64,000 bases of DNA from Bacteriovoracia bacterium (GTDB lineage Bacteria > Bdellovibrionota > UBA1018 > CAIPTA01). The translations under genes and the position numbers were made by a program. Of the stretch, positions 1 to 64,000 are shown one piece after another. The stretch is from assembly GCA_050246755.1 (NCBI GenBank), contig JBFWVL010000001.1, forward strand, positions 1,600,001-1,664,000. Direction: 5' to 3'. Numbering within the stretch: position 1 is the first letter of the stretch; each line of letters opens with the position of its first letter. Under the pieces are notes generated by a model. It made no database searches. It was not told the DNA's origin and worked only from the letters and a program-made list of their open reading frames with translations.

Positions 1-278
1 CCTGGAGCACCCGCCTGCGCGCCGCGATGGAAGGCTATGTCTATGGCGGGCGCCAGCTAGCCAATAACCGTGATTACGTGACCGGCGTGGTGGTGGTACT
101 CGACCGCAATGGAAAAGTTACGGGCGTGCAGCTGCTGCAGGGATCTGGAGCGCGGGATCTCGACCAAGCCGCCATCGATGCTTTTCAGTCTGCCGGGCCT
201 TTTCCGGATCCGCCTTCGGGCTTAGTGGATGAAAATGGGGAAATTAAAATTCCCTGGAGCTTCGTGCTGCAGAGCTAG
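1..278 (+). CDS. TonB/TolA C-terminal domain protein (5'-truncated by window edge)
   Basis: VVLDRNGKVTGVQLLQGSG...LDQAAIDAFQSAGPFPDPP is the TonB_C pattern; the reading frame continues upstream of the ORF-track start. Confidence 0.8.
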   Translation, partial: WSTRLRAAMEGYVYGGRQLANNRDYVTGVVVVLDRNGKVTGVQLLQGSGARDLDQAAIDAFQSAGPFPDPPSGLVDENGEIKIPWSFVLQS

Positions 279-625
279 TGAAATTGCTGGCTCAGCCGGG
301 CCAAGCCTTCCTTCAATAAAACCTGATTCCAGAGCTTATCCACTTCTTGCAAGTTCATGATGATCTGCTGAAGGGCTTCGTGCGGAGCCATGCCGTGGCG
401 TTTCGCGTAGAGGGTGGCGGCGTCCAGCAGAGCACCCACGGGAGAAGAGTGCATGAGCTCGAGCAGGCGCGTGTGCGGATCGGATTTTGCGTCCTCTTGG
501 TTCGTTTGTGCAAGCTTTACGTTCACGAGAACGGAAGAGAGCACGCGCGGGTCGAGAGTATCTTCGGCGGATTCGGAATTATTGGATTCCATGGTCGCCA
601 TATTTCGTTGCAGGACGTCGATCAT
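275..625 (-). CDS. hypothetical helical protein (alternative start 601)
   Basis: 116-aa ORF with natural composition; its stop overlaps the convergent TonB-like gene. Confidence 0.6.
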   Translation of the reverse strand: MIDVLQRNMATMESNNSESAEDTLDPRVLSSVLVNVKLAQTNQEDAKSDPHTRLLELMHSSPVGALLDAATLYAKRHGMAPHEALQQIIMNLQEVDKLWNQVLLKEGLARLSQQFH

Positions 626-717
626 AAGTTTTTGGTTTCGGAGTAGTTCGGAAGTTCTATTGTGGTAGCGAAATCGGAAGCGCTTGTCAAAACGCTTTGA
701 AGAAAATTTTTTTGACG

Positions 718-759
718 AAAAAAATTTCGGCTAAGTGCTTGTTCTGCAGCTTAGCCGAA
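718..759 (-). terminator. probable intrinsic terminator after gcvH
   Basis: TTCGGCTAAG...CTTAGCCGAA inverted repeat with a minus-strand T-run; 14-nt loop is long. Confidence 0.45.
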
Positions 760-787
760 CATTGACGCTTGACAGTTTTTTATGACG

Positions 788-1177
788 CTACAGAGATTCA
801 ACCAGCTTTTTATAGTCAGTCGCCGAGAGCAAATCGCTCGTCTCGCTCGAATTCGTTAGTTCCAGCTTGATCATCCACGCCTTTTGGTAGGGATCGGAAT
901 TGGCGAGCCCTGGCTCATCTACCAAACTGGAATTTACGTCGAGAATTTTTCCGCTCAGCGGCGAATACAAATCGCTCACGGCTTTAATGCTCTCCACTAC
1001 GCCGAAAGTATCGCCGCGCTTCAGCGTTTTTCCCTTGGCGGGGAGCTCCACGAACACTACTTCCCCCAGTGCATCTTGCGCGTGGTGCGTGATTCCGATG
1101 GTAGCGATCTTTCCTTCCACGAGCGCCCACTCATGATCCTTGGTAAATTGGAGGGTGGGGGGAATTTTTTCCGACAT
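788..1177 (-). CDS. gcvH: glycine cleavage system H protein
   Basis: DHEW...GITHHAQDALGEVVFV...VESIKAVSDLYSPLSG lipoyl-lysine motif. Confidence 0.97.
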   Translation of the reverse strand: MSEKIPPTLQFTKDHEWALVEGKIATIGITHHAQDALGEVVFVELPAKGKTLKRGDTFGVVESIKAVSDLYSPLSGKILDVNSSLVDEPGLANSDPYQKAWMIKLELTNSSETSDLLSATDYKKLVESL

Positions 1178-1199
1178 ATTATTCTCCTTTTGAAATCTC

Positions 1200-2315
1200 T
1201 TATTCTTTTCTCTTATAGAAAGGCGTTGCCACCACTTCCGCAGGAAAGAACCGGTCGCGAATTTGTACGCTCAGCTTCGTTCCTGGTTTTTGCCAGCCTT
1301 GCTTTACGTACGCGATCGCAATTGGCACCCCTAAAGAGGGGGCCAATGTGCCACTGGTTATCTTACCTAATTTTTCGGCGCCATCGGCACTAAAGACCTC
1401 GTAACCTTGCCGCGGAATCCCGCGGTCCTGGGTCTTAATGCCCACCAGGGCGCGGGTAAGGCCGGAGGCTTTTATTTTAAGCAGGGCTTCTTTGCCCAGA
1501 AAGTCGTTGGGCTTATCGAGCTTCACTACCCAGCCCAGTCCGGCTTCGAGCGGATTGGTTTCGGCGTCGATTTCGTGGCCATATAGAGGAAATTTCATTT
1601 CGGTGCGGAGCGTATCCCGCGCGCCGAGGCCGGCGTGCAGGAGCCCAAGCGGTTTTCCTGCCTCCCAGATTTTTTGCCAGATTGTGCTGGCGGCGGCGGC
1701 GGGCGCGTAGATTTCAAAGCCGTCTTCGCCGGTATAGCCAGTGCGGCTCATGATTACCTTGATCCCGAAAAAATCTATCTCGGCGAAATGGTAATATTCG
1801 ATGGCCTGGAGATTGAAATCAGTCAGTTGCGAGAGGATTTTTTCCGAGAGTGGCCCCTGGAGCGCGATCTGGCAGAATTCGTCGGAAACGTGTTTGAGGG
1901 AAAGCCCGGGGAACTTTTTCCCCTGACGCGCGATCCACTCCCAGTCCTTATCGATATTTCCCGCGTTGATGCAGAGGAGATATTTATTGGCGGCGCGCCG
2001 GTACACGAGGAGATCGTCCACCACGCCGCCGTTCTCGTAGCACATAACCGTATACTGGGCTTGGCCGTTCACGAGGCGCGAAACATTATTCGTAACCAGA
2101 TAGTTAAGGAATTCTTCGGCGCGTTCACCTTCCACCAGCACTTCACCCATATGGCTTACGTCAAAGAGGCCGGCCTTCGTGCGCACGGCTTGATGCTCCT
2201 GAGAGAGGCCGGTGTACTGCACGGGCATATGCCAGCCGCCGAAATCCACCATGCGTGCGCCGGCGTCGATATGCGCTTGATTGAGAGGAGTTTTTTTCAT
2301 GGACGATTTATTCAT
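1200..2315 (-). CDS. gcvT: glycine cleavage aminomethyltransferase T
   Basis: KTPL...GARMVDFGGWHMPVQY, LFDVSHMG, SRTGYTGEDGFE, GLGARDTLRTE. Confidence 0.97.
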   Translation of the reverse strand: MNKSSMKKTPLNQAHIDAGARMVDFGGWHMPVQYTGLSQEHQAVRTKAGLFDVSHMGEVLVEGERAEEFLNYLVTNNVSRLVNGQAQYTVMCYENGGVVDDLLVYRRAANKYLLCINAGNIDKDWEWIARQGKKFPGLSLKHVSDEFCQIALQGPLSEKILSQLTDFNLQAIEYYHFAEIDFFGIKVIMSRTGYTGEDGFEIYAPAAAASTIWQKIWEAGKPLGLLHAGLGARDTLRTEMKFPLYGHEIDAETNPLEAGLGWVVKLDKPNDFLGKEALLKIKASGLTRALVGIKTQDRGIPRQGYEVFSADGAEKLGKITSGTLAPSLGVPIAIAYVKQGWQKPGTKLSVQIRDRFFPAEVVATPFYKRKE

Positions 2316-2358
2316 ACCTTGGGGCCTTCGCGCGGAGCAAGTCGGAAGGTGGTTATCG

Positions 2359-3213
2359 CTAAGCGTTACGCGCGTTCGCGGCGCGCACGGTATTGCGGAT
2401 CAGCATCGCGATCGTCATCGGTCCCACGCCGTTGGGTACGGGAGTGAGGAAAGAAGCGATTCCCATCACGGACCTCGCGTCTACGTCGCCCACTACACGC
2501 TTCCCGTCGCGATTGATGCCCACGTCAATGATCACGGCGCCTGGCTTCACGAATTCTTTGGCCACGAAGCGGGCTTTTCCCACGGCCACCACCAGAATGT
2601 CGGCGCCGGCGCAGAGCTCAGCGAGATTTTTCGTTTTGGAATGGGCGATGGTGACGGTGGCGTCGGCACCGAGCAGCATCAATGCCATGGGTTTTCCCAC
2701 GATCGAGGAGCGGCCAAGAACCACCGCGTGTTTACCGGAGGTGGGGATTTTCGCTTCCCGGAGAATTTCCATCACGCCGGCGGGGGTGCAGGGCGGGAGG
2801 CCGCTGGCTAGGGTCTGTTTTGCGTCTATGAGGAGGGCTCCGGCATTCTGGGGATGAAAGCCGTCTACGTCTTTTGCGGGATCGATGAGGGCCTGGATTT
2901 TTCGCTCGTCCCAACCGCTGGGGAGGGGGGACTGCACGAGAATTCCATCGATATCTTTGCGGGCGTTCAGCTGGAGGATAGTTTCTTCGAGCTTCGCGAA
3001 GCCTTCGCTGGGCTGGAGGTGGAAGTCTTCGGCGTGAAGGCCATATTTGCGGCAGGTTTCGGTCTTCTTTTTCACGTAGATGCTGGAGGCGGGATCATCG
3101 CCCACGAGGACCACGGCGAGGCCGGGCTTGCGCTGGAGTTTCGCGGCGCCGGCGCGCGCTTCGCTAAGGGTTTTTTCGGCCAGCTCGGGGGTTTTGAAAA
3201 GGAGGGTTTCCAC
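2359..3213 (-). CDS. folD: methylenetetrahydrofolate dehydrogenase/cyclohydrolase
   Basis: LVGDDPASSIYVKKK, KDVDGFHP, PCTP, GRSSIVGKP, TPVPNGVGPMT. Confidence 0.97.
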   Translation of the reverse strand: METLLFKTPELAEKTLSEARAGAAKLQRKPGLAVVLVGDDPASSIYVKKKTETCRKYGLHAEDFHLQPSEGFAKLEETILQLNARKDIDGILVQSPLPSGWDERKIQALIDPAKDVDGFHPQNAGALLIDAKQTLASGLPPCTPAGVMEILREAKIPTSGKHAVVLGRSSIVGKPMALMLLGADATVTIAHSKTKNLAELCAGADILVVAVGKARFVAKEFVKPGAVIIDVGINRDGKRVVGDVDARSVMGIASFLTPVPNGVGPMTIAMLIRNTVRAANARNA

Positions 3214-3228
3214 CTGGAAGAGAATAGC

Positions 3229-4128
3229 TTAGCTCTTCCAGTGTTCGGACATCTTTTTTTCGCCAAATTCCTCGAGGGCATGGAGCTGATTGTGCGCGGG
3301 GCAGCGGAGCCGAAGGTTTTCTACGGTATTGAGGCCGCCCTTGGCGAAAGGGATGACGTGGTCGAGCTGGAGGGAGAATTGGCTGCCGCAGCTAGGATAG
3401 GTGCAAAGGGCTTGGTCGCGCAGCCAAACGGCGTGGCGGACTTGGGCGGGGATGTGGCGGGAGTGTTTGGGGTGGGGATTTACTTGCGACGTGATAGAAG
3501 CATTGCGTCGTTTCGCAACTCGCAAATTTCGTTCAGCTTTTTTTATGGGGTCGTACTTTTGTAACGCAACATCGGCCAATTTTTCGACGAGTTGTTCGAT
3601 GGACTTGGCAGCGAAGATTTCTTTCAAACGTTCTAACTTTTGAAAAAGTTCCCTAGTGGCAGCAAATCGAATCTCAGTATGAGAATTGGAAATCGGACGG
3701 ACCAGCTCCCGAAAATTAGTGGGATCAAGTGACCGTAAGATTTTTTGAATGTCGCGAGCCGATTTGTTTTCGATTTGCATTAAAATCTCGATTCGTTTTT
3801 CGCGCGGTAATTTCTTTTTGTGGAAAAATACTTGAGCCTGTCCGGCCGCGCTTAGGGTTAAATCGCCCTTCTGAAGCTTCTCCTCCATCTCCGGAAACTC
3901 CCGCATTAGTCGGGCCGCACAAATTCTCCGCTGTGCCTGCGATTCCGAAAACCGCAGCACCCGCACGCAATACTCAAATAGCGAAGGGTAACTCTCCTTC
4001 GCGTAGAGCCGTCGCAAGGCAATTTCATTCAGGTGATGCAGCAGTGCTGTCACCAGCCGGCGCTCGGCCCGCGCCAGCTGCCAGGTACTCTCAAGCAATT
4101 GATCGTCGGAAAATTTTCGTAGGTCCAT
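3229..4128 (-). CDS. HNH endonuclease with helical N-terminal (DUF222-like) region
   Basis: C-terminal VWLRDQALCTYPSC...LQLDHVIPFAKGGLNTVENLRLRCPAHN; N-terminal YPSLFEYC motif; alternative start 4149. Confidence 0.85.
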   Translation of the reverse strand: MDLRKFSDDQLLESTWQLARAERRLVTALLHHLNEIALRRLYAKESYPSLFEYCVRVLRFSESQAQRRICAARLMREFPEMEEKLQKGDLTLSAAGQAQVFFHKKKLPREKRIEILMQIENKSARDIQKILRSLDPTNFRELVRPISNSHTEIRFAATRELFQKLERLKEIFAAKSIEQLVEKLADVALQKYDPIKKAERNLRVAKRRNASITSQVNPHPKHSRHIPAQVRHAVWLRDQALCTYPSCGSQFSLQLDHVIPFAKGGLNTVENLRLRCPAHNQLHALEEFGEKKMSEHWKS

Positions 4129-4214
4129 GCTTGTGAGCGAGCAATTCATGCGCCCGTTCGCTCATCGGCAACTCCTTGGAATCAAATCGCGACTCCACAC
4201 GGCGTCCGGAATCC

Positions 4215-4230
4215 CGTCAACAAACTGACG
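4215..4230. promoter_or_regulatory. palindromic candidate site for a sigma54 activator (FleQ-like box)
   Basis: CGTCA-ACAAAC-TGACG about 85-100 bp upstream of the flgF sigma54 element. Confidence 0.5.
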
Positions 4231-4312
4231 TTTTCTGTCCACCCCGTCAAATCCGCCGCCCACCCAAACCAAGAGCCGAGAAAATTCCTAAACGATTTCG
4301 CGCGCCACGAAA

Positions 4313-4328
4313 TGGTACGAGCCTTGCT
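4313..4328 (+). promoter_or_regulatory. sigma54 -24/-12 promoter of flgF
   Basis: TGGTACGAGCCTTGCT, GG-N10-GC, about 25 nt before ATG 4353. Confidence 0.75.
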
Positions 4329-4352
4329 CTTCCGTGGTTGGGAGAGAATCAG

Positions 4353-5192
4353 ATGAGCAAGGGTTTCTGGCCAGCCATATCCGGAGCAGTCGCGCAGAGC
4401 GAGCGCATGGATACTATCGCCAACAATCTAGCCAACTCCGATACCACCGCCTTTAAACGGGATCAGGTGGCCTTCCAGCAAGTTCTCAGCAGCGCCACAG
4501 CCGCCGCCCAGAAAGAAGAGATTCCCCACAAGCCGTATACCGAAAAAGATTTTCATCGCCTCGACGGCAGAGACTCCACGTTCGTGGCCGTAGAGGGTTC
4601 TTTCACCGATTTCTCCCAAGGCCGCGTGAAGGTAACCGGCTCGCCCCTCGATCTCGCCGTAGAGGGGAAAGGTTTTCTCGAAGTGCTCGCGCCACAAGGC
4701 TTGCGTTATACCAGGCAAGGAAGCCTGAAGATGAATGCCGAAGGCGGCCTCGTGACCACCGAGGGCTTTCCCGTGCTGAATCCGGGCGGGGCCCCCGAGC
4801 CGGGAAAAATTCCTACCCGCGAAGAGCTGATGGCGCGGGCGATCCGCCTCGACAGCGCCAAAGATCCCAAAATTACGATCACCAGCGACGGAAAGATCTA
4901 TCAGGGCAAACAGGAAGTGGCCCAGCTTTCCGTGGTGGAGTTCGTGGATGCAAAGTTGCTGACGAAAGACGGCAGCTCTCTGTTCAATAATAACGAGCTC
5001 TCGGCCAATATTTCGCAGGACGATAAGTCCACGACGATTCGCCAGGGGGTACTAGAGACTTCGAACGTAAACGCGATAGCAGAGATGAGCGAGCTTCTGA
5101 AAGCCACGAGGCTCTTCGAGGCCAATGAAAAAATAGTGAAAACGTACGGCGACCTCGAAGGCCGTGCGGTGAACGATTTAGGCAAGCTCTAA
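4353..5192 (+). CDS. flgF: flagellar basal-body rod protein FlgF
   Basis: IANNLAN, TGSPLDLAVEG.GF, YTRQG, LETSNVN; start reassigned to MSKGFW. Confidence 0.9.
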   Translation: MSKGFWPAISGAVAQSERMDTIANNLANSDTTAFKRDQVAFQQVLSSATAAAQKEEIPHKPYTEKDFHRLDGRDSTFVAVEGSFTDFSQGRVKVTGSPLDLAVEGKGFLEVLAPQGLRYTRQGSLKMNAEGGLVTTEGFPVLNPGGAPEPGKIPTREELMARAIRLDSAKDPKITITSDGKIYQGKQEVAQLSVVEFVDAKLLTKDGSSLFNNNELSANISQDDKSTTIRQGVLETSNVNAIAEMSELLKATRLFEANEKIVKTYGDLEGRAVNDLGKL

Positions 5193-5221
5193 CTCTGAAC
5201 TGATTCCATGGAGGGAACAGT

Positions 5222-6007
5222 ATGCTGAGAGCAATACATACGGCCGCAACGGGCATGGAAGCCATGCAGAATAACTTGGACAACGTGGCCAACAACTTGG
5301 CCAACGTAAATACCACCGGCTACAAAAAGAGCACGGCGGAGTTCCAGGACCTCTACTACCAAAATATCCGCGATCCCGGCACCCAGGTTACCGCCGACAC
5401 GAATACGCCCACCGGCGTGCAGATCGGAACGGGCGTGAAAACCGTGAGCGTGCACAAGGATTTTTCCCAAGGCTCGGCCAAACAAACCGGAAATAGCTGG
5501 GATCTTCTCGTAGACGGAGAAGGTTTCTTTTCGGTGCAAAAAGAAAACGGCGAGTTGATGTATACCCGCGACGGCAGTTTCAAGATCGACGGGACCGGAC
5601 GCGTAATGACCAGCGGGGGCTACCTGCTTCAGCCGGCGATTACGGTGCCCGCCAATGCCGCCACCGTTACGATTTCCCGCTCTGGGATCGTTACCGCCAT
5701 CGACAGCGAGGGCAAGCAATCGCAGATCGGGCAGCTCGAGCTCGTGAATTTCGTGAACGCCCAGGGCCTCAGGGCTGCGGGCGGAAATCTTTACCAAGTA
5801 AGCGAAAGCTCCGGCGCGCCGGTGCAGGGCACGCCCAGCAATAATGGGCTCGGTGGCATCGAGCAAGGAAAGCTCGAGAGCGCCAACGTGAACGTGGTGA
5901 GCGAGATGGTGAATATGATCCAGGCGCAGCGGGCCTACGAGATGAACTCGAAGGTGATGCAGGCGGCCGACCAAATGCTGCAGGTTTCGAACAATGTCAT
6001 TAAGTAG
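5222..6007 (+). CDS. flgG: flagellar distal rod protein FlgG
   Basis: ANNLANVNTTGYKK, EFQDLYYQ, GVQIGTGV, LESANVNVVSEMVNMIQAQRAYE. Confidence 0.96.
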   Translation: MLRAIHTAATGMEAMQNNLDNVANNLANVNTTGYKKSTAEFQDLYYQNIRDPGTQVTADTNTPTGVQIGTGVKTVSVHKDFSQGSAKQTGNSWDLLVDGEGFFSVQKENGELMYTRDGSFKIDGTGRVMTSGGYLLQPAITVPANAATVTISRSGIVTAIDSEGKQSQIGQLELVNFVNAQGLRAAGGNLYQVSESSGAPVQGTPSNNGLGGIEQGKLESANVNVVSEMVNMIQAQRAYEMNSKVMQAADQMLQVSNNVIK

Positions 6008-6998
6008 CCGTAATTTCCTATTCCTGGCTTTCGTGTTTCTGATGCCGCTCGAGGTATGGGCGGCGATTCCCGTGCCCACGAAGGATATCGAAGTGCGCAT
6101 TGAATCCGCGGTGCCCGTCAGCAGCCAGCGGATCGTGCTCGGCGATGTGGCCACCATCTACGCCAAGAGCATGCGCGATTTCCGTGAGCTATCCGAGCTC
6201 GTGATCTCGCAAATCCCCGAGGATAAATCGGAGTTGCGGTTGCCGCAAAACTATCTCGAGCGTCGGATCAAGGAAGTTATTCCCGCGGGCACCGAGTTCG
6301 CGCTCCACGCCCCGAATGAAATTATTTTCCGTCTGCAGCGCATTGGGATCACGCCCGTGGATTTCGCGGCCGAAGTGGAGCGTCAGGCGAAGGTGGGCGG
6401 AAAGTTCCCCCAGGGAATCGAGACCGAGATCGAGGTTATTTCCGGCGCCGATCAATTGAAGTTATATAAGCCCGATGCCGTGCGCATCGAGCCGGCTGCC
6501 GAAATGGCGCAGTGGCGCGGCGAGCTCGCGTTCAAGGTGGTGGCTAAAGACAATTCCGCGCAGATCTCGTGGGTAAAAATTAAGTTGCGCTGGTTTGCCA
6601 ACGTATGGGTGGCCACCAAGACCATGGGCATCAACCAGTCCCTCGATGCCGCCGCTTTCACGCAGGAGCGCCGTGAGCTCACGGGCCTCCGCGAAGAAGC
6701 CTTCGTCGCCTCCGGACTCGAGGAGCTGAGCACTAAATTAAGTTCCGCGCGCGCGCGCCGGAGCATAGGCACGAATGCGGTGCTCACTTCCGCCATGGTG
6801 GAGCGCAAGCCCGACGCCGGTCCGGGGCAGATCTTGAAAGTAGTATTCGTTTCGGAAAGCGGGATCCGCGTTTCCACCGATGGCGCCCTCATCGGCGCCA
6901 GCTCCATCGGGAGCGAAGCGCGTGCCAAGCTGAGGTCTTCTAGAAAAATTGTCACCGGCAAGCTCGTTTCGGGCGGCGTGATGGAGGTTAGCCTATGA
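5994..6998 (+). CDS. flgA: P-ring assembly chaperone FlgA
   Basis: signal peptide, IVLGDVA motif, C-terminal SAF/ChapFlgA-like region; lies between flgG and flgH. Confidence 0.75.
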   Translation: MSLSSRNFLFLAFVFLMPLEVWAAIPVPTKDIEVRIESAVPVSSQRIVLGDVATIYAKSMRDFRELSELVISQIPEDKSELRLPQNYLERRIKEVIPAGTEFALHAPNEIIFRLQRIGITPVDFAAEVERQAKVGGKFPQGIETEIEVISGADQLKLYKPDAVRIEPAAEMAQWRGELAFKVVAKDNSAQISWVKIKLRWFANVWVATKTMGINQSLDAAAFTQERRELTGLREEAFVASGLEELSTKLSSARARRSIGTNAVLTSAMVERKPDAGPGQILKVVFVSESGIRVSTDGALIGASSIGSEARAKLRSSRKIVTGKLVSGGVMEVSL

Positions 6999-7849
6999 AG
7001 TTTGCTCTTTCGATGATGTTGGGTTTGTGGGCCCTGTATTCTTTTTCCGGCTGCGCGATGATCGATTCGCTGCGCGATGAAAGCGCCACCATCGATGCCG
7101 AAGCCGGTACCGATCATGATCGCGAAGGAAATACTTCCGACATAGAGCGCCCTGTGCAAAGGCAGCGCGGGCTGAACGGCCTGAGCGCCAATAATGTTCC
7201 CAGCTACGAGCCCTCCGTGGCGCGCGGCTATGGGCGCCGGCTCTCGAGCCTCGCCAACGACGACGCTCCCGCCGCCATCAGTTCCGCGCAGCAGGAATTC
7301 CGCCGTGCGACCCGCGAGGATTTCATCGATAAGCAGGCCCACGAAAACAGCCTTTGGGACGGACAGGGCCAAGGCAACTACCTCTTTTCCAATAACCGTA
7401 AGCGCGAAGTGGGCGATCTCATGACCGGCGAAGTGGAAAAGGATCTCAAGCGCGAGATCCAATACCAGCTCTGGATGACGCTCCCGCCGGAACAGCGCAA
7501 GACCAAGCGCGCTCCGGCTAGCGTGGCGGGTGCGGCCACCGATCCGGCCGCGAAGGCCGCCGCGGCCGCCGAAGCCGGAAAATCCGCCGAGGAAAAGGGC
7601 AAGGACGCTGCCGCCGAAGCCGCGAAAACCAATATGGCCGATACCAAGGACGACGACGTGGTTCGCATGGAAGTGGTGGAGAGCCTCGGCAACGGGCTCG
7701 TGCGCGTGGTGGGCCAGAAGCGCGTGATCTACCGCGGAGTGTCCCGCGTGGTGGAAGTGATGGCGCTCGTGAACAACAAAGACGTCGACGACAATAACCG
7801 CGTGAAGAGTTCTAACTTCCTCGACATGAAGACCCAGGTGATCCAATGA
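6995..7849 (+). CDS. flgH: flagellar L-ring lipoprotein FlgH
   Basis: lipobox FSGC, NSLW...YLF...VGD, VVESLGNGLVRVVGQK; synteny. Confidence 0.8.
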   Translation: MKFALSMMLGLWALYSFSGCAMIDSLRDESATIDAEAGTDHDREGNTSDIERPVQRQRGLNGLSANNVPSYEPSVARGYGRRLSSLANDDAPAAISSAQQEFRRATREDFIDKQAHENSLWDGQGQGNYLFSNNRKREVGDLMTGEVEKDLKREIQYQLWMTLPPEQRKTKRAPASVAGAATDPAAKAAAAAEAGKSAEEKGKDAAAEAAKTNMADTKDDDVVRMEVVESLGNGLVRVVGQKRVIYRGVSRVVEVMALVNNKDVDDNNRVKSSNFLDMKTQVIQ

Positions 7850-8853
7850 AAAATTTAATTGCCCTCGCTCTCGCCCTCGCCTTTCTTCCGCAGCCGGCCG
7901 ACGCCGCGCGCCTGAAGGATATCGTGCGCATCAAGGGCGTGCGCGAAAACCTTCTCATCGGGTACGGACTCGTGGTGGGCCTCAAGGGCACCGGGGATTC
8001 CAGCGCCGAAGTAACGGGCAAAGCCTTGCTGCGCATGTTCAGTAAGATGGGAATGAATATCGAAACGGAAGTGAAATCCAAGAACGTGGCTTCCGTGGTG
8101 GTGACCGCAAAGATTCCCGCGTTCTCGAGAGCTGGGCAGAAGCTCGACGTTACCGTATCCAGCGTGGGCGATGCGGGCAGCCTTGAAGGCGGCACGCTCC
8201 TGATCTCGCCGCTGCGAGCGGGCGACCAGCAGGTATACGCCGTGGCGCAGGGACCGGTGAGCCTGGGTTCGGCGACGGACGGCAGCGGAAAGTTCGCTAC
8301 GAACGGACGCGTGCCCATGGGCGCGATCGTGGAGAAGGAATTGGCGGGCGATTTCGCCAATAAGAAGGCGCTCCGTCTGAATTTAGACGAACCCGACTTT
8401 ACAACCGTGGCCCGCGTCAGCCGCGTGATCAATACGGAGCTCGGCGGCAAATACGCAACCTCCGTGGACCAGAACACCGTGGACCTGATCGTTCCATTTT
8501 CTTACGACGGGAACGCCGTCGAATTAATGGCGGTGCTGGAAAATTTGACGGTGAATACCGACACGCGCGCACGCGTGGTGATTAACGAGCGTACCGGAAC
8601 CGTGGTAACCGGCGGTAAAGTACGCATCAAAAACGTGGCTCTGTCGCATGGCGACTTATCCATTCAAGTGGCCGGCGCCAAGAATGCGAAGAAGGGGGAG
8701 GGGAAGAAAGTGATGGAAATTCCAAGCACTACGAACGTCTCCGAGCTCGCCACGATGCTTAATGAAATGGGGGTGGGGCCCAAAGACCTCACCGCAATTT
8801 TTCAGTCGCTCAAGGCGGCCGGTGCTCTCGAGGGTGATTTAGAAATACTCTGA
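7846..8853 (+). CDS. flgI: flagellar P-ring protein FlgI
   Basis: ARLKDI...GVRENLLIGYGLVVGLKGTGD, SLEGGTL, VVINERTGTVV. Confidence 0.97.
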   Translation: MKNLIALALALAFLPQPADAARLKDIVRIKGVRENLLIGYGLVVGLKGTGDSSAEVTGKALLRMFSKMGMNIETEVKSKNVASVVVTAKIPAFSRAGQKLDVTVSSVGDAGSLEGGTLLISPLRAGDQQVYAVAQGPVSLGSATDGSGKFATNGRVPMGAIVEKELAGDFANKKALRLNLDEPDFTTVARVSRVINTELGGKYATSVDQNTVDLIVPFSYDGNAVELMAVLENLTVNTDTRARVVINERTGTVVTGGKVRIKNVALSHGDLSIQVAGAKNAKKGEGKKVMEIPSTTNVSELATMLNEMGVGPKDLTAIFQSLKAAGALEGDLEIL

Positions 8854-8868
8854 GGCAATTTGCCGGCT

Positions 8869-8884
8869 TGGCAAGGAGCGTGCA
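8869..8884 (+). promoter_or_regulatory. sigma54 -24/-12 promoter in flgI-flgJ spacer
   Basis: TGGCAAGGAGCGTGCA, GG(8870-71)-N10-GC(8882-83). Confidence 0.65.
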
Positions 8885-8894
8885 TTAGGTTCAG

Positions 8895-9072
8895 CAGGTG
8901 CACGATTCTAGGATGGAATCATGTGGAACTCACGCAGGAAACAGGAAAAAGCTTCGTTTGCCATGGATGGCGTTCAAGAATTTCTAGTTTTGAGTTTCCG
9001 ATCGCAAGGATGCGAACTGCACCTCGGAGCAGGGAGACCCCGGAAGAATGGGTCTCCCCGCTTCTTTATTTT
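8895..9072 (+). ncRNA. candidate CsrA-binding (Csr/Rsm-like) sRNA or attenuator leader
   Basis: 10 GGA in about 135 nt, three in hairpin loops; closing stem AGGTGCA/TGCACCT; promoter upstream and terminator downstream. Confidence 0.65.
9026..9072 (+). terminator. intrinsic terminator just upstream of flgJ
   Basis: GGAGC-A-GGGAGACCC-loop-GGGTCTCCC-C-GCTTC followed by TTTATTTT. Confidence 0.7.
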
Positions 9073-9086
9073 AGAAGGGATTGCGC

Positions 9087-9446
9087 ATGAAAATCGATAG
9101 CCCGCGCCTCCCGGCTCCACCTCAACCCGTTGATCCCGAATCTCTCAGTAAAGATCATCCGCTCTGGCAAGCCGCGCAGGGAATGGAAGCGAACTTTATG
9201 AAAGAGATGGTACGCAATATGCGTAAGACCGTGCAGGAAAGCCCGGAGATGGAAAATAGCCGGGGGTATCAGATTTTTCGCGGCATGCTCGACGACCAGT
9301 ACGCCGAGACCGCGGTGAAAACTCAGGGCATCGGATTGGCCGAGCTTATCGTGCGCCAGGTATTGGAGATGCAAGAGAATGCCCGGGCTGCCAGCGCTCC
9401 GGTTCCGGTGAGAGAAGTAAATAAAAGTGATGTTCTCAAGAAATAA
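9087..9446 (+). CDS. flgJ: short rod-binding protein FlgJ (no muramidase domain)
   Basis: AAQGMEANFMKEMVRNMRKTV...FRGMLDDQYA...GIGLAELIVRQ. Confidence 0.9.
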   Translation: MKIDSPRLPAPPQPVDPESLSKDHPLWQAAQGMEANFMKEMVRNMRKTVQESPEMENSRGYQIFRGMLDDQYAETAVKTQGIGLAELIVRQVLEMQENARAASAPVPVREVNKSDVLKK

Positions 9447-9537
9447 AGATTCAAGGCATTTTGGCAGGACGTGTTAAGATTGAGTTATGAGGTAAACTCT
9501 CGGTAAGCGAGGGTACAAGGTTCAGGAAGGACAACTC

Positions 9538-9864
9538 ATGAAGGTAAATAATCATAAAGATTCCGTAGAGCTCTCGCAGCTCTCTCGTTCCAAAAAAGGC
9601 GAAAAAGCCGGAGCAGCGAAGGCCCAAGAAGGCGGCGCCGATTCTCTCGCGAGCGCAATCGCTCCTGGATCCACGGCTAACGTGGAAATTTCCAGCGAAG
9701 CGAAAACGCTTTCCGCCGCGAACCAAGCCGCCCGCGCCGGCGGCGTAGACCAGGAAAAAATTGATCGCATCAAAGCAGCGATCAACGGTGGAACCTACAA
9801 GCCCGACTTCGGGAAAGTTGCAGATAAAATGATTAACGAGACCGTGCTCCAGGATCTCTCGTAA
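9538..9864 (+). CDS. flgM: anti-sigma28 factor FlgM
   Basis: VEISSEAK...DQEKIDRIKAAINGGTYKPD...VADKM. Confidence 0.92.
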   Translation: MKVNNHKDSVELSQLSRSKKGEKAGAAKAQEGGADSLASAIAPGSTANVEISSEAKTLSAANQAARAGGVDQEKIDRIKAAINGGTYKPDFGKVADKMINETVLQDLS

Positions 9865-9910
9865 CCGAGAGTTTTTCCGGGGCTCTCGTCATGGATGATG
9901 AGGGACGACC

Positions 9911-10432
9911 ATGGATGGCCTAGCTCCAGATCTAGAGGAACTTACTAAGAACCTCAAGCACCAGCTCACGCTGTACCGCCAGCTCGTGGATTTGCTGCGC
10001 AGCGAGCGCGAGCATATCGTGGCCGTTCGCCTAAAAGAGATTCGCGAATCCACTTATTCCAAAGAAGCCCTGCTCGATGAAGTGCACCGCGAAGAGTTTC
10101 GCCGCATGCGCTGGGTGAAGCAGGCGTCCACCTTTCTCGGCCTTTCCGAAAAAGAAATCACCATGGAGATGGTGGCTTCGAAAATCGGCGGCCCCGAGCA
10201 GTACGAGTCGATGTTCAGCCTGAAGCAAGCCCTTCTGCACATGGTGAAGAAGGCGCGCGACATGAATCACGACAATCAGCAGCTCGTGACCACCGCTCTC
10301 AAGGACGCGCAGCTCCTGAAGCGCAATATTTTGGGCCTCTCTTCGGACCAGCCGCAAGTCTATGGTCCCAAGGGCAGCATCGGATCGGCCGTGCGCGATC
10401 AAAGCGCCCGTTTCGTGAATAAGGAACTCTAG
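9911..10432 (+). CDS. flgN: flagellar export chaperone FlgN
   Basis: helical protein between flgM and flgK with C-terminal YGPKG motif. Confidence 0.85.
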   Translation: MDGLAPDLEELTKNLKHQLTLYRQLVDLLRSEREHIVAVRLKEIRESTYSKEALLDEVHREEFRRMRWVKQASTFLGLSEKEITMEMVASKIGGPEQYESMFSLKQALLHMVKKARDMNHDNQQLVTTALKDAQLLKRNILGLSSDQPQVYGPKGSIGSAVRDQSARFVNKEL

Positions 10433-11857
10433 ATGGGCAGTACCGTAAACATGTTCAATATTGGGAAGAGTGGCCTCATGGTCACCAAGCAGGCGTTGAC
10501 CACGACCTCCCATAATATCGCGAACGTGAATACGGAAGGCTACTCGCGACAAAACGTGGAACAAGGCTCTGCCCCTCCCACCACGAATGGGCGCCTTACG
10601 ATCGGCCAAGGAGCCTTCGCTAAAAAAGTTACCCGCGTCAGCGACGAGTACCTCGAGAAACGCATCCAGAGCGAACATAAGAACTTTGCCAATATGGAGG
10701 AAAAAGACGTTTACCTCCAGCAAACCGAGCAGATCTTCAATGAGTCGAATAACGATGGCTTGAATCGCCTCGCCACCCGCTTCTTCAACGAGTTCCGCCA
10801 GCTTTCCACGGATCCTTCCAATCCTGCGATCCGCGCGGCTGTGCGTGAGTCCAGTAGCCAGCTCTCTTCCGACATCAACCGCATGGACCGGGAGCTAAAA
10901 GAAGTTTCCCACAATATCGACGCTCGCCTTGAAGGCTACGTGCGCGAAGTGAACTCGCTGGCCCGCGAAGTGCGCGACCTCAATCTCTTGATCCAGAAGT
11001 CCGAGCTCGGCGGCGGCGAAGCTCCCGATCTTCACGACAAGCAAGATCTCGCGCTGAAAAAACTCGGCGCCCTCGCAGATATTTCTACCAGCAAAGACAA
11101 TAATGGGCGCGTGACGGTTACGCTCGCCGGCCAAGTGGCGATCGTGGCGGGCGAGATGGTGAAGGAGCTCGAAACGAGCCGCACGCCCGCGGATCCCGCC
11201 AGCGGCAAGCCCGAGGGCGCCATGGACATTTTCATCAGCGATCCGGTGCCCGCGAAAATGACCGGCTTTCTCAAGACCGGCCGCCTGGGAGGATTGCTCG
11301 AGGTGCGCGATAAGGATATCGGCGCCGCCCAGGACCGCATCAATACCATCGCCTTTACCATGGCGAACGAAGTGAACAATTTGCACCGTCAGGGCTTCGG
11401 CCTCGATGGCGCCGGTAACCGAAACTTCTTTGCGCAGCCGCTCAATAAAGAATCCGCGGCCGCCACGCTCAAAATCAGTGCCGATATCGCCGACAATCTC
11501 GACGCCATCGCCGCCGCCAAGGATCCTGCCGGGCAGAGCGACAACCGCATGGCAGTGGCCCTCTCCGGGCTGGGCGATCTCAAGGGCGTGATGGGCGATC
11601 AGAATTCGTCGATTCTCGATTCCTATAACTCGATGGTGTCGGAACTCGCGGTAAAGACCGGAGCCACGAAGCGTGGCCTCGTCTTCCAGAAAGACGTCCT
11701 CTCCCAGCTCGAGAACGTGCGTGAGTCTCTGGTGGGAGTGAACCTCGATGAGGAAACTGCGAACCTAATTAGGTTCCAGCACGCGTATGCGGCGAGCGCG
11801 AAGGTGATGTCGGTGGCCGACGAAACGCTGCAAAGCGTTTTGAATATGTTTAAGTAA
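10433..11857 (+). CDS. flgK: hook-associated protein FlgK
   Basis: TSHNIANVNTEGYSRQ; GVNLDEETANLIRFQHAYAASAKV. Confidence 0.96.
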   Translation: MGSTVNMFNIGKSGLMVTKQALTTTSHNIANVNTEGYSRQNVEQGSAPPTTNGRLTIGQGAFAKKVTRVSDEYLEKRIQSEHKNFANMEEKDVYLQQTEQIFNESNNDGLNRLATRFFNEFRQLSTDPSNPAIRAAVRESSSQLSSDINRMDRELKEVSHNIDARLEGYVREVNSLAREVRDLNLLIQKSELGGGEAPDLHDKQDLALKKLGALADISTSKDNNGRVTVTLAGQVAIVAGEMVKELETSRTPADPASGKPEGAMDIFISDPVPAKMTGFLKTGRLGGLLEVRDKDIGAAQDRINTIAFTMANEVNNLHRQGFGLDGAGNRNFFAQPLNKESAAATLKISADIADNLDAIAAAKDPAGQSDNRMAVALSGLGDLKGVMGDQNSSILDSYNSMVSELAVKTGATKRGLVFQKDVLSQLENVRESLVGVNLDEETANLIRFQHAYAASAKVMSVADETLQSVLNMFK

Positions 11858-11873
11858 ACGGGGGCTCTGAGCG

Positions 11874-12857
11874 ATGAGAGTGGGCGAAAACACAACTTTG
11901 AACACCGTGCGGGATAGCCTGAACCGCTCGCGCTTGCGCATGAATGATTTGCAAAAAGAGAACTCCACGCTCAAGCGCGTGAATGCTCCTCACGACGATC
12001 CCGTGGGCAACGCGAAATTAATGTCGATCCGCAATGAGCAGCTCGATAATACCGAGTTCGAGCGCAATGCCAACCTCGCCAAAACTTTTCTTAATTATAC
12101 CGACTCCTCCCTTGAGGAAGTGACCAACCTGCTCGTGCGCGCCAAAGAGCTCGCGCTGGGGCAGGCCAGCTCCGCGGCGAATGGCGCTGAATCGCGCGCG
12201 ATGGTGGCCGAAGAGATCAAAAATATTCAGGCGGAAATCAGCTCGATCGCTAACCGCCGCCTCGGCGACCGCTTTATCTTTTCGGGCTATCGCACCGCCA
12301 CCACCCCTTTCGACGAAAGCGGCAACTACGCCGGCGACGACGGAAAGATCATGGTGGAAGTGCAAAAGGATGTATTCGTGGGAATGAACGTGCCCGGCCG
12401 CGAGATTTTCCTCGGCGCCGCTAAGGCTCCCGCGAGCCGTGATCCGGCCAGCATGGAGCTCCAGGCTGAACAGACCACCCAGGGGCCAGAAATGGCTACT
12501 AAGCAGAAAGCCGAGCGCCCGAACGAAGATATTTTTCGTACTTTAGACGCCCTCCGCGTGGGCCTGATGACGAACGATGTGGACGGCATCCGTGCCACTC
12601 TCGAGCCTCTTGATCAGGTACGTGACCGCGTGATCACCACCCGGGCCCAAGTGGGCGCCCGGATGTCCGGAATCGATTCTGCCCTCTCAAATATGGGCAA
12701 ACGTGGCGTATTCAACGCGGAGCTTCAGTCGAATATCGAAGACGCCGACATCATCCAAGTAGTGTCTGATATGGCACGAGAAGAGAGCGTTTTGCGGGCC
12801 AGCCTGCAGGCCTCTAATAAGCTCATCCAGCCCACGCTCTTAGACTTTTTGCGCTAG
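11874..12857 (+). CDS. flgL: hook-associated protein FlgL
   Basis: HDDPVG, RFIFSGYRT...PF, QPTLLDFLR. Confidence 0.95.
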   Translation: MRVGENTTLNTVRDSLNRSRLRMNDLQKENSTLKRVNAPHDDPVGNAKLMSIRNEQLDNTEFERNANLAKTFLNYTDSSLEEVTNLLVRAKELALGQASSAANGAESRAMVAEEIKNIQAEISSIANRRLGDRFIFSGYRTATTPFDESGNYAGDDGKIMVEVQKDVFVGMNVPGREIFLGAAKAPASRDPASMELQAEQTTQGPEMATKQKAERPNEDIFRTLDALRVGLMTNDVDGIRATLEPLDQVRDRVITTRAQVGARMSGIDSALSNMGKRGVFNAELQSNIEDADIIQVVSDMAREESVLRASLQASNKLIQPTLLDFLR

Positions 12858-12943
12858 GGCCATTGCTACAACCTCTGAAATCGGTTATTCACACCCTCAC
12901 TTAGGGACAGAGTCCCTCATAGGGATATGAGAGGTTTTGCAGT

Positions 12944-13204
12944 ATGCTAGTTTTGACCAGGAAACTCGGCGAATCTATCGCCATCGACGATCACATCAAA
13001 ATCATGGTCGTTCAGATCAAGGGTAAGCAAGTCCGTTTGGGCATTCAGGCTCCCAAAGAGACTAAAATTCACCGCCAAGAAGTCTACGAAGCTATTCAGA
13101 CGTCTAATAAAGAAGCTGCGGCTTCCTCCCCCAAATCCGTGAGCCAAGTAGCCGAAATGATGAAACGTGGCGGCTCCTCCGAAAACGACGGAAAAAATTC
13201 CTAA
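12944..13204 (+). CDS. csrA: carbon storage regulator CsrA
   Basis: MLVLTRKLGESIAI...VRLGIQAPKETKIHRQEVY, with the C-terminal extension typical of FliW-partnered CsrA. Confidence 0.97.
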   Translation: MLVLTRKLGESIAIDDHIKIMVVQIKGKQVRLGIQAPKETKIHRQEVYEAIQTSNKEAAASSPKSVSQVAEMMKRGGSSENDGKNS

Positions 13205-13275
13205 GTTATTGTGCAATCTGCCACGGCAGGCTTACAATAAATAAGGTGACCCGCTGTGGAGCGTTGGGGGAATAA

Positions 13276-13827
13276 ATGAAAGTAAATACAAGCCGTTTTG
13301 GTGCCGTTGAAGTTGCTGATTCCGACATTATGGAATTTGCCGATGGCTTGCTCGGATTCGAGCAGTTGCAACGATTCTTCATCGTAGATCCCGCGGATGA
13401 AACTCTCATCCTATGGCTGCAGTCGATGGATTCGCCCGATGTGGCGTTCCCGATTCTCGAGCCGAGGCTCTTCAAGGCTGACTACAAAGTGCGGCTCTCG
13501 GCGAATGAGCTGCGCTCCCTGAAAATCGATTCCACCAAGAATAAAGACACCCTGGTGTACTGCATTCTCACCATTCCTGCCGATGTGATCTCGATGAGCG
13601 CGAACCTTAAGGCGCCGATCGTGATCAATACCGGAAGCCGCATGGCCCGCCAAGTGGTTCTGCAGGAGAATGAATACTCGGTGAAATTCCCGATCTACAA
13701 AGAGCTCCTTGCGGTGATGATGTCGGCTGGCGGCTCGGTGGCGAAAAAAGAGAAAACGCAAGACCTGCCGGTTTCGGCGCTCTCGCTGCGGGATACTTCT
13801 TCCCAAGTGGAAGTTTCGGCTCTTTAA
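13276..13827 (+). CDS. fliW: flagellar assembly factor FliW (CsrA antagonist)
   Basis: TSRFG, GLLGFE, WLQS, SANLKAPIVIN. Confidence 0.95.
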   Translation: MKVNTSRFGAVEVADSDIMEFADGLLGFEQLQRFFIVDPADETLILWLQSMDSPDVAFPILEPRLFKADYKVRLSANELRSLKIDSTKNKDTLVYCILTIPADVISMSANLKAPIVINTGSRMARQVVLQENEYSVKFPIYKELLAVMMSAGGSVAKKEKTQDLPVSALSLRDTSSQVEVSAL

Positions 13828-13845
13828 GGGAAGTCTGCTGAATCC

Positions 13846-13880
13846 AAAGAGGGGATGGCGAAAGCCGTCCCTTTTTTATT
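13846..13880. terminator. bidirectional terminator between fliW and TPR gene
   Basis: GGGATGGC-GAAA-GCCGTCCC with A/T flanks. Confidence 0.8.
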
Positions 13881-14584
13881 TAGAGCGAGCTCTCGGTGGA
13901 TTGCCGGGTCATGTCCAAATACATCTTCACTTGGCGATTGGCGGGGTCTTTCATCTGCGCCTCCTGCAATTCGATCTGCGCATCCACCACATTGCCGAGC
14001 GCATGATAGAGCAGGGCGAGATGCACGCGCGCGTTCACGTGGTCGGGATTTTCGCGCACGAGATTTTCCAATTCTTGCTGAGCGAGCTTCATTTGCCCGC
14101 GCTGTCCGTGAGTTTTCGCCAACAGAATGCGGGCCTCGATATTCTCGGGGTCTACGCGGCCGGCTTTGAGGAATTCGTTGGCGGCTTCATCGAAGCGCTG
14201 GAGCTTACGGTAGAGGTTGCCGAGCTCGAGGTGTTTGGCGGAGATTTCTTTGCCGAGCATGATGCTCGGGGTGGGGCCGCCTGATTTGCGGTGCGCGCTT
14301 TTTTCCGCCTGCGCGAAAACCTGTGCGCCTTCTTGGTAGTGGCCGGTATCATTGTAGATCACGGAGAGGCTGATCGCGGCATCGGTGAAGTGGGGGTCGA
14401 GCTGGAGCGCGCGTTTGAAGCGGTCCACGGCTTCGCCAAGGCGATTTTCCCGGTGAAAAATCGTGCCGAGCACGTACTGGGTTTCAGCGGTGGCCGCGCC
14501 GGCAGAATCAATATCCAGCAGGAGATCCTTGGCGGCTTCCGAATGGCCTTGCGCAAGGAGGCGTTTGGCGTCGTCTAAATTCAT
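13880..14584 (-). CDS. tetratricopeptide repeat protein
   Basis: repeated TPR patterns (LG.I...G.A...F.RAL.LDP); overlaps bamD stop. Confidence 0.85.
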   Translation of the reverse strand: MNLDDAKRLLAQGHSEAAKDLLLDIDSAGAATAETQYVLGTIFHRENRLGEAVDRFKRALQLDPHFTDAAISLSVIYNDTGHYQEGAQVFAQAEKSAHRKSGGPTPSIMLGKEISAKHLELGNLYRKLQRFDEAANEFLKAGRVDPENIEARILLAKTHGQRGQMKLAQQELENLVRENPDHVNARVHLALLYHALGNVVDAQIELQEAQMKDPANRQVKMYLDMTRQSTESSL

Positions 14585-15372
14585 TTCGTCTCTTCCTGGG
14601 TGCCGAGGCCAGCGATGATTTTTTTCCTGAGGGTCTTGCGATCGTTTTCGTCTTTCGGAAATTCTTTTTCGAGGCGATCCAGGGCTTGCTCAGCTTTGCC
14701 GTAGTCACCGGTGCGCTCATAAGAATAAGCCAAGCGGTACAGGGACTTTTCGGGGGTGCCCAGATCCGGATACTGAGTAAGCAAGTAGAGGTAGCGGCCG
14801 GCGGCGGCTTGATAGAGCTCGCGCTTAAAGTAGAAGTCGCCCACGTAGGTTTCTTTTTCCGCCAATTTCCCGCGCAGCTCGAGGATGCGTTTCTCGGCAT
14901 CTCCTCGCTGGGGGGCAGCCGGATATTCCGAAATTAGCTGTGAGAAAGCCTCGATCGCGCTCTGGGCGGGGTCGAGGTCCCGGTCGGTCGTAGAGGGCAT
15001 CTGGTTATAGAAAGATTCGCCGATGCGGTAGAGCGCGTAGGCCGCAAATTCATGCTTTGGGTAAAGTTCGCGGAAAATTTTATAGGCGGCGGCGGCCTCG
15101 AGGTAGGCCTCGTCTTTGAAGTGAGTGTCGCCAATTTTGAGGGTGGCGAGAGCGGCGTACTTGCTATAGGGGTAGCGGCTCTTCAGGATGCGGAAGCGCT
15201 CCACGGCCTCGAGGTAGCGGTCCTTGCTTAGGAGGCGCTCCCCTTCGGCGTATTGCACCTCCGGAGGGCTATCATTATCTAGGGTGGTGCTGCTGCAGCC
15301 GATGATCAAAACGTAGACAGCTACCAGGTAAAACCAAGGTAAAAATTTAGCGTACACGGTAGCGGGTCGCAT
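14581..15372 (-). CDS. bamD: outer membrane assembly lipoprotein BamD
   Basis: lipobox IIGC, YPYSKYA, DRDLDPAQSA, LAEKETYVGDFYFKR..YQAAAGRY. Confidence 0.92.
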   Translation of the reverse strand: MRPATVYAKFLPWFYLVAVYVLIIGCSSTTLDNDSPPEVQYAEGERLLSKDRYLEAVERFRILKSRYPYSKYAALATLKIGDTHFKDEAYLEAAAAYKIFRELYPKHEFAAYALYRIGESFYNQMPSTTDRDLDPAQSAIEAFSQLISEYPAAPQRGDAEKRILELRGKLAEKETYVGDFYFKRELYQAAAGRYLYLLTQYPDLGTPEKSLYRLAYSYERTGDYGKAEQALDRLEKEFPKDENDRKTLRKKIIAGLGTQEETK

Positions 15373-15452
15373 GTTTTTCTCTTTCCAATTGAAGCCTTAC
15401 CTTACGCAAGGAGGCTTGGGGGCGTCAATCGAAACTCAATAGTTGAGTAGTA

Positions 15453-15481
15453 TTGACGGAAATTGGCCAATGGCGTATCCT
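15453..15481 (+). promoter_or_regulatory. sigma70-type promoter of vWA-FN3 gene
   Basis: TTGACG-N17-TATCCT. Confidence 0.55.
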
Positions 15482-15528
15482 GATAGTTAAGGATTACTAA
15501 CAGAGTGTTCCGGGCTTAAGGAGTCTTT

Positions 15529-18477
15529 ATGTTTTCCACCTCTACTCTCTATAAAGGCAGCGCCCGCTGGCTCACTTTCTTCCTAGCATTCAGTGTTTTA
15601 ACGGCCTGTGATCCGCAAGAGGCTGAAAAGCCTAGTGATTCTTGTAAGGATAAGAAAACCTCCAAGGATTCTAAGGGCAAGAAGGACGACGCCTGCGAAG
15701 CCGGTAACGACGGAGGAGGAACCACACCCCCTCCTGTCAATCCCAAGCCCTATCCGTTTCCTACGCTTCCCAACCGTGTTTGCACCATCGATAAGTTTAA
15801 GCAGGATCAAACCACCGGTGGCGGCGTGAAGAAGCTCGACGTTCTCTTCGTGATGGACCACTCGGGCTCGATGGCCGACGACTGGGAACGCGTGGCGAAC
15901 AATATTCAAGAAATGGTGCGTGAGCTTCCGGCGGATCTCGATATTCGTTACTCAGTTCTTCTCTCCGATGTGGGCACGCAAAAAGGCCGACTCTATGCTC
16001 CCGTGGGATACAAAGTAGTTCTCGATAATCAGAAGATGCGAGTTCAGGAAATTTCCAGCGCCCTCCATAAAACTTTCGTGGAAGGGATGAAGGTAAGTGA
16101 CCCAACTGGGGAAGCCGCGTTTTACAGCTTATATAAGGCGGTTACCGCCAATGCCGTGGACAACCAGCGTCTCGGCTTTTTCCGCGCCGACGCCGCCCTC
16201 TCCGTGATTTTCGCCAGCGACGAGCAAGAAGCCGGGTTTCCGTTTCCGAATCCCCAGGCTCCCGGTTTACCGAAGCGTTGCGATACCGACTACGAAGAGA
16301 ACATCAAAAAGACTTATTACGATAAGCAAGGCGTGAATCTCGAGGTTGCCTTTAATGCCGTGAAGAAACTTAAGGGAGACATGCCGGTAGTGACCCATGC
16401 CTTCGTGAATATTACGAAGGAAGATCTTTTCAAGCGCAATTCGAAGAATGCCAGCTGTCTCTACGATTCTCTCGGTTATGGATATTTCGAAATGGTGGCG
16501 AAAACCCAAGGGGTGCTTTTCAGCCTTCAGGCCAATCGCGCGGAAGGTATGGCCCGTTGCGGACAAGTTACTCGTGAACGCCTGCAGCTCGTGCACGACT
16601 TCAAGCTCTCGAAGCCCGCCGAAAAAGTGGATCCTGCCACCATCATCTCCGCGGTGGACGGTAAGCTCGCTCAGTATACCTACGCTGCCGCCAGCAATAT
16701 GGTTCACATCGACGAAGCCGGCGTGGGCGGAAGCATCATCGAAATTCGCCATTGCGAGCCGGACGGCCGCAAAGACTGGACCCTCGTGGATTTCGCCGGA
16801 ACCGCCGCGCAGTATTCAGTGAATCTCGCCTGGAAAACCCCGGAATACGCCACCGACGGAAAAGTATTGTGGGGCCTCTCGGCCACCGCACTCAATAACA
16901 CCACGCCAGTTGCCGCCAAGGACACGAACCACACCATCTCGGTTGCTTCGCTGACTCCGAATACGGTTTACTACTTCCAGGCCGTTTCGAAAGATGAGTT
17001 CGGCCAATCGAAGAGCAGCTCCGTGATCAGCGTGCGCACTCTTCCTGATTGGACGATTACCGGCGTGAGCGGACAGCCGTCACGCAATACCGCCACGGTA
17101 AAATGGCGCACGGCCGAGTATCCCACGAAAGGGAAAGTTCGCTGGGGCTTGGATTCCGCGGCCCTCGTGAATGAGAGCGCGCAAACCGCCGTATTGAACG
17201 ACCACACCGTGGCGATCACAAACCTTCAGGCCAATACCGACTACTACTACCAAGTGGTGTCGAGCGATGAATACGGCCTGGAAAAAACCAGCGCCGTGGC
17301 TTCCATGCGCACGGTTACCGACTGGGGCTTGATCGGTTTCGGCGGCACCGCGGCCCGTACCAGCGCGGCTCTCACCTGGCAAACTCCCGAGTACGCCACG
17401 AGTGGTAAAGTTATGTGGGGCACTTCGGTGAATAATTTGGTGAACCAAGCGGTAGATGGCGTGGTGGGAACTAGCCATGGCGTGAGCGTAACTGGTCTCA
17501 CCGCGAATACCACCTACTACTTCCAGGCAGTGGGCACCGACGATCTCGGCTCCGTGAAACGAAGCGAAGTGATCGCCCTCCGCACCGTTACGGACTGGAG
17601 CCTCACCGGTTTCTCCGGAACCTCCACCATCGACTCCGTTCACGTAGCTTGGCAGACCGCCGAATACGCCACCAGCGGCAAGGTGCTCTGGGGCCTCTCG
17701 GCCGATGCCCTCACCAACGCCCAGGGAGATGGCGTAACGGGCACTTCGCACGGCGTGGACATCAACGGCCTGAACGAAGACACCATTTACTACTTCCAGG
17801 CGGTATCGCGCGATAACTACGCTCTAGAGAAACAGAGCGCCGTGATCGCCATCCGCACCGCGAAGAAGCCCGTGGATCCTACGCCGCTGCCGGTATGGGA
17901 CATCTCGGATTTCAGCGGTTTCGCTACTACCACCTCGGTCACCATCAACTGGAGAACCGATGGCTACGCTACCTCCGGTGCCGTTCTCTGGGGAACCGCT
18001 TCCGGCGCGCTTCATAACGAAGTTCCGGAGACTGGTGCCGGTTTCGCTCACAGCGTAAACGTAAGTGGCCTCACCCCCGATACGCTCTACTACTTCAAAG
18101 TGGTAGCTCGCGATGACCAGGGCCAGGAAAAACAAAGCGTAGAAATCCCGGTTCGCACGATGGCCGTGGTTACCCCCGATCCGGATCCTACCCCTACGTG
18201 GTCGGTATCGGCTTTCGATGGTACTACCACTCCTAATTCCGCCACGCTGATCTGGCAAACTCCGGGCGCTCTCACTAAGGCCACGGTGAAGGTGGGCACT
18301 AGCCCCACGAGCCTCAATCTGCAGGCGGTGTCGGTAGATACTTTCGCGGAAACGCAGCTGATGTCCGTAACCGGTCTCAGCCCGAACACCGCCTACTACT
18401 TCCAGGTGATTGCCGTAGACAAAAACGGCCACACCGTGGAAAGCGTGGTGCTAATGAAGCGCACCAAGGCCCAATAG
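15529..18477 (+). CDS. lipoprotein with vWA domain and six FN3-like repeats
   Basis: lipobox VLTAC; LDVLFVMDHSGSM MIDAS motif; six repeats W.T...T.G.V.WG...H.V...L...T.YYFQ. Confidence 0.85.
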   Translation: MFSTSTLYKGSARWLTFFLAFSVLTACDPQEAEKPSDSCKDKKTSKDSKGKKDDACEAGNDGGGTTPPPVNPKPYPFPTLPNRVCTIDKFKQDQTTGGGVKKLDVLFVMDHSGSMADDWERVANNIQEMVRELPADLDIRYSVLLSDVGTQKGRLYAPVGYKVVLDNQKMRVQEISSALHKTFVEGMKVSDPTGEAAFYSLYKAVTANAVDNQRLGFFRADAALSVIFASDEQEAGFPFPNPQAPGLPKRCDTDYEENIKKTYYDKQGVNLEVAFNAVKKLKGDMPVVTHAFVNITKEDLFKRNSKNASCLYDSLGYGYFEMVAKTQGVLFSLQANRAEGMARCGQVTRERLQLVHDFKLSKPAEKVDPATIISAVDGKLAQYTYAAASNMVHIDEAGVGGSIIEIRHCEPDGRKDWTLVDFAGTAAQYSVNLAWKTPEYATDGKVLWGLSATALNNTTPVAAKDTNHTISVASLTPNTVYYFQAVSKDEFGQSKSSSVISVRTLPDWTITGVSGQPSRNTATVKWRTAEYPTKGKVRWGLDSAALVNESAQTAVLNDHTVAITNLQANTDYYYQVVSSDEYGLEKTSAVASMRTVTDWGLIGFGGTAARTSAALTWQTPEYATSGKVMWGTSVNNLVNQAVDGVVGTSHGVSVTGLTANTTYYFQAVGTDDLGSVKRSEVIALRTVTDWSLTGFSGTSTIDSVHVAWQTAEYATSGKVLWGLSADALTNAQGDGVTGTSHGVDINGLNEDTIYYFQAVSRDNYALEKQSAVIAIRTAKKPVDPTPLPVWDISDFSGFATTTSVTINWRTDGYATSGAVLWGTASGALHNEVPETGAGFAHSVNVSGLTPDTLYYFKVVARDDQGQEKQSVEIPVRTMAVVTPDPDPTPTWSVSAFDGTTTPNSATLIWQTPGALTKATVKVGTSPTSLNLQAVSVDTFAETQLMSVTGLSPNTAYYFQVIAVDKNGHTVESVVLMKRTKAQ

Positions 18478-18499
18478 TCAGCGATTTCTACGGAGCGGG

Positions 18500-19243
18500 T
18501 TAGCGCAACGACATTAGCGCGCCCGCTTCGATCCATCCGACCAGCTCTTGCTGATCTCCCGCTACGAAACGGATCTTAAGCCAGCCGTCGCGCTCTTCTT
18601 CCGCGTTCACCAGCGCGCCGGGCTCGAGCGCGATGATATTGGAGAAAGTAGCATTGGGGCCGCTCTTCACTTGGCCCGCTTTTACGAAGGCAGCCACGGG
18701 AGAATTCGATTGCTGATAACCCGTGAAACCCACCGCGAAGCAGAGCGCGAGGGCCGAGGCCCAGCCAATAATCCGCGCGCGCGATTCACCTGAGCCCGCG
18801 CTCCAAAGCAAACCCGCGGCGCACACCAGAATGGGCACCAGCCAGATGCCTTCCGGCAAAAAATGAAGCGGTACCGGCCAGGAAGAGAGCCAGGTACTCG
18901 GCCGAATCGCGCGCGTGGCTGGGCTCAGCTTGCTTTCCGTGAGCTTCAGGTTTTGAGTGATGTCGCTGTCTAGCGGTTTTTGGGAGAGGGCTTTTAGCAA
19001 ATAAGCGTACCCGACACCGGTTGATCCGGCGCGTGCAGAAGCGGTTCCTAAATTATAATAAAAGGCAGAAGTCAGATTTTCGGCTGGGCCGGCGGCCAAG
19101 ATTTCATTATATGCCTGGCGCGCTTTTTCCCATTCTCCGGTCAGGTAAAGCTTTTCTGCCTCGGCCAATTTTTCTTCGTTGGCTAACGCCACCAATGGGG
19201 CCAGGAGCATCACGAGCAGCAAGATTATGTTTCCAAATCGCAC
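18500..19243 (-). CDS. BatE-like TPR/TM/SH3 protein
   Basis: signal peptide, YYNLGT TPR, two TM segments, SH3b-type GWLKIRF...GWI; start reassigned to GTG 19243. Confidence 0.75.
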   Translation of the reverse strand: MRFGNIILLLVMLLAPLVALANEEKLAEAEKLYLTGEWEKARQAYNEILAAGPAENLTSAFYYNLGTASARAGSTGVGYAYLLKALSQKPLDSDITQNLKLTESKLSPATRAIRPSTWLSSWPVPLHFLPEGIWLVPILVCAAGLLWSAGSGESRARIIGWASALALCFAVGFTGYQQSNSPVAAFVKAGQVKSGPNATFSNIIALEPGALVNAEEERDGWLKIRFVAGDQQELVGWIEAGALMSLR

Positions 19244-19265
19244 GGCCCTAATTGTAGTATGAATC

Positions 19266-20768
19266 ATGGAATTTCTCGAACAAGCTCTGAAATTTCTCGA
19301 GATTAAAAGCGTATCGGAAGAGGGCAACGAAGAGGCCGTAAACTTCCTTATCCCGCTTTTCGAGCAGGCCGGCGCCAAATTAGTGCTGCAACAGGTGCCA
19401 CACTCGCTGAAAGACCATTCCAAGCGCCAGTATAATCTTTTAGCCATCTTCGGCGACGATCTGGTGGACAGCCGTACCCGCAAGGGCCTGCTGCTTACGG
19501 GTTCCGTGGACACCGCGAACCCCGGAAATGCGACCGATTGGACGGAGCTTGGCGGGAATCCATTCCGTCCAAAAGTGAACGGCGAAAATCTTTGCGGCCT
19601 GGGGGCCGCCGGCGCCAAAGTAAATTTTTTGGCCATGCTCGCGGCCGCCAATTCCGCCGCCGCTTCCCGCGCCCGTTTTCTGCAGCCGCTCTATTTGGCG
19701 GCCACGTGCGGGGGAGAATCGGTGCTGGCCGGTTCCCGTTATTTGATTCAGTCGGGGGTGGTGAATCCCAAGCACGTGATCGTGGCGCGCCCCACGAATC
19801 TTCGCCTGCAGAATACCGAAAAGGTGCAGCTCGTATTTCAGCTGCGTATTTCTTTTGTCTCCATCGAGCGCGATGCCCACGAGTTCAACGCTAAGGTTTT
19901 CATTTCGAGTAAGAGCAAAGGCATCCACGCCGCTCATCCCGCCGCGAATAAGAACGCGCTGGAAAACGTGCTCTTCTTCCTAGAGAGCCTTAAATCTTCC
20001 CCGATCGAAAATAAGTTGATGTCGATCTACGGAACTGGCAGCTTGAACCGAATGCCGGATACGGCTTCGGCCGGAATCGTGATCCGCTCCAAGGACCTCG
20101 ATTCCATCCGCGATCGTTTTCGGTCTATTTCTGCCAATAACCGCGATTGCCATTTTGAGATGCGCCTCGGCGGCACCGGCGATCGTGGCGTGCGCTTGCT
20201 ACCCGAGGAAGTTTATTCCGTGCTGAAGCGGATCCGGGAAGAAATCAGGTCTGTGAACGAGGCCATGCGCCCGATGGAAGACAATAGCTTCGAGCCCAAC
20301 CATTCGCGGGTAATTCTTAGCGGAATGGCGCAGGATCGCGATGCGCTAGAGCTCACCGTGCAGTTTGGCTTGGTGCCCGAACTCGGCTCTCTCGAGAGCC
20401 GTAAAGAAATTGAGCGGGATTTTAAGGAGCGCATCGCTGGAATCGCCCGGAATTTCGGGGCCGTTTCGGTGGAATGCCGCCGCACCCACGCCACCCAGCG
20501 TTTCTTTACCGACCCCGCTTCCACGTTCATGACCACCCTCCGCGCGGACATGCAGCGGGTCGGCCTTGCTTCCGATACCGTAGCGGGAAATTCTTCTTCG
20601 GAAGCGGCGCAGTTTTCGGAGCGCGGTTACGAAACGATCGGGTTCGGGGCGGGGGATAACGTGCATAACGGAAATTGCCCCAACGAAAGTTTGAAAGTGG
20701 AAGACCTGCAGGCCGCGGTGCGCTTCTATAGCCGGGCGATCGATGCCTTTTGCCTGCGTGGCATTTAG
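19266..20768 (+). CDS. M20 (ArgE/DapE-like) fold protein lacking most metal ligands
   Basis: SVSEEGNEE, DW...NPF, GLGAA, ARPT, GIHAAHP, SEAAQF, CPNE. Confidence 0.75.
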   Translation: MEFLEQALKFLEIKSVSEEGNEEAVNFLIPLFEQAGAKLVLQQVPHSLKDHSKRQYNLLAIFGDDLVDSRTRKGLLLTGSVDTANPGNATDWTELGGNPFRPKVNGENLCGLGAAGAKVNFLAMLAAANSAAASRARFLQPLYLAATCGGESVLAGSRYLIQSGVVNPKHVIVARPTNLRLQNTEKVQLVFQLRISFVSIERDAHEFNAKVFISSKSKGIHAAHPAANKNALENVLFFLESLKSSPIENKLMSIYGTGSLNRMPDTASAGIVIRSKDLDSIRDRFRSISANNRDCHFEMRLGGTGDRGVRLLPEEVYSVLKRIREEIRSVNEAMRPMEDNSFEPNHSRVILSGMAQDRDALELTVQFGLVPELGSLESRKEIERDFKERIAGIARNFGAVSVECRRTHATQRFFTDPASTFMTTLRADMQRVGLASDTVAGNSSSEAAQFSERGYETIGFGAGDNVHNGNCPNESLKVEDLQAAVRFYSRAIDAFCLRGI

Positions 20769-21124
20769 CGCTCCAATAACTCGATGCGGTTATCGTCGGG
20801 GTCATAGACGAAGCGACGCTTCTTAAAGCCCGCGATAATTTTTGCCTCTTGCGAGCGCCCGCCATGCGCTTCCACGCGTCTTACCAGCTCTTCTAAGTCC
20901 GTAGTGAGCAGGGCGAGATGCTGCTCGGTTTTTTGCACGGAATCGCTGCGCTCCTGCAGGTGTAGCTCAAGCGCTCCCACCCGGAACCAGGCACCGCGGT
21001 TCTTGCTGATGCTTTCGGTGAGCCGCGGGATCGGCACTAGGCCGAAAGCTTTTTCGTAGAAATCTCTGCTGGCGTTCACGTTCGTGACGATCACGGCCAC
21101 GTGATGGATTCCCTCTACTAGCAT
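20765..21124 (-). CDS. VOC/glyoxalase family protein
   Basis: IHHVAV...FYE..FGL, ELHL, HLAL, YDPDDNRIEL. Confidence 0.9.
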   Translation of the reverse strand: MLVEGIHHVAVIVTNVNASRDFYEKAFGLVPIPRLTESISKNRGAWFRVGALELHLQERSDSVQKTEQHLALLTTDLEELVRRVEAHGGRSQEAKIIAGFKKRRFVYDPDDNRIELLER

Positions 21125-22248
21125 GGGCGCACCAAGATTTTCCCTTCGCTCTTTCGCTGATGGTTCAGCCTCTCCGCCGCTTCCGACAACGAAATGGTTT
21201 CGCGTACGAGTTTCTCGGCCCTTAGTTTTCCGGCGGCCATCAGTTCGATCACGCGCGAAAAGGTGGATTCTCCCGAATGCCCTTGCGAGCCAACCACGCG
21301 GGCGTTCTTCGTGATCAGTGCTTCCGGAAGGAGGGAGGCGGGCTCATCGGTGCGCGCTAGCAAGCAGAGCGTTCCGCCCACGGCGAGTCGCGCTCCCGCG
21401 ATTTCGAGCGCGAGGCGGGTGGCGCCGGCGGCGTCGATGATCCAGTCGAAGGTTCCGGTTAAAGAAGAGGAATCAGCGGAAGATACAGCTTTGGTTACGC
21501 CGATTTCGAGCGCGAATTTCTTTCTTTCCTCCACGTTTTCCACCGCGAGCACTTCGGTGGCGCCGGCGCAGAGGGCGAGGTCCGCGGCGGCGAGGCCGAT
21601 GGGGCCGCAGCCTAGGATCAGCACGCGATTTCCGGGAAGCCATTCGCCGCCGTGGGTTCCCTGAAAGAGCGCACGAAAGCTTACGGCATAAGGCTCCACT
21701 AGAGCACCGAGCCGCAGGGCTTTATCGCTGCCGAAACGAGCGGCGAGCTTATCCAGCTTCCAGCAATATTTTGCGGGCACGGTGATGAATTCCGCGTGGG
21801 CTCCGTCTTCGGTGAAGCCCAGCTCTTCCAGATTTTCGCAGTGATTTACGTTTCCGGCCCGGCAATGGTGGCAATCCCCGCACCATTGCATTTCTTCCGC
21901 GGTGAGCAGGGTACCCAGGGGGAAGTTTCTCATTACTGCCTCGCGGCTGCCTTCGCCGTGGCCGATTACTTCTCCGCTGAATTCGTGGCCGATCGTTACC
22001 GGCAGCGTGGCCAGCCCGGGATAAGAGAGTTTTTTGTCGTGGCCGGTTTCCGCCAGATGAAAATCGCTGCCGCAAAGGCCGCAGTAGCGCACGCGTATGA
22101 GCAGCTCATCGGGGCGGGGCTTGGGCACGAGGGCCTCCTCGAGGAGAATGCGGGGATTTAGAAAAGTTTGGCTCGCATTAGCGGTGCGCACGCGCGTAGC
22201 CGGCTTATTGCCGGTAGCCAGATCGGCATGCAGGCGAAGCGCCTTCAT
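21118..22248 (-). CDS. Zn-dependent dehydrogenase, scyllo-inosose 3-dehydrogenase (IolM)-like
   Basis: CGLCGSDFH, YPGL..LPVTIGHEFSG, AEEMQWCG.C..C..G..NHC, VVGSQGHSG..TF.RVI.LMA as in Thermotoga IolM. Confidence 0.75.
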   Translation of the reverse strand: MKALRLHADLATGNKPATRVRTANASQTFLNPRILLEEALVPKPRPDELLIRVRYCGLCGSDFHLAETGHDKKLSYPGLATLPVTIGHEFSGEVIGHGEGSREAVMRNFPLGTLLTAEEMQWCGDCHHCRAGNVNHCENLEELGFTEDGAHAEFITVPAKYCWKLDKLAARFGSDKALRLGALVEPYAVSFRALFQGTHGGEWLPGNRVLILGCGPIGLAAADLALCAGATEVLAVENVEERKKFALEIGVTKAVSSADSSSLTGTFDWIIDAAGATRLALEIAGARLAVGGTLCLLARTDEPASLLPEALITKNARVVGSQGHSGESTFSRVIELMAAGKLRAEKLVRETISLSEAAERLNHQRKSEGKILVRPC

Positions 22249-22709
22249 TTTTTTGCCTTCGTCTTGCGCAGGGGAGACACGATCTCGAGCAGGATACCGT
22301 TTGGATCCTGCACGAACGTGATGGAATCGCCGCTATAGCCCTTCTTAGGTTTGATCCAGGGGTTGAGCCCCATTTTTTGCAGGGAAGAAACCGCGCCCTT
22401 AAATTTTCTGGTTCGAAAAGCGATGTGGCGAATTCCGGGCTCGAAGTAGCTGCGGGGCACTTTTGCTCCGTGCACCTGGCTCAGGCGCTTGGCGAAGGTC
22501 GGTTTGTCGCTGCGGTACTCGAAGAGCTCGAGGCGGCTGCCCTTGCGCTTGAGCACGATCGCCCGCACGCCCAGTTCGCGGTTGCCGAATTCCCGCTCGA
22601 TTTTAAAGCCGAAATATTTTTCGTAGAAGCGCACCGTTTGGCGCAGATTTTTCACCACGATCGCCACGTGATCGATATTTCCGAGCGGAAGTGAGGGGGC
22701 TTTAGCCAT
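22245..22709 (-). CDS. VOC family protein (methylmalonyl-CoA epimerase-like fold)
   Basis: IDHVAIVV, LELFEY, GIRHIAF, QDPNGILLEI. Confidence 0.88.
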   Translation of the reverse strand: MAKAPSLPLGNIDHVAIVVKNLRQTVRFYEKYFGFKIEREFGNRELGVRAIVLKRKGSRLELFEYRSDKPTFAKRLSQVHGAKVPRSYFEPGIRHIAFRTRKFKGAVSSLQKMGLNPWIKPKKGYSGDSITFVQDPNGILLEIVSPLRKTKAKK

Positions 22710-22752
22710 TGGGCTTGATGCTAGTATGGAGGGCGGAGGCTGTAAAGGCGCG

Positions 22753-23280
22753 CTAGGCGACGAACTTTTTCTTTAGGGCCTCGGCTTCGGCGGCCTTCGC
22801 GTCCGCCACTTCGATCGAATCCAGATCGAGGATGCAGCCACTGCTTTTCTTGAATTTCATTTTTCCGCGCCTTTGTTCGGCGTAGCTGCCGTTTCCTTCG
22901 AGCCGCGTAAAAATACCCTTGGCCTTTTCGCAGATCTTTTTCTGGGTAACTAAAAGTTTTTCCCAGCCTAGGCTCAGGCGGATGAGGTTCTCGCCCTGCA
23001 CCGGAGTTTCAATGGCGTGGGCCAGCGGGCTTTCTTTGGCCTTTTCTTCCTCGGTGGTTTCTTGCTTTGGTTTTTTGCCGAAAAACTCGTAGCCGGGGGT
23101 GGATCCGTTGCCGAGGCTGTCATGGGATTTATCGGCCGCGGCGGTGCCGGGCACCTGAAACGACGACTTCGCCGAAGGCGTAGCGGCAGGTTTCGTGTCG
23201 GAGGCCTTCTTGCCTTTCCCGGCGCGGTCCGGGTTAAAGAGGGCGGCCATGCTTTGTCCTAAAGGACCGAGCTTGCTCAT
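22753..23280 (-). CDS. hypothetical Lys-rich protein
   Basis: 175-aa ORF with GGGGAA SD and a sigma28-like promoter upstream. Confidence 0.65.
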   Translation of the reverse strand: MSKLGPLGQSMAALFNPDRAGKGKKASDTKPAATPSAKSSFQVPGTAAADKSHDSLGNGSTPGYEFFGKKPKQETTEEEKAKESPLAHAIETPVQGENLIRLSLGWEKLLVTQKKICEKAKGIFTRLEGNGSYAEQRRGKMKFKKSSGCILDLDSIEVADAKAAEAEALKKKFVA

Positions 23281-23304
23281 AAAATCGTGGTTCCCCTATA
23301 ACTC

Positions 23305-23333
23305 TATTCGGTAGCAGGTAGGTTATACTTGAG
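23305..23333 (-). promoter_or_regulatory. sigma28 (FliA)-like promoter
   Basis: minus strand CTCAAG-N15-ACCGAATA. Confidence 0.45.
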
Positions 23334-23516
23334 AAAAATGATCATCAAATGAGATTTTTCTAGCCAAGGTGCGTAAAAAGCTGCTAAAGATCCCCTGAGT
23401 TTTCGCACCTTTGGCCATTCTTAGCTGGTACTGCGTAAAAGCTTACGCAGTAAAGCTTGCGCCCTGGGTTTACCGGCTTCTAAGATAGAAGGGCTCGGTT
23501 TGGAAGGAATAGAACT

Positions 23517-24707
23517 ATGGACCTTTTTGAGAAGTGTTACGCATTCCAGGACGCCAAAATGCTGCAGCAGGCAGGCGTATATCCTTTCTTTCGCGCGCTG
23601 GAGGGCGCCGCCGGCCCCCGCGTGGTGAGCGACGGCAAAGAGCGCGTGATGGTGGGTTCGAATAATTATCTCGGTCTCACGCAAAATCCGCGCGTGCAAG
23701 AAGCCGCCATCAAGGCGATCGAAAAATACGGCACGGGCTGCACGGGTTCTCGCTTCCTGAACGGCAACACTGATTTGCACGAGCAGCTCGAAGCCGAGCT
23801 CGCGAAATTCCTTCAGCGCGAAGCCGTGCTGGTATATGCCACCGGCTTCATGGCCAACCTCGGCGCGATTTCCTGCCTCGTGGGCCGCAAAGATATCATT
23901 TTCTCCGATCGTGAAAACCACGCCTCCATCGTGGAAGGCCAGAGCGCCGCGATCGGCGAAACCGTAAAGTACAAGCACAACGACATGCAGGAGCTCGAGC
24001 GCCTGCTTCGCGAATACGAGCACGTTCCTGGTAAATTAATTGTATTTGACGGCGTATTCTCCATGACCGGCCGGATCGTGAATCTTCCCGATATCGTGCG
24101 CCTGGCGAAAAAATACGGCGCCCGCACCTATTGCGATGACGCCCACGCCCTCGGCGTGATCGGTGCCGGCGGCCGGGGCACGCCTCATCACTTCGGCCTC
24201 AACGACGACGTGGACCTCACCATGGGAACCTTCTCGAAGAGCTTCGCTTCCCTCGGCGGCTATATCGCCGGGAAAAAAGACATCATTCACTATATCAAGC
24301 ACAAGAGCCGTTCGTTTATGTTCTCGGCCTCGCTTCCTCCGGCTTCCGCCGCCACCGTGCTCGAGTGCGTGCGCGTGATCCAGGAAAATCCTGGTCTCGT
24401 AGATAAACTTTGGAAGAACGCCCGTAAGATGAAAGCGGGCCTCGAGGCCCTCGGTTTCGACACCATGGGATCCCAAACCCCCGTGATCCCGGTATTGATC
24501 GGCGACGATCTCAAAGCCTTCATGTTCACGAAGCGTCTCTATGAGCTCGGCGTATTCGCCACGCCGGTGGTTTCTCCGGCCGTGCCCAAGGGCTACGCCT
24601 TGATCCGTACCAGCTACATGAGCACCCACGAAGATAAAGACCTCGATTTCGTGCTGGATGTGTTCGCGCAAGTGGGCAAAGAGTTCGGCATCATCCGCCC
24701 GCAATAA
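23517..24707 (+). CDS. spt: serine palmitoyltransferase (AOS family PLP enzyme)
   Basis: YPFFR, GSNNYLGLT, GTGCTGSRFLNG, NHASI, DDAH, GTFSKS, FSAS; followed by cerS-like gene. Confidence 0.82.
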   Translation: MDLFEKCYAFQDAKMLQQAGVYPFFRALEGAAGPRVVSDGKERVMVGSNNYLGLTQNPRVQEAAIKAIEKYGTGCTGSRFLNGNTDLHEQLEAELAKFLQREAVLVYATGFMANLGAISCLVGRKDIIFSDRENHASIVEGQSAAIGETVKYKHNDMQELERLLREYEHVPGKLIVFDGVFSMTGRIVNLPDIVRLAKKYGARTYCDDAHALGVIGAGGRGTPHHFGLNDDVDLTMGTFSKSFASLGGYIAGKKDIIHYIKHKSRSFMFSASLPPASAATVLECVRVIQENPGLVDKLWKNARKMKAGLEALGFDTMGSQTPVIPVLIGDDLKAFMFTKRLYELGVFATPVVSPAVPKGYALIRTSYMSTHEDKDLDFVLDVFAQVGKEFGIIRPQ

Positions 24708-24717
24708 GGTAGGGGTT

Positions 24718-25860
24718 ATGAGCGCCATCGAGTTAGTAGCCTTTACTCCCGCCGAGAACAAAGCCGAGCGCAAGCGCTTCATCGAGCTCGCGTGGACGAT
24801 CAATAAAAAAGATCCCGCTTGGGTTCCGCCGCTCCGCCTCACCGTCGAAGACTCTCTCGATACCAAGAAAAACCCTTTCTACCAACACGCGAAGATCCAG
24901 CTCTGGAACGCGTACCGCAACGGTGAACACGTGGGGCGCATCGGCGCCATCGTGGATGATCGCCACAACGAGTTTCACGGCGAGAAAACCGGTTTCTGGG
25001 GTTTCTTCGAGTGCGTGAACGATCACGAGGTTTCCACCGCGCTGTTTGCCAAAGCCCATGCCTGGCTCAAGCAGCACGGCATGCGGGTGGCCCGCGGCCC
25101 CGCCAATCCCAGCCTCAATCACGAGTGCGGTCTCGTGGTGAACGCGTTCAACGAGGCCCCCTTCGTGATGATGACCCACAATCCCGCCTACTATGTGGAG
25201 CTCGTGGAGAAACAGGGGTACCTCAAGACCAAAGATCTCTACGCGTTCAAGATGACGCCCGATGATTTCGATCCGCGCGTGGTGCGCATCGCCGAGAAGG
25301 TGAAAGCCCGTGGGAAAATGGAAATCCGTTCGATCAACATGAAGCGTTTCCACCAAGAAGTGCAGCTCATCCGCGAGATTTATAACGCCGCCTGGGAAAA
25401 GAACTGGGGCTTCGTGCCCATGGACGACGCCGAGTTCAAGCACATGGCGAAATCCCTGAAAGATATTATCTGGCCGAATTTCTGCCAGCTCGGTTTCATC
25501 AACGGTAAAGCCATCGGCTTCGCGCTCAGCCTGCCCGACATCAATCAGGTGCTGAAAGATATTCCCAACGGCAAGCTTCTCCCTTTCGGGATTTTCAAAT
25601 TGCTGAGTGGGATGAACCCCAAGGCGAAAAAAATCCGTGGCGTGCGCGTGATCACCCTCGGCGTGATTCCCGAGTACCGCGCAAGCGGCCTGGCGAGCGT
25701 GTTTTATTCCGAAGCGGCGCAGGAGGCGAAGCGCCTCGGCCTCGGCGACTGCGAGATGAGCTGGATCCTCGAAGACAATCGCGACATGGTGGCCGCCATT
25801 CAGGCATTCTCGGGCGAGCCCCCGTATAAAACCTTCCGGCTCTACGATAAGTCGCTTTGA
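24718..25860 (+). CDS. cerS: bacterial ceramide synthase-like GNAT protein
   Basis: WVPPL, GRIGA, GFWGFFEC, RGP.NPSLNHECGL, MMTHNPAYY, NWGFVPM, MSWILEDN; directly after spt. Confidence 0.75.
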   Translation: MSAIELVAFTPAENKAERKRFIELAWTINKKDPAWVPPLRLTVEDSLDTKKNPFYQHAKIQLWNAYRNGEHVGRIGAIVDDRHNEFHGEKTGFWGFFECVNDHEVSTALFAKAHAWLKQHGMRVARGPANPSLNHECGLVVNAFNEAPFVMMTHNPAYYVELVEKQGYLKTKDLYAFKMTPDDFDPRVVRIAEKVKARGKMEIRSINMKRFHQEVQLIREIYNAAWEKNWGFVPMDDAEFKHMAKSLKDIIWPNFCQLGFINGKAIGFALSLPDINQVLKDIPNGKLLPFGIFKLLSGMNPKAKKIRGVRVITLGVIPEYRASGLASVFYSEAAQEAKRLGLGDCEMSWILEDNRDMVAAIQAFSGEPPYKTFRLYDKSL

Positions 25861-26026
25861 TCTGCCTCACGCTCGCCCTCGTGCACCTCTGCTCATCTAA
25901 GCCTTAGTCAAAATCTTTTCATCTTACACTCCAACCGGTGTCTGTAAGCATATGTTTGCGCGTTTACGTGGAAGACAGTCACGGAATGCGAATCCGCTTC
26001 CGAATAGCTCTTACTAAGGAGCTATT

Positions 26027-26968
26027 ATGACAACCGCTTTCTCTCTCGCACTCGCTTCCGTGATTGCCCTGGCGCTGAATGTTACCCCCGTATTCGCAGC
26101 CCAGCCCTCCAATCCGGTGATGGACCCCAACTTCGTGATTCTGCCCAACGGCAAAGATCTCCGCACTCTCAGTACGTCCAACGGAAAACTAGTTTTGAAG
26201 AAAGGCGACGGAAAAACCTTCACCGCCGCTCTTCAGGCCAAATACTTAAAGATCAAAAATGATTCCCTAACCAAGAAGAATACTCCCGTTACCTGGGTGC
26301 TGATGGATCTCGATGCTCATCAGATCGTGGCTCAAAGCGCCGAAGCCAGCCGCAAGCAGTTCGGTGCCTCGGTGAATAAAATTTTCATCGCCGCCACTCT
26401 ACTGGATAAAACGCGCGGACAGCTGAATTCCAACCAGCTTCACTTGATGGTGAAGATGCTGGCCGATTCTTCGAACGTAGCCCGCGACGAAATGGCCTGG
26501 AATGAAATCGGCGGGGGAAATAAAACCCGTGGCCGCCAAGCCATCCAGAATTTCACTCAGCGCATGGGGTACCTCCGCACCCGCGCTTATGGCGGATATT
26601 TAGGCAGCCTTCACGGCAATGAGCTCAGCGCCACCGAGACGGCCGAATTTCTCTACGATACTTACCAGGGCCGCTATCCCGGTGCCGAATACGTTTGGAA
26701 GCTCATGCATACCTGCCGGACCGGCGCGGGCCGAGCCCGCACCTATTTGCCCACGAGCCTCATCGTAGGCGGAAAGACCGGAACTTATTCCGGCGGCACC
26801 GTGGATCCCGAGACCGGCCGTAGCACTTCCGTGCGCGTGAAGCACCACACGATCATCTTCAACTACGATGGCCGTGAGTATGCGCTCTCGATCTACGCTA
26901 ATACCGGCCTCGACGAAACCACCGCCATCCTGGCCGGCGGTCTGGTGCGCGAATATATCATTCGGTAA
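26027..26968 (+). CDS. secreted serine hydrolase, beta-lactamase/PBP-like
   Basis: signal peptide; SxxK (SVNK), SxN (SSN), KTG. Confidence 0.8.
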   Translation: MTTAFSLALASVIALALNVTPVFAAQPSNPVMDPNFVILPNGKDLRTLSTSNGKLVLKKGDGKTFTAALQAKYLKIKNDSLTKKNTPVTWVLMDLDAHQIVAQSAEASRKQFGASVNKIFIAATLLDKTRGQLNSNQLHLMVKMLADSSNVARDEMAWNEIGGGNKTRGRQAIQNFTQRMGYLRTRAYGGYLGSLHGNELSATETAEFLYDTYQGRYPGAEYVWKLMHTCRTGAGRARTYLPTSLIVGGKTGTYSGGTVDPETGRSTSVRVKHHTIIFNYDGREYALSIYANTGLDETTAILAGGLVREYIIR

Positions 26969-26982
26969 AAGTTGCCTAACTT

Positions 26983-27020
26983 AAGCCGGGCGCCCAAAGC
27001 TTCCGGCTTTTTCTTTTTTT
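26983..27020 (+). terminator. intrinsic terminator
   Basis: AAGCCGG...CCGGCTT then long T-run. Confidence 0.7.
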
Positions 27021-27048
27021 GGTGCCCCGGTTTTGGTAGATTTCAGGA

Positions 27049-27657
27049 ATGAAGCTACCGCTCGATAACTACGAAGCCTTTCTCTTCGATCTCGACGGTA
27101 CTCTCGCCAATTCCATGCCCCTCCACAATGAGGCCTGGATCGGCACGCTGAGGGACCGTGGCCATCATATCACCGCCGAAGTTCTCCAGGAGTACGCCGG
27201 GATTCAAAACCCGCGCACGATCGAGCTCTTCAACGAGCGGTTCAGCTGGAAACTCGATGCGGACTCCGTGATAGCCGAAAAAGAAGCGCGCTTTTTAAGA
27301 AACCTCGCGCTCGTGAAGCCCATCGAAGCGGTATTGAAAATCGCGCACGAAAATTTCGGTAAGAAAAAACTAGCGATCGTATCCGGCGGACATAAAGAGT
27401 TGGTGAAGCAGATCCTGCATGCCCTAAAGATCGAGCAGCTCTTTCCCGTAGCGGTTTGCGCCGAAGATACCGTGCGCGGGAAACCGCATCCCGATCCCTT
27501 TCTGCAAGCCGCGATTCGTTTGCGGGTTCGGGCGGAGCAGTGTTTGGTATTTGAAGACGGGGAGGCCGGAATCCAGGGCGCGAAGGCGGCGGGGATGGGC
27601 GTGGTGCGAGTGGGATCGGGGCCGGGATTTAGGCTGGAATTTTTGTGTAAGGCCTAG
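27049..27657 (+). CDS. HAD family phosphatase (YqaB/beta-PGM-like)
   Basis: FDLDGTL, GKPHPD, FEDG..GI..A..AGM. Confidence 0.92.
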   Translation: MKLPLDNYEAFLFDLDGTLANSMPLHNEAWIGTLRDRGHHITAEVLQEYAGIQNPRTIELFNERFSWKLDADSVIAEKEARFLRNLALVKPIEAVLKIAHENFGKKKLAIVSGGHKELVKQILHALKIEQLFPVAVCAEDTVRGKPHPDPFLQAAIRLRVRAEQCLVFEDGEAGIQGAKAAGMGVVRVGSGPGFRLEFLCKA

Positions 27658-27782
27658 AGAAGCTTAATAAGCGCCACAATAGAATTTTCGCCGACCAGCG
27701 TTCGAATATGGTTCTCGGGATGATCGAAAACTGCCCGCGTCACGAGCGCGCAATCGCGAAGCGGTTATGATATTCTTCACCT

Positions 27783-28328
27783 ATGAGAGTGCTCGGCATC
27801 GATCCTGGATCCAATTATATGGGGCTTGCCTGCGTGGAAGCGCGCGGCACCTCCGTGCAGTGGATCGGCCACCGCGTGATCAAGGTTCTCGATAAGAACG
27901 ACAAGGCGATCGCGCCCCGTCTCAAAACAATTCACCTAGCCGTGCAAGAAGCGATTGCGCTCTGGCGGCCCGCCTCTATTTCGGTGGAAGAAGTTTTCTT
28001 CGCCAAGAACGCGCAGAGCGCCCTGAAGCTGGGCCAGGCCCGCGGCGCCGCGATTGCCAGCGCGGCCATTTTAGAGATCCCTGTATTCGAATATCCCGCC
28101 ACCATCGTGAAGCAGGCTGTGTCGGGCTCGGGCCGTGCCGAAAAAGAGCAGGTGGAGAGAATGGTGCGCGCTATTTTGGGGAAATCATTGCCTTCCGAAG
28201 AGGATTTCGCCCGCGCCGACGCCTCCGATGCGCTGGCCGTTGCGATCTGCCATTTGCAGTACCGCCACCGGGCCGAATTATTACGTCCTTCCAAGCCGGA
28301 AAAAAGGCTTGGTATCGCCCCGCGCTAA
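27783..28328 (+). CDS. ruvC: Holliday junction resolvase RuvC
   Basis: LGIDPG, EEVFFAKN..SALKLGQARG, DASDALAVA. Confidence 0.97.
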   Translation: MRVLGIDPGSNYMGLACVEARGTSVQWIGHRVIKVLDKNDKAIAPRLKTIHLAVQEAIALWRPASISVEEVFFAKNAQSALKLGQARGAAIASAAILEIPVFEYPATIVKQAVSGSGRAEKEQVERMVRAILGKSLPSEEDFARADASDALAVAICHLQYRHRAELLRPSKPEKRLGIAPR

Positions 28329-28344
28329 AGGATACAAATTACCT

Positions 28345-29001
28345 ATGATCGCTAGGCTCCGAGGATCACTCGCAGAAAAAACGGAAGAACGCCTGATCGT
28401 CGATGTTCAGGGCATGGGCTACGGTCTTTTCATTCCCTCTACCGTTTTCCATAAGCTTCCCGAAGTGGGCTCCGACGTTACCCTTCAGGTCCACACGCAC
28501 GTGCGCGAAGATCACATCATTCTCTACGGATTCCTTACCCAGCTCGAGAAAGACGTTTTTGAAATTCTCATGAGCGCGAGTGGGGTGGGGGCGAAAACCG
28601 CTCTCGCGATTCTTTCTTCGGTGGAAGCCGACCAGATCCTTGCCGCCCTTTCCCAGGGCAATACGGCCCTCCTCTCGGGAATCTCGGGCGTGGGCAAGAA
28701 GACCGTGGAAAAGCTCTTCATCGAGCTCAAAGAGAAGGCGGATAAGCGTCTGATCCTCGAAAAAGGCGGGACCCCTTCCAGAAAATCCGCGGGATCCATC
28801 CCTTCTTCCGGAAAAACTTCCTGGATCTCGGATCTCGAGCAGGCTTTACTGGGGCTTGGCTACCGCGATAGCGACGTGAGCACCATCGTGCGCGACGTGG
28901 CCGGAAAAACCGCTGAGCTTGGTGGCTTCGATGCCGCCCTTCGCTACGCCCTTTCGAATCTTTCACGTGGATCAACTAAATCCGCTAGGGGGAATGCGTG
29001 A
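28345..29001 (+). CDS. ruvA: Holliday junction branch migration protein RuvA
   Basis: MIARLRG, HVRED...LYGF, GVGAKTAL, GVGKKT. Confidence 0.96.
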   Translation: MIARLRGSLAEKTEERLIVDVQGMGYGLFIPSTVFHKLPEVGSDVTLQVHTHVREDHIILYGFLTQLEKDVFEILMSASGVGAKTALAILSSVEADQILAALSQGNTALLSGISGVGKKTVEKLFIELKEKADKRLILEKGGTPSRKSAGSIPSSGKTSWISDLEQALLGLGYRDSDVSTIVRDVAGKTAELGGFDAALRYALSNLSRGSTKSARGNA

Positions 29002-30035
29002 ACGAAATTTTTGAAGAATCCAGAATGGTTGCGCCCGACTTGGCCATGCCCGAGATGGTTTCCGAGCAGAACCTTCGTCCCCAATCCTTTTCCGATTTTA
29101 TCGGCCAGAAATCCCTCAAGGATAACCTCGCCGTTTATATCGAAGCCGCCAAGCGCCGTAGCGAAGCCCTGGATCATTGCTTGTTTGCCGGCCCTCCGGG
29201 CTTGGGCAAAACCACCTTGGCCTATCTCGTGGCCAAGACCATCGGCTCCGAGCTTTTCACCATCTCTGGCCCGGCCCTCGATAAAAAGGGCGACCTCGCC
29301 GCCGTGCTCACCAACCTCAAGCCCAACGATGTGCTCTTCATCGACGAAATCCACCGCGTGCCGATCGCCGTGGAAGAGGTGCTCTATAGCGCCATGGAAG
29401 ATTTCAAGCTCGATATCATTCTTGGCCAAGGTCCCGGCGCCCGGACCATGCGCATCGATCTTCCTCGCTTCACCTTGATCGGAGCCACCACTCGTTCCGG
29501 CCTCCTGTCCACGCCGCTACGCGACCGCTTTGGAATCAACTTCGTGCTCGAGTTCTATAAGCCCGAAGATATCCAGCAGATTTTAATGCATGGCGCTACT
29601 CGCCTGGGCGTGAAGCTTCTCGAAAGCGGAGCCAAAGAGTTGGCCCATCGGTCCCGCGGTACCCCCCGTATCGCCAACCGCCTCCTCCGCCGCGTTCGCG
29701 ACTTTGCCGAAGTGAACGGCAAAGGCGTGATCGATGAAACTATGGCGAAATCCGCTTTGACTAGCCTGGCCGTAGACCAGCGTGGCCTCGATGCGATGGA
29801 TAAACGCATTCTCCTAACGATTATCGAGAAGTTCGACGGGGGCCCGGTGGGCCTAGATACCCTGGCTTCGGCGATTGGCGAAGAAGCCCAAACGATTGAA
29901 GACGTGTATGAACCCTTCCTTTTGCAACAGGGCTTCATCCATCGCACTCCGCGCGGGCGTTTGGCGGCCCGACTTTCCTACGAACATTTTGGCTTGGAAT
30001 ATCAGCGAGAAGCGCAAATCGATCTAGAATTATGA
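28998..30035 (+). CDS. ruvB: Holliday junction helicase RuvB
   Basis: LRP..F..FIGQ, GPPGLGKTT, FIDEIHR, RGTPR, EPFL. Confidence 0.98.
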   Translation: MNEIFEESRMVAPDLAMPEMVSEQNLRPQSFSDFIGQKSLKDNLAVYIEAAKRRSEALDHCLFAGPPGLGKTTLAYLVAKTIGSELFTISGPALDKKGDLAAVLTNLKPNDVLFIDEIHRVPIAVEEVLYSAMEDFKLDIILGQGPGARTMRIDLPRFTLIGATTRSGLLSTPLRDRFGINFVLEFYKPEDIQQILMHGATRLGVKLLESGAKELAHRSRGTPRIANRLLRRVRDFAEVNGKGVIDETMAKSALTSLAVDQRGLDAMDKRILLTIIEKFDGGPVGLDTLASAIGEEAQTIEDVYEPFLLQQGFIHRTPRGRLAARLSYEHFGLEYQREAQIDLEL

Positions 30036-30098
30036 TTGACCCAAACCAGGGCCTAAGGTTATTACCAAGACCTTGGAAAATTCGGTGACGAATTTTAA

Positions 30099-30175
30099 GG
30101 GCCTATAGCTCAGTCGGCTAGAGCATCTCACTTTTAATGAGAGGGTCGGTGGTTCGAGTCCACCTGGGCCCACCA
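30099..30175 (+). tRNA. tRNA-Lys(TTT)
   Basis: cloverleaf; anticodon arm TCTCA-CTTTTAA-TGAGA; GGTTCGAGTCC; encoded CCA. Confidence 0.96.
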
Positions 30176-30201
30176 GTTTTCCAAGAGAGTTTTGTTACTG
30201 C

Positions 30202-30279
30202 GTTCCCTTCGTCTAGCCCGGTCTAGGACACCTCCCTTTCACGGAGGTAACGGGGGTTCGAATCCCCCAGGGAACGCCA
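30202..30279 (+). tRNA. tRNA-Glu(TTC)
   Basis: acceptor GTTCCCT/AGGGAAC; anticodon arm CCTCC-CTTTCAC-GGAGG; GGTTCGAATCC; CCA. Confidence 0.96.
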
Positions 30280-30303
30280 TTTTTCTATCTCTATAAATTT
30301 CAG

Positions 30304-30777
30304 TTACTTATTCACGGACTCCCCCAATAGATTCGAACCAATCCGAACTACTTTATGCGTAAAGAGGCGTTCCATTACTACGCCCATCAAGATGACGAAG
30401 GGGACGGTCACTGCGAGCCGCAGCAACGAAAATCTCAGGCCGAGGAAATGGCTTTCGATCAGTAGCATCGGGATCTTAATGGATGCCCACGAGCCTAAAA
30501 ATATGACGGTATTGGCTGTGCGTCCGCCCTTCTTAGAAAAGGTAGAGGCGATGGGGAACGCTGCGAATAGGGGGCCTGCTGCAAGGGATCCCAGCAATAT
30601 TGCTAGAAACATTCCTTTGGTCCCCGATTTTTTTCCAAGATACGCTTCCACTGTATTCGCAGGTAACCAAGCCTCGAGGAGTTTGAGAAACAGAAGAACC
30701 GGCGGAAATATACTGAGTACGCTGATAGAGAAGTGAAAAGCATTTATGCCTGTTTGTTCCAGCAAGCCCATTGTCAT
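30304..30777 (-). CDS. permease (ArsP/DUF318-like half), second subunit
   Basis: hydrophobic; LGSLAAGPLFAAFPIA...KIPMLLIE; ATGA-coupled to the upstream gene. Confidence 0.8.
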   Translation of the reverse strand: MTMGLLEQTGINAFHFSISVLSIFPPVLLFLKLLEAWLPANTVEAYLGKKSGTKGMFLAILLGSLAAGPLFAAFPIASTFSKKGGRTANTVIFLGSWASIKIPMLLIESHFLGLRFSLLRLAVTVPFVILMGVVMERLFTHKVVRIGSNLLGESVNK

Positions 30778-31247
30778 AGCAATACTCCCAGCAGCAGGCC
30801 GATTGAGACGGCAGCAACAAAACTCATTGATTGTCTCAGGAGCGTAAATCGCACTCCAAAATAAGATATTTCCATCGGCGCCGTGACAACGCCCACCATG
30901 GTCAACGTGGTAATAAACGAGGCTAGCAGAGGGAGAGGGGCCCCCATTTCTAAAAGCGTTCCCGCCAAAGGGAAGGCGATTGGCCCGGGGATTGTCACCA
31001 AGGCGCCCACCAGTGAAACCCCGATATGATTCCAAACACTATCTGCCTTGAATAGGCGGAGCAGAGTTTCTTGCGGAAAGAGCGCAAGGGTGAAACCTAC
31101 AATGGCGATCATCCCTAAAAGCCCGGGCGCGAGATTCTTCAAGGCACAGGCGCTTTTTTTCAGCGCCAGAAGCGTTCTCGCGCGGTCTTTGCGGTATGAA
31201 ATCAGCGTAGCTAGCAAAGACGCTGCCCAGATCAGCGCGAGCATCAT
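30774..31247 (-). CDS. permease (ArsP/DUF318-like half), first subunit
   Basis: IPGPIAFPLAGTL...FITTLTMVGVVTAPMEISYFG. Confidence 0.8.
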   Translation of the reverse strand: MMLALIWAASLLATLISYRKDRARTLLALKKSACALKNLAPGLLGMIAIVGFTLALFPQETLLRLFKADSVWNHIGVSLVGALVTIPGPIAFPLAGTLLEMGAPLPLLASFITTLTMVGVVTAPMEISYFGVRFTLLRQSMSFVAAVSIGLLLGVLL

Positions 31248-31750
31248 AATTGCTCCCAGCGTTCCATGCGGCCGGCCCGCTCTTCTTCTTTAAGATCCAA
31301 GCTCGTGAGCCTTAGGATGACTGCGTCTTCTGAGCAGCACTTGGTGTCGTGAATCTCTCCGGGCAGGTAAAGGCGCGTATCACCGGCTGTAAGTGTTTCT
31401 CTGTTCTTTAGAATCAGATGATCTGAGCCATTAAGGCGAGTCGCGTTGAAATAGTTTCCCATCTCCACTTGTCCCGCTACCACGGCGTAAACGACCCAAG
31501 CGTCGCCGTGATTGTGTGGAATACGGTATTGCCCCTTTTTCTCGGAATAAGCCAAGAGAATGAAGCCTTCTTTGGGGGCCCGAAATAGTTCGACTCCTAC
31601 GGGAGGGGCGCGGGTAGCTTCTTCCAGTTGCTCCCTTACCTCTGGGTCGCTCGCCAGGCTTTTTAGGGCGGCTTTGATTGTGTTCACCGATTCCATTCTC
31701 AGGTTTTTCCAGAGTTCTTGTATCTCCAGAGCCGCATTTTTGATCCGCAT
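31244..31750 (-). CDS. cupin / cysteine dioxygenase-like protein
   Basis: PHNHG..WVVYAVV.G...PGEIH; GGAGGA SD before ATG 31750. Confidence 0.72.
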   Translation of the reverse strand: MRIKNAALEIQELWKNLRMESVNTIKAALKSLASDPEVREQLEEATRAPPVGVELFRAPKEGFILLAYSEKKGQYRIPHNHGDAWVVYAVVAGQVEMGNYFNATRLNGSDHLILKNRETLTAGDTRLYLPGEIHDTKCCSEDAVILRLTSLDLKEEERAGRMERWEQL

Positions 31751-31767
31751 ATTGTCCTCCTGGGTCC

Positions 31768-31798
31768 AGTAAGCCACTTAAAGTCAACTTGAGGTCAA
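31768..31798 (-). promoter_or_regulatory. MerR/SoxR-type 19-bp-spacer promoter with operator
   Basis: TTGACC-N19-CTTACT enclosing dyad CCTCAAGTTGACTTTAAG. Confidence 0.7.
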
Positions 31799-31843
31799 TA
31801 GAAAAAATGCATGGGTGTCTAACCGCTGGCATGGTAAGAAAAA

Positions 31844-32254
31844 ATGATGGATATCGGAGAGGTTTCCAAAAAGTCCGGCATTCTCCCTTCGGCGCTTCGC
31901 TATTACGAAGAGATCGGCTTGATCCGCTCAACTGCGCGGAAAGGATTGCGGCGCCAGTACCCAAAGAATATTTTGGACTTATTGGCGTTAATCACTTTGG
32001 CCAAGCAAGTAGGATTTCAACTGGAAGAGTTGCCGACTCTGTTGAAACCCCGTGAAGGTGCGATCGTGATCAACCGAAATGCCCTAAAAGAAAAGTCCCT
32101 TGAGATCGAAAGAAGAATTAGGCGACTGGAAGCCGCTCGCCAAGGCTTGCTTCACGCTTCCCTGTGCAAGGCGCCCAGCCATATGGAGTGCCCCAAGTTT
32201 CAGCGTCTGCTGGCTCATGCGACTAAGAAGCAGGTTAAGCGCCAGAAAAAATAG
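31844..32254 (+). CDS. MerR family regulator (SoxR-like)
   Basis: MDIGEV..SG..PSALRYYEEIGLI; C-terminal CKAPSHMECP. Confidence 0.9.
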   Translation: MMDIGEVSKKSGILPSALRYYEEIGLIRSTARKGLRRQYPKNILDLLALITLAKQVGFQLEELPTLLKPREGAIVINRNALKEKSLEIERRIRRLEAARQGLLHASLCKAPSHMECPKFQRLLAHATKKQVKRQKK

Positions 32255-32460
32255 CACAACCTCCGTGGCGTAAATAATGTCCTTGTAATGGATTGGCTAG
32301 GAGCATTACCTTTTCTGGACATTTATTTCGCACTCAAATGGGATAAGAACTGGTTCGGCGTGTTCAAAATTGGAAACGCCATTTTTTCTTTCTTATATTT
32401 TTTCGCGAAAAATCTAATAAATTCCTCCCGTTGCAGGTTCGAATATAGTAAAAGTTATTT

Positions 32461-32982
32461 ATGAATAGTCTTTTAGTGCTCGTTATCTTGCTTTCGCCGC
32501 TAGTTTCTAGTGGCGCAAATTTTCAGAAAGAAATCGATAAATCTTTTCCTGAGCACGTTCTGCTTAAAAAAGGCGAGTTTAGTTCTGATTGCACGCAGAA
32601 AGATCCGGGATTGATTGCTGGCGATTTTGATGGTGACAAGCGCTCAGATTTTGCAGCAATCATTCGCGCCAAAGAAAAGAAACGCTATGAAGCGGGCGTA
32701 AATTCCTATCACTATTATGATGGCAAACTCGTCGTTTGCTATAGCCAGAAAAAGAGCGGCTACAAGTGCAGTTCCATTTCTAATTCTATGGTAACGATTC
32801 CGGAGAACTCTTGCCTTGAAGTCATTAAGCCAGGAGAAGCTGGGTGCATTCAAGATGATGGAACGAAGAAGTCTAAAGATATAAAATTCGATAGCGTTGG
32901 CCTCATCTTTCCTGAAAGGGCTGCCAGCCAATATATCCGCCAGCCCGATGGCTCCTTTCAAAATTGCGTGATTGGAGATTAG
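32461..32982 (+). CDS. secreted hypothetical protein with FG-GAP-like GDFDGD motif
   Basis: signal peptide; GDFDGDKRSDFA; six Cys. Confidence 0.7.
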   Translation: MNSLLVLVILLSPLVSSGANFQKEIDKSFPEHVLLKKGEFSSDCTQKDPGLIAGDFDGDKRSDFAAIIRAKEKKRYEAGVNSYHYYDGKLVVCYSQKKSGYKCSSISNSMVTIPENSCLEVIKPGEAGCIQDDGTKKSKDIKFDSVGLIFPERAASQYIRQPDGSFQNCVIGD

Positions 32983-33531
32983 GATTCCCTAGGGGATTCG
33001 AACTGGCCGGAATTTTGTAAAGCGGAGAACAAAACGCGCCGAGTTGATGCCGAATGTTCTCCATTTCTGGCCCAGAAACTGTTCTCTACAAAAATCTAAA
33101 TCATCGGCATTTCAAGGGTTTGGAAGGGAGTTACACTGGAGAACAAAGTTTCGAATTTCTTCGAGATAAGGACGCCATTTTTTTCTTATTCACATCTTAA
33201 AATGAAAAACCTTGTCCGATTCGGACAAGGCAGACAAGGTGTTTTCCTAAAGTTTTGCGGCAAAGATTTCGATGAAGCCTCCTGTCGGGAGATCTATGGG
33301 TTACTGCGTTCGTGAGCTAAAAAGAAACCCCCTAACTGGAAGGTGCAGTTCCTTTCCTACAAGAAGAAGCATGCGAAAGTTTACGGTCGAAGTTCCGGAA
33401 GTATTTAAGCGGGAATTCGAACTGAAATATGTTTCTGGTCGCTTTCGTGATCCAGGATGGAAGAAAAGGATTTTTAGATTTGATGCTAGGCTAGCGGCAG
33501 GATTTTGTGCATATCAGTCAATGGATGGAGC

Positions 33532-34632
33532 CTAGTTCGCGCTATTTACGATTTTATCGTGAGCAAATTTGGTTAGAATCGATTGGAACTGGGCGCTTAC
33601 GGGGCCGACGGTTAAATCCAGAACGGACTGGGCTTTTGGCGGTTTGGGTGCAGAAAAGCCATGCCCCACGCCTGGCACAATAGAAATCTCGCAATTTGTC
33701 TTGCCGACAGATCGACATGCAGAACCTAGGGCCAATGCCTCTCGAGCCGGAGTTTGCATGTCTAGCTCCCCATTGAAAACATAAACGTCTTGCTTGAGTG
33801 ATGCGGCCTTAGAGTTAATTTCTCCTCGCCTAAATATTCCATCCGCATAAAGTGGGGAATTTTCCAGCTTGGCGAAAATGCTTTTGAGTTTTTCGTCGTT
33901 GAGAAGGGCTGCTTCAATTTCACTGTAGGATACGAGTTGATTATCGCTTTTCCAGTTCCAACGAAACTCTGGCCATGCAAGGGCCTCATCATGGCTGACG
34001 AAACCATCTTTATTGGCATCTACGTCCGTTGCGATAAAAAACTCGATATCCCTGTGAAAAAGTTGCCAGTCCAGGATGGTGGCCAGGTCTACTCCTAGGT
34101 ACCCCAGTAAGATAATTCCTTTCACACGAGAGTCCATGGCAGCGTAGTCTACCGCAACTTGTGTTCCTTCGGAGTGGCCTAATAAATAGATTTTATCTGG
34201 GTCTACGCCGGGTTGTGCAAGGGCGAAGTCAACGGCGGCTTTCACATTTGCCAGTAAATCGCGCCAATGTAGTGCTTGATACATGGATTTGTCGTAGAGC
34301 CACTTTTCACTATCCCAGCCGGAAAAAAATTCAACACCAGGCTTCCCGAGCGCAATGGTATTTACTCCGGCTTGTGTAAGCGCATCAGTAAATTGTGCGA
34401 ATAAGCTATGATCTCTTCCGTCCAGAGTTATGCTTGAGGGCATCATTTCCTCTGGTCCGTTCGCACCTGATCCGGGAATCAAAATGATTGTGGGACGCTT
34501 TTCATTTTCAAAGATTTTAACAATAGCCCGCGAATGGAATGGACCAATTTCTGTTTTAGTTGCTGTCGCTGAGTGGGCTGATGCAGCGGTAACCAAAAAT
34601 CCTAGTAAAAGTAAAGGAAGTACCTTTCGCAT
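33532..34632 (-). CDS. secreted alpha/beta hydrolase
   Basis: signal peptide, PGSG, GHSEG nucleophile elbow, GELD, GVGH; EF-hand-like DANKDGFVSHDE. Confidence 0.88.
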   Translation of the reverse strand: MRKVLPLLLLGFLVTAASAHSATATKTEIGPFHSRAIVKIFENEKRPTIILIPGSGANGPEEMMPSSITLDGRDHSLFAQFTDALTQAGVNTIALGKPGVEFFSGWDSEKWLYDKSMYQALHWRDLLANVKAAVDFALAQPGVDPDKIYLLGHSEGTQVAVDYAAMDSRVKGIILLGYLGVDLATILDWQLFHRDIEFFIATDVDANKDGFVSHDEALAWPEFRWNWKSDNQLVSYSEIEAALLNDEKLKSIFAKLENSPLYADGIFRRGEINSKAASLKQDVYVFNGELDMQTPAREALALGSACRSVGKTNCEISIVPGVGHGFSAPKPPKAQSVLDLTVGPVSAQFQSILTKFAHDKIVNSAN

Positions 34633-35115
34633 TAGGGACTTATACCGCGCGTGGCCCGGCGCGTCAACTTCGTTCTGCTTTTAGATCCTGCGGGCTTCTT
34701 ATTCGCTGTAGGAGGACAGAGTTTCTCTGGGAGGATGCCGGCGGCTTACCTTTCTACCTAGCGCAAGATATGAAAAGTGCGGGCCTTTTTAGACTATAAG
34801 ATTTACGGGCGTTTGGATGGGTTCGACGATTGAAACATCACGAACGCCATTTTTATAATATCGGTATCCACGGATACGAGTTAACTGGTATCCCGGTTCT
34901 GATATGTAAGTTCACCTACTCAAAATTTATTTACCTTAATCATGGCCTTCAGCAAGTCGCACAGCCAAGCGCCGCGCATTTCACTACCTACCGCGAGGGC
35001 CTCATTTGGCAGTCATTTTTCACTAATGGCGAGTTCGAATAAGCAGGGCTATCAACTTGTAGATTATGCGAAATAGAACGCGGCTAACTATCATTGCGTC
35101 GTAATGAGTATTTAA

Positions 35116-35580
35116 ATGCAGCGATCTCTTGCCCCGATGGAAGATGCCTTTTACGCTTCGTGGATGCGGTTAAAAAAATTGAAAAAACCAAAGAACAAAA
35201 ATTCTAGGGCCCTCAAGCCCGGTGGGGTCGCCGAATACATCGCGGCATGCCCGAAAGAATCGCGGGCCAAGCTCAAGGATATAAGATCGGCCATTCGGGA
35301 AGTGGTCTGTGACGCCGTTGAAACGGTTAGTTACTTCGATATGCCTGGTTACTCCTATGACGGCTACGTTTATAACGGCATGTTCGCCTGGTTTAGCTTT
35401 AAGAAGCCCTTTGTGCGCCTGCATGTTCGTCCCCAAGCGCTAATAAAGTATAAAAAGGGCCTTGAGGGCTTCACCACCACTAGAGCGATCATCAGTTTCC
35501 CCGTGGATAAACCGATTCCCAAGGCACTGGTAAAAAAGCTAGTTCGGGCAAGTTTAAAAGACATGATTGATGCCAGCTGA
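35116..35580 (+). CDS. DUF1801 (YdhG/iron chaperone-like) protein; start uncertain
   Basis: VAEYIA..P...R..L..IR..I, E.VSY.MP.Y, FP.DKPIP..LVKKLV. Confidence 0.85.
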   Translation: MQRSLAPMEDAFYASWMRLKKLKKPKNKNSRALKPGGVAEYIAACPKESRAKLKDIRSAIREVVCDAVETVSYFDMPGYSYDGYVYNGMFAWFSFKKPFVRLHVRPQALIKYKKGLEGFTTTRAIISFPVDKPIPKALVKKLVRASLKDMIDAS

Positions 35581-35700
35581 TTCCGAGTCTAGTGGCTTCG
35601 CCGCGTCGGAAGAATAAGCATGATTTCTCCAGCGCTCGCTTTTTGTGACGAGCGAAGATATGATCATTCATATTTTTGTTTATTAAGCTCCGGGGATCCT

Positions 35701-37008
35701 ATGAGTGACTGCGCCTACTGCGATAAGCCGTACGAAAAAAACAGGACGAGAGAGCACGTTATTCCGAGCTGGTACCTAAAAGAGGACGGAATTTCCTTTA
35801 ATGAGCGCAGCCGGAATAAGGTCAGCAATGATGAGATCGTTATCCGTGACGTTTGCGCCGGCTGTAATAATGGGCCGCTATCGCGTCTCGATGCGTATGG
35901 GAAAAGTCTTTACCTTCAATATTTCCAGAATTTTGTTTTTGCCGAAGAGCAGGTGGCCCTTAAGTACGACTATCAGGAATTGGTGAAGTGGCTGCTGAAA
36001 ATTTCCTATAATTCGGCGCGCGCCAATAACTCTGACCCAGAAATCTTAGGCCAATATCGTTCGTATCTTATAGGCGACGCCGCCCTTCCAAATGGCGTCA
36101 TGCTCTTTCTAAGCATGATTGCTCCTTCGGTGGATGATCCAGAAGCGGGAATTCGGGCCGCGAATAGGCTTGAGCCCGATAGTCATAAGCCCGATATTTT
36201 CCGCGTGGGGGTGGGAAGTTTCCCGGGGATCGACGGCATTTATTGGGTAAATCGCGTGGTTAGCATCGGTTCTTTCCGGTTCCTGCTATTCGTGCCCGAT
36301 TTGGTGCAGGCGAATATAGCCACCGAAACCGCGCAAGTGCTGAACGCATTGAGGGCGCTGCCTTCTTCTCCGGTTCGGCTCACCGACAAGAATGAAGTGA
36401 TTTCACCCAAGCCCTATACCGACTTCGCCTCGGATTTCTCGACTCACATGTTTCAGAATCCGGTGGCGGTCAAGCGGCACCTGGGGGCGTATAGCGAAGA
36501 TCCCGAAGAGGCGGAAGCGGAAAAAGCGTTGGAGCAGCTTCACGCCCAAAAGGCGGATATCTTTACGGTTGTAATCGATCGCATGGAAATCGAGTCGGGA
36601 GACATAACGGCGACCTACCAGTATTTAACGAGCTTTATTAGCAATCGTGAGGGCGTTTTAAAGTATTTTGGCAAAGTGGAAGTCACGGTATTTGGTTACG
36701 ACGATGATCCGAGAGAGCTGTATCAGATAGCCGAGGTCCGCAAATTCTTGAAAGAGCTGGATGCCAAATTTCCCTACTGGTTGGCTCTCCAGTCCGATAA
36801 GGGAATGTGGATCAAGGTTCTTTTTGCCTGCTTAAATAAAACGGAACGTATCGGCGGGAAAGTTCACTGGGAAAAAGAGGACGACACGTTGATTCCGCGG
36901 TGGTTCATGGGATTAAATGAGGTGACCCATCGCTTTGCGCTGCCGATAAATAAAAATCGCGCCCAGTCAGATTTGGTGAAAAAATTAATTTTCGATCATT
37001 TTCAGTAG
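35701..37008 (+). CDS. HNH-like nuclease fused to CRR6/DUF1817-like domain
   Basis: CAYC...TREHVIP...VCAGCNNG; C-terminal GYDDDPRELYQIAEVRKF...FPYW. Confidence 0.7.
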   Translation: MSDCAYCDKPYEKNRTREHVIPSWYLKEDGISFNERSRNKVSNDEIVIRDVCAGCNNGPLSRLDAYGKSLYLQYFQNFVFAEEQVALKYDYQELVKWLLKISYNSARANNSDPEILGQYRSYLIGDAALPNGVMLFLSMIAPSVDDPEAGIRAANRLEPDSHKPDIFRVGVGSFPGIDGIYWVNRVVSIGSFRFLLFVPDLVQANIATETAQVLNALRALPSSPVRLTDKNEVISPKPYTDFASDFSTHMFQNPVAVKRHLGAYSEDPEEAEAEKALEQLHAQKADIFTVVIDRMEIESGDITATYQYLTSFISNREGVLKYFGKVEVTVFGYDDDPRELYQIAEVRKFLKELDAKFPYWLALQSDKGMWIKVLFACLNKTERIGGKVHWEKEDDTLIPRWFMGLNEVTHRFALPINKNRAQSDLVKKLIFDHFQ

Positions 37009-37080
37009 GGCAAATAATGGAGCGCCCGTACTAGACTCCCGCGCTTATATTCCTTAAACTTTCTCCTAGGGAGTTAAGCC

Positions 37081-37452
37081 ATGAATATTCTCTTGTGGGT
37101 TCTTCAAGTTCTTCTTGCCCTGCACACGGCGATCGGCGCGGTATGGAAGTTTTCTCATTCCGCCGAACAAACGATGCCTTCGCTGAAGGCGATTTCCGGC
37201 GGCGCCTGGTTCGTGCTAACCGTTTTTGAAATAGTTTGCGCCCTGTGCCTGGTCGTTCCCGCCGCCCATAGGCCGCTTGCTCCTTTGGCTTCGATCGCGG
37301 CCTTGCTTATCGCCGCCGAAATGCTCCTCTTCTGCGGGCTGCATATTTCTGCCGGCGCCGCGACCAAGGGCCCCACGGTGTATTGGCTAGTGGTGGCGGC
37401 TTTATGCGGATTTATCGCCTATGGCCGATACGTGATGAGTCCGCTCTCGTAA
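37081..37452 (+). CDS. DoxX-like membrane protein
   Basis: MNILLWVLQVLLAL...G..K, four TM segments. Confidence 0.8.
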   Translation: MNILLWVLQVLLALHTAIGAVWKFSHSAEQTMPSLKAISGGAWFVLTVFEIVCALCLVVPAAHRPLAPLASIAALLIAAEMLLFCGLHISAGAATKGPTVYWLVVAALCGFIAYGRYVMSPLS

Positions 37453-37464
37453 GCCAAATCAGTT

Positions 37465-38004
37465 ATGCCCAATGAAATCTTAGAATTTTGGTTCTCGCCC
37501 CGCGTAAGCAAGCTCTGGTTCAATTCCACGCCGGAGTTCGACAAAGAGCTGAAGGATCGCTTTGAGCCGCTCTTAAGGCGCGCGATTGCGGGAGAATTGA
37601 GCGATTGGAAAAATTCGGCCGCGGGAGCTCTCGCCCTCGCGATCGTGCTCGATCAGTTTCCGCTCAATATGTTTCGCGGAAAAGCGGAGAGCTATGCCAC
37701 CGGACACCTCGCCGTGGCCGTGGCCAAGGACGCGATTGCGCACGGCTTCGATTCCACCTTGCCGAAATCGCAGCTGGCTTTTCTCTATATGCCGCTGCTG
37801 CACAGTGAGAGCATGGCCGATCAGAACCAAAGCGTGGAGCTTTTCGAAAAGGCCGAGCTGAAAGGAAATATCGCCTTCGCCAAGCACCACCGCGAGATCG
37901 TGCGCCGGTTTGGGCGATTCCCTCACCGTAACCAGGCGCTTGGCCGGGTGAGCACCCCCGAAGAAACGGCTTACCTTGCTTCCAAAGAGGGCTTTCAAGG
38001 GTAA
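37465..38004 (+). CDS. DUF924 family protein
   Basis: ILEFWF, LDQFP.NMFR, FLYMPL.HSE, RFGRFPHRN..LGR.STPEE. Confidence 0.93.
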   Translation: MPNEILEFWFSPRVSKLWFNSTPEFDKELKDRFEPLLRRAIAGELSDWKNSAAGALALAIVLDQFPLNMFRGKAESYATGHLAVAVAKDAIAHGFDSTLPKSQLAFLYMPLLHSESMADQNQSVELFEKAELKGNIAFAKHHREIVRRFGRFPHRNQALGRVSTPEETAYLASKEGFQG

Positions 38005-38045
38005 GCGTCTTGCCATCTTGCCTGGAGTAGAAGCAAAATGGCCGG

Positions 38046-39542
38046 ATGGAAACCTCCGCACGCTGGCTCAATCCCTTATTAGTAACGGCTTTCTTATTTA
38101 CGCTTCTCTACTCGCTGTGGTGCGCCACCGTGGGCTGGGGTACCCCGATCGTGCAGCAATATGAGTTCGTGCAGGCGAAAGCGGCCATTACTACTTACTA
38201 TATCGCGCAGGGCGGGCCGATCCTTCGCTACGAGCTTCCGGTGATGGGGCCGCCCTGGTCGGTGCCGTACGAGTTTCCCTTCTACCAAGTGGCGTCGGCC
38301 TGGACGCATAACCTCACGGGAATGCCGCTCGAGGCGGCCGGCCGGATCGTGGCCAAGATTTTTTTCTACCTCTCTTGCATTCCTTTATTCCTAATCGCCA
38401 GGGTGCTTGGATTTACGGGAAGAACGCCGCTGGTCCCCGTCACGCTCTTTCTGGCCAGCCCTATTTACTTGTACTGGTCGCGGCAGTTCATGAATGAGTC
38501 CACGGCCACGTTTTTTGGGTTGGCGTACTTGGCCGCCGCCATGCTTTGGGCGAAGAACCCAGGGAATGGAAAATGGTTGTTGGCTTTAGTTTTTGGAGTG
38601 GCGGCCGCGCTGGCAAAGTCCACCACTTACTCCACCTTCGGGCTGACCGCGGGTATTTTTCTTAGCTACGAGCTCTTCCGCGGGAGGTCTATTTCTTTCG
38701 CCGCCGTGATGAGGGCGCTCACGATCCTCGTTGTTCCCCTGGTAGCCGGGTTGCTATGGGTCCGCTATACCGACGGGGTGAAGCTGTTGAATCCTTTGGC
38801 GGCCGACACTCATACCTCCGCCGCGCTTTCGCAGTGGTATTTGTCGAGCAACTGGGTGGAGCGGATGTCGGGGAATCTTTGGTATCATTTTTTCCGCATC
38901 ACTCTCCACGACGCCATCGGGCACCGTGCCGTATGGATTCTTTCTCTGTTCGTGGCGGCTTACTTGGGAAAGCGGGCGTGGCTCTATTGGCTATGCTCCT
39001 GCTTGTTCCTAGTGGCACCCTTGCTTTTCACCCACGCTCATCTATTGCACGACTACTACGCCAATGCGAACGCGGTGTTTCTGGTTTTCGCGGCCGCGGT
39101 GTTGGTGGAGCGTGCGATCGCCTCGGAAAAAAAGTGGGGCGTTTGGCTGGGCGCGGTTTTTTTCGTTTTGGTGATTGGTTACGAAGTGCGGGATTTCATG
39201 GGTAAGGGGTATCTTCAGCAGCAAGAGCGGAGAATGCCGCAGATTGATTTTGCGAAGAAGCTCCAGGGCATCGTGGCTCCGGGCGACGTGATGCTGATGT
39301 ACGGGGAGGACTGGTGCCCCGTGATTCCTTATTACGCCGAGCGCCGGGCGATCATGATGCAGAATTCTACTTGGTATAATCCGCGATTGGCGGAGAGCTT
39401 GGCTTTGCTGAAGCAGGAGGGGAAGAAGGTGAGCGTCACCGTTCTTTGCCACGAGGCCCGAACGGACGAAGTGCTCAAGAGCCGGATTTTCCTCGGTCCC
39501 TTGCTGTTGCGGGATACCTGCGACGTCTACGCCTATCGCTAG
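38046..39542 (+). CDS. GT-C (ArnT/PMT-like) membrane glycosyltransferase
   Basis: multi-TM; PWSVPYEFPFYQ, HDYY. Confidence 0.75.
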   Translation: METSARWLNPLLVTAFLFTLLYSLWCATVGWGTPIVQQYEFVQAKAAITTYYIAQGGPILRYELPVMGPPWSVPYEFPFYQVASAWTHNLTGMPLEAAGRIVAKIFFYLSCIPLFLIARVLGFTGRTPLVPVTLFLASPIYLYWSRQFMNESTATFFGLAYLAAAMLWAKNPGNGKWLLALVFGVAAALAKSTTYSTFGLTAGIFLSYELFRGRSISFAAVMRALTILVVPLVAGLLWVRYTDGVKLLNPLAADTHTSAALSQWYLSSNWVERMSGNLWYHFFRITLHDAIGHRAVWILSLFVAAYLGKRAWLYWLCSCLFLVAPLLFTHAHLLHDYYANANAVFLVFAAAVLVERAIASEKKWGVWLGAVFFVLVIGYEVRDFMGKGYLQQQERRMPQIDFAKKLQGIVAPGDVMLMYGEDWCPVIPYYAERRAIMMQNSTWYNPRLAESLALLKQEGKKVSVTVLCHEARTDEVLKSRIFLGPLLLRDTCDVYAYR

Positions 39543-40225
39543 AAGAGCATGAAGCTCAGGCCGGCGTAGTATTGCTTGAAGCTGCCGTCGGCTCTTTTCC
39601 CGCTGCTTTCGCTGGCGGAATAAGTAAGGCTACGCATTTCGAGAGAAAGAATGAAGGGATTCTTCAGCACGAAGGAAACGCCGGTGCCCCAGCCATCGCC
39701 ATTGGAGGCGGCGTCGCCGTTCATGTGGGCTTTAAAATATTTCGTATAGTAAGCTTGCAGCGGAGTATAGGGAACATCAATTCCGACTACTGCGCCGAGC
39801 ATGGAATTTTTACTCTTCACGCTTTGGCGACTAAAAGTATTGGTCGGTCCCTCTACCAGCGTGTCGCGGCTGATGGACTGAATGGTATAGTCTATGCCTA
39901 CGCGTAACGAGCTCATGATCAGTAGGCCGCCGCGTCCGCCGTAGTAGAATCCCTGCACGTCGAGATCGCCGGCGGTGGTGGTGGCTCCGCCCGGAGCGGT
40001 TCTTTTTTGTTCGCTGCTGCCTGAAGCGTAGCCCGCGTAGGGCTGCATCCAGATATACACTAAGATGCTCTTCATTTTCTCTTTGGCGGGTCCGATCAAG
40101 GGTTCCGAGAGATCGCCGAGAAGATCGATTCCGAAGGCGTGGGCTTTAACGGGAATGAGGAGCGAAGAGAAGAGAAAGCAAAACAAAAATAGGGCGGTCT
40201 TTGAAGCTCTGTAAACATCGTCCAT
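39539..40225 (-). CDS. outer membrane beta-barrel protein
   Basis: signal-like N-terminus, alternating beta strands, C-terminal aromatic (YYAGLSFMLF); start uncertain. Confidence 0.6.
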   Translation of the reverse strand: MDDVYRASKTALFLFCFLFSSLLIPVKAHAFGIDLLGDLSEPLIGPAKEKMKSILVYIWMQPYAGYASGSSEQKRTAPGGATTTAGDLDVQGFYYGGRGGLLIMSSLRVGIDYTIQSISRDTLVEGPTNTFSRQSVKSKNSMLGAVVGIDVPYTPLQAYYTKYFKAHMNGDAASNGDGWGTGVSFVLKNPFILSLEMRSLTYSASESSGKRADGSFKQYYAGLSFMLF

Positions 40226-40527
40226 GACGTCTCGCTCTCTTGTCTGAAATTTATCGATTGGGATTTGCCCGAATGGCAAAAGCGCCCACAGCTATATTGT
40301 ACTTTGCTTTGAATTCCTTTTTAAAGGGGAAATGTGGGGGCCTGCCACAGCAAGAGGTAAGTGGCTGATTTTAGGGAGGGTGGGGAAGAAGAAAGTCGGT
40401 GCCAGGTTTTTCTTTGACCTAATTTTTAGACCGTGATTTTCGACGTAAAAATATCGCCTGCCGCCGCGGAGCGTTGGGCGGAGTCGGGCTGGTTTTTATC
40501 CCATTGGCGATGGTAAACAACTAAGCA

Positions 40528-41382
40528 ATGGCCATGCATAGTAAGGAAAGTGCCGGAAGGGTAGCGCCGCTTAGCGATTACCTGGATTCCTCGCGCGAGG
40601 ATTTGATTGCGTTCGTGGAGCGGTCACTCGGTGAAATGATTCGGGTGCACGATAGTGACGTCGCCGTAGAAGAGCTGGAGCACCAACTCTCGCAGCGCGA
40701 GAGTTTTTTCTCTCTCGTCAGCCATGACCTGCGTGGTCCGCTTACCACCGCGAAAATTTGTTCTGAATTGCTGAGCTGTTCGCCCGAGATGCCCGAAAAT
40801 CTCCAGGCGCTCGCGCGGCGGATTACGCTCGCGGTAGATCGGGCCAACGGAATGATCGGTGATTTTCTGGATGCGCGCCGCTTAGAGAGCGGAATGGCGG
40901 TGCCGGTGCAGCTTGCGAGCTGCGATCTCCACGAGGTATTGCAGCCCGCAATCGAAGAGATGAATCTCATTCATCGCGGACGCTGCCGCTATCGTGGCCA
41001 GGCCGGAACAGTCGGTATTTGGGATCGCGTGGCGCTTCGCCGTGCCGTGGATAATCTTGTGAATAATGCCCTAAAATACGGTGCCGCCGATGGAGAAGTG
41101 TCGGTTTCAGTAGAGGACCTTGGCGGCAGCGTGAGCATTTCGGTGCATAATGCCGGCAACCCCATTCCCGCCGTAGACCTCGATACTTTGTTTACCTGGA
41201 ACCGCCGCACGGAATCTGCGCTACAGAGCGGACAGACGGGCTGGGGCTTGGGCCTGGTGCTGGTGAAGGGAGTGGCCGAAGCGCACGGGGGTTCCGTAAA
41301 GGCCGAAAGTTCCGCGGAGAGTGGAACCACGTTTAGTATTTTCCTGCCTAAGCACGCGGCAACTCCGCGGTCCGTTCATTAG
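40528..41382 (+). CDS. cytoplasmic histidine kinase without clear sensor domain
   Basis: VSHDLRGPL, NLVNNALKYG, GWGLGL. Confidence 0.92.
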   Translation: MAMHSKESAGRVAPLSDYLDSSREDLIAFVERSLGEMIRVHDSDVAVEELEHQLSQRESFFSLVSHDLRGPLTTAKICSELLSCSPEMPENLQALARRITLAVDRANGMIGDFLDARRLESGMAVPVQLASCDLHEVLQPAIEEMNLIHRGRCRYRGQAGTVGIWDRVALRRAVDNLVNNALKYGAADGEVSVSVEDLGGSVSISVHNAGNPIPAVDLDTLFTWNRRTESALQSGQTGWGLGLVLVKGVAEAHGGSVKAESSAESGTTFSIFLPKHAATPRSVH

Positions 41383-42402
41383 TTAGCCGAGTACCAGCGG
41401 TTCGCCTTTGCGCATCGATTCCGCAATTTTTTTAAAAACTCCGCCCGTATATTCCGGATCTTTTTCAAAGAGAAAGGCCTCTAGAAAATTTGTGGAAGGA
41501 TTTGCTGGTCGTTTGTCTAAATAAAAATCCAAAAGATCATGGGCCACGATGAAGATCGACGCTAGCGGGCTGATCTGCTGCGAATAGAGGCCGCGGGGGA
41601 AGCCGCTGCCATCGGGGCGCTCGTGATGCTGGGTCAGAATCACGTCTATGTCGGGGGGGAGCTGGGGCATCTCTCGCGAAAATTCGGCCGCGCGAGAAGG
41701 ATGAAGTTTTAGGTTCTGGTTATCCGCGGTGCTGAAATCGGTGGCGTCATCGATGTCCTTGAGACGGCGTATGCGGGCCAGGCGATTGTCGGTGAGGGAT
41801 AGGTCGTGAAGGAGGGCAGCCGTAGCCAGCTTCATAAAAGTGAGCGGTGATTTCCAGCCTAGCTGAGTGGCGAGCGCGCACGCTACTTCGGCGAGCATAA
41901 GGCTATGCGAGGTAATGTATTTGCCTTCCTGTTTCTGGAGCTTGCGCAGAATCAGGGAGAGTTCGGGGCTCGAGCCAATGGCGCGCATAATGAGCTGCAC
42001 CGATTTTTGGGCAAGCTCTTGCACAGGCGGAGTGAATCCGAGCTGCAGCGTTACCTCGTGCACCAGTTCCAGAGAGTCTTCCGCGGCTTCGCGAACTGCT
42101 TCCTGGGAATAGTTTGGATTAGAGAGGATTTCGTCGATGCCGGTGTCTTCGCCGGCGAGGAGGGCGGGAGCGTCTTCTTTTCTGATGTAGAGGAATTTAA
42201 GGCCCTTGCGTGCCAGAAGTGGCCGAAGGTCTGCCGGGCCGAACCCGTCTTCTTTACGAAATCTTTTTTGATAGTGGTCGGGTGCGAGCCGCACATAGGC
42301 GTCGATTTTCAGCGACCGCCGAAAAATGGGACTGCGTAGTTCGATTCGGATAAAATCGGAGTCCGGCAGCTTCCTGTCGTTTTGTGACTCATCGTCGATC
42401 AG
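41383..42402 (-). CDS. HD-GYP domain protein (start uncertain)
   Basis: ALLHD, QHHERPDGSGFPRGL; frame open upstream of GTG 42294. Confidence 0.82.
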   Translation of the reverse strand: MIDDESQNDRKLPDSDFIRIELRSPIFRRSLKIDAYVRLAPDHYQKRFRKEDGFGPADLRPLLARKGLKFLYIRKEDAPALLAGEDTGIDEILSNPNYSQEAVREAAEDSLELVHEVTLQLGFTPPVQELAQKSVQLIMRAIGSSPELSLILRKLQKQEGKYITSHSLMLAEVACALATQLGWKSPLTFMKLATAALLHDLSLTDNRLARIRRLKDIDDATDFSTADNQNLKLHPSRAAEFSREMPQLPPDIDVILTQHHERPDGSGFPRGLYSQQISPLASIFIVAHDLLDFYLDKRPANPSTNFLEAFLFEKDPEYTGGVFKKIAESMRKGEPLVLG

Positions 42403-42538
42403 GGGGAACCTCGCCTTTCATTGTAGAAAGCTTCGCGGTTCGATTCAATTCGGGATAAGAAGAATGCATTGCGCAAACTATTTTTGTGCTAAAACGCCAC
42501 GGACGGTATGGTACCGCCGTGGTGCGCCTGCCATGCGA

Positions 42539-42877
42539 TCAATTGTGGCGGTTTCCGGGGCCAGGGCCGCGAGCGAGTTTTGTATTGCCCATGGGCTTGG
42601 GTTGCAAATTCGCTTTATCGTGTAGCTCGTGGGGAGGCGCTTGGTGCACATGCGGATCTTCGGAGGAATGTTGTGCCTGTTGCTGCTGTTTCATTTGAAA
42701 AAGCTCCATTACCGAAAGACCTTTCGATTTTGCTTTCGATTTCGCTTTAGTCTTTGCTTTCGCCATCGTTTTTTTCGTCGGCTTGGCGAGCATTTTAGCT
42801 TTTGCCTTTACTGGTTTTTTTGCGGATTTTTTCTTGGCTTTCGCCGGAGCCCTTTTGGTCTTGGTGGATTTTTTCAT
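42539..42877 (-). CDS. small Lys/Ala-rich basic protein
   Basis: MKKSTKTKRAPAKAKKKSAKK...; GGAG SD before ATG 42877. Confidence 0.7.
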   Translation of the reverse strand: MKKSTKTKRAPAKAKKKSAKKPVKAKAKMLAKPTKKTMAKAKTKAKSKAKSKGLSVMELFQMKQQQQAQHSSEDPHVHQAPPHELHDKANLQPKPMGNTKLARGPGPGNRHN

Positions 42878-43123
42878 AGTTACTCCAATTTTTTTGCTAG
42901 CGATAAAGTATATCGGTTTGTTTCGCGAGATGCACGTACACCTATTTCTAACCCCAGAACGCCTTTCGATGCGTGTAGCCATTACCCACCCCGGGCATGG
43001 GAAAATTTGGACACGTGTTCCGGAGGTGCAAAAGCTGCACCAGCTTAGCGGTACCGCATTTTTAGGTGGCTGCGAAAATCAGTTGTTGGGTAAAATTGAG
43101 GTAATAAACTTGGAGAACATTGA

Positions 43124-43669
43124 ATGTTGGTAAAAATATTAGTCGGCTTGACGGTCTTGATCGGTTTGCTGCTCGGTTACGTAGCTCTTCAGCCGAAAAA
43201 TTTCGCGGTTAGCCGCGAAATTAAAATCGCCGCTTCGCCCGAAAAAGTCTTTCCTCATCTAAACGACGTAAAAAAAGCCAATGCCTGGAATCCCTTTTTG
43301 AAGGCAGATCAGGGCGCTAAGATTACCTATTTCGGCCCTGCCGCGGGAGTGGGGGCCGGCAATAGCTGGGATGGTGATTCCCAAGTGGGAAAGGGCTCGG
43401 CTACGATCGTGGAAAGTATTCCTGGCTCCGCAGTGCGTTTACGTCTGGACTACGAGAAGCCGTTTAAGGGCACCAATACTGTAACGTACGCCCTGAAGAG
43501 CGAGGGGAAAGAGACGACGGTCAGTTGGTCTATTGCCGGAGAAAGCGCGTTCGTTCCTCGCCTTTTCTGCACTCTATTTTTCATGAATATGGACAAAATG
43601 ATCGGAAACAGCTTCGAAAAAGGATTGGCTGATCTGAAGGCGATCGTAGAGACGGAAACCAAGAAGTAA
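43124..43669 (+). CDS. SRPBCC family protein
   Basis: VSREIKI.ASPEKVF, WNPF, SWDG...G.G, FEKGLADLK. Confidence 0.9.
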   Translation: MLVKILVGLTVLIGLLLGYVALQPKNFAVSREIKIAASPEKVFPHLNDVKKANAWNPFLKADQGAKITYFGPAAGVGAGNSWDGDSQVGKGSATIVESIPGSAVRLRLDYEKPFKGTNTVTYALKSEGKETTVSWSIAGESAFVPRLFCTLFFMNMDKMIGNSFEKGLADLKAIVETETKK

Positions 43670-43680
43670 TCGTGAGAGTA

Positions 43681-43719
43681 AAAAAGCCGTCGCTCGAAAG
43701 AGCGACGGCTTTTTATTTT
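43681..43719. terminator. bidirectional terminator
   Basis: AAAAAGCCGTCGCTC-GAAA-GAGCGACGGCTTTTT. Confidence 0.9.
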
Positions 43720-43731
43720 ATCTAGAAGGCT

Positions 43732-45189
43732 CTATAGAACCACGGGAGTATCGATCACGATATCCACGCGGCGGTTCGTGGCGCGACCCTCTTTGGTTTT
43801 GTTGGTGGTAAGGGGGCGATCCGATCCGTAGCCTTCGGTATCTACCCGAAGCTCTTCCGACAACCCTTGGCTCACGAGGTATTTTTTCACCGATTCGGCT
43901 CGCTTTTCGGAGAGGGCTTTATTAGTGGCGTTCGAGCCGACGGAATCCGTGTGGCCTTCCACCGTGATTTGCTTGGCCGGAACGGCGGCAATCAGGTTAT
44001 CCACTTTACGAAGCGTGGCGAAAGAATCGGGGTTTAGATCCGAACGGCCGGAAGAAAATTGCATTTTCTTGAGGCGCACCACGATCTTGGTTCCGTCTTT
44101 CATTACTTCGGCTTCATCGGGGGCAAAGGTTTTCTTCACTTCTTCGATTTTCTGTTTTAGTTCCTCGGTGCTGGCGTAGTCGCTATTTTCAGACCGAAGA
44201 GCGGCGATCGCTCCCCCTTGCGAGGCAATACGGGCATTCTTCGCTTCTAGGTCGGAGGCTAGCTTCTCTTGCTCCGCCATTGCTTCAGCCTGGGCCTTGG
44301 CGAGTTCAGCGTCGGCTTCCGCTTTGGTTTGCTGGAGTTTATTGGCAGCATCCGCTTTCGTTTTCGAAAGAGCAGAACGAGAAGCTTCGAGCGCCTGGTT
44401 CTGGTTCCAGATCGTGAGCGCTACGGTTTCCGATGCCTTATTCTTACGGGCGATGGTGAGCACTTCCGTGAGTTTCCGGGCGGATTGCTGGGCTTCGCTA
44501 ACGGCATGGGCATAGCCATCGGCGGTATGCGGACTCAACTCGATAGCGTGTTCCGCAGAATCGGCGCGCGACACGGCGATCTCATAGAGACTCGGCGTTT
44601 TGCCTTTTGCGCCGTTGCTCTTGGCCTGCTTGATCTGCAGCCTTACGTTACCGAGCTCGCCATGCTTGCGGGCCGCGATTTCCGCTTCGCCGAATTTCTT
44701 TTCTACGGATTTTAGATCGTCCGAATCAATCGAGTTTCCTTTTTCGAGATCTTTTCCAATGTCGGCGAGGTCGTCATCGGCCGAGCGGAATTTGCTCTCG
44801 CTAAACTTCGGGCCCTGAGCCATCACGGCATAGCGGCGGGCTTCAAGGGCACCACGCATCAGGCCTTGGTTCGTATCGCCCACGTTTTTTACTTGCTGGA
44901 TTGCCTGCAGAGAAACGGCCACGTCGGAAAGAATGCTTTCGGAGCCTTTGCCTTTGCTGAGTTTTTCGGCGGCAGAGTTACGGTAGTCTACGGCGCGGGC
45001 GAAGTTCTTGGGAGCCAAGCGGTCGTACTGTTTTGCGCTGGCGTCCTCGATGGCAGCAGAAACGCGGCCGATTTCGGCCTGAGGATCGGAGTTCGCGGCA
45101 ATTGGGGCTTTCGCGGGAGTTGCGCAGCTGGCTAAAGCGAGCACGCTGAGCCCAAATAGGGCATTAAGGTACGTACTTTTGATTTTCAT
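43732..45189 (-). CDS. OmpA-domain lipoprotein with coiled-coil N-terminus
   Basis: lipobox LASC; VEGHTDSVG...LSEKRAESV...NRRVDI. Confidence 0.9.
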   Translation of the reverse strand: MKIKSTYLNALFGLSVLALASCATPAKAPIAANSDPQAEIGRVSAAIEDASAKQYDRLAPKNFARAVDYRNSAAEKLSKGKGSESILSDVAVSLQAIQQVKNVGDTNQGLMRGALEARRYAVMAQGPKFSESKFRSADDDLADIGKDLEKGNSIDSDDLKSVEKKFGEAEIAARKHGELGNVRLQIKQAKSNGAKGKTPSLYEIAVSRADSAEHAIELSPHTADGYAHAVSEAQQSARKLTEVLTIARKNKASETVALTIWNQNQALEASRSALSKTKADAANKLQQTKAEADAELAKAQAEAMAEQEKLASDLEAKNARIASQGGAIAALRSENSDYASTEELKQKIEEVKKTFAPDEAEVMKDGTKIVVRLKKMQFSSGRSDLNPDSFATLRKVDNLIAAVPAKQITVEGHTDSVGSNATNKALSEKRAESVKKYLVSQGLSEELRVDTEGYGSDRPLTTNKTKEGRATNRRVDIVIDTPVVL

Positions 45190-45249
45190 AAGGAGAACTC
45201 CTTTAAGAGTAGAAATAGAATAAGTCATACGGATGTACGCAATAGGCGA

Positions 45250-45265
45250 TGCAAGCCGGTGGCCG
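45250..45265 (-). promoter_or_regulatory. possible sigma54 promoter of OmpA-domain gene
   Basis: minus strand CGGCCACCGGCTTGCA, GG-N10-GC. Confidence 0.4.
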
Positions 45266-45364
45266 TATGGCGGAAGATGGGGTCTATTGCCGCGCTCGGA
45301 AGAAATTTAGCAAGGCCTTTCAGATTTCTTTCCTTTATTATGCGAAGAAGAAGCCGGGAGATTT

Positions 45365-46222
45365 ATGGATGATCCCATAATTGATGACGTAACCGATACC
45401 GCGCTCTGGGTGGCTCATTATCGCGCCCAGGAGACGAAAAGACCCGATGCGCTTTTTCAGGATCCATTGGCCGAACGCTTAGCGGGAGAAAAAGGCAAAC
45501 AGATCGCTGCGAAGATGCTGGGCTCGCGCTATACGGCCTGGACGCTGGCGATCCGGACCTTCGTGATCGATGCCTACATCACTGAGCTCGTGGCAACCGG
45601 CGTGGACACGGTGATCAACCTTGGCGCGGGTCTCGATACCCGCCCTTACCGCTTGGATCTACCCGCTTCGCTACGCTGGGTGGAGGCTGATTTTCCCCGG
45701 ATCATTCAGCACAAAGAAAAAATTCTGGCCGCCGAAAAGCCTAGATGCAAGCTTGAGAGAATCGCCATTGATTTGGCCGATGCGAACGAGAGGAAAATGT
45801 TTTTGGCCCGCGTGGGGATCGAATCGAAGCGAGCGCTGATTCTTACCGAAGGCGTTACCCCTTACCTAAGCGAGGAGCAAGTAAGCGCGCTGGCCGCCGA
45901 TCTATTGGCCCAGTATGCCTTCCGCTATTGGCTGCTCGACTATTACTCCCAAGAAGTGAAGCGCCATATGCAAAGTAAGCGGAGAATGCGGCAGATGCGG
46001 AATTCTCCTTTTATTTTCTTTCCCGAAAACTGGTTTTCTTTTTTTGAGGAAAGGGGCTGGAAGCTGAGGGAGATGCGCTACATCGGCGAAACCTCCCAAA
46101 AGCTCGGCCGCGCTCTCCCCACTCCCTGGTGGGTGAATATTCTCATTTCTCTTTTTGGAGCGCAGGACAAAAACCCGCTTACTAAAATGTCGGGCTACGC
46201 TCTGTTGGAGCCAAAATCGTAG
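45365..46222 (+). CDS. SAM-dependent methyltransferase (LCM family)
   Basis: TALWVA..RA.E, DPLAERLAG, NLGAGLDTRPYRL, TEGV. Confidence 0.92.
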   Translation: MDDPIIDDVTDTALWVAHYRAQETKRPDALFQDPLAERLAGEKGKQIAAKMLGSRYTAWTLAIRTFVIDAYITELVATGVDTVINLGAGLDTRPYRLDLPASLRWVEADFPRIIQHKEKILAAEKPRCKLERIAIDLADANERKMFLARVGIESKRALILTEGVTPYLSEEQVSALAADLLAQYAFRYWLLDYYSQEVKRHMQSKRRMRQMRNSPFIFFPENWFSFFEERGWKLREMRYIGETSQKLGRALPTPWWVNILISLFGAQDKNPLTKMSGYALLEPKS

Positions 46223-46295
46223 TTCGCGTTTTCCTCTCTTTTCTTCCTATGCAAGCGGTACTCGAAGGCTTAACGGGTGTGCCGAAAACCAAATA

Positions 46296-46331
46296 GAAAA
46301 GCCCGGCGCGAGAGCCAGGCTTTTCTATTTT
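46296..46331. terminator. bidirectional terminator
   Basis: GAAAAGCC-CGGC...GCC-AGGCTTTTC between convergent genes. Confidence 0.6.
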
Positions 46332-46346
46332 CTCAGTAGCCGACTA

Positions 46347-46820
46347 TTAGGCGATATGGCGGCTGCGTTTGCCTTCGCTAACGAGGGGCGCGATTTCTGC
46401 CGAGGCTTTATGGGTGAGCGCAAAGCCGAAATAGGCTCCAAGCAGCGCGAAGATACCGTGCGCCCAAACTTCGGCTCCGAAAAGGGGCCAGTAGCCGTAG
46501 ACGGTGTCGGTTTGCGGGAAAAGACCTAAAATAGCGCCGATTCCCATCACCACGAATACCGTACGTGACCATTTTACCGATGCGGGCAATGCCGTAGTGG
46601 GCCGCTGCGAGGCAATAATTCCCGCTACCCCGAAAAGAATCAGAACGACTTTATTGATAATATTCATAGGGAAGAGATTCAGGAAAAGGCCATAGCTGGT
46701 CTCGAGGTTAAGTGCGGGTAGCATGGCGGCGGGATAATCATAGAGAGCGGGGATGAGAGAAACGGCGCCCATCACTAACATTAGGATCCCACCGAAGAGG
46801 GCATAATTTCTTGGTTGCAT
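46347..46820 (-). CDS. DUF4383-like membrane protein
   Basis: FP.N...V.I.FGVAG, ILGL.P...T.YG.WPLFG..VW.H. Confidence 0.75.
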   Translation of the reverse strand: MQPRNYALFGGILMLVMGAVSLIPALYDYPAAMLPALNLETSYGLFLNLFPMNIINKVVLILFGVAGIIASQRPTTALPASVKWSRTVFVVMGIGAILGLFPQTDTVYGYWPLFGAEVWAHGIFALLGAYFGFALTHKASAEIAPLVSEGKRSRHIA

Positions 46821-46867
46821 AGTAAGTACTCCTTTTAAATTTAGACCAACGTCACTGGGCGGAAGCG

Positions 46868-46883
46868 TGCAAGCAGAAAGCCA
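46868..46883 (-). promoter_or_regulatory. sigma54 promoter of DUF4383-like gene
   Basis: minus strand TGGCTTTCTGCTTGCA, GG-N10-GC. Confidence 0.55.
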
Positions 46884-46959
46884 ATTCCAGGTACTGCGAC
46901 ATTTCGCTGCATTTTAGTTACTATGTCGCAAACGATTTTGAAATGAAGCGAGGAATCAT

Positions 46960-47541
46960 ATGGGCAAGGGCAGGTTGGAAGCATTTAGCGACGGCGTTTT
47001 GGCGATCATTATCACCATCATGGTACTGGAGCTGCGCCCTCCGCACGAAACCGATTGGAACGCGCTCCTGCATCTGCTTCCCGTGATGGTGAGCTATATC
47101 CTGAGCTTCATCTTCGTGGGAATTTACTGGAACAATCACCACCACCTGCTGATGCTAGTGCAAAAAATCACGGGACCGATTCTTTGGGCCAACTTGCATC
47201 TGCTCTTCTGGCTTTCCCTTGTGCCGTTCGTGACGGCTTGGATCGGCGAGCATCCCCACGCGTCTCTGCCCCTCGCGGCCTACGGAGTAGTGCTGTTGGG
47301 AGCTGGCGTGGCTTTTTATATTTTGTGTCAGTGCCTCGTATCGGTGCACGGGAAAGAGTCTACGATCGCTAAGGCGTTCGGCCGCGACGCCAAGGGAGTG
47401 GCTTCGGTGGCGATTTATGCGGTGGCGGTTCCGGTAGCCTTCGTGCTTCCTTGGCTTTCCTACTCTCTCTACGTGCTGGTAGCTCTGCTGTGGCTGGTGC
47501 CAGATAAGCGCGTAGAAAATATCATTACGAAGAAGGCCTAG
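46960..47541 (+). CDS. TMEM175 family potassium channel
   Basis: RLEAFSDGVLAIIITIMVLEL, YWNNHH. Confidence 0.93.
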   Translation: MGKGRLEAFSDGVLAIIITIMVLELRPPHETDWNALLHLLPVMVSYILSFIFVGIYWNNHHHLLMLVQKITGPILWANLHLLFWLSLVPFVTAWIGEHPHASLPLAAYGVVLLGAGVAFYILCQCLVSVHGKESTIAKAFGRDAKGVASVAIYAVAVPVAFVLPWLSYSLYVLVALLWLVPDKRVENIITKKA

Positions 47542-47641
47542 GTACACGTTCCCCGATAAAGAAATCGCACGGGGATGCCTGCCCACTTTCGAAGAGATCT
47601 AGTAAACTAAAGGTCTACCAAAAACCATGGAAGGGAATCCG

Positions 47642-47926
47642 ATGAAGCGTATCATTGCCAGTTTATTTCTAATCACCGCAATCTGTTTGGCTCCGGCTGC
47701 TTTCGCCCACGATGATAAGGCCGCCGATGGCGACCATAAAGTAGCGCATGCCCATAAGCATAAGCACGCTAAAAACTGCGGTCACAAAGCCGAGAAGCAC
47801 GGCGATCATACCGACTACGAAGAAACCGTAGATGGAAAAATCCACCACCACAAGAAGCACGATAAGCATTATGACGAGTGCGAGGGCCCCGAGGCCGAAG
47901 CTGCGGCCGATTCGGCCAAGAAGTAA
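47642..47926 (+). CDS. small secreted His-rich protein
   Basis: signal peptide then HAHKHKHAKNCGHKAEKHGDHTDY; alternative start 47627. Confidence 0.75.
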   Translation: MKRIIASLFLITAICLAPAAFAHDDKAADGDHKVAHAHKHKHAKNCGHKAEKHGDHTDYEETVDGKIHHHKKHDKHYDECEGPEAEAAADSAKK

Positions 47927-47959
47927 TCTTTCGAAGCGCTAGCCGCGCCTAACGGGCGG

Positions 47960-48322
47960 CTAGCCTTTTACTTTGAATCCTTTTTTCTCGAGAAGCGCAC
48001 GGATCTGTTCGCGCTTTTCTCCCTGAATTTCGATCAAACCCTCTTTTCCTTCCAGCGAATACGTTCCGCCGGCGCCACATTTTTTTTTCAGCTCGGTGGT
48101 GAGCTCTTTTAGGAAAAGCTCCTGCTTAGGTAGCTGGTCTATTACCGTGACGGTTTTCCCACCTCGGCCCTGTTTTTCAATGCGCAGAACGGCCACGAAT
48201 TTATGACTGGAAAGGGGTTGCTCTGCCTCGCAGGTGCAGGCGCCGAGCAGTTCTTTGCATTTGGGGCATTTCTTATTGAGCTCGGGGTTAGAGCTATATA
48301 CTAAGCGGGCGTCGTTGCTCAT
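47960..48322 (-). CDS. yciH: SUI1/YciH translation factor
   Basis: LVYS, CxxC...CxC, GRGGKTVT, LKKKCG.GG, IEIQG. Confidence 0.9.
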   Translation of the reverse strand: MSNDARLVYSSNPELNKKCPKCKELLGACTCEAEQPLSSHKFVAVLRIEKQGRGGKTVTVIDQLPKQELFLKELTTELKKKCGAGGTYSLEGKEGLIEIQGEKREQIRALLEKKGFKVKG

Positions 48323-48333
48323 GCCGCTCTAGT

Positions 48334-48756
48334 TTACGCGGCTTTCTTATTGAATTGAAACACTTCGTCGTGCAGCTTTTTTGCTTTTTGGCACTCGAGA
48401 TGGATGGCGTGCCCGATTTTTTTCGTGGCTTCGGGATCGTGGATGCCCTTCACCAGCGCATCGAGGTGCGACATGCAGGTTTCCAAAAGCGAAACTACTT
48501 TTGGCTGGGGGCGTTTATTCGCCGAAGCGGCGCAGTCATAGCACGTTTTCTTTAGGGTACCGCAGTAGGCGGCGAGATCAGTGAGGCCAAAGGTGGCGGC
48601 GGTTCCATAAATGCGGTCGATAATCTGGCCGAACTTTTCAAATTGAGCCGGCTGATCGTTATTGGTCTTGAGCGAAGCCACTACGGTGGCAAGTTCCGGC
48701 TCCAAAGATTTAATCTCGGCCACGAAGTCGTTCAGCAATTCAGCGTCTAGGCCCAT
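48334..48756 (-). CDS. Hpt-like four-helix protein lacking phospho-His
   Basis: LL.DF..E N-terminus like CheA P1; IDRIYGTA where HTLKGSA is expected. Confidence 0.6.
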   Translation of the reverse strand: MGLDAELLNDFVAEIKSLEPELATVVASLKTNNDQPAQFEKFGQIIDRIYGTAATFGLTDLAAYCGTLKKTCYDCAASANKRPQPKVVSLLETCMSHLDALVKGIHDPEATKKIGHAIHLECQKAKKLHDEVFQFNKKAA

Positions 48757-48774
48757 AGCGATCTCCTTGGGGGC

Positions 48775-48805
48775 TTATCGGTGTGGAGAATCCTTAACCT
48801 TAAAG
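48775..48805 (-). promoter_or_regulatory. sigma28-like promoter of Hpt-like gene
   Basis: minus strand TTAAG-N16-ACCGATAA. Confidence 0.45.
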
Positions 48806-48823
48806 AATTCGTCAGTGGCGGCG

Positions 48824-49117
48824 CTAAGTGCTTGTTTGTGGGCAAAAAAAATATTCTCGTCGGTGCGGCGCTCTGGACGAGTGCGTTTGGATACAAGGCA
48901 AGAGCTCAAAGCTGGCCGGTCCATCCAGGGCCTGGAGCACGAGTTTGCGGCCGCCGGAGAAATTCAATTTCGCGCCACTGCGCAGGACAATATCTTCGGT
49001 GCAGCCATCCTTGGTGAGCCAAAGCGATCCCGAGAGCACCTTTACGGCTGAATGGGGTGGGAATGCGGCTGAGGTGGTGACTTCGCCTCTATTTATTGTA
49101 ATAATCATAATGGTCAT
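48824..49117 (-). CDS. DUF2917 domain protein
   Basis: V.SG.LWLT..G..EDIVL..G. Confidence 0.72.
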   Translation of the reverse strand: MTIMIITINRGEVTTSAAFPPHSAVKVLSGSLWLTKDGCTEDIVLRSGAKLNFSGGRKLVLQALDGPASFELLPCIQTHSSRAPHRREYFFCPQTST

Positions 49118-49119
49118 TA

Positions 49120-49168
49120 TGCCTAATCACATTAGGCAAATCACAAAAATGCCTAATGTGATTAAATA
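49120..49168. promoter_or_regulatory. two dyad operators between DUF2917 gene and Lrp/AsnC gene
   Basis: TGCCTAAT-CAC-ATTAGGCA and TGCCTAAT-GTG-ATTAAATA, 30 bp apart. Confidence 0.7.
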
Positions 49169-49206
49169 ATTGAATGGTGTTCTATAGATGGGGTGGGGGA
49201 AGGGCT

Positions 49207-49647
49207 ATGGTAGACGAGATCGACCGAAAGATATTAAATTTGCTGAAAAAAGACTCTCGCCTGCAGTTTGCGGAAATCGGCCGCCAAGTTCATCTTTCGG
49301 CCCCCGCCGTTTTTTCCCGGGTGAAAAAACTCGAAGCTAAAGGCGTGATCCGCAAATTCAGCATCGAAATGAATCCCGAAACGCTCGAGGCCTCTATGTG
49401 CGCTTTTATCCGGATCGTGCTCAAAGGAGTGGCCACGGCAGACGCGGTGGCCACGCTTGAGAAATACAAAGAGATCGAAGAGGCGCACCACGTGGCCGGA
49501 GAAGACTGCCTGGTATTAAAGGTGCGCACGCAGGGAGCGCTGCAGCTGAACCAGCTGCTGGAAACCATCAAGCGCCAAAAAGGCGTGGAGCGAACCGTTA
49601 CCAGCGTAGTGCTCAAGTCGGAATTTGAACGAGGGCTCACTCCCTAA
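49207..49647 (+). CDS. Lrp/AsnC family regulator
   Basis: DEIDRKIL.LL..DSR...EIGRQV.LS..AV..RVKKLE..GVI. Confidence 0.93.
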   Translation: MVDEIDRKILNLLKKDSRLQFAEIGRQVHLSAPAVFSRVKKLEAKGVIRKFSIEMNPETLEASMCAFIRIVLKGVATADAVATLEKYKEIEEAHHVAGEDCLVLKVRTQGALQLNQLLETIKRQKGVERTVTSVVLKSEFERGLTP

Positions 49648-51212
49648 TGAGCCGGCGCGAAATAAAGTGGGCGGCGCTCAGCGGGATCCTTCTTGGCATT
49701 TCGGTTTTACCCACCGATAAAATTCCTTTAGGCCACTGGCCTATATTTTTCGGCTTTGTGCCCCTGTGGAATTACTGGCTCACCAATCCCGAAGGGAAAA
49801 ATATTTTTCGCGCCGGTTGGATAACCCAGTTTCTATTCACGCTAATCGCCTTTAACTGGGTGGCTCACACGGTTCACGAATTTAGTTTCCTGCCTTGGCC
49901 GCTGGCCGCGCTCGTGCTCATGCTCTTCTGCGCGGTAGCGAACCTTTATCTGCCGATCGCCGGAATGCTCTGGAAATGGCTTTTTCCTTCTAGCGCCTAC
50001 GGGGAAGGGGCTCGCATTATGGCGCTGGTGTTACTCACGGCGCTCGGGGAGCGCGCCTTCCCGATGATCTTCGAATGGAACTTCGGTTATGTTTGGTTTT
50101 ATGAGCGCTGGCCGGGATTTCATTTTGCCGACGTGATCGGTTTTCGCGGGCTAAGTACCGCGTGTCTCGTGCTGAATGGGCTAGTGTTGTTTGCCTGGCG
50201 AAAAAAAATCAGAGGCGAGCGCTGGTGGGTTCCGCTGGCGGCCGCGTCGGTATTTTTAATGGCGTTGAATTGGGCGGGCACCTACCGCCTGCATTCTTTG
50301 GTGCCGGCCGATCGCTCGCTTCGCGTGCTGGTGGTGCAAGCGAATATCGGGAACAAACAGAAACACCAAGCTGAATTTGGCGAAGGATACCGGGATGCGA
50401 TCATAGGAAAGTATATCGATCTCACGGAAAGAGCACTGGGCGCATCCGGCTCTAAGCCGGATTTCGTGGTGTGGCCGGAGAATGCCTTTCCTGATCTCCT
50501 GCTCGAGCCCACGCTCACGCAGGGGAAAGCACTCATCCTCAAGAGGTTTTTGGTGGAGCAAAAGGTGAGCCTCATAACTGGCGCTTACGGCTTTAACGGA
50601 ACCGATGCGATCACGAACTCAGTTTTTCTCCTTTCCTCCGGGGGAGAGTGGGCGGCAGCGCCTTACCGAAAGACCGTACTCCTTCCCTTCGGAGAATATA
50701 TTCCCGGTGCCCGGTGGTTTCCCTGGCTAAAAAATCTCTTGCCTCACGTGCGTGACTTCGGCGCGGGCTCCGGCCCCGCGGTGCTCTCTCTGCACGAGGC
50801 AAGGCTCGGCATTCAGATTTGCTACGAGGGGCTTTTTGATTGGTTCACCAGGGCCTCGGCCCGAGACGGAGCGAATCTGATCGTGAATGTAACGAATGAC
50901 TCTTGGTACGGAAAATGGCAGCAACCCTATCAGCATTTCTATATGACGCTCGGGCGTGCGATCGAAACGAGGCTTCCTTTATTGCGCGCCACGAACACCG
51001 GGATCTCGGGCGTTGCGCTGGCGAATGGAGAGATACTGGAGCTTTCTCCCATGCACGAAGAATGGACGCACGTGTATTCCATTCCCTACACACAGGCTCC
51101 TGGACTCACGCCATTCGTGAGATACGGGTATTGGCTGGTGCCGGGAATGCTCGCAGCGCTTCTGCTTGGGCTATTGGGGATGCGCCTTCGCCGGCGCTCT
51201 TCCCATAGTTAG
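49647..51212 (+). CDS. lnt: apolipoprotein N-acyltransferase
   Basis: VQANI, WPE, K..L.PFGEYIP, QICYE, VTND.W, RATNTGIS. Confidence 0.95.
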   Translation: MSRREIKWAALSGILLGISVLPTDKIPLGHWPIFFGFVPLWNYWLTNPEGKNIFRAGWITQFLFTLIAFNWVAHTVHEFSFLPWPLAALVLMLFCAVANLYLPIAGMLWKWLFPSSAYGEGARIMALVLLTALGERAFPMIFEWNFGYVWFYERWPGFHFADVIGFRGLSTACLVLNGLVLFAWRKKIRGERWWVPLAAASVFLMALNWAGTYRLHSLVPADRSLRVLVVQANIGNKQKHQAEFGEGYRDAIIGKYIDLTERALGASGSKPDFVVWPENAFPDLLLEPTLTQGKALILKRFLVEQKVSLITGAYGFNGTDAITNSVFLLSSGGEWAAAPYRKTVLLPFGEYIPGARWFPWLKNLLPHVRDFGAGSGPAVLSLHEARLGIQICYEGLFDWFTRASARDGANLIVNVTNDSWYGKWQQPYQHFYMTLGRAIETRLPLLRATNTGISGVALANGEILELSPMHEEWTHVYSIPYTQAPGLTPFVRYGYWLVPGMLAALLLGLLGMRLRRRSSHS

Positions 51213-51994
51213 CGAGGCTGGTAAGCCAGGCTGTCGGGAGCGGGGCAGAGGGCCGCTTTCTCCGCGCTCGTAAGCTGCATGCTCGGATTCACCGTGAACG
51301 AACGGATCATCCCACGAATGGTCTCAAAGCCCGGCTCGGTATTGAATCCGTCGGTATTTTGGTCCCAATACGCAACGGCCTGCTCGGCGGTGAAGCCGCA
51401 GAACTGACGAAGCGTGGTAGCCGCCACGTAGCCCGAAGCATGCCATCCATTCCAGCAGTGGGCGTACATGGGGCCTCGACGTGGATCGCGTACGTGTTCG
51501 AAGATTTGCGAGTGAAGCAGATCCAGATCTTCGGGGCGGTAGGAAAGTGGGCTGATCTGCACGTACTCCAAGGTGTTCTCCACGTTGTCGTAGGTGCGGC
51601 AGCGGGTTTGTTTTTTGGCCGTATTATAGTTCTTGGCGTAGAGGTATACCGCGCGCGTGAATCCTTCCTTGCAAAGATTCTCCAGGCCTTCTTTGGGCAG
51701 GGGATTCGAGTTAGAGCGCTTTTTGTGTTTATTGTAGTAATTATTAGCGCCGCCGCGGTAGTACACGCCGTTCAGCACCGCGCGGGTATTGCGTAGGCCG
51801 TAAAGGCTGTCGTGTCCGTTGCCGTAGTTGTCCAAGAGCTTGTCGCCGGCCGTTGGGAGTTGGTAGCGCGTGCGGTATTTGCCGCCCACGATGGTATCGA
51901 TGCCTTTTGCCGAATCGGTTTCAATCCCGAAACCGAGCTGCGGGATAAGCGCGAGCGTGGCTATTAAATAAAATTTATTCAAACGTAGAGTCAT
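51209..51994 (-). CDS. secreted PTP/DSP-fold-like protein with variant P-loop
   Basis: signal peptide; YYRGG; HCWNGWHASG at the HCxxGxxR position. Confidence 0.6.
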   Translation of the reverse strand: MTLRLNKFYLIATLALIPQLGFGIETDSAKGIDTIVGGKYRTRYQLPTAGDKLLDNYGNGHDSLYGLRNTRAVLNGVYYRGGANNYYNKHKKRSNSNPLPKEGLENLCKEGFTRAVYLYAKNYNTAKKQTRCRTYDNVENTLEYVQISPLSYRPEDLDLLHSQIFEHVRDPRRGPMYAHCWNGWHASGYVAATTLRQFCGFTAEQAVAYWDQNTDGFNTEPGFETIRGMIRSFTVNPSMQLTSAEKAALCPAPDSLAYQPR

Positions 51995-52242
51995 TTCCGC
52001 CTCCGTGCGTAATACTCCTCGGTCCATTAACTGCTTTCCTTAATGGTCCGACGAGTGGCGTTATGGGCCAAAGAGAAATCTTCCCTTTAGTATCCACCTG
52101 GCCAGATTTTTTTGGCTGAGCTAGCGGAAACGTGACTAAATCTTAAACAATTCCAAATATTTATACCGGTACCGGTAATAGTCAACTAATCTTGTCAATT
52201 AAGCTCGATTTTGGTAGTATCGGCCCCCACCGAGGAGTTTTT

Positions 52243-53679
52243 GTGAAACCAATTCTTGCTGCTCTCGTACTACCTGCTTTGCTCAGCGTGACCGCGCAGG
52301 CGACACTCGATTTGCGCCAGCTGCCCGGCCGGCAGACGATCACGCAGTCGCAGGCCGACCGTCACGATTTCTGCATTCTGCCGAAAACTCTTCCTGGTTT
52401 TGTTTATAACCAAAAACTTTTAGAGAAAGACCAGGGCACCGAAGCCGACCTTTGCGGCCTGAACCTCTATTCCGCTAGCGGCGAGATCGCCGCCTGCGCG
52501 AAGCTGAACAGCACGAATCCCGGCCTGAAAATCTTCAAATTAAAAACCGCCGCCGGTGGCCGCGCGAAATGGGAAACCGCGGAATGCGGAAAAGTGGATC
52601 CTAAGGGCGAAGGCAAAATGGTGGCGAAGTTCAAGCAGACCATGACCTGCTCCTATGCGCCCTCGCCCATCGCCTACTATCATATTTCTCGCGTGTTGGA
52701 TGCGCAGCCGGTAGTTCCCGTGGGCGTTCTGCGTACTATGGATGCCCGTACTCATCTGGAATACGTAAAAAAGGGCGCCATCGCGGCCAAAAAAATCTAT
52801 GGAGTATCGGAACCCGGCGCACCCATCCTACGGGCATGGACTCAGCTCTGGCCCGCGGCCCATCAAAATAAGCCCGCCGTGCTCTTCGATAGTTCCGGCA
52901 CCCAGGTGTGGGGCGGCTTGCTCGATTCCCCGAAAGGGAAAGAGCTGTATTCGGAAGTTTTCAAAAAGCCCGGCGCACGTTTCAACTACGATACTCGTTA
53001 CCAAGATTTCAAACTCACCGCGCCGTACCTAAAATTGAAAAATTCCGCTCCGCTCGCGACCAAGCTCGGAACCGATCTCACCACGGTGGCGCAACCCATG
53101 GTGCAGATGAAAGACGTTTCCGACATGATCCTGCTGGATTATTTGCTTAATCAGCAAGATCGCATGGGCAATATCCATTATCTCTCCTACTACCTCTACC
53201 TGAAGGACGGGGAGCTTAAGGACAAGAAAGTAAAAGACGAAGACGCTACCGACGGCACCGCGGCCGACATGAAGGCCAAAGGCGCGGTGGTGGTGAAGCG
53301 TATGCTGCTCGCCGATAACGATTGCGGCGTTACGAAAGACAATCTTATGCGCTCCAACCAGATTCTGGAGGGCATGGGCCATATGGGGCTCGAAACCTAC
53401 CGCCGCTTGCTCTGGCTTTCGAAACAGCTTCAGACCCCAGAGTGGAAGAGCTTTTTTCGCGAAGAATTGCAATTCACCCAGAACGACCTCGAGAAAAGCT
53501 CCGGCGCGAATCCCGGCCTGCTCGTGAATGCCGCGAATGCCGCCAAGATTCTTCAGGATAAATGCCGCAAAGGAACTCTTCAGCTCGACCTGAACATTAT
53601 CTTACAGCTGCAGGGAAAGAATATTACCGATAGTAAGCCGTTCTGCGATTTGCCGGCGAACTACCAGCCCGGAGTTTAA
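52243..53679 (+). CDS. secreted Fam20/Four-jointed-like atypical kinase
   Basis: signal peptide; AKFK, IAYYHISRVLD..P, DMILLDYLLNQQDR, LADND. Confidence 0.62.
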   Translation: MKPILAALVLPALLSVTAQATLDLRQLPGRQTITQSQADRHDFCILPKTLPGFVYNQKLLEKDQGTEADLCGLNLYSASGEIAACAKLNSTNPGLKIFKLKTAAGGRAKWETAECGKVDPKGEGKMVAKFKQTMTCSYAPSPIAYYHISRVLDAQPVVPVGVLRTMDARTHLEYVKKGAIAAKKIYGVSEPGAPILRAWTQLWPAAHQNKPAVLFDSSGTQVWGGLLDSPKGKELYSEVFKKPGARFNYDTRYQDFKLTAPYLKLKNSAPLATKLGTDLTTVAQPMVQMKDVSDMILLDYLLNQQDRMGNIHYLSYYLYLKDGELKDKKVKDEDATDGTAADMKAKGAVVVKRMLLADNDCGVTKDNLMRSNQILEGMGHMGLETYRRLLWLSKQLQTPEWKSFFREELQFTQNDLEKSSGANPGLLVNAANAAKILQDKCRKGTLQLDLNIILQLQGKNITDSKPFCDLPANYQPGV

Positions 53680-53682
53680 ATT

Positions 53683-54813
53683 ATGAAGAAGCTCAATCAA
53701 TTTCTCGCTGTTTTCCTGACTCTCGGATTTTTGTTTCCGGCCGCGCCCGCGCTGGCCGGCAAGGCCTATACCCAAGCCGAGCTCAATAAGCTTTGGCACC
53801 AAACGGGAAAGAAAGAGCGTAAGCTCGTTACCTCCAATTCCACGCACTTCTGGGCATGGGCCAAGAATGAAGCCGAGGGCTACGTGGGCGACTACCTCGC
53901 GCCCGAAGGGGTCGTGATCGGCGATCCACACCCGAGAAACGTTTTCGACTATCGCAATGGCGGTAAAGCGAAGCTAGCCGTAGCGGACATCGACGACGGC
54001 GGCCAGGCCCCGCTCTTTCTCGATATCGTGCGGCTGATCGTCTATACCGAAACGCTCGACATGAAGATCAAGATTAGCGAGATCTTCGACGCTTACGTGG
54101 ATGGTCTCCGTGGAAGCAAAACGGAAGAGCCCGATGCCATGGCGGACGCGCGCGCCGAGAGCCAGCGGGATATCGAGGCCGGGCACGCAAAATATATCGA
54201 TAAGCATACCACCCAAAAAGGAAAACTCGATCTCGAGGAGCTCAACCTTACCGGCCAAGACGATTTCAGTGCTGCCCAGAAAAAAGCCCTGGCCTCACTT
54301 TCTAAGATCGCGCTCCAGAGGACCGGCCTCGCCGAAGTGGTGGACGCCGGATTCAAGGTGAACGATAGCGGCAGCAGCTTGGGCATGGACCGCTACTGGC
54401 TCCTGCTCGGCAAGAACGGGGAAGGAAAGCTCCTCCTCGAGTTCAAGGAGCTCGGCCGCTCGGCCGTTAGCTACTACCAGCGTCAGGCCGGTACCGAGGC
54501 CCGCGTGAAAGAGGTTCTCGACGTATATAGCGACGACGGCCTCAACGACGAAAAATTCGGCGTGGTAGCGGCGGCCGGAAAAGAATTCTGGATGCGTCCG
54601 CGCCATTACCAGGCCCTCGATCTCGACGACGAAGACCTTTCTTCTAAGGACCAGAAAGAATTTGCCGAATATACCGCTAACTGGATCGGCCTCTCGCAAC
54701 GCAGCCAAGTCGACGGCAAAAAGCTCTTGAAGCTTATCGAGAAAGACCGGAAAACCGCCAAGGACGCCCTAGAAGAAATGGTGCGCGCCTACCTGGAAGA
54801 AATCCGCAATTAA
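53683..54813 (+). CDS. secreted DUF2252-like kinase-fold protein
   Basis: signal peptide; GDPHPRN, DIDDG, GSSLG..RYWLL, LEFKE. Confidence 0.7.
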   Translation: MKKLNQFLAVFLTLGFLFPAAPALAGKAYTQAELNKLWHQTGKKERKLVTSNSTHFWAWAKNEAEGYVGDYLAPEGVVIGDPHPRNVFDYRNGGKAKLAVADIDDGGQAPLFLDIVRLIVYTETLDMKIKISEIFDAYVDGLRGSKTEEPDAMADARAESQRDIEAGHAKYIDKHTTQKGKLDLEELNLTGQDDFSAAQKKALASLSKIALQRTGLAEVVDAGFKVNDSGSSLGMDRYWLLLGKNGEGKLLLEFKELGRSAVSYYQRQAGTEARVKEVLDVYSDDGLNDEKFGVVAAAGKEFWMRPRHYQALDLDDEDLSSKDQKEFAEYTANWIGLSQRSQVDGKKLLKLIEKDRKTAKDALEEMVRAYLEEIRN

Positions 54814-54890
54814 GGCCGGGCTTACCTGCTGCCGTTTGGAATTAAACTGATTCGCCTTAAGCCCTTGATCGCCTTAATTAATTCGGGGAA

Positions 54891-56834
54891 ATGCTCCGAT
54901 TAGTTAAGGTGGTTACATTTGGGCGCATAAAACAATATCTATTTGCATGCCTGCTTTCGTCGCTGCTGTTCTTTTCGGCGCTCTCCTTTGCCGCCGAAGA
55001 GCGCATTCTCGTGCGCGGCGTGGCCGCCGATTTCATCGATATCCTCGCCATGCCGGAACCGGATCAATCCCGTGCCTTGCGTGCCTTCGTGAGCAAGCAT
55101 CGGGAAACCCTCCAGCGCCTCTCTTCCGCCAAGTCGCCCGGCCGGGAAATCCTCGATTCTAGGGTACTGGGCTCCGCCGTGGACTGGACCCCCGAGATGG
55201 ATAAGTTATTCGTGGAGGCAATCGATGCCACTTTCCGCCACCCCATGTTTCTGCAAATCCTGCCTTTTACCACCGATCTCTTTCAGCTTGTTCCCGACGA
55301 TAATCTTAAATTCGTGCTCATGCGCAGCTCGGCCAAGCTGGATTCGTTCAGCGTGTCCAACCAGCCCGGATTCCGCAGTATCTTAGATCCTAAAACCGGC
55401 GTGAGCATTGCCAACCCCGATATCAAAAAGCTGGCCGAAGAGATGCTGCCGAAGTTCTACGATTCCCTTCCCGTGAGAATGAAGGCGAAAATCATCGCCT
55501 CCGTGCTGCGCCTTTCTCCCGATGCCAGCGCCACGCACCAAGCTTCCGAAGTTCTCCAGAGCTCGGGGCCGATCGCGCAAAAATTATTCCAGTTGATTGG
55601 CCGGGAGAGTAACTCACCCGAAATGGCGATCGTGCTTGAAGAACTGCAGGCCAACGTAAAGCCCATTCCACAGGTGGAAATTGTGCAGGTGGTGGAGGCC
55701 CGCCTCGGCAAAAAGATCCCGGAAGTATTTTCTAGCTTCTCCGAGCCCATCGCTTCCGGCACGGTGGGCCAGGTGCATTTCGCTACCCTGGCGAGCAGCG
55801 GTGAACAGGTGGCCGTGAAAGTGAGGCGGCCGGGCGTGGAAGCCGCGTACCGCGGAGAATTGGAGGCCCTGCGTTTGGCCACGAAGGGCACCGATAAGGC
55901 TCAGTTGGTGGTAAAGATCGAAAGCACCGTGGGCCGGGAACTGAATTTTCTTCTGGAGTCCCATAATCTCAAAGCTGGCGAAGTGTATATTAACGATAAG
56001 AGCGGTATTAAGATCGCGAGTCTCGTGGATGGAATCGCCCCGCACGAAGATCTCCTCGTGATGCGCAAAGCCGAAGGAATGAAAATTAATCGCTTCGTGC
56101 GCGCCACGGATCTCGTGAAGCGGGGGGAGGCGATGAGCCGCCTGCTCGACGCGTGGGTGCTTGAGTCCGTTTTCCGCGACGGATTCTTCCACGGGGATTT
56201 GCATCCGGGGAATGTATTCTTCAAGCTAGACGACAAGGCCCGAAATGGCTATGAGCTCACCATGCTTGATTTCGGCAATGCCGGCCGCATTACGCTGACT
56301 CAGCAGAAGGCTTTCGTGAAGATGCTGGCCGCGATCACTCTCCGCTCCCCCGAGGATCTGGCCGCCGCCATCGGCACGCTGGGGAGGATTCCGGACGGAG
56401 TGAGGGACGTGGTGCTTGCCGATTTCCGGAAAGCGCTGGAGCGATCCCCGCACTATCCCCTCGATTCCTGGTATAACGAGGTTTTTTCGGAAATCCTGGA
56501 AAGCTGCCTAAAGAACAAGGTCGATATGCCGGACTCTTTCTTGGCCTTCAATCGCGGAAAGGCTTTTTTGGAAATCGAGCTGCACGAAGTGAATAAGCTG
56601 CTCGATAAGGTGGACCCGAAACAGGCGCTCAAGCGTTTCGATGCGACCCGTGTGATGGCGAAGGTTCTGCTGCGCCAGATCCCGAAGGTTCCGGCCAATA
56701 TGCTCAAGGGTTCCGATAAATCGGTACTTACGTTCGAAATGATGCGGGAGATCGCGGGCATGTGGAAAAATTCTCTGTACGAGAACTCCATTCAGATGTG
56801 CAAGCAGCTCTTCGGGGCGCTGAAGAAGCAATAG
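54891..56834 (+). CDS. ABC1/UbiB/AarF family kinase with signal-like N-terminus
   Basis: GP..QK.FQ, ASGTVGQV, VAVKV, HGDLHPGN, LDFG. Confidence 0.88.
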   Translation: MLRLVKVVTFGRIKQYLFACLLSSLLFFSALSFAAEERILVRGVAADFIDILAMPEPDQSRALRAFVSKHRETLQRLSSAKSPGREILDSRVLGSAVDWTPEMDKLFVEAIDATFRHPMFLQILPFTTDLFQLVPDDNLKFVLMRSSAKLDSFSVSNQPGFRSILDPKTGVSIANPDIKKLAEEMLPKFYDSLPVRMKAKIIASVLRLSPDASATHQASEVLQSSGPIAQKLFQLIGRESNSPEMAIVLEELQANVKPIPQVEIVQVVEARLGKKIPEVFSSFSEPIASGTVGQVHFATLASSGEQVAVKVRRPGVEAAYRGELEALRLATKGTDKAQLVVKIESTVGRELNFLLESHNLKAGEVYINDKSGIKIASLVDGIAPHEDLLVMRKAEGMKINRFVRATDLVKRGEAMSRLLDAWVLESVFRDGFFHGDLHPGNVFFKLDDKARNGYELTMLDFGNAGRITLTQQKAFVKMLAAITLRSPEDLAAAIGTLGRIPDGVRDVVLADFRKALERSPHYPLDSWYNEVFSEILESCLKNKVDMPDSFLAFNRGKAFLEIELHEVNKLLDKVDPKQALKRFDATRVMAKVLLRQIPKVPANMLKGSDKSVLTFEMMREIAGMWKNSLYENSIQMCKQLFGALKKQ

Positions 56835-56859
56835 TCACGAAAAGTTTTTTCATTCCTCT

Positions 56860-56886
56860 TGCAACCTTTTGCCTCCATCCGCTCAA
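56860..56886 (+). promoter_or_regulatory. ECF-type autoregulatory promoter
   Basis: TGCAACCTT-N14-TCAA; same spacing repeated at 57644-57670. Confidence 0.6.
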
Positions 56887-56895
56887 ATGCTGTTA

Positions 56896-57396
56896 ATGAG
56901 CCTGCAGGATATCAATTGGGACGCGACGGTCTTAGAGCTTGGCCCTAAGCTATACCGTTACTTTTCCGGGCTTTTCCCGCCCCAAACGGCATCCGATTTG
57001 GTGCAGGAAACCTTCATGCGTCTTTTAAAGAAGATAAGGTCGGGCGAGTTTCAACCCGAAATGGGCGCTTTGCCATCCTACGCTTTTGGCATTGCCCGGT
57101 GGATACGCATCGAGCGGGCCCGTGGCGATCGCAAGAACCAAACCCTGCAACTCACCGAAGAGTTTGATGTGGTCTCATCCGAGACCCCGGTCGACCGCTC
57201 CAATCCTGCCATTTTCTTACGCTGGGCTATCGGCCAGCTAAAGCCAGTAGAGCAGGAAGTCATTCTAAGGATGATCGATGGGGAATGCGGCCTCGAGCAA
57301 ATAGGTGGCGAGCTCGGTATGCCGCTCGGAACCGTGAAAAGCCACGCGCACCGCGCAAAGATTCGATTGAAAGAGCTAATGGAGGTAACCGTATGA
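56896..57396 (+). CDS. ECF RNA polymerase sigma factor
   Basis: ASDLVQETF (region 2), LGMPLGTVKSH.HRA (region 4); alternative start 56887. Confidence 0.9.
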   Translation: MSLQDINWDATVLELGPKLYRYFSGLFPPQTASDLVQETFMRLLKKIRSGEFQPEMGALPSYAFGIARWIRIERARGDRKNQTLQLTEEFDVVSSETPVDRSNPAIFLRWAIGQLKPVEQEVILRMIDGECGLEQIGGELGMPLGTVKSHAHRAKIRLKELMEVTV

Positions 57397-57680
57397 ATGA
57401 ACGTGACGATGAGCTCGACGCTTTACTGGCTCCGCTTCGCGGCATAAAACCAAGCGAGGCTCAGCTGAGCGGTTGGCGGAACGCCGTTCGTGGTGAAATG
57501 AATCCTACCAAAAGAATGAATCCATGGATGGCTCGTGCCGTACAGCTTACGGCGGCGGCTTTCATTGGATTTTTAGTGGGCGCTTGGTTTTTCCGTGCGC
57601 ACTCTTTCACCGCGCCCGCTGAAGATATTTTTGCGCATTCCGATGCAACCTTCGAGCGCTCACATATCAATTTAGATTAG
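57393..57680 (+). CDS. small single-TM putative anti-sigma factor
   Basis: ATGA-coupled to the sigma gene; one TM segment. Confidence 0.65.
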   Translation: MNERDDELDALLAPLRGIKPSEAQLSGWRNAVRGEMNPTKRMNPWMARAVQLTAAAFIGFLVGAWFFRAHSFTAPAEDIFAHSDATFERSHINLD

Positions 57681-57701
57681 AAAAATTAACATGGAGATTT
57701 T

Positions 57702-58544
57702 ATGATCGTAAAATTTTTAGTTCTTTCCAATCTGCTCGCTATTTCAGCCTTCTCCGCGAACCTTACGCCCGCCGAAATTCGCGAACGATTGGAAGTGCGC
57801 GCTGATGTGTACCAAATGGATGCATCGGGAAAACGCGTCGTCGCCGGCCCTCTGCGCACTAACTATTGGCGCTTTAGTCCTGAGGAAACGGTTCTTGAGG
57901 GGGACTGGTCTTCCAATTTTAATAACGCCGTCTTGGCCCTTCGCCACCGCATTGAGGTCACAAACACCGGGACCATCAAGTTTTCTTTAGAAGAATTCGA
58001 AAAGATATACGAGAAAGTTCCAGGAGCGAAGGGGCCGACCCTCAAAGAATCTCTCGGGAAAAAAGAGATGGAATTAGATGGTCTGGAGGCGATCGTCTGG
58101 AAAGTAAAAAATCCAAAATCGCCCGGTATGGTGGTTCGCTATTTCTTGAATCTGAAAGAAACCTCCGAGCCGATTTCGATGAATGAGCTCCCCGTGGCGG
58201 CTACCGGAGTTTCTATTGCAGATACCGACGGCTACCTATGGGCCGATGAAGTGGACATGCACGGAAAATACACCGGGATAACGACCCACAGAGGGACTTT
58301 GCTTCTCAGCTACGTTCCTTTCGCGGGCGCCAAAGAGATGGGAATCGTAGAAAAGAACGAAATGCGGTTGACGGTTTCTAAAAAATTTAAAATTACCTTG
58401 CGAGCCAAGACTGATTTTTTACCGGCCACCTTAAGCGCGAAAGTATACGCTTTATATAGGGCAGATAAGCGTACTAAAGCCCCTAATTCCGTAAGCAGCT
58501 TCGATTCAAATAAAGAAGAAAATATTTTAGAGCAGTTGAAGTGA
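57702..58544 (+). CDS. secreted hypothetical protein (likely ECF target)
   Basis: signal peptide, GGAG SD, ECF-like promoter upstream. Confidence 0.7.
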   Translation: MIVKFLVLSNLLAISAFSANLTPAEIRERLEVRADVYQMDASGKRVVAGPLRTNYWRFSPEETVLEGDWSSNFNNAVLALRHRIEVTNTGTIKFSLEEFEKIYEKVPGAKGPTLKESLGKKEMELDGLEAIVWKVKNPKSPGMVVRYFLNLKETSEPISMNELPVAATGVSIADTDGYLWADEVDMHGKYTGITTHRGTLLLSYVPFAGAKEMGIVEKNEMRLTVSKKFKITLRAKTDFLPATLSAKVYALYRADKRTKAPNSVSSFDSNKEENILEQLK

Positions 58545-58585
58545 AAAAATGCGCCGCCCTTTTCGGGCGGTGCATTTTTTTATTT
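58544..58585. terminator. bidirectional terminator
   Basis: AAAAAATGCGCCGCCC-loop-GGGCGGTGCATTTTTT. Confidence 0.85.
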
Positions 58586-58607
58586 TATATTCAGTATTAA
58601 TGCTTTG

Positions 58608-60209
58608 TTAATCCACCGAACCAGGATTCTTAAGGATAATAATCACCGCCGTCACGCGGGCGAGGTATTCGGTATCGTTTTCGTAGCCGGCGCGGACGAG
58701 TTTCCAGGCATCGCGCGAACCGGTTTCGACAATGGCTTTTTGCACGGACCTCTCGCCCATATTGTAGGCCATGAGCGCGAGCTGCCAGTCGCGGAACTGG
58801 AGATTGTTCGCGCTTAAGTAGCGGATTCCGGCATCGGTCTCCATTTCCACATTGAGGCGCTCGTCGATTTTTTCGTCCACGCGCATTCCAAATACCCTTG
58901 CCGTGCTGGGAATGAATTGCCAAAGTCCCGCGCCTTGACCGCCCGATTTGGGCTGCTCCAGGTTTTGGTAGCCCGATTCCACGATCGGCACCGCCATCAG
59001 TTCCGCCGGTGCTTTATATTTTTCGAGTTTGTCACCCACCACGCCCTGGAAGTTTTTCATGCGCTGGAGGGACTGGCGCATGAAGTTCCTGCCCTCCGCC
59101 GTGCCGAGGAAGCGATTCAGCTGTTTGAGCACCAAATCGTTCACCACGATCGGGAAGGTGGTGTCTTTCTGGGCAATTGCCTGCATCGCTTCGGCTTGGG
59201 CCATTGTCACGCGTCGGTCTTGCACGAGGCCCTTAGCGGCGTAGCTAGTGGCTCCGAGCGAGGCGAGCAGGATTGCGCCGAGGGCCAGCGCGGTTAATTT
59301 CGTATGTTTCATCCTTGTTACATTTTTCATAGACTCGATTCTCCTTCTGAGAATATTGCGTTCCGCCAGGAAGAGTAAACCCGTTGCGCAGGCGGGAATA
59401 AAATTCTGGCGGTTCGCGGTTTGTGCCACCGTAACGAGGCAGCGGGCGTAAGCCTGTGAATCCACTTTTTTACGGTCGACCAGCGTTTCATCACAGGCAA
59501 ATTCTTGCGTTTCCATCATCCATCGCGCCCAGAGATGGGCGGCGGGATTGACTGCGCAACTAGTTCTGAGCAGCCAGATCGCGTAGATCCACAGCGTGTC
59601 GCGCTGGCGGTGGTGCTGGAGCTCGTGGGTGATCGCGATTTTGTAGTCGACGAGAGAGCCCAGCAGGCCGGTAGGAAGAACCACGGTGAGTTCGCCCGGA
59701 ATCCAGTAGGTGAAGGGGACGGTTATCTCATCATTCGTGGTAATACTGATGCCGTGAATTTTCTTTACGAGGAAGGATCGCTTCCGGATGCGAGCGAGGG
59801 CGCGTAAATCGCGAGACAAGCGCAGCGCCAGAGCCAGGAGAAGCAAGGTTCCTAGGGTTGAGCCCGCCCATATAATTTTGTGAGTGGTCATAGCACCGAT
59901 TTTTTTGCCGGCGTTCAGTCGGAGGAAGCCGCCACCCTCCGAGCGTTGGTAGTCCTGGTTGAAGTTCCGCATCGAGGAGGCCGACCAAACGCGGGCCGCG
60001 GGCCGGAAGTTTTCTCCCGGAATCAGCGAGGAGGCGAGGGTGCACGCCAATAGGAGCGGAAGCGTAAAATAATGCAGGCGTAGAAGAGCGGAAGCCGATA
60101 TGGGGCTGGCCGCTTTTTTAAGGGCCAACGTACAAATAACCAGAATTCCCCAAGCGAGTAGCACCAGTACGTTCAGCGCAAGGTAGCTGGATAGGATTAC
60201 GGCCAGCAT
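58608..60209 (-). CDS. BlaR1/M56 peptidase fused to lytic transglycosylase (MltD/SLT) domain
   Basis: HELQH, QEFACD, RRI (M56); VESG, AGLWQFIPSTA, AYNMGE (SLT). Confidence 0.88.
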   Translation of the reverse strand: MLAVILSSYLALNVLVLLAWGILVICTLALKKAASPISASALLRLHYFTLPLLLACTLASSLIPGENFRPAARVWSASSMRNFNQDYQRSEGGGFLRLNAGKKIGAMTTHKIIWAGSTLGTLLLLALALRLSRDLRALARIRKRSFLVKKIHGISITTNDEITVPFTYWIPGELTVVLPTGLLGSLVDYKIAITHELQHHRQRDTLWIYAIWLLRTSCAVNPAAHLWARWMMETQEFACDETLVDRKKVDSQAYARCLVTVAQTANRQNFIPACATGLLFLAERNILRRRIESMKNVTRMKHTKLTALALGAILLASLGATSYAAKGLVQDRRVTMAQAEAMQAIAQKDTTFPIVVNDLVLKQLNRFLGTAEGRNFMRQSLQRMKNFQGVVGDKLEKYKAPAELMAVPIVESGYQNLEQPKSGGQGAGLWQFIPSTARVFGMRVDEKIDERLNVEMETDAGIRYLSANNLQFRDWQLALMAYNMGERSVQKAIVETGSRDAWKLVRAGYENDTEYLARVTAVIIILKNPGSVD

Positions 60210-60610
60210 TAGGATTTCTCCTCGAGATCGCGCACGAGCTTTTTCAGTTCCGCCAGCTCGGCCTCATCGATTTTCACGCTGCCGAGGAGCTGCTTCACCA
60301 TTGCCATGGGCGTACCATCGAAGACCCTGTCCACCACGTGGCGTACAGCCTTGGTTTCGTACTGGGACTTTTTCAGCGCGGGGATATAGACGTGGCCCCG
60401 GCCTTCCTTGCGGGTCTTCAGTACTTCTTTTTGCTCGAGGATGCGAAGGATGGTGGAGACCGAGGTATAGGCGAGCTCCCGGCCCTTGGGCAGATGGGCG
60501 ATCACCTCGTTCACCGAGCCCTCCCCGAGCCTCCAGAGAATGCTCATGAGCTCGAGCTCTACCTCGGTCAGCATTTTTTCGTCGCCATGGGTGGACTTGG
60601 GCTTGGTCAT
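60209..60610 (-). CDS. BlaI/MecI/CopY family repressor
   Basis: LTEVELELM.ILW, LAYTSVSTIL.ILE.K, F.G. Confidence 0.93.
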   Translation of the reverse strand: MTKPKSTHGDEKMLTEVELELMSILWRLGEGSVNEVIAHLPKGRELAYTSVSTILRILEQKEVLKTRKEGRGHVYIPALKKSQYETKAVRHVVDRVFDGTPMAMVKQLLGSVKIDEAELAELKKLVRDLEEKS

Positions 60611-60635
60611 CGCGCATCTCTCCTTGAAAGAAGAG

Positions 60636-60676
60636 TAACTAAGGAATTAGTTATTAGCAACTAAAGTTTTAGTTGC
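60636..60676. promoter_or_regulatory. tandem operators of BlaI-like repressor
   Basis: TAACTAA-GGAA-TTAGTTA and GCAACTAA-AGTT-TTAGTTGC. Confidence 0.78.
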
Positions 60677-60761
60677 TTAGGATTGTTGAGATTTTCGCAG
60701 GAAAAGTCCGCAGCATACCTTTTAGTCGGTAGGGGAGAAGCGGTTGCCAATAAAAGTAGCA

Positions 60762-62348
60762 TCAGATCTCTTTCAAAATAGCGCGGGCGGCGTTCAGTCC
60801 CGGAATGCCCATCACGCCGCCACCAGGATGCACACCGCTACCGCAGAGGTAGAGGCCCTGCACCGGCGTCTTATAGTTCGACCAGCCGGGCACCGGGCGC
60901 ATATGGAACATCTGATCTAGGTTAAGGCGGCCGTGGTGGAGGCTGCCGCCAGTAATGCTGTATTCGCGCTCCATATCCAGCGGGGAGAGCACCTGGCGGT
61001 GAAGAATAGCCTGTTTAATATTCGGGGCGTACGCGGCGAGCACGTCGAGGCAGCGGTCGGCAAAACCCTCCTTGATCTGGTCCCAATTTTTTCCATTTTT
61101 TAAATTATATGGGCCGTATTGCACGAATAGATTCATCACGTGTTTGCCCGGAGGCGCGAGGGTATCGTCGATGGAGGTGGGGATCGAGCACTCGAGGATG
61201 GGATTCTGGCTGGGGCGGCCAGCCACGGAATCGGCGTAGGCTTCCTCCACGTACTGCAGCGTGGGACCGATATGAATCGTGCCCATATGCTGAGGGCCGA
61301 GAGTTTTTCCGGGGGCCGCGAGGAAATCGGGCAGTTCGGAGAGCGCGAGATTGATCTTCACCGAAGCCGAGTCGTAATTGATGCGGCGGACGTTTTTTAG
61401 GAATTCCGTGGGCAATTCGTTCTCGGCGAGCAGGCGGTTGAACGTAATATTCGGATCCGCATTCGAGGCCACCACTTTGGCGCGAAATATTTGCCCGTCG
61501 GTTTCTATTCCCGTGGCCTGGCCGTTTTCTACGAGAATTTTGTCCACCCCGTAGCCGGTATAGATATCCACGCCAAGTTCCATCGCCGATTTCGCGATCG
61601 ACTGGGTAAGCCCGCCCATCCCTCCGCGCATATAACCCCACACGCCCTTGGCGCCATTGCATTCGCCCATCACGTGGTGGAGGAGCACGTAAGCCGTGCC
61701 GGGCGTGGAGGGGCCGGAATTGGCGCCAATCACCGCGTCGGTAGCGAGCGTCACTTTCAGTTCTTCGCTCTCGAACCAGTCGTTGAGCATATCGTTCGCC
61801 GACCCCGCCAGCATTCGCATGAGCTCGGGCCAATTTTGTTTCAGCTGCTTTCTTTTCTTAAAAAGAAGGCTGCCGTAGCGGGTGAGATCGCTTAGCGTGA
61901 TTTTTCCCGGATTCGGCGGCGCCATCAGCATCATCGGCTTTAGGATCTCGGCGGTTTCTTCGAGCATGGCTTCATAGCGCGGGTAGTTTTCCGCGTCTTT
62001 CCGGCTGAACTTGGAGATTTCCCGGCGATTCATATCTTTGTCCGGGCCAAGCAAAAGATGGCTGCCATTGGGGAAAGGGGTAAAGCTCGAAGGATTACGC
62101 GGCAGCATCTCGAAGCCGAATTCTTTTAGCTTAAGGTCTTCGATGATCTCGGGATGGAAGAGGGAGTTCACGTAGGAGAGGGTGGAGAATTTAAATCCGG
62201 GGAAGGGCTCTTCGGTAACGGCGCATCCTCCCACCACCGGCCGTTTCTCGAATACGGCCACGCTCAGGCCGGCTTTGGCGAGGTAGGCCGCGGTGACTAG
62301 CCCGTTATGGCCGCCCCCCACGATGATGGCGTCGTAGCTAGTTTTCAT
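60762..62348 (-). CDS. phytoene dehydrogenase-like FAD oxidoreductase
   Basis: GGGHNGL..A.YLA, GGMG, YLCGSG.HPGGGV.G.PG.NAA. Confidence 0.92.
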   Translation of the reverse strand: MKTSYDAIIVGGGHNGLVTAAYLAKAGLSVAVFEKRPVVGGCAVTEEPFPGFKFSTLSYVNSLFHPEIIEDLKLKEFGFEMLPRNPSSFTPFPNGSHLLLGPDKDMNRREISKFSRKDAENYPRYEAMLEETAEILKPMMLMAPPNPGKITLSDLTRYGSLLFKKRKQLKQNWPELMRMLAGSANDMLNDWFESEELKVTLATDAVIGANSGPSTPGTAYVLLHHVMGECNGAKGVWGYMRGGMGGLTQSIAKSAMELGVDIYTGYGVDKILVENGQATGIETDGQIFRAKVVASNADPNITFNRLLAENELPTEFLKNVRRINYDSASVKINLALSELPDFLAAPGKTLGPQHMGTIHIGPTLQYVEEAYADSVAGRPSQNPILECSIPTSIDDTLAPPGKHVMNLFVQYGPYNLKNGKNWDQIKEGFADRCLDVLAAYAPNIKQAILHRQVLSPLDMEREYSITGGSLHHGRLNLDQMFHMRPVPGWSNYKTPVQGLYLCGSGVHPGGGVMGIPGLNAARAILKEI

Positions 62349-62357
62349 CCCCGTTTT

Positions 62358-63047
62358 TTACCTTTTTTTCGCGATCATCACCACGCTTTTTCCCAGGCGC
62401 CGCGCGGTGATTTTATCGAGGAGGATGGATAGCGGAATTAAGATTTTGTCCCAAAACCAGATTTGGGCGGGGCGGGGATGCGCGCTACGGAGCAAAAAAG
62501 AATTGGCGGCCGAGGCGCAGAGTCCCGCGCTGTCGAGGTAGAAGCCGTTTTCCACCTCTAGGGTGGGCGGAACCAACTTCGTTAGCGCTTCGCGGTTGTA
62601 GCGGCGGTGGTGGCCGAGAGCGCGGTCAAATTCGCTGAACAGTTTTTGGTGGGCCGGTGCCAAAATAATGAGGCGTCCGCCAGGATTAAGGTGGCCGGAA
62701 GCCGCTTCTATTTCGACGCGATCGTCACGGATATGTTCCAGCACGTCGATGTAAAGGATTGAGTCGTATCGGCGGGCGGCGGGTAGGCCCCCGATATTTC
62801 CCGCGATTAAAACGGCCGGCGCGGAAATTTTTCCTAAAAGGGCGGTGTCGGGTTCGAGGCAGGTCCAGCTGCGGAACGCAGCCCCGCTCTTCTGCAGGGG
62901 TGCCGTAGTGGCGCCGGTCCCAGCCCCAACCTCCAGCACGTCTCCCCGGATATAAGGCGCGAGCGCGCGGGCGAAATATTTTTTCCAGTTCGTGGCCCCG
63001 CCGAACAGGGCGAGCTCGGTTCCCTGGTAGGAGAAATTTTCGTTCAT
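62358..63047 (-). CDS. class I SAM-dependent methyltransferase
   Basis: VLEVGAGTG, IDVLEHI, GHHRRY; start reassigned to MNENF, coupled to GT2. Confidence 0.88.
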   Translation of the reverse strand: MNENFSYQGTELALFGGATNWKKYFARALAPYIRGDVLEVGAGTGATTAPLQKSGAAFRSWTCLEPDTALLGKISAPAVLIAGNIGGLPAARRYDSILYIDVLEHIRDDRVEIEAASGHLNPGGRLIILAPAHQKLFSEFDRALGHHRRYNREALTKLVPPTLEVENGFYLDSAGLCASAANSFLLRSAHPRPAQIWFWDKILIPLSILLDKITARRLGKSVVMIAKKR

Positions 63048-64000
63048 GAAGAAATTTTCCTCACGCCTTTTACTAAGTTTTTGGCGTCGGCCAGCGGAGT
63101 GCGCGCGAAGCCCTGCTTTTGAGAGAGGTGCAGAAAGCATAGGAAGACGGCGGCGAATAGCGACTGGAAAATTATCATGAGCAGCAAGAGAGAAACGTAG
63201 GTGGCCCATCCGGGAATGGCGAGATTGGTGGATAGGCGGATCGTGACTACGGCCGCGATGCCCGCGAGGCAGGCGGCCATCAGGAATAGGCTGAATAAAA
63301 TCACTCTCGTGAGCACGATTTCGCTGAAAACTGCGATGGCATTCAAGCCGTGCAACACCAGCGAGACGAAATTCATGCGGGAGGTGCCGGCATAGCGCCG
63401 GCCACGATCTACCTTTATGGACACGCACGGCAGCCCGAGCCGGACTACGGCCGCCGCTACGTGACTGGCGGTATATTGGGAATGGCAGAGACTCTCCGCG
63501 TGGGCCAGCGGGAGAAAAATAAAATTTCCGAATGCAATCGATTTGCCCGTGAAAAGGAAAAAAATTTTTTTATAAAAAAAGTAACCAAGGCGGAAAAAAA
63601 TATTTTCAAAGCGTCTGGCTCTTTGCGCCACCACGATGGAACCGGGGTTTTGCGCCTGCGCGGCGAGCAGCGCCGGAACCGCGGAGGGTTTGTCTTCCCC
63701 GTCGCAGTCCATGAGGAGAAAGCCGTCGCAAGCGTGTCCGGAAGAAAATAGATGGGCGAGGCCGGTGGCGATGGCGCGCTGGTGACCCTGATTCCCGTAC
63801 AGCTCGATCACATTTATTTCGCGAATCCCGCTTCCGCCGTGGATTTTTTTTCCCTCAGGGAGCTTGTCCGTGGATCCGTCATCCACAAACCAAAGAGAGG
63901 CCTGGTGCCCGGCCGGTGCCAGTTCGCGCTCCAGGCGGAGGCAGAGCTGCTCGGCACTTAGCCAATCGTTCCAAACGGGGGCGATAATGACGAAATTCAT
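63044..64000 (-). CDS. GT2 glycosyltransferase (polyprenol-phosphate type)
   Basis: PVWN, VDDGS, N.GHQRAI..GL, MDCDGED, two C-terminal TMs. Confidence 0.9.
   Translation of the reverse strand: MNFVIIAPVWNDWLSAEQLCLRLERELAPAGHQASLWFVDDGSTDKLPEGKKIHGGSGIREINVIELYGNQGHQRAIATGLAHLFSSGHACDGFLLMDCDGEDKPSAVPALLAAQAQNPGSIVVAQRARRFENIFFRLGYFFYKKIFFLFTGKSIAFGNFIFLPLAHAESLCHSQYTASHVAAAVVRLGLPCVSIKVDRGRRYAGTSRMNFVSLVLHGLNAIAVFSEIVLTRVILFSLFLMAACLAGIAAVVTIRLSTNLAIPGWATYVSLLLLMIIFQSLFAAVFLCFLHLSQKQGFARTPLADAKNLVKGVRKISS

What the first reader, a model, noticed from the sequence alone, without database searches (positions are those of the whole stretch)
8869..9072. Sigma54-type, terminator-bounded GGA-hairpin RNA inside a csrA-fliW flagellar cluster: candidate CsrA sponge or attenuator
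Seen: the 233-nt flgI-flgJ gap holds a GG-N10-GC promoter (8869-8884) followed by 10 GGA triplets. Three sit in hairpin loops: GATTCT-AGGAT-GGAATC (8904-8920), GCCA-TGGA-TGGC (8960-8971) and TCGCA-AGGA-TGCGA (9002-9015). They are enclosed by AGGTGCA (8896) pairing with TGCACCT (9018), with an inner GGAACTCA/TGAGTTTC stem. A strong terminator ends about 15 nt before the flgJ ATG. Known: CsrA binds A(N)GGA hairpin loops; CsrB/RsmZ sponges are characterised mainly in Gammaproteobacteria, while csrA-fliW lineages are thought to rely on the FliW protein. The architecture recalls the TwoAYGGAY motif. Inference: this organism may combine FliW with a flagellum-linked sRNA antagonist, or use a CsrA-sensitive leader to control read-through into flgJ-M-N-K-L-csrA-fliW.
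Basis: partly seen in the sequence, partly recalled or inferred. Interest (0 to 1): 0.85.

Follow-up and report, generated by a model that had tools for sequence, protein, structure and literature searches.

The report
Conserved GGA-hairpin RNA upstream of flgJ
A structured, non-coding RNA between two flagellar genes of a Bdellovibrio-like bacterium displays several copies of the motif bound by the regulator CsrA, so it probably captures or senses CsrA in a lineage thought to control CsrA only through the protein FliW.

Summary
The 233-nt flgI-flgJ gap contains a sigma54-type promoter, a helix-closed domain with three GGA-loop hairpins, an exposed GGA tract, and a strong hairpin with a U-tract 15 nt before flgJ.

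Single-sequence statistics are only moderate. The comparative evidence is strong:
- All 11 genomes of the order keep the promoter, structure and terminator between flgI and flgJ, with compensatory base changes.
- A core model finds one copy in 114 of 127 genomes of the class, and 112 of 114 lie just after flgI.
- None was found in 127 sampled genomes of other classes.
- No Rfam family matches.

In most other families the motif lies inside a small conserved ORF. In the window's family that reading frame is not kept, so here it is an RNA.

flgJ has no room for a promoter of its own. My best reading is therefore a CsrA-binding leader of flgJ-flgMNKL-csrA-fliW, whose terminated ~178-nt form would act as a CsrA decoy. 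CsrA binding and expression are untested.

Two earlier follow-ups of this scan reached a similar reading on other genomes.

The parts
7846..8853 (+). flgI (P-ring protein), the upstream gene
   Evidence: Pfam PF02119, E 3e-107
8868..8884 (+). Sigma54-type promoter TTGGCAAG-N5-TGCA, with -24 GG at 8870-8871 and -12 GC at 8882-8883. The predicted start is near 8895 (inferred from the usual spacing).
   Evidence: TGGCAAG-N5-TGCA is kept in 11 of 11 genomes of the order while the 5-nt spacer and the flanks vary. rpoN is present in 1 copy. 27 matches to the Sigma54_activat family pass the cut-off, 23 of them strong.
8895..9072 (+). Predicted ~178-nt structured RNA, either a leader or a terminated small RNA
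   Evidence: Fold. Model R1 matches 11 of 11 genomes of the order, E 1e-15 to 5e-50. Covariation.
8896..8902 (+). P1 5' strand. It pairs with 9018-9024 and closes the domain.
   Evidence: 6 of 7 pairs change on both sides among 11 sequences; 3 of 7 on the MAFFT alignment of 9.
8904..8920 (+). P2 hairpin, with GGA at 8911-8913 in the loop
   Evidence: Folds at -5.7 kcal/mol. GGA in this loop in 11 of 11. 3 of 7 pairs change on both sides.
8926..8931 (+). P3 5' strand. It pairs with 8990-8995.
   Evidence: 5 of 6 pairs change on both sides.
8935..8950 (+). Purine tract CAGGAAACAGGAAAAA, with GGA at 8937 and 8944. It is probably unpaired: the predicted P4 pairing has no covariation.
   Evidence: GCAGG is invariant, and both GGA are present in 11 of 11. 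Helix 4 has 0 of 7 pairs with changes on both sides. CAGG..A is invariant in the 37-sequence class alignment.
8960..8971 (+). P5 hairpin GCCA-UGGA-UGGC
   Evidence: Loop GGA in 10 of 11 genomes of the order. Class-wide it is conserved mostly by sequence: only 1 of 6 pairs changes on both sides.
9002..9015 (+). P6 hairpin UCGCA-AGGA-UGCGA
   Evidence: Folds at -5.3 kcal/mol, z -4.65. Loop GGA in 11 of 11. Class-wide, 4 of 5 stem pairs change on both sides, in 10-21 of 47 sequences.
9018..9024 (+). P1 3' strand
   Evidence: See P1.
9026..9072 (+). Terminator-like hairpin 9026-9064, with loop GGA at 9042-9044, plus the U-tract 9065-9072
   Evidence: -25.7 kcal/mol, z -4.33. 12 of 14 pairs change on both sides. 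A U-run follows the stem in 11 of 11 and the loop carries GGA in 9 of 11.
9048..9074 (+). Possible 8-codon upstream ORF. It starts at an ATG in the hairpin loop and stops 13 nt before the flgJ ATG.
   Evidence: Read. An ATG sits in this loop in 9 of 9 genomes of family f1 and in 0 of 2 of f2. In G007 this ATG is in frame with flgJ. Translation is not shown.
9087..9446 (+). flgJ (rod-binding domain only, 119 aa), with its Shine-Dalgarno-like AAGGGA at 9075-9080
   Evidence: Pfam PF10135, E 9e-15. The start is conserved in 7 of 9 family members by tblastn from residue 1.
9538..12857 (+). flgM, flgN, flgK and flgL. No recognisable promoter in the flgJ-flgM gap.
   Evidence: Pfam. Gaps read.
12944..13204 (+). 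csrA (86 aa), the only copy in the genome
   Evidence: Pfam PF02599, E 6e-26. 1 match in the own genome.
13276..13827 (+). fliW
   Evidence: Pfam PF02623, E 3e-37.
13852..13881 (+). Terminator-like hairpin plus T-run after fliW, the likely end of the operon
   Evidence: Read. Not scored by a tool.

Best explanation
The flgI-flgJ gap encodes a non-coding, structured RNA of about 178 nt (8895-9072).

Anatomy:
- It is transcribed from a conserved sigma54-type promoter.
- Helix P1 closes a domain that presents three A(N)GGA hairpin loops (P2, P5, P6) and an exposed CAGGAAACAGGA tract. A fourth GGA sits in the loop of the 3' hairpin.
- This layout is the kind of multi-site platform that CsrA dimers bind.

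Most likely mechanism:
1. The RNA is the 5' leader of the flgJ-flgM-flgN-flgK-flgL-csrA-fliW operon. The strong hairpin and U-tract end only about 15 nt before flgJ, and there is no room for another promoter.
2. Most transcripts would stop at the U-tract. They would accumulate as a small CsrA-binding decoy RNA.
3. Read-through transcripts would carry the CsrA platform in front of flgJ. CsrA occupancy would then set read-through and/or translation of the operon that encodes CsrA and its antagonist FliW.

Shown: anatomy, conservation, covariation and gene order. Inferred: the promoter class, the transcript ends, CsrA as the ligand, and the direction of regulation.
For: Order level:
- The promoter, fold and terminator are kept between flgI and flgJ in 11 of 11 genomes of the order.
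- TGGCAAG-N5-TGCA is kept in 11 of 11 with a variable spacer.
- Covariation on the model-fitted alignment: 95.0% of cells pair, against 34-47% when slid; 29 of 52 pairs change on both sides; 0 of 500 shuffles reach that.
- On the model-free MAFFT alignment: 92.1% paired, 18 of 52 pairs, 0 of 500 shuffles.
- GGA is kept in the P2 and P6 loops and in both single-stranded sites in 11 of 11, in the P5 loop in 10 of 11, and in the terminator loop in 9 of 11.

Class level:
- Core model R2 finds one strong copy in 114 of 127 genomes (71 of 75 high-quality ones). 112 of 114 lie 5-162 nt after flgI on the same strand.
- The P6 stem covaries while its GGA loop stays fixed.

Non-coding status in this family:
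- The reading frame through the core is closed early in 3 of 9 genomes.
- The open stretch in frame with flgJ is 9-246 nt long, and its peptides are unrelated in their 3' halves.
- Indels are not multiples of three.

Leader role:
- Only about 10-40 nt separate the U-tract from the flgJ start in the order.
- The flgJ-flgM gap holds no promoter-like sequence, and a terminator follows fliW.
- In G007 and in family f8 the flgJ frame runs through the hairpin.

Link to CsrA:
- csrA and fliW lie in the same operon.
- csrA sits about 4 kb downstream of flgI across the class.
- GGA hairpins plus a GGA at the Shine-Dalgarno site occur in two flagellin leaders of this genome and at the flgM and flgN starts.
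- G-U pairs in the helices fit the + strand.
Against: - No expression data. No RNA run holding the stretch was listed.
- CsrA binding is untested.
- GGA-hairpin clusters are not rare in this genome: 194 places with 4 or more in 150 nt.
- The promoter pattern alone is near chance genome-wide: 71 matches against about 57 expected from base composition (count and GC; the expectation is my arithmetic).
- This promoter ends in TGCAT, whereas many of the genome's best candidates end in TTGCTCT (read by eye). No other flagellar gene was found behind the same subtype in the 10 sites checked.
- No conserved antiterminator: duplexes between the terminator arms and upstream RNA have z from -2.1 to +1.8 and fall at inconsistent positions in 11 sequences. 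Regulated read-through would therefore have to be protein-mediated, or the terminator is simply leaky.
- P4 has no covariation and P5 has little.
- In most other families the core lies inside an ORF. Some changes there are synonymous third-position changes, so part of the class-wide sequence conservation may be protein-driven.
- csrA is universal in the class (75 of 75 high-quality genomes). The two sampled genomes that lack the motif (G017, G028) still have csrA. Co-occurrence therefore gives no support.
Confidence: 0.5

Rival explanations
1. A purely trans-acting CsrA sponge small RNA. It would be an independent sigma54-driven gene that titrates CsrA, as RsmY/RsmZ do, with no role in flgJ expression. 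flgJ would be served only by background read-through.
For: - It has its own conserved promoter and a strong hairpin with a U-tract in 11 of 11 genomes.
- There are 5-6 conserved GGA sites, four of them in loops.
- The 5' end is predicted to lie at the base of P1.
- No antiterminator was found.
Against: - flgJ, and probably the whole operon as far as fliW, has no other recognisable promoter.
- In the rest of the class the motif has no promoter or terminator of its own and abuts the flgJ start.
- In G007 and in f8 the flgJ frame passes through the hairpin.
Confidence: 0.2
2. A structured leader or 3' UTR element that binds something other than CsrA. Candidates are Hfq on the A-rich purine tract, another flagellar RNA-binding protein, or a small ligand. 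Alternatively it acts only through RNA stability.
For: - The structure and covariation do not identify the ligand.
- The purine tract is A/G-rich.
- GGA hairpins are common in this genome.
- The motif is absent from two csrA-bearing genomes of the class.
Against: - The invariant positions are the GGA triplets in loops, while the stems vary. This is the pattern expected of CsrA sites.
- csrA and fliW are in the same operon.
- No riboswitch or other Rfam family matches.
Confidence: 0.13
3. A small protein gene. The 76-codon ORF 8860-9090 would be translated as the local version of the small ORF ('orfX') that fills this gap in other families, and the conservation would be protein-level.
For: - The ORF is open in the window and ends in an ATGA overlap with the flgJ start, as orfX does.
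- It shares the frame of orfX at the CAG GAA AC codons.
- That frame is open through to flgJ in 6 of 9 family members.
- orfX is open in 33 of 33 loci of eight other families.
Against: - The frame closes within 21-54 nt after the CAG in G005, G007 and G006, and within 57 nt in G009.
- The P5 hairpin lies at offsets of 22-25 nt from the CAG, so it falls in different frames (my count).
- Peptides of close relatives diverge after indels.
- Gap lengths are 1, 2, 5, 7, 8 and 10 nt.
- Several frames are open at once in this purine-rich stretch.
- Helices P1 and P3 covary.
- The sigma54 promoter lies inside the ORF's first codons.
Confidence: 0.07
4. A decaying remnant of orfX with an ordinary terminator for the flgFGAHI operon and no regulatory function.
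For: - The element is derived from, or overlaps, a coding region elsewhere in the class.
- A terminator after flgI is unremarkable.
Against: - Nucleotide identity of the gap is 66-80% across the family, and the loops are invariant.
- Compensatory changes occur in 4 helices.
- The promoter is conserved in 11 of 11.
Confidence: 0.05

Closest known systems
RsmY/RsmZ and CsrB/CsrC, the CsrA-sequestering small RNAs of Gammaproteobacteria
   Same: It is a short structured RNA with several GGA motifs displayed in hairpin loops and between hairpins, ending in an intrinsic terminator. It would work in the same way, by competing with mRNAs for CsrA.
   Different: - No sequence or structure match to any Rfam family.
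- The promoter is sigma54-type, not the GacA/UvrY-dependent kind.
- It sits inside a flagellar operon directly before a gene that depends on read-through.
- The host lineage carries fliW. The literature describes fliW as anti-correlated with the sRNA route (passages of PMC4682653, and PMC7652899).
CsrA-regulated flagellar mRNA leaders: hag of Bacillus subtilis and flaA of Campylobacter jejuni. The flaA mRNA is described as dual-function.
   Same: These are flagellar, they occur in FliW-CsrA lineages, and they have GGA hairpins in a 5' leader. An mRNA leader that also titrates CsrA is the same logic as proposed here.
   Different: - Those leaders are short two-site operators over the Shine-Dalgarno sequence of flagellin. 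This one is a ~130-nt helix-closed platform with 5-6 sites plus a terminator, placed before flgJ rather than flagellin.
- For PMC4894983 I saw only the search listing and the start of the abstract. The hag mechanism is from passages of PMC7652899 and PMC13443453.
Leader-based CsrA mechanisms in enterobacteria: the fim 5' UTR titrating CsrA in Salmonella, CsrA-dependent attenuation in the pgaA leader, and repression of iraD through a coupled upstream ORF. All three are recalled and were not checked in any call.
   Same: In each, a leader acts as a decoy, CsrA acts on transcription read-through, or CsrA acts through a short coupled upstream ORF. All three options are open here.
   Different: As I recall them, those cases use Rho or translation rather than an intrinsic terminator with a GGA loop. 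None is sigma54-driven or flagellar.
TwoAYGGAY RNA motif (Rfam)
   Same: Hairpins with loops of the AYGGAY type. P5 here reads AUGGAU.
   Different: No covariance-model match at E<=10. This element has three or four hairpins in a closed domain, and its P6 loop reads AAGGAU.
APsRNA1 of Bdellovibrio bacteriovorus HD100 (Karunker et al. 2013, PMC3627812)
   Same: It is an abundant attack-phase small RNA of 207 nt with a mapped start site in a member of the same phylum (Table 2, read). Two earlier notes of this scan equate flgI-flgJ spacer RNAs with it.
   Different: I could not verify the equation. The paper gives coordinates only, and no held genome of the candidate genus has flgI near 499 kb. 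R2 found nothing outside the window's class. The flgI-flgJ spacers sampled in that other family are only about 80-130 nt.

Membership tests
CsrA-sequestering sRNAs (CsrB/RsmZ kind) | Multiple GGA motifs, several of them in hairpin loops | tested here: met
   10 GGA in 178 nt. Four sit in loops and two in a tract without supported pairing; they are kept in 9-11 of 11 relatives.
CsrA-sequestering sRNAs (CsrB/RsmZ kind) | Independent transcription unit with its own promoter and an intrinsic terminator | tested here: inconclusive
   Conserved promoter-like and terminator-like sequences are present. No transcript data exist, and flgJ depends on read-through.
CsrA-sequestering sRNAs (CsrB/RsmZ kind) | Homology to a described family (Rfam CsrB, CsrC, RsmX, RsmY, RsmZ and the like) | tested here: not met
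   No match at E<=10 in window 8000-10000, nor at E<=1 in 20 related loci.
CsrA-sequestering sRNAs (CsrB/RsmZ kind) | High-affinity binding of several CsrA dimers, and relief of CsrA-repressed targets | not testable with these tools
   Needs EMSA or in vivo titration.
CsrA-regulated mRNA leaders | Lies in the 5' untranslated region of the regulated gene | tested here: met
   The predicted start near 8895 is 192 nt before the flgJ ATG. There is no room for another promoter.
CsrA-regulated mRNA leaders | A GGA site overlapping the Shine-Dalgarno sequence or start codon, plus an upstream GGA hairpin | tested here: inconclusive
   In the window the Shine-Dalgarno-like AAGGGA at 9075-9080 contains GGA. 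AGGAG-type Shine-Dalgarno sequences occur in most relatives, but any Shine-Dalgarno sequence tends to contain GGA. Upstream hairpins are present.
Sigma54-dependent promoters | GG and GC doublets separated by 10 nt within the -24/-12 consensus, in a genome with rpoN and activators | tested here: met
   GG at 8870-8871 and GC at 8882-8883, kept in 11 of 11. rpoN and activators are present. Activity is not shown, and the pattern alone is near chance genome-wide.
Terminator-based attenuators / riboswitch-like leaders | An intrinsic terminator between the promoter and the ORF | tested here: met
   Hairpin of -25.7 kcal/mol plus a U-tract, 15 nt before flgJ.
Terminator-based attenuators / riboswitch-like leaders | A conserved, mutually exclusive antiterminator helix | tested here: not met
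   The best duplexes between the terminator arms and upstream RNA are not better than shuffled arms (z from -2.1 to +1.8) and are not at a common place in 11 sequences.
TwoAYGGAY motif | Match to the Rfam covariance model | tested here: not met
   No match at E<=10.
Protein-coding small ORF (orfX of other families) | Reading frame kept among relatives | tested here: not met
   In the window's family the frame is closed early in 3 of 9, and peptides are unrelated after indels. It is met in eight other families: 33 of 33 loci are open.

The most novel reading that the evidence does not exclude
This is the first RNA antagonist of CsrA in a lineage that also uses FliW. It would be a sigma54-timed decoy made by premature termination of the flgJ-csrA-fliW leader. 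It arose when a small protein-coding gene between flgI and flgJ, already studded with CsrA hairpins, lost its reading frame and became a dedicated RNA. CsrA activity in these predators would then be set jointly by a protein partner switch (FliW and flagellin) and by an RNA decoy tied to basal-body gene transcription.
Probability: 0.25. Interest if true: 0.85.

Novelty: new variant of a known kind. Interest (0 to 1): 0.7.

Why it matters
- CsrA control is usually described as two exclusive solutions: decoy small RNAs in Gammaproteobacteria, and the protein FliW elsewhere. [quoted passage not shown] They leave open whether FliW-encoding species have inhibitory small RNAs.
- This element offers a concrete, class-wide RNA candidate, found in 114 of 127 genomes, on which that question can be tested with a gel shift and a reporter.
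- It sits in the operon that encodes CsrA and FliW themselves, so it may close an autoregulatory loop.
- It also appears to be a case of one sequence serving as coding region in some families and as pure RNA in others.

Tried and rejected
- Rfam, permissive thresholds: only chance-level hits (sR30, Six3os1, mir-1249), so no known family.
- Expression: no RNA holder was listed for window 8400-9700. Laying the contigs of two metatranscriptome runs gave only three scraps under 90% alike, one of them a 114-nt contig touching 8956-8998. This says nothing about expression.
- Other copies: the gap is single-copy in the own genome.
- Full-length model R1 outside the order gave three weak hits. G105 lies in the flgI-flgJ gap. 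G020 and G090 have no flagellar genes nearby and look like chance.
- Co-occurrence with csrA is uninformative, because csrA is universal in the class.
- Genome-wide counts of GGA and of GGA-loop hairpins are not discriminating enough on their own.
- I looked for the same promoter subtype before other flagellar genes at 10 sites. No recognisable flagellar protein was seen in the translated starts, which I judged by eye without a family scan.
- The antiterminator search was negative.
- orfX has no Pfam family.
- Mapping APsRNA1 failed. The paper gives coordinates only and supplements are closed. No held genome in the candidate genus (29 searched) has flgI near 499 kb. 'APsRNA1' occurs in one paper only.
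- Literature searches for a CsrA-binding RNA in Bdellovibrionota or in FliW lineages found none. Papers outside the held library were not searched.
- I did not use structure prediction, complex prediction, the protein atlas or the large protein searches. No open question here needed them.
Full report
**What is there**

The window carries flgA, flgH, flgI (7846-8853), a 233-nt gap, then flgJ (9087-9446, rod-binding domain only), flgM, flgN, flgK, flgL, csrA (12944-13204) and fliW (13276-13827), all on the + strand (Pfam).
- GG-N10-GC within TTGGCAAG-N5-TGCA at 8868-8884;
- the closing helix 8896-8902/9018-9024;
- hairpins at 8904-8920, 8960-8971 and 9002-9015, each with GGA in the loop;
- an inner helix;
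- a strong 3' hairpin at 9026-9064 with a U-tract at 9065-9072, 15 nt before the flgJ ATG.

The 178-nt stretch folds at -64.5 kcal/mol (z -3.16) and the 3' hairpin at -25.7 kcal/mol (z -4.33).

**Is it more than chance?**

On the single sequence, only moderately.
- Ten GGA in 178 nt is the top 0.15% of genome windows, but 299 such clusters exist.
- 194 places have four or more GGA-loop hairpins within 150 nt.
- The promoter pattern occurs 71 times, against about 57 expected from base composition (the expectation is my arithmetic).

The weight therefore lies on comparison with relatives.

**The order of the window**

Record titles of relatives place the organism among uncultured Bdellovibrionota.
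- By BLAST the gap is conserved (66-80% identity) in all 8 other genomes of its family, always between flgI and flgJ.
- A covariance model of the whole RNA (R1) also finds it in both genomes of the sister family. That makes 11 of 11 genomes of the order, at E 1e-15 to 5e-50.
- TGGCAAG-N5-TGCA is kept in 11 of 11, while its spacer and surroundings vary.
- The genome has rpoN and many sigma54 activators.
- Structure is supported by compensatory change. On a MAFFT alignment of nine sequences 92.1% of cells pair (31-49% when the partners are slid), and 18 of 52 pairs change on both sides; 0 of 500 shuffles reach that.
- On the model-fitted alignment of eleven the figures are 95.0% and 29 of 52.
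- By helix, P1 (6 of 7 pairs), P3 (5 of 6) and the terminator (12 of 14) covary well. P4 does not covary at all, so the purine tract is probably exposed.
- The GGA triplets are the most constant letters. They are kept in the P2 and P6 loops and in both tract sites in 11 of 11, in the P5 loop in 10 of 11, and in the terminator loop in 9 of 11.

**The class**

One weak R1 hit in another family also lay between flgI and flgJ. I therefore fetched the DNA after flgI from 39 further genomes of 11 families.
- Gene order is the same throughout. A core recurs: a GGA-loop hairpin, a CAGGAAAC tract, a second hairpin of the GCUAGGAUGG type and a third of the GCAUGGAAGC type.
- A model of this core (R2) finds one strong copy in 114 of 127 genomes of the class (71 of 75 high-quality ones).
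- 112 of the 114 lie 5-162 nt after flgI on the same strand. The two exceptions are at contig breaks.
- In a sample of the phylum, 0 of 127 genomes of other classes matched, against 20 of 24 of this class (strict filters, so 'not found in those searched').
- No Rfam family matches the window or 20 related loci.

**A twist: coding elsewhere, RNA here**

In eight other families the frame that reads the tract as CAG GAA AC is open in 33 of 33 loci for 61-130 codons. It starts at a GTG overlapping the flgI stop and ends at a TGA overlapping the flgJ start.
- This small ORF ('orfX') has conserved peptide motifs and no Pfam family.
- In family f8 the frame at the second hairpin is fused to flgJ.
- Some class-wide sequence conservation may therefore be protein-driven. 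For example, paired third-position changes in the second hairpin are synonymous but not compensatory.
- The third hairpin nevertheless covaries strongly: 4 of 5 pairs, in 10-21 of 47 sequences. The changes swap unrelated amino acids, so RNA structure is selected there too.

In the window's own family the frame is not kept.
- It closes within 21-54 nt of the CAG in three of nine genomes.
- The second hairpin sits at different phases.
- Peptides of close relatives diverge after indels of 1, 2, 5, 7, 8 or 10 nt.

The 76-codon ORF 8860-9090 of the window is thus most likely not a gene. Here the element is an RNA.

**Leader or free-standing small RNA?**

- In all 11 genomes of the order the U-tract ends only about 10-40 nt before the flgJ start.
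- The flgJ-flgM gap shows no promoter-like sequence, and a terminator-like hairpin follows fliW.
- In G007 the only in-frame ATG for flgJ lies in the loop of the 3' hairpin.

flgJ, and probably the whole operon as far as fliW, must therefore be transcribed through this RNA, which makes it a leader by position. Yet the hairpin and U-tract look like an efficient intrinsic terminator in 11 of 11. I found no conserved antiterminator. Many transcripts should therefore end near 9072 as a ~178-nt RNA.

An 8-codon upstream ORF starts at an ATG in the hairpin loop and stops 13 nt before the flgJ ATG. It is a further possible handle for control. An ATG sits in this loop in 9 of 9 genomes of the family and in 0 of 2 of the sister family.

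**Why CsrA?**

- The constant features are A(N)GGA loops on variable stems, plus GGA in a single-stranded tract. That is the established signature of CsrA sites.
- The only csrA of the genome and fliW lie in the same operon.
- Two flagellin leaders and the flgM and flgN starts of this genome show the classical pairing of a hairpin with a GGA at the Shine-Dalgarno site.
- In another family of the phylum the short flgI-flgJ spacer shows, by eye, a GGA hairpin plus a GGA at the flgJ Shine-Dalgarno site.

None of this is a binding test. csrA is universal in the class, so co-occurrence tells nothing.

**Most likely mechanism**

A sigma54-dependent start near 8895 yields a helix-closed platform able to hold two or three CsrA dimers. 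I give this dual model confidence 0.5.
- Terminated transcripts would act as a decoy.
- Read-through transcripts would carry the platform and the GGA-loop hairpin in front of flgJ. CsrA occupancy would then tune read-through, the upstream ORF and/or flgJ translation, and with them the synthesis of CsrA and FliW.
- The direction of the effect cannot be told from sequence.

Rivals:
- a purely trans-acting sponge (0.2);
- another ligand or protein (0.13);
- a translated small ORF (0.07);
- a functionless remnant (0.05).

**Comparison and novelty**

It works like RsmY/RsmZ-type decoys and like CsrA-bound flagellar leaders, but it is a member of no described family. The literature I could read treats FliW and decoy small RNAs as alternatives and leaves FliW lineages open (PMC4682653 passages; PMC7652899 passages). 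It calls CsrA regulation in Bdellovibrio nearly unknown (PMC13443453 passage). Searches found no description of this RNA.

Two earlier follow-ups of this scan, on other genomes, reached a similar reading and equated such RNAs with APsRNA1 of B. bacteriovorus. I could not verify that link. I rate this a new variant of a known kind.

**Limits**

- There are no expression data and no biochemistry.
- All relatives are kin, so the counts overstate independence.
- E-values of my models are rough.
- Several statements on other families rest on reading sequences by eye, and are marked as such.
- Supplements of the cited papers were closed.

Noticed in passing
L047-L086 (flgI-flgJ gaps of families f3, f4, f5, f7, f10, f11, f13, f14); for example L070:33-335: An unannotated small ORF ('orfX', 61-130 codons) fills the flgI-flgJ gap. 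It starts at a GTG overlapping the flgI stop and ends at a TGA overlapping the flgJ start. It is open in 33 of 33 loci, has conserved peptide motifs, and has no Pfam family. The GGA hairpins lie inside it.
   Followed up: partly
L064-L066 (family f8): The reading frame through the second hairpin is fused in frame to flgJ (173-206 codons open). The RNA domain starts about 6 nt after the flgI stop, which leaves no room for a promoter. A hairpin with a U-rich tail lies within the putative coding start.
   Followed up: partly
window 9048-9074: An 8-codon upstream ORF begins at an ATG in the loop of the terminator-like hairpin and ends 13 nt before the flgJ ATG. An ATG sits in this loop in 9 of 9 family members.
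   Followed up: partly
window 9885-9918, 9523-9531, 12905-12935: More GGA sites lie over translation starts in the same operon: two AUGGA hairpins over the flgN start, GGA repeats at the flgM Shine-Dalgarno site, and GGGA hairpins before csrA.
   Followed up: no
G000:C1:1741934-1742200 (-) and C1:1743032-1743300 (-), outside the window: Two of the five flagellin genes have leaders with a GGA-loop hairpin plus GGA at the Shine-Dalgarno site, the classical CsrA operator layout.
   Followed up: no
L107-L118 (family f22, another class): Here the flgI-flgJ spacers are only about 80-130 nt and AT-rich, with -10-like boxes. By eye, several (G156, G265, G134, G203, G240) carry a GGA-loop hairpin plus a GGA at the flgJ Shine-Dalgarno site. 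This suggests that CsrA control of flgJ may be older than the class-specific motif.
   Followed up: no
L055 (G028, f9) and L060 (G017, f6): Two genomes of the class lack the motif yet keep flgI-flgJ synteny and csrA. In G017 the gap is only about 27 nt.
   Followed up: no
G000, whole genome: Many candidate sigma54 promoters share the ending TTGCTCT (TGGCAY-N5-TTGCTCT). There are 27 matches to the Sigma54_activat family over the cut-off, 23 of them strong. This is a large sigma54 regulon for a 3.5-Mb genome.
   Followed up: no
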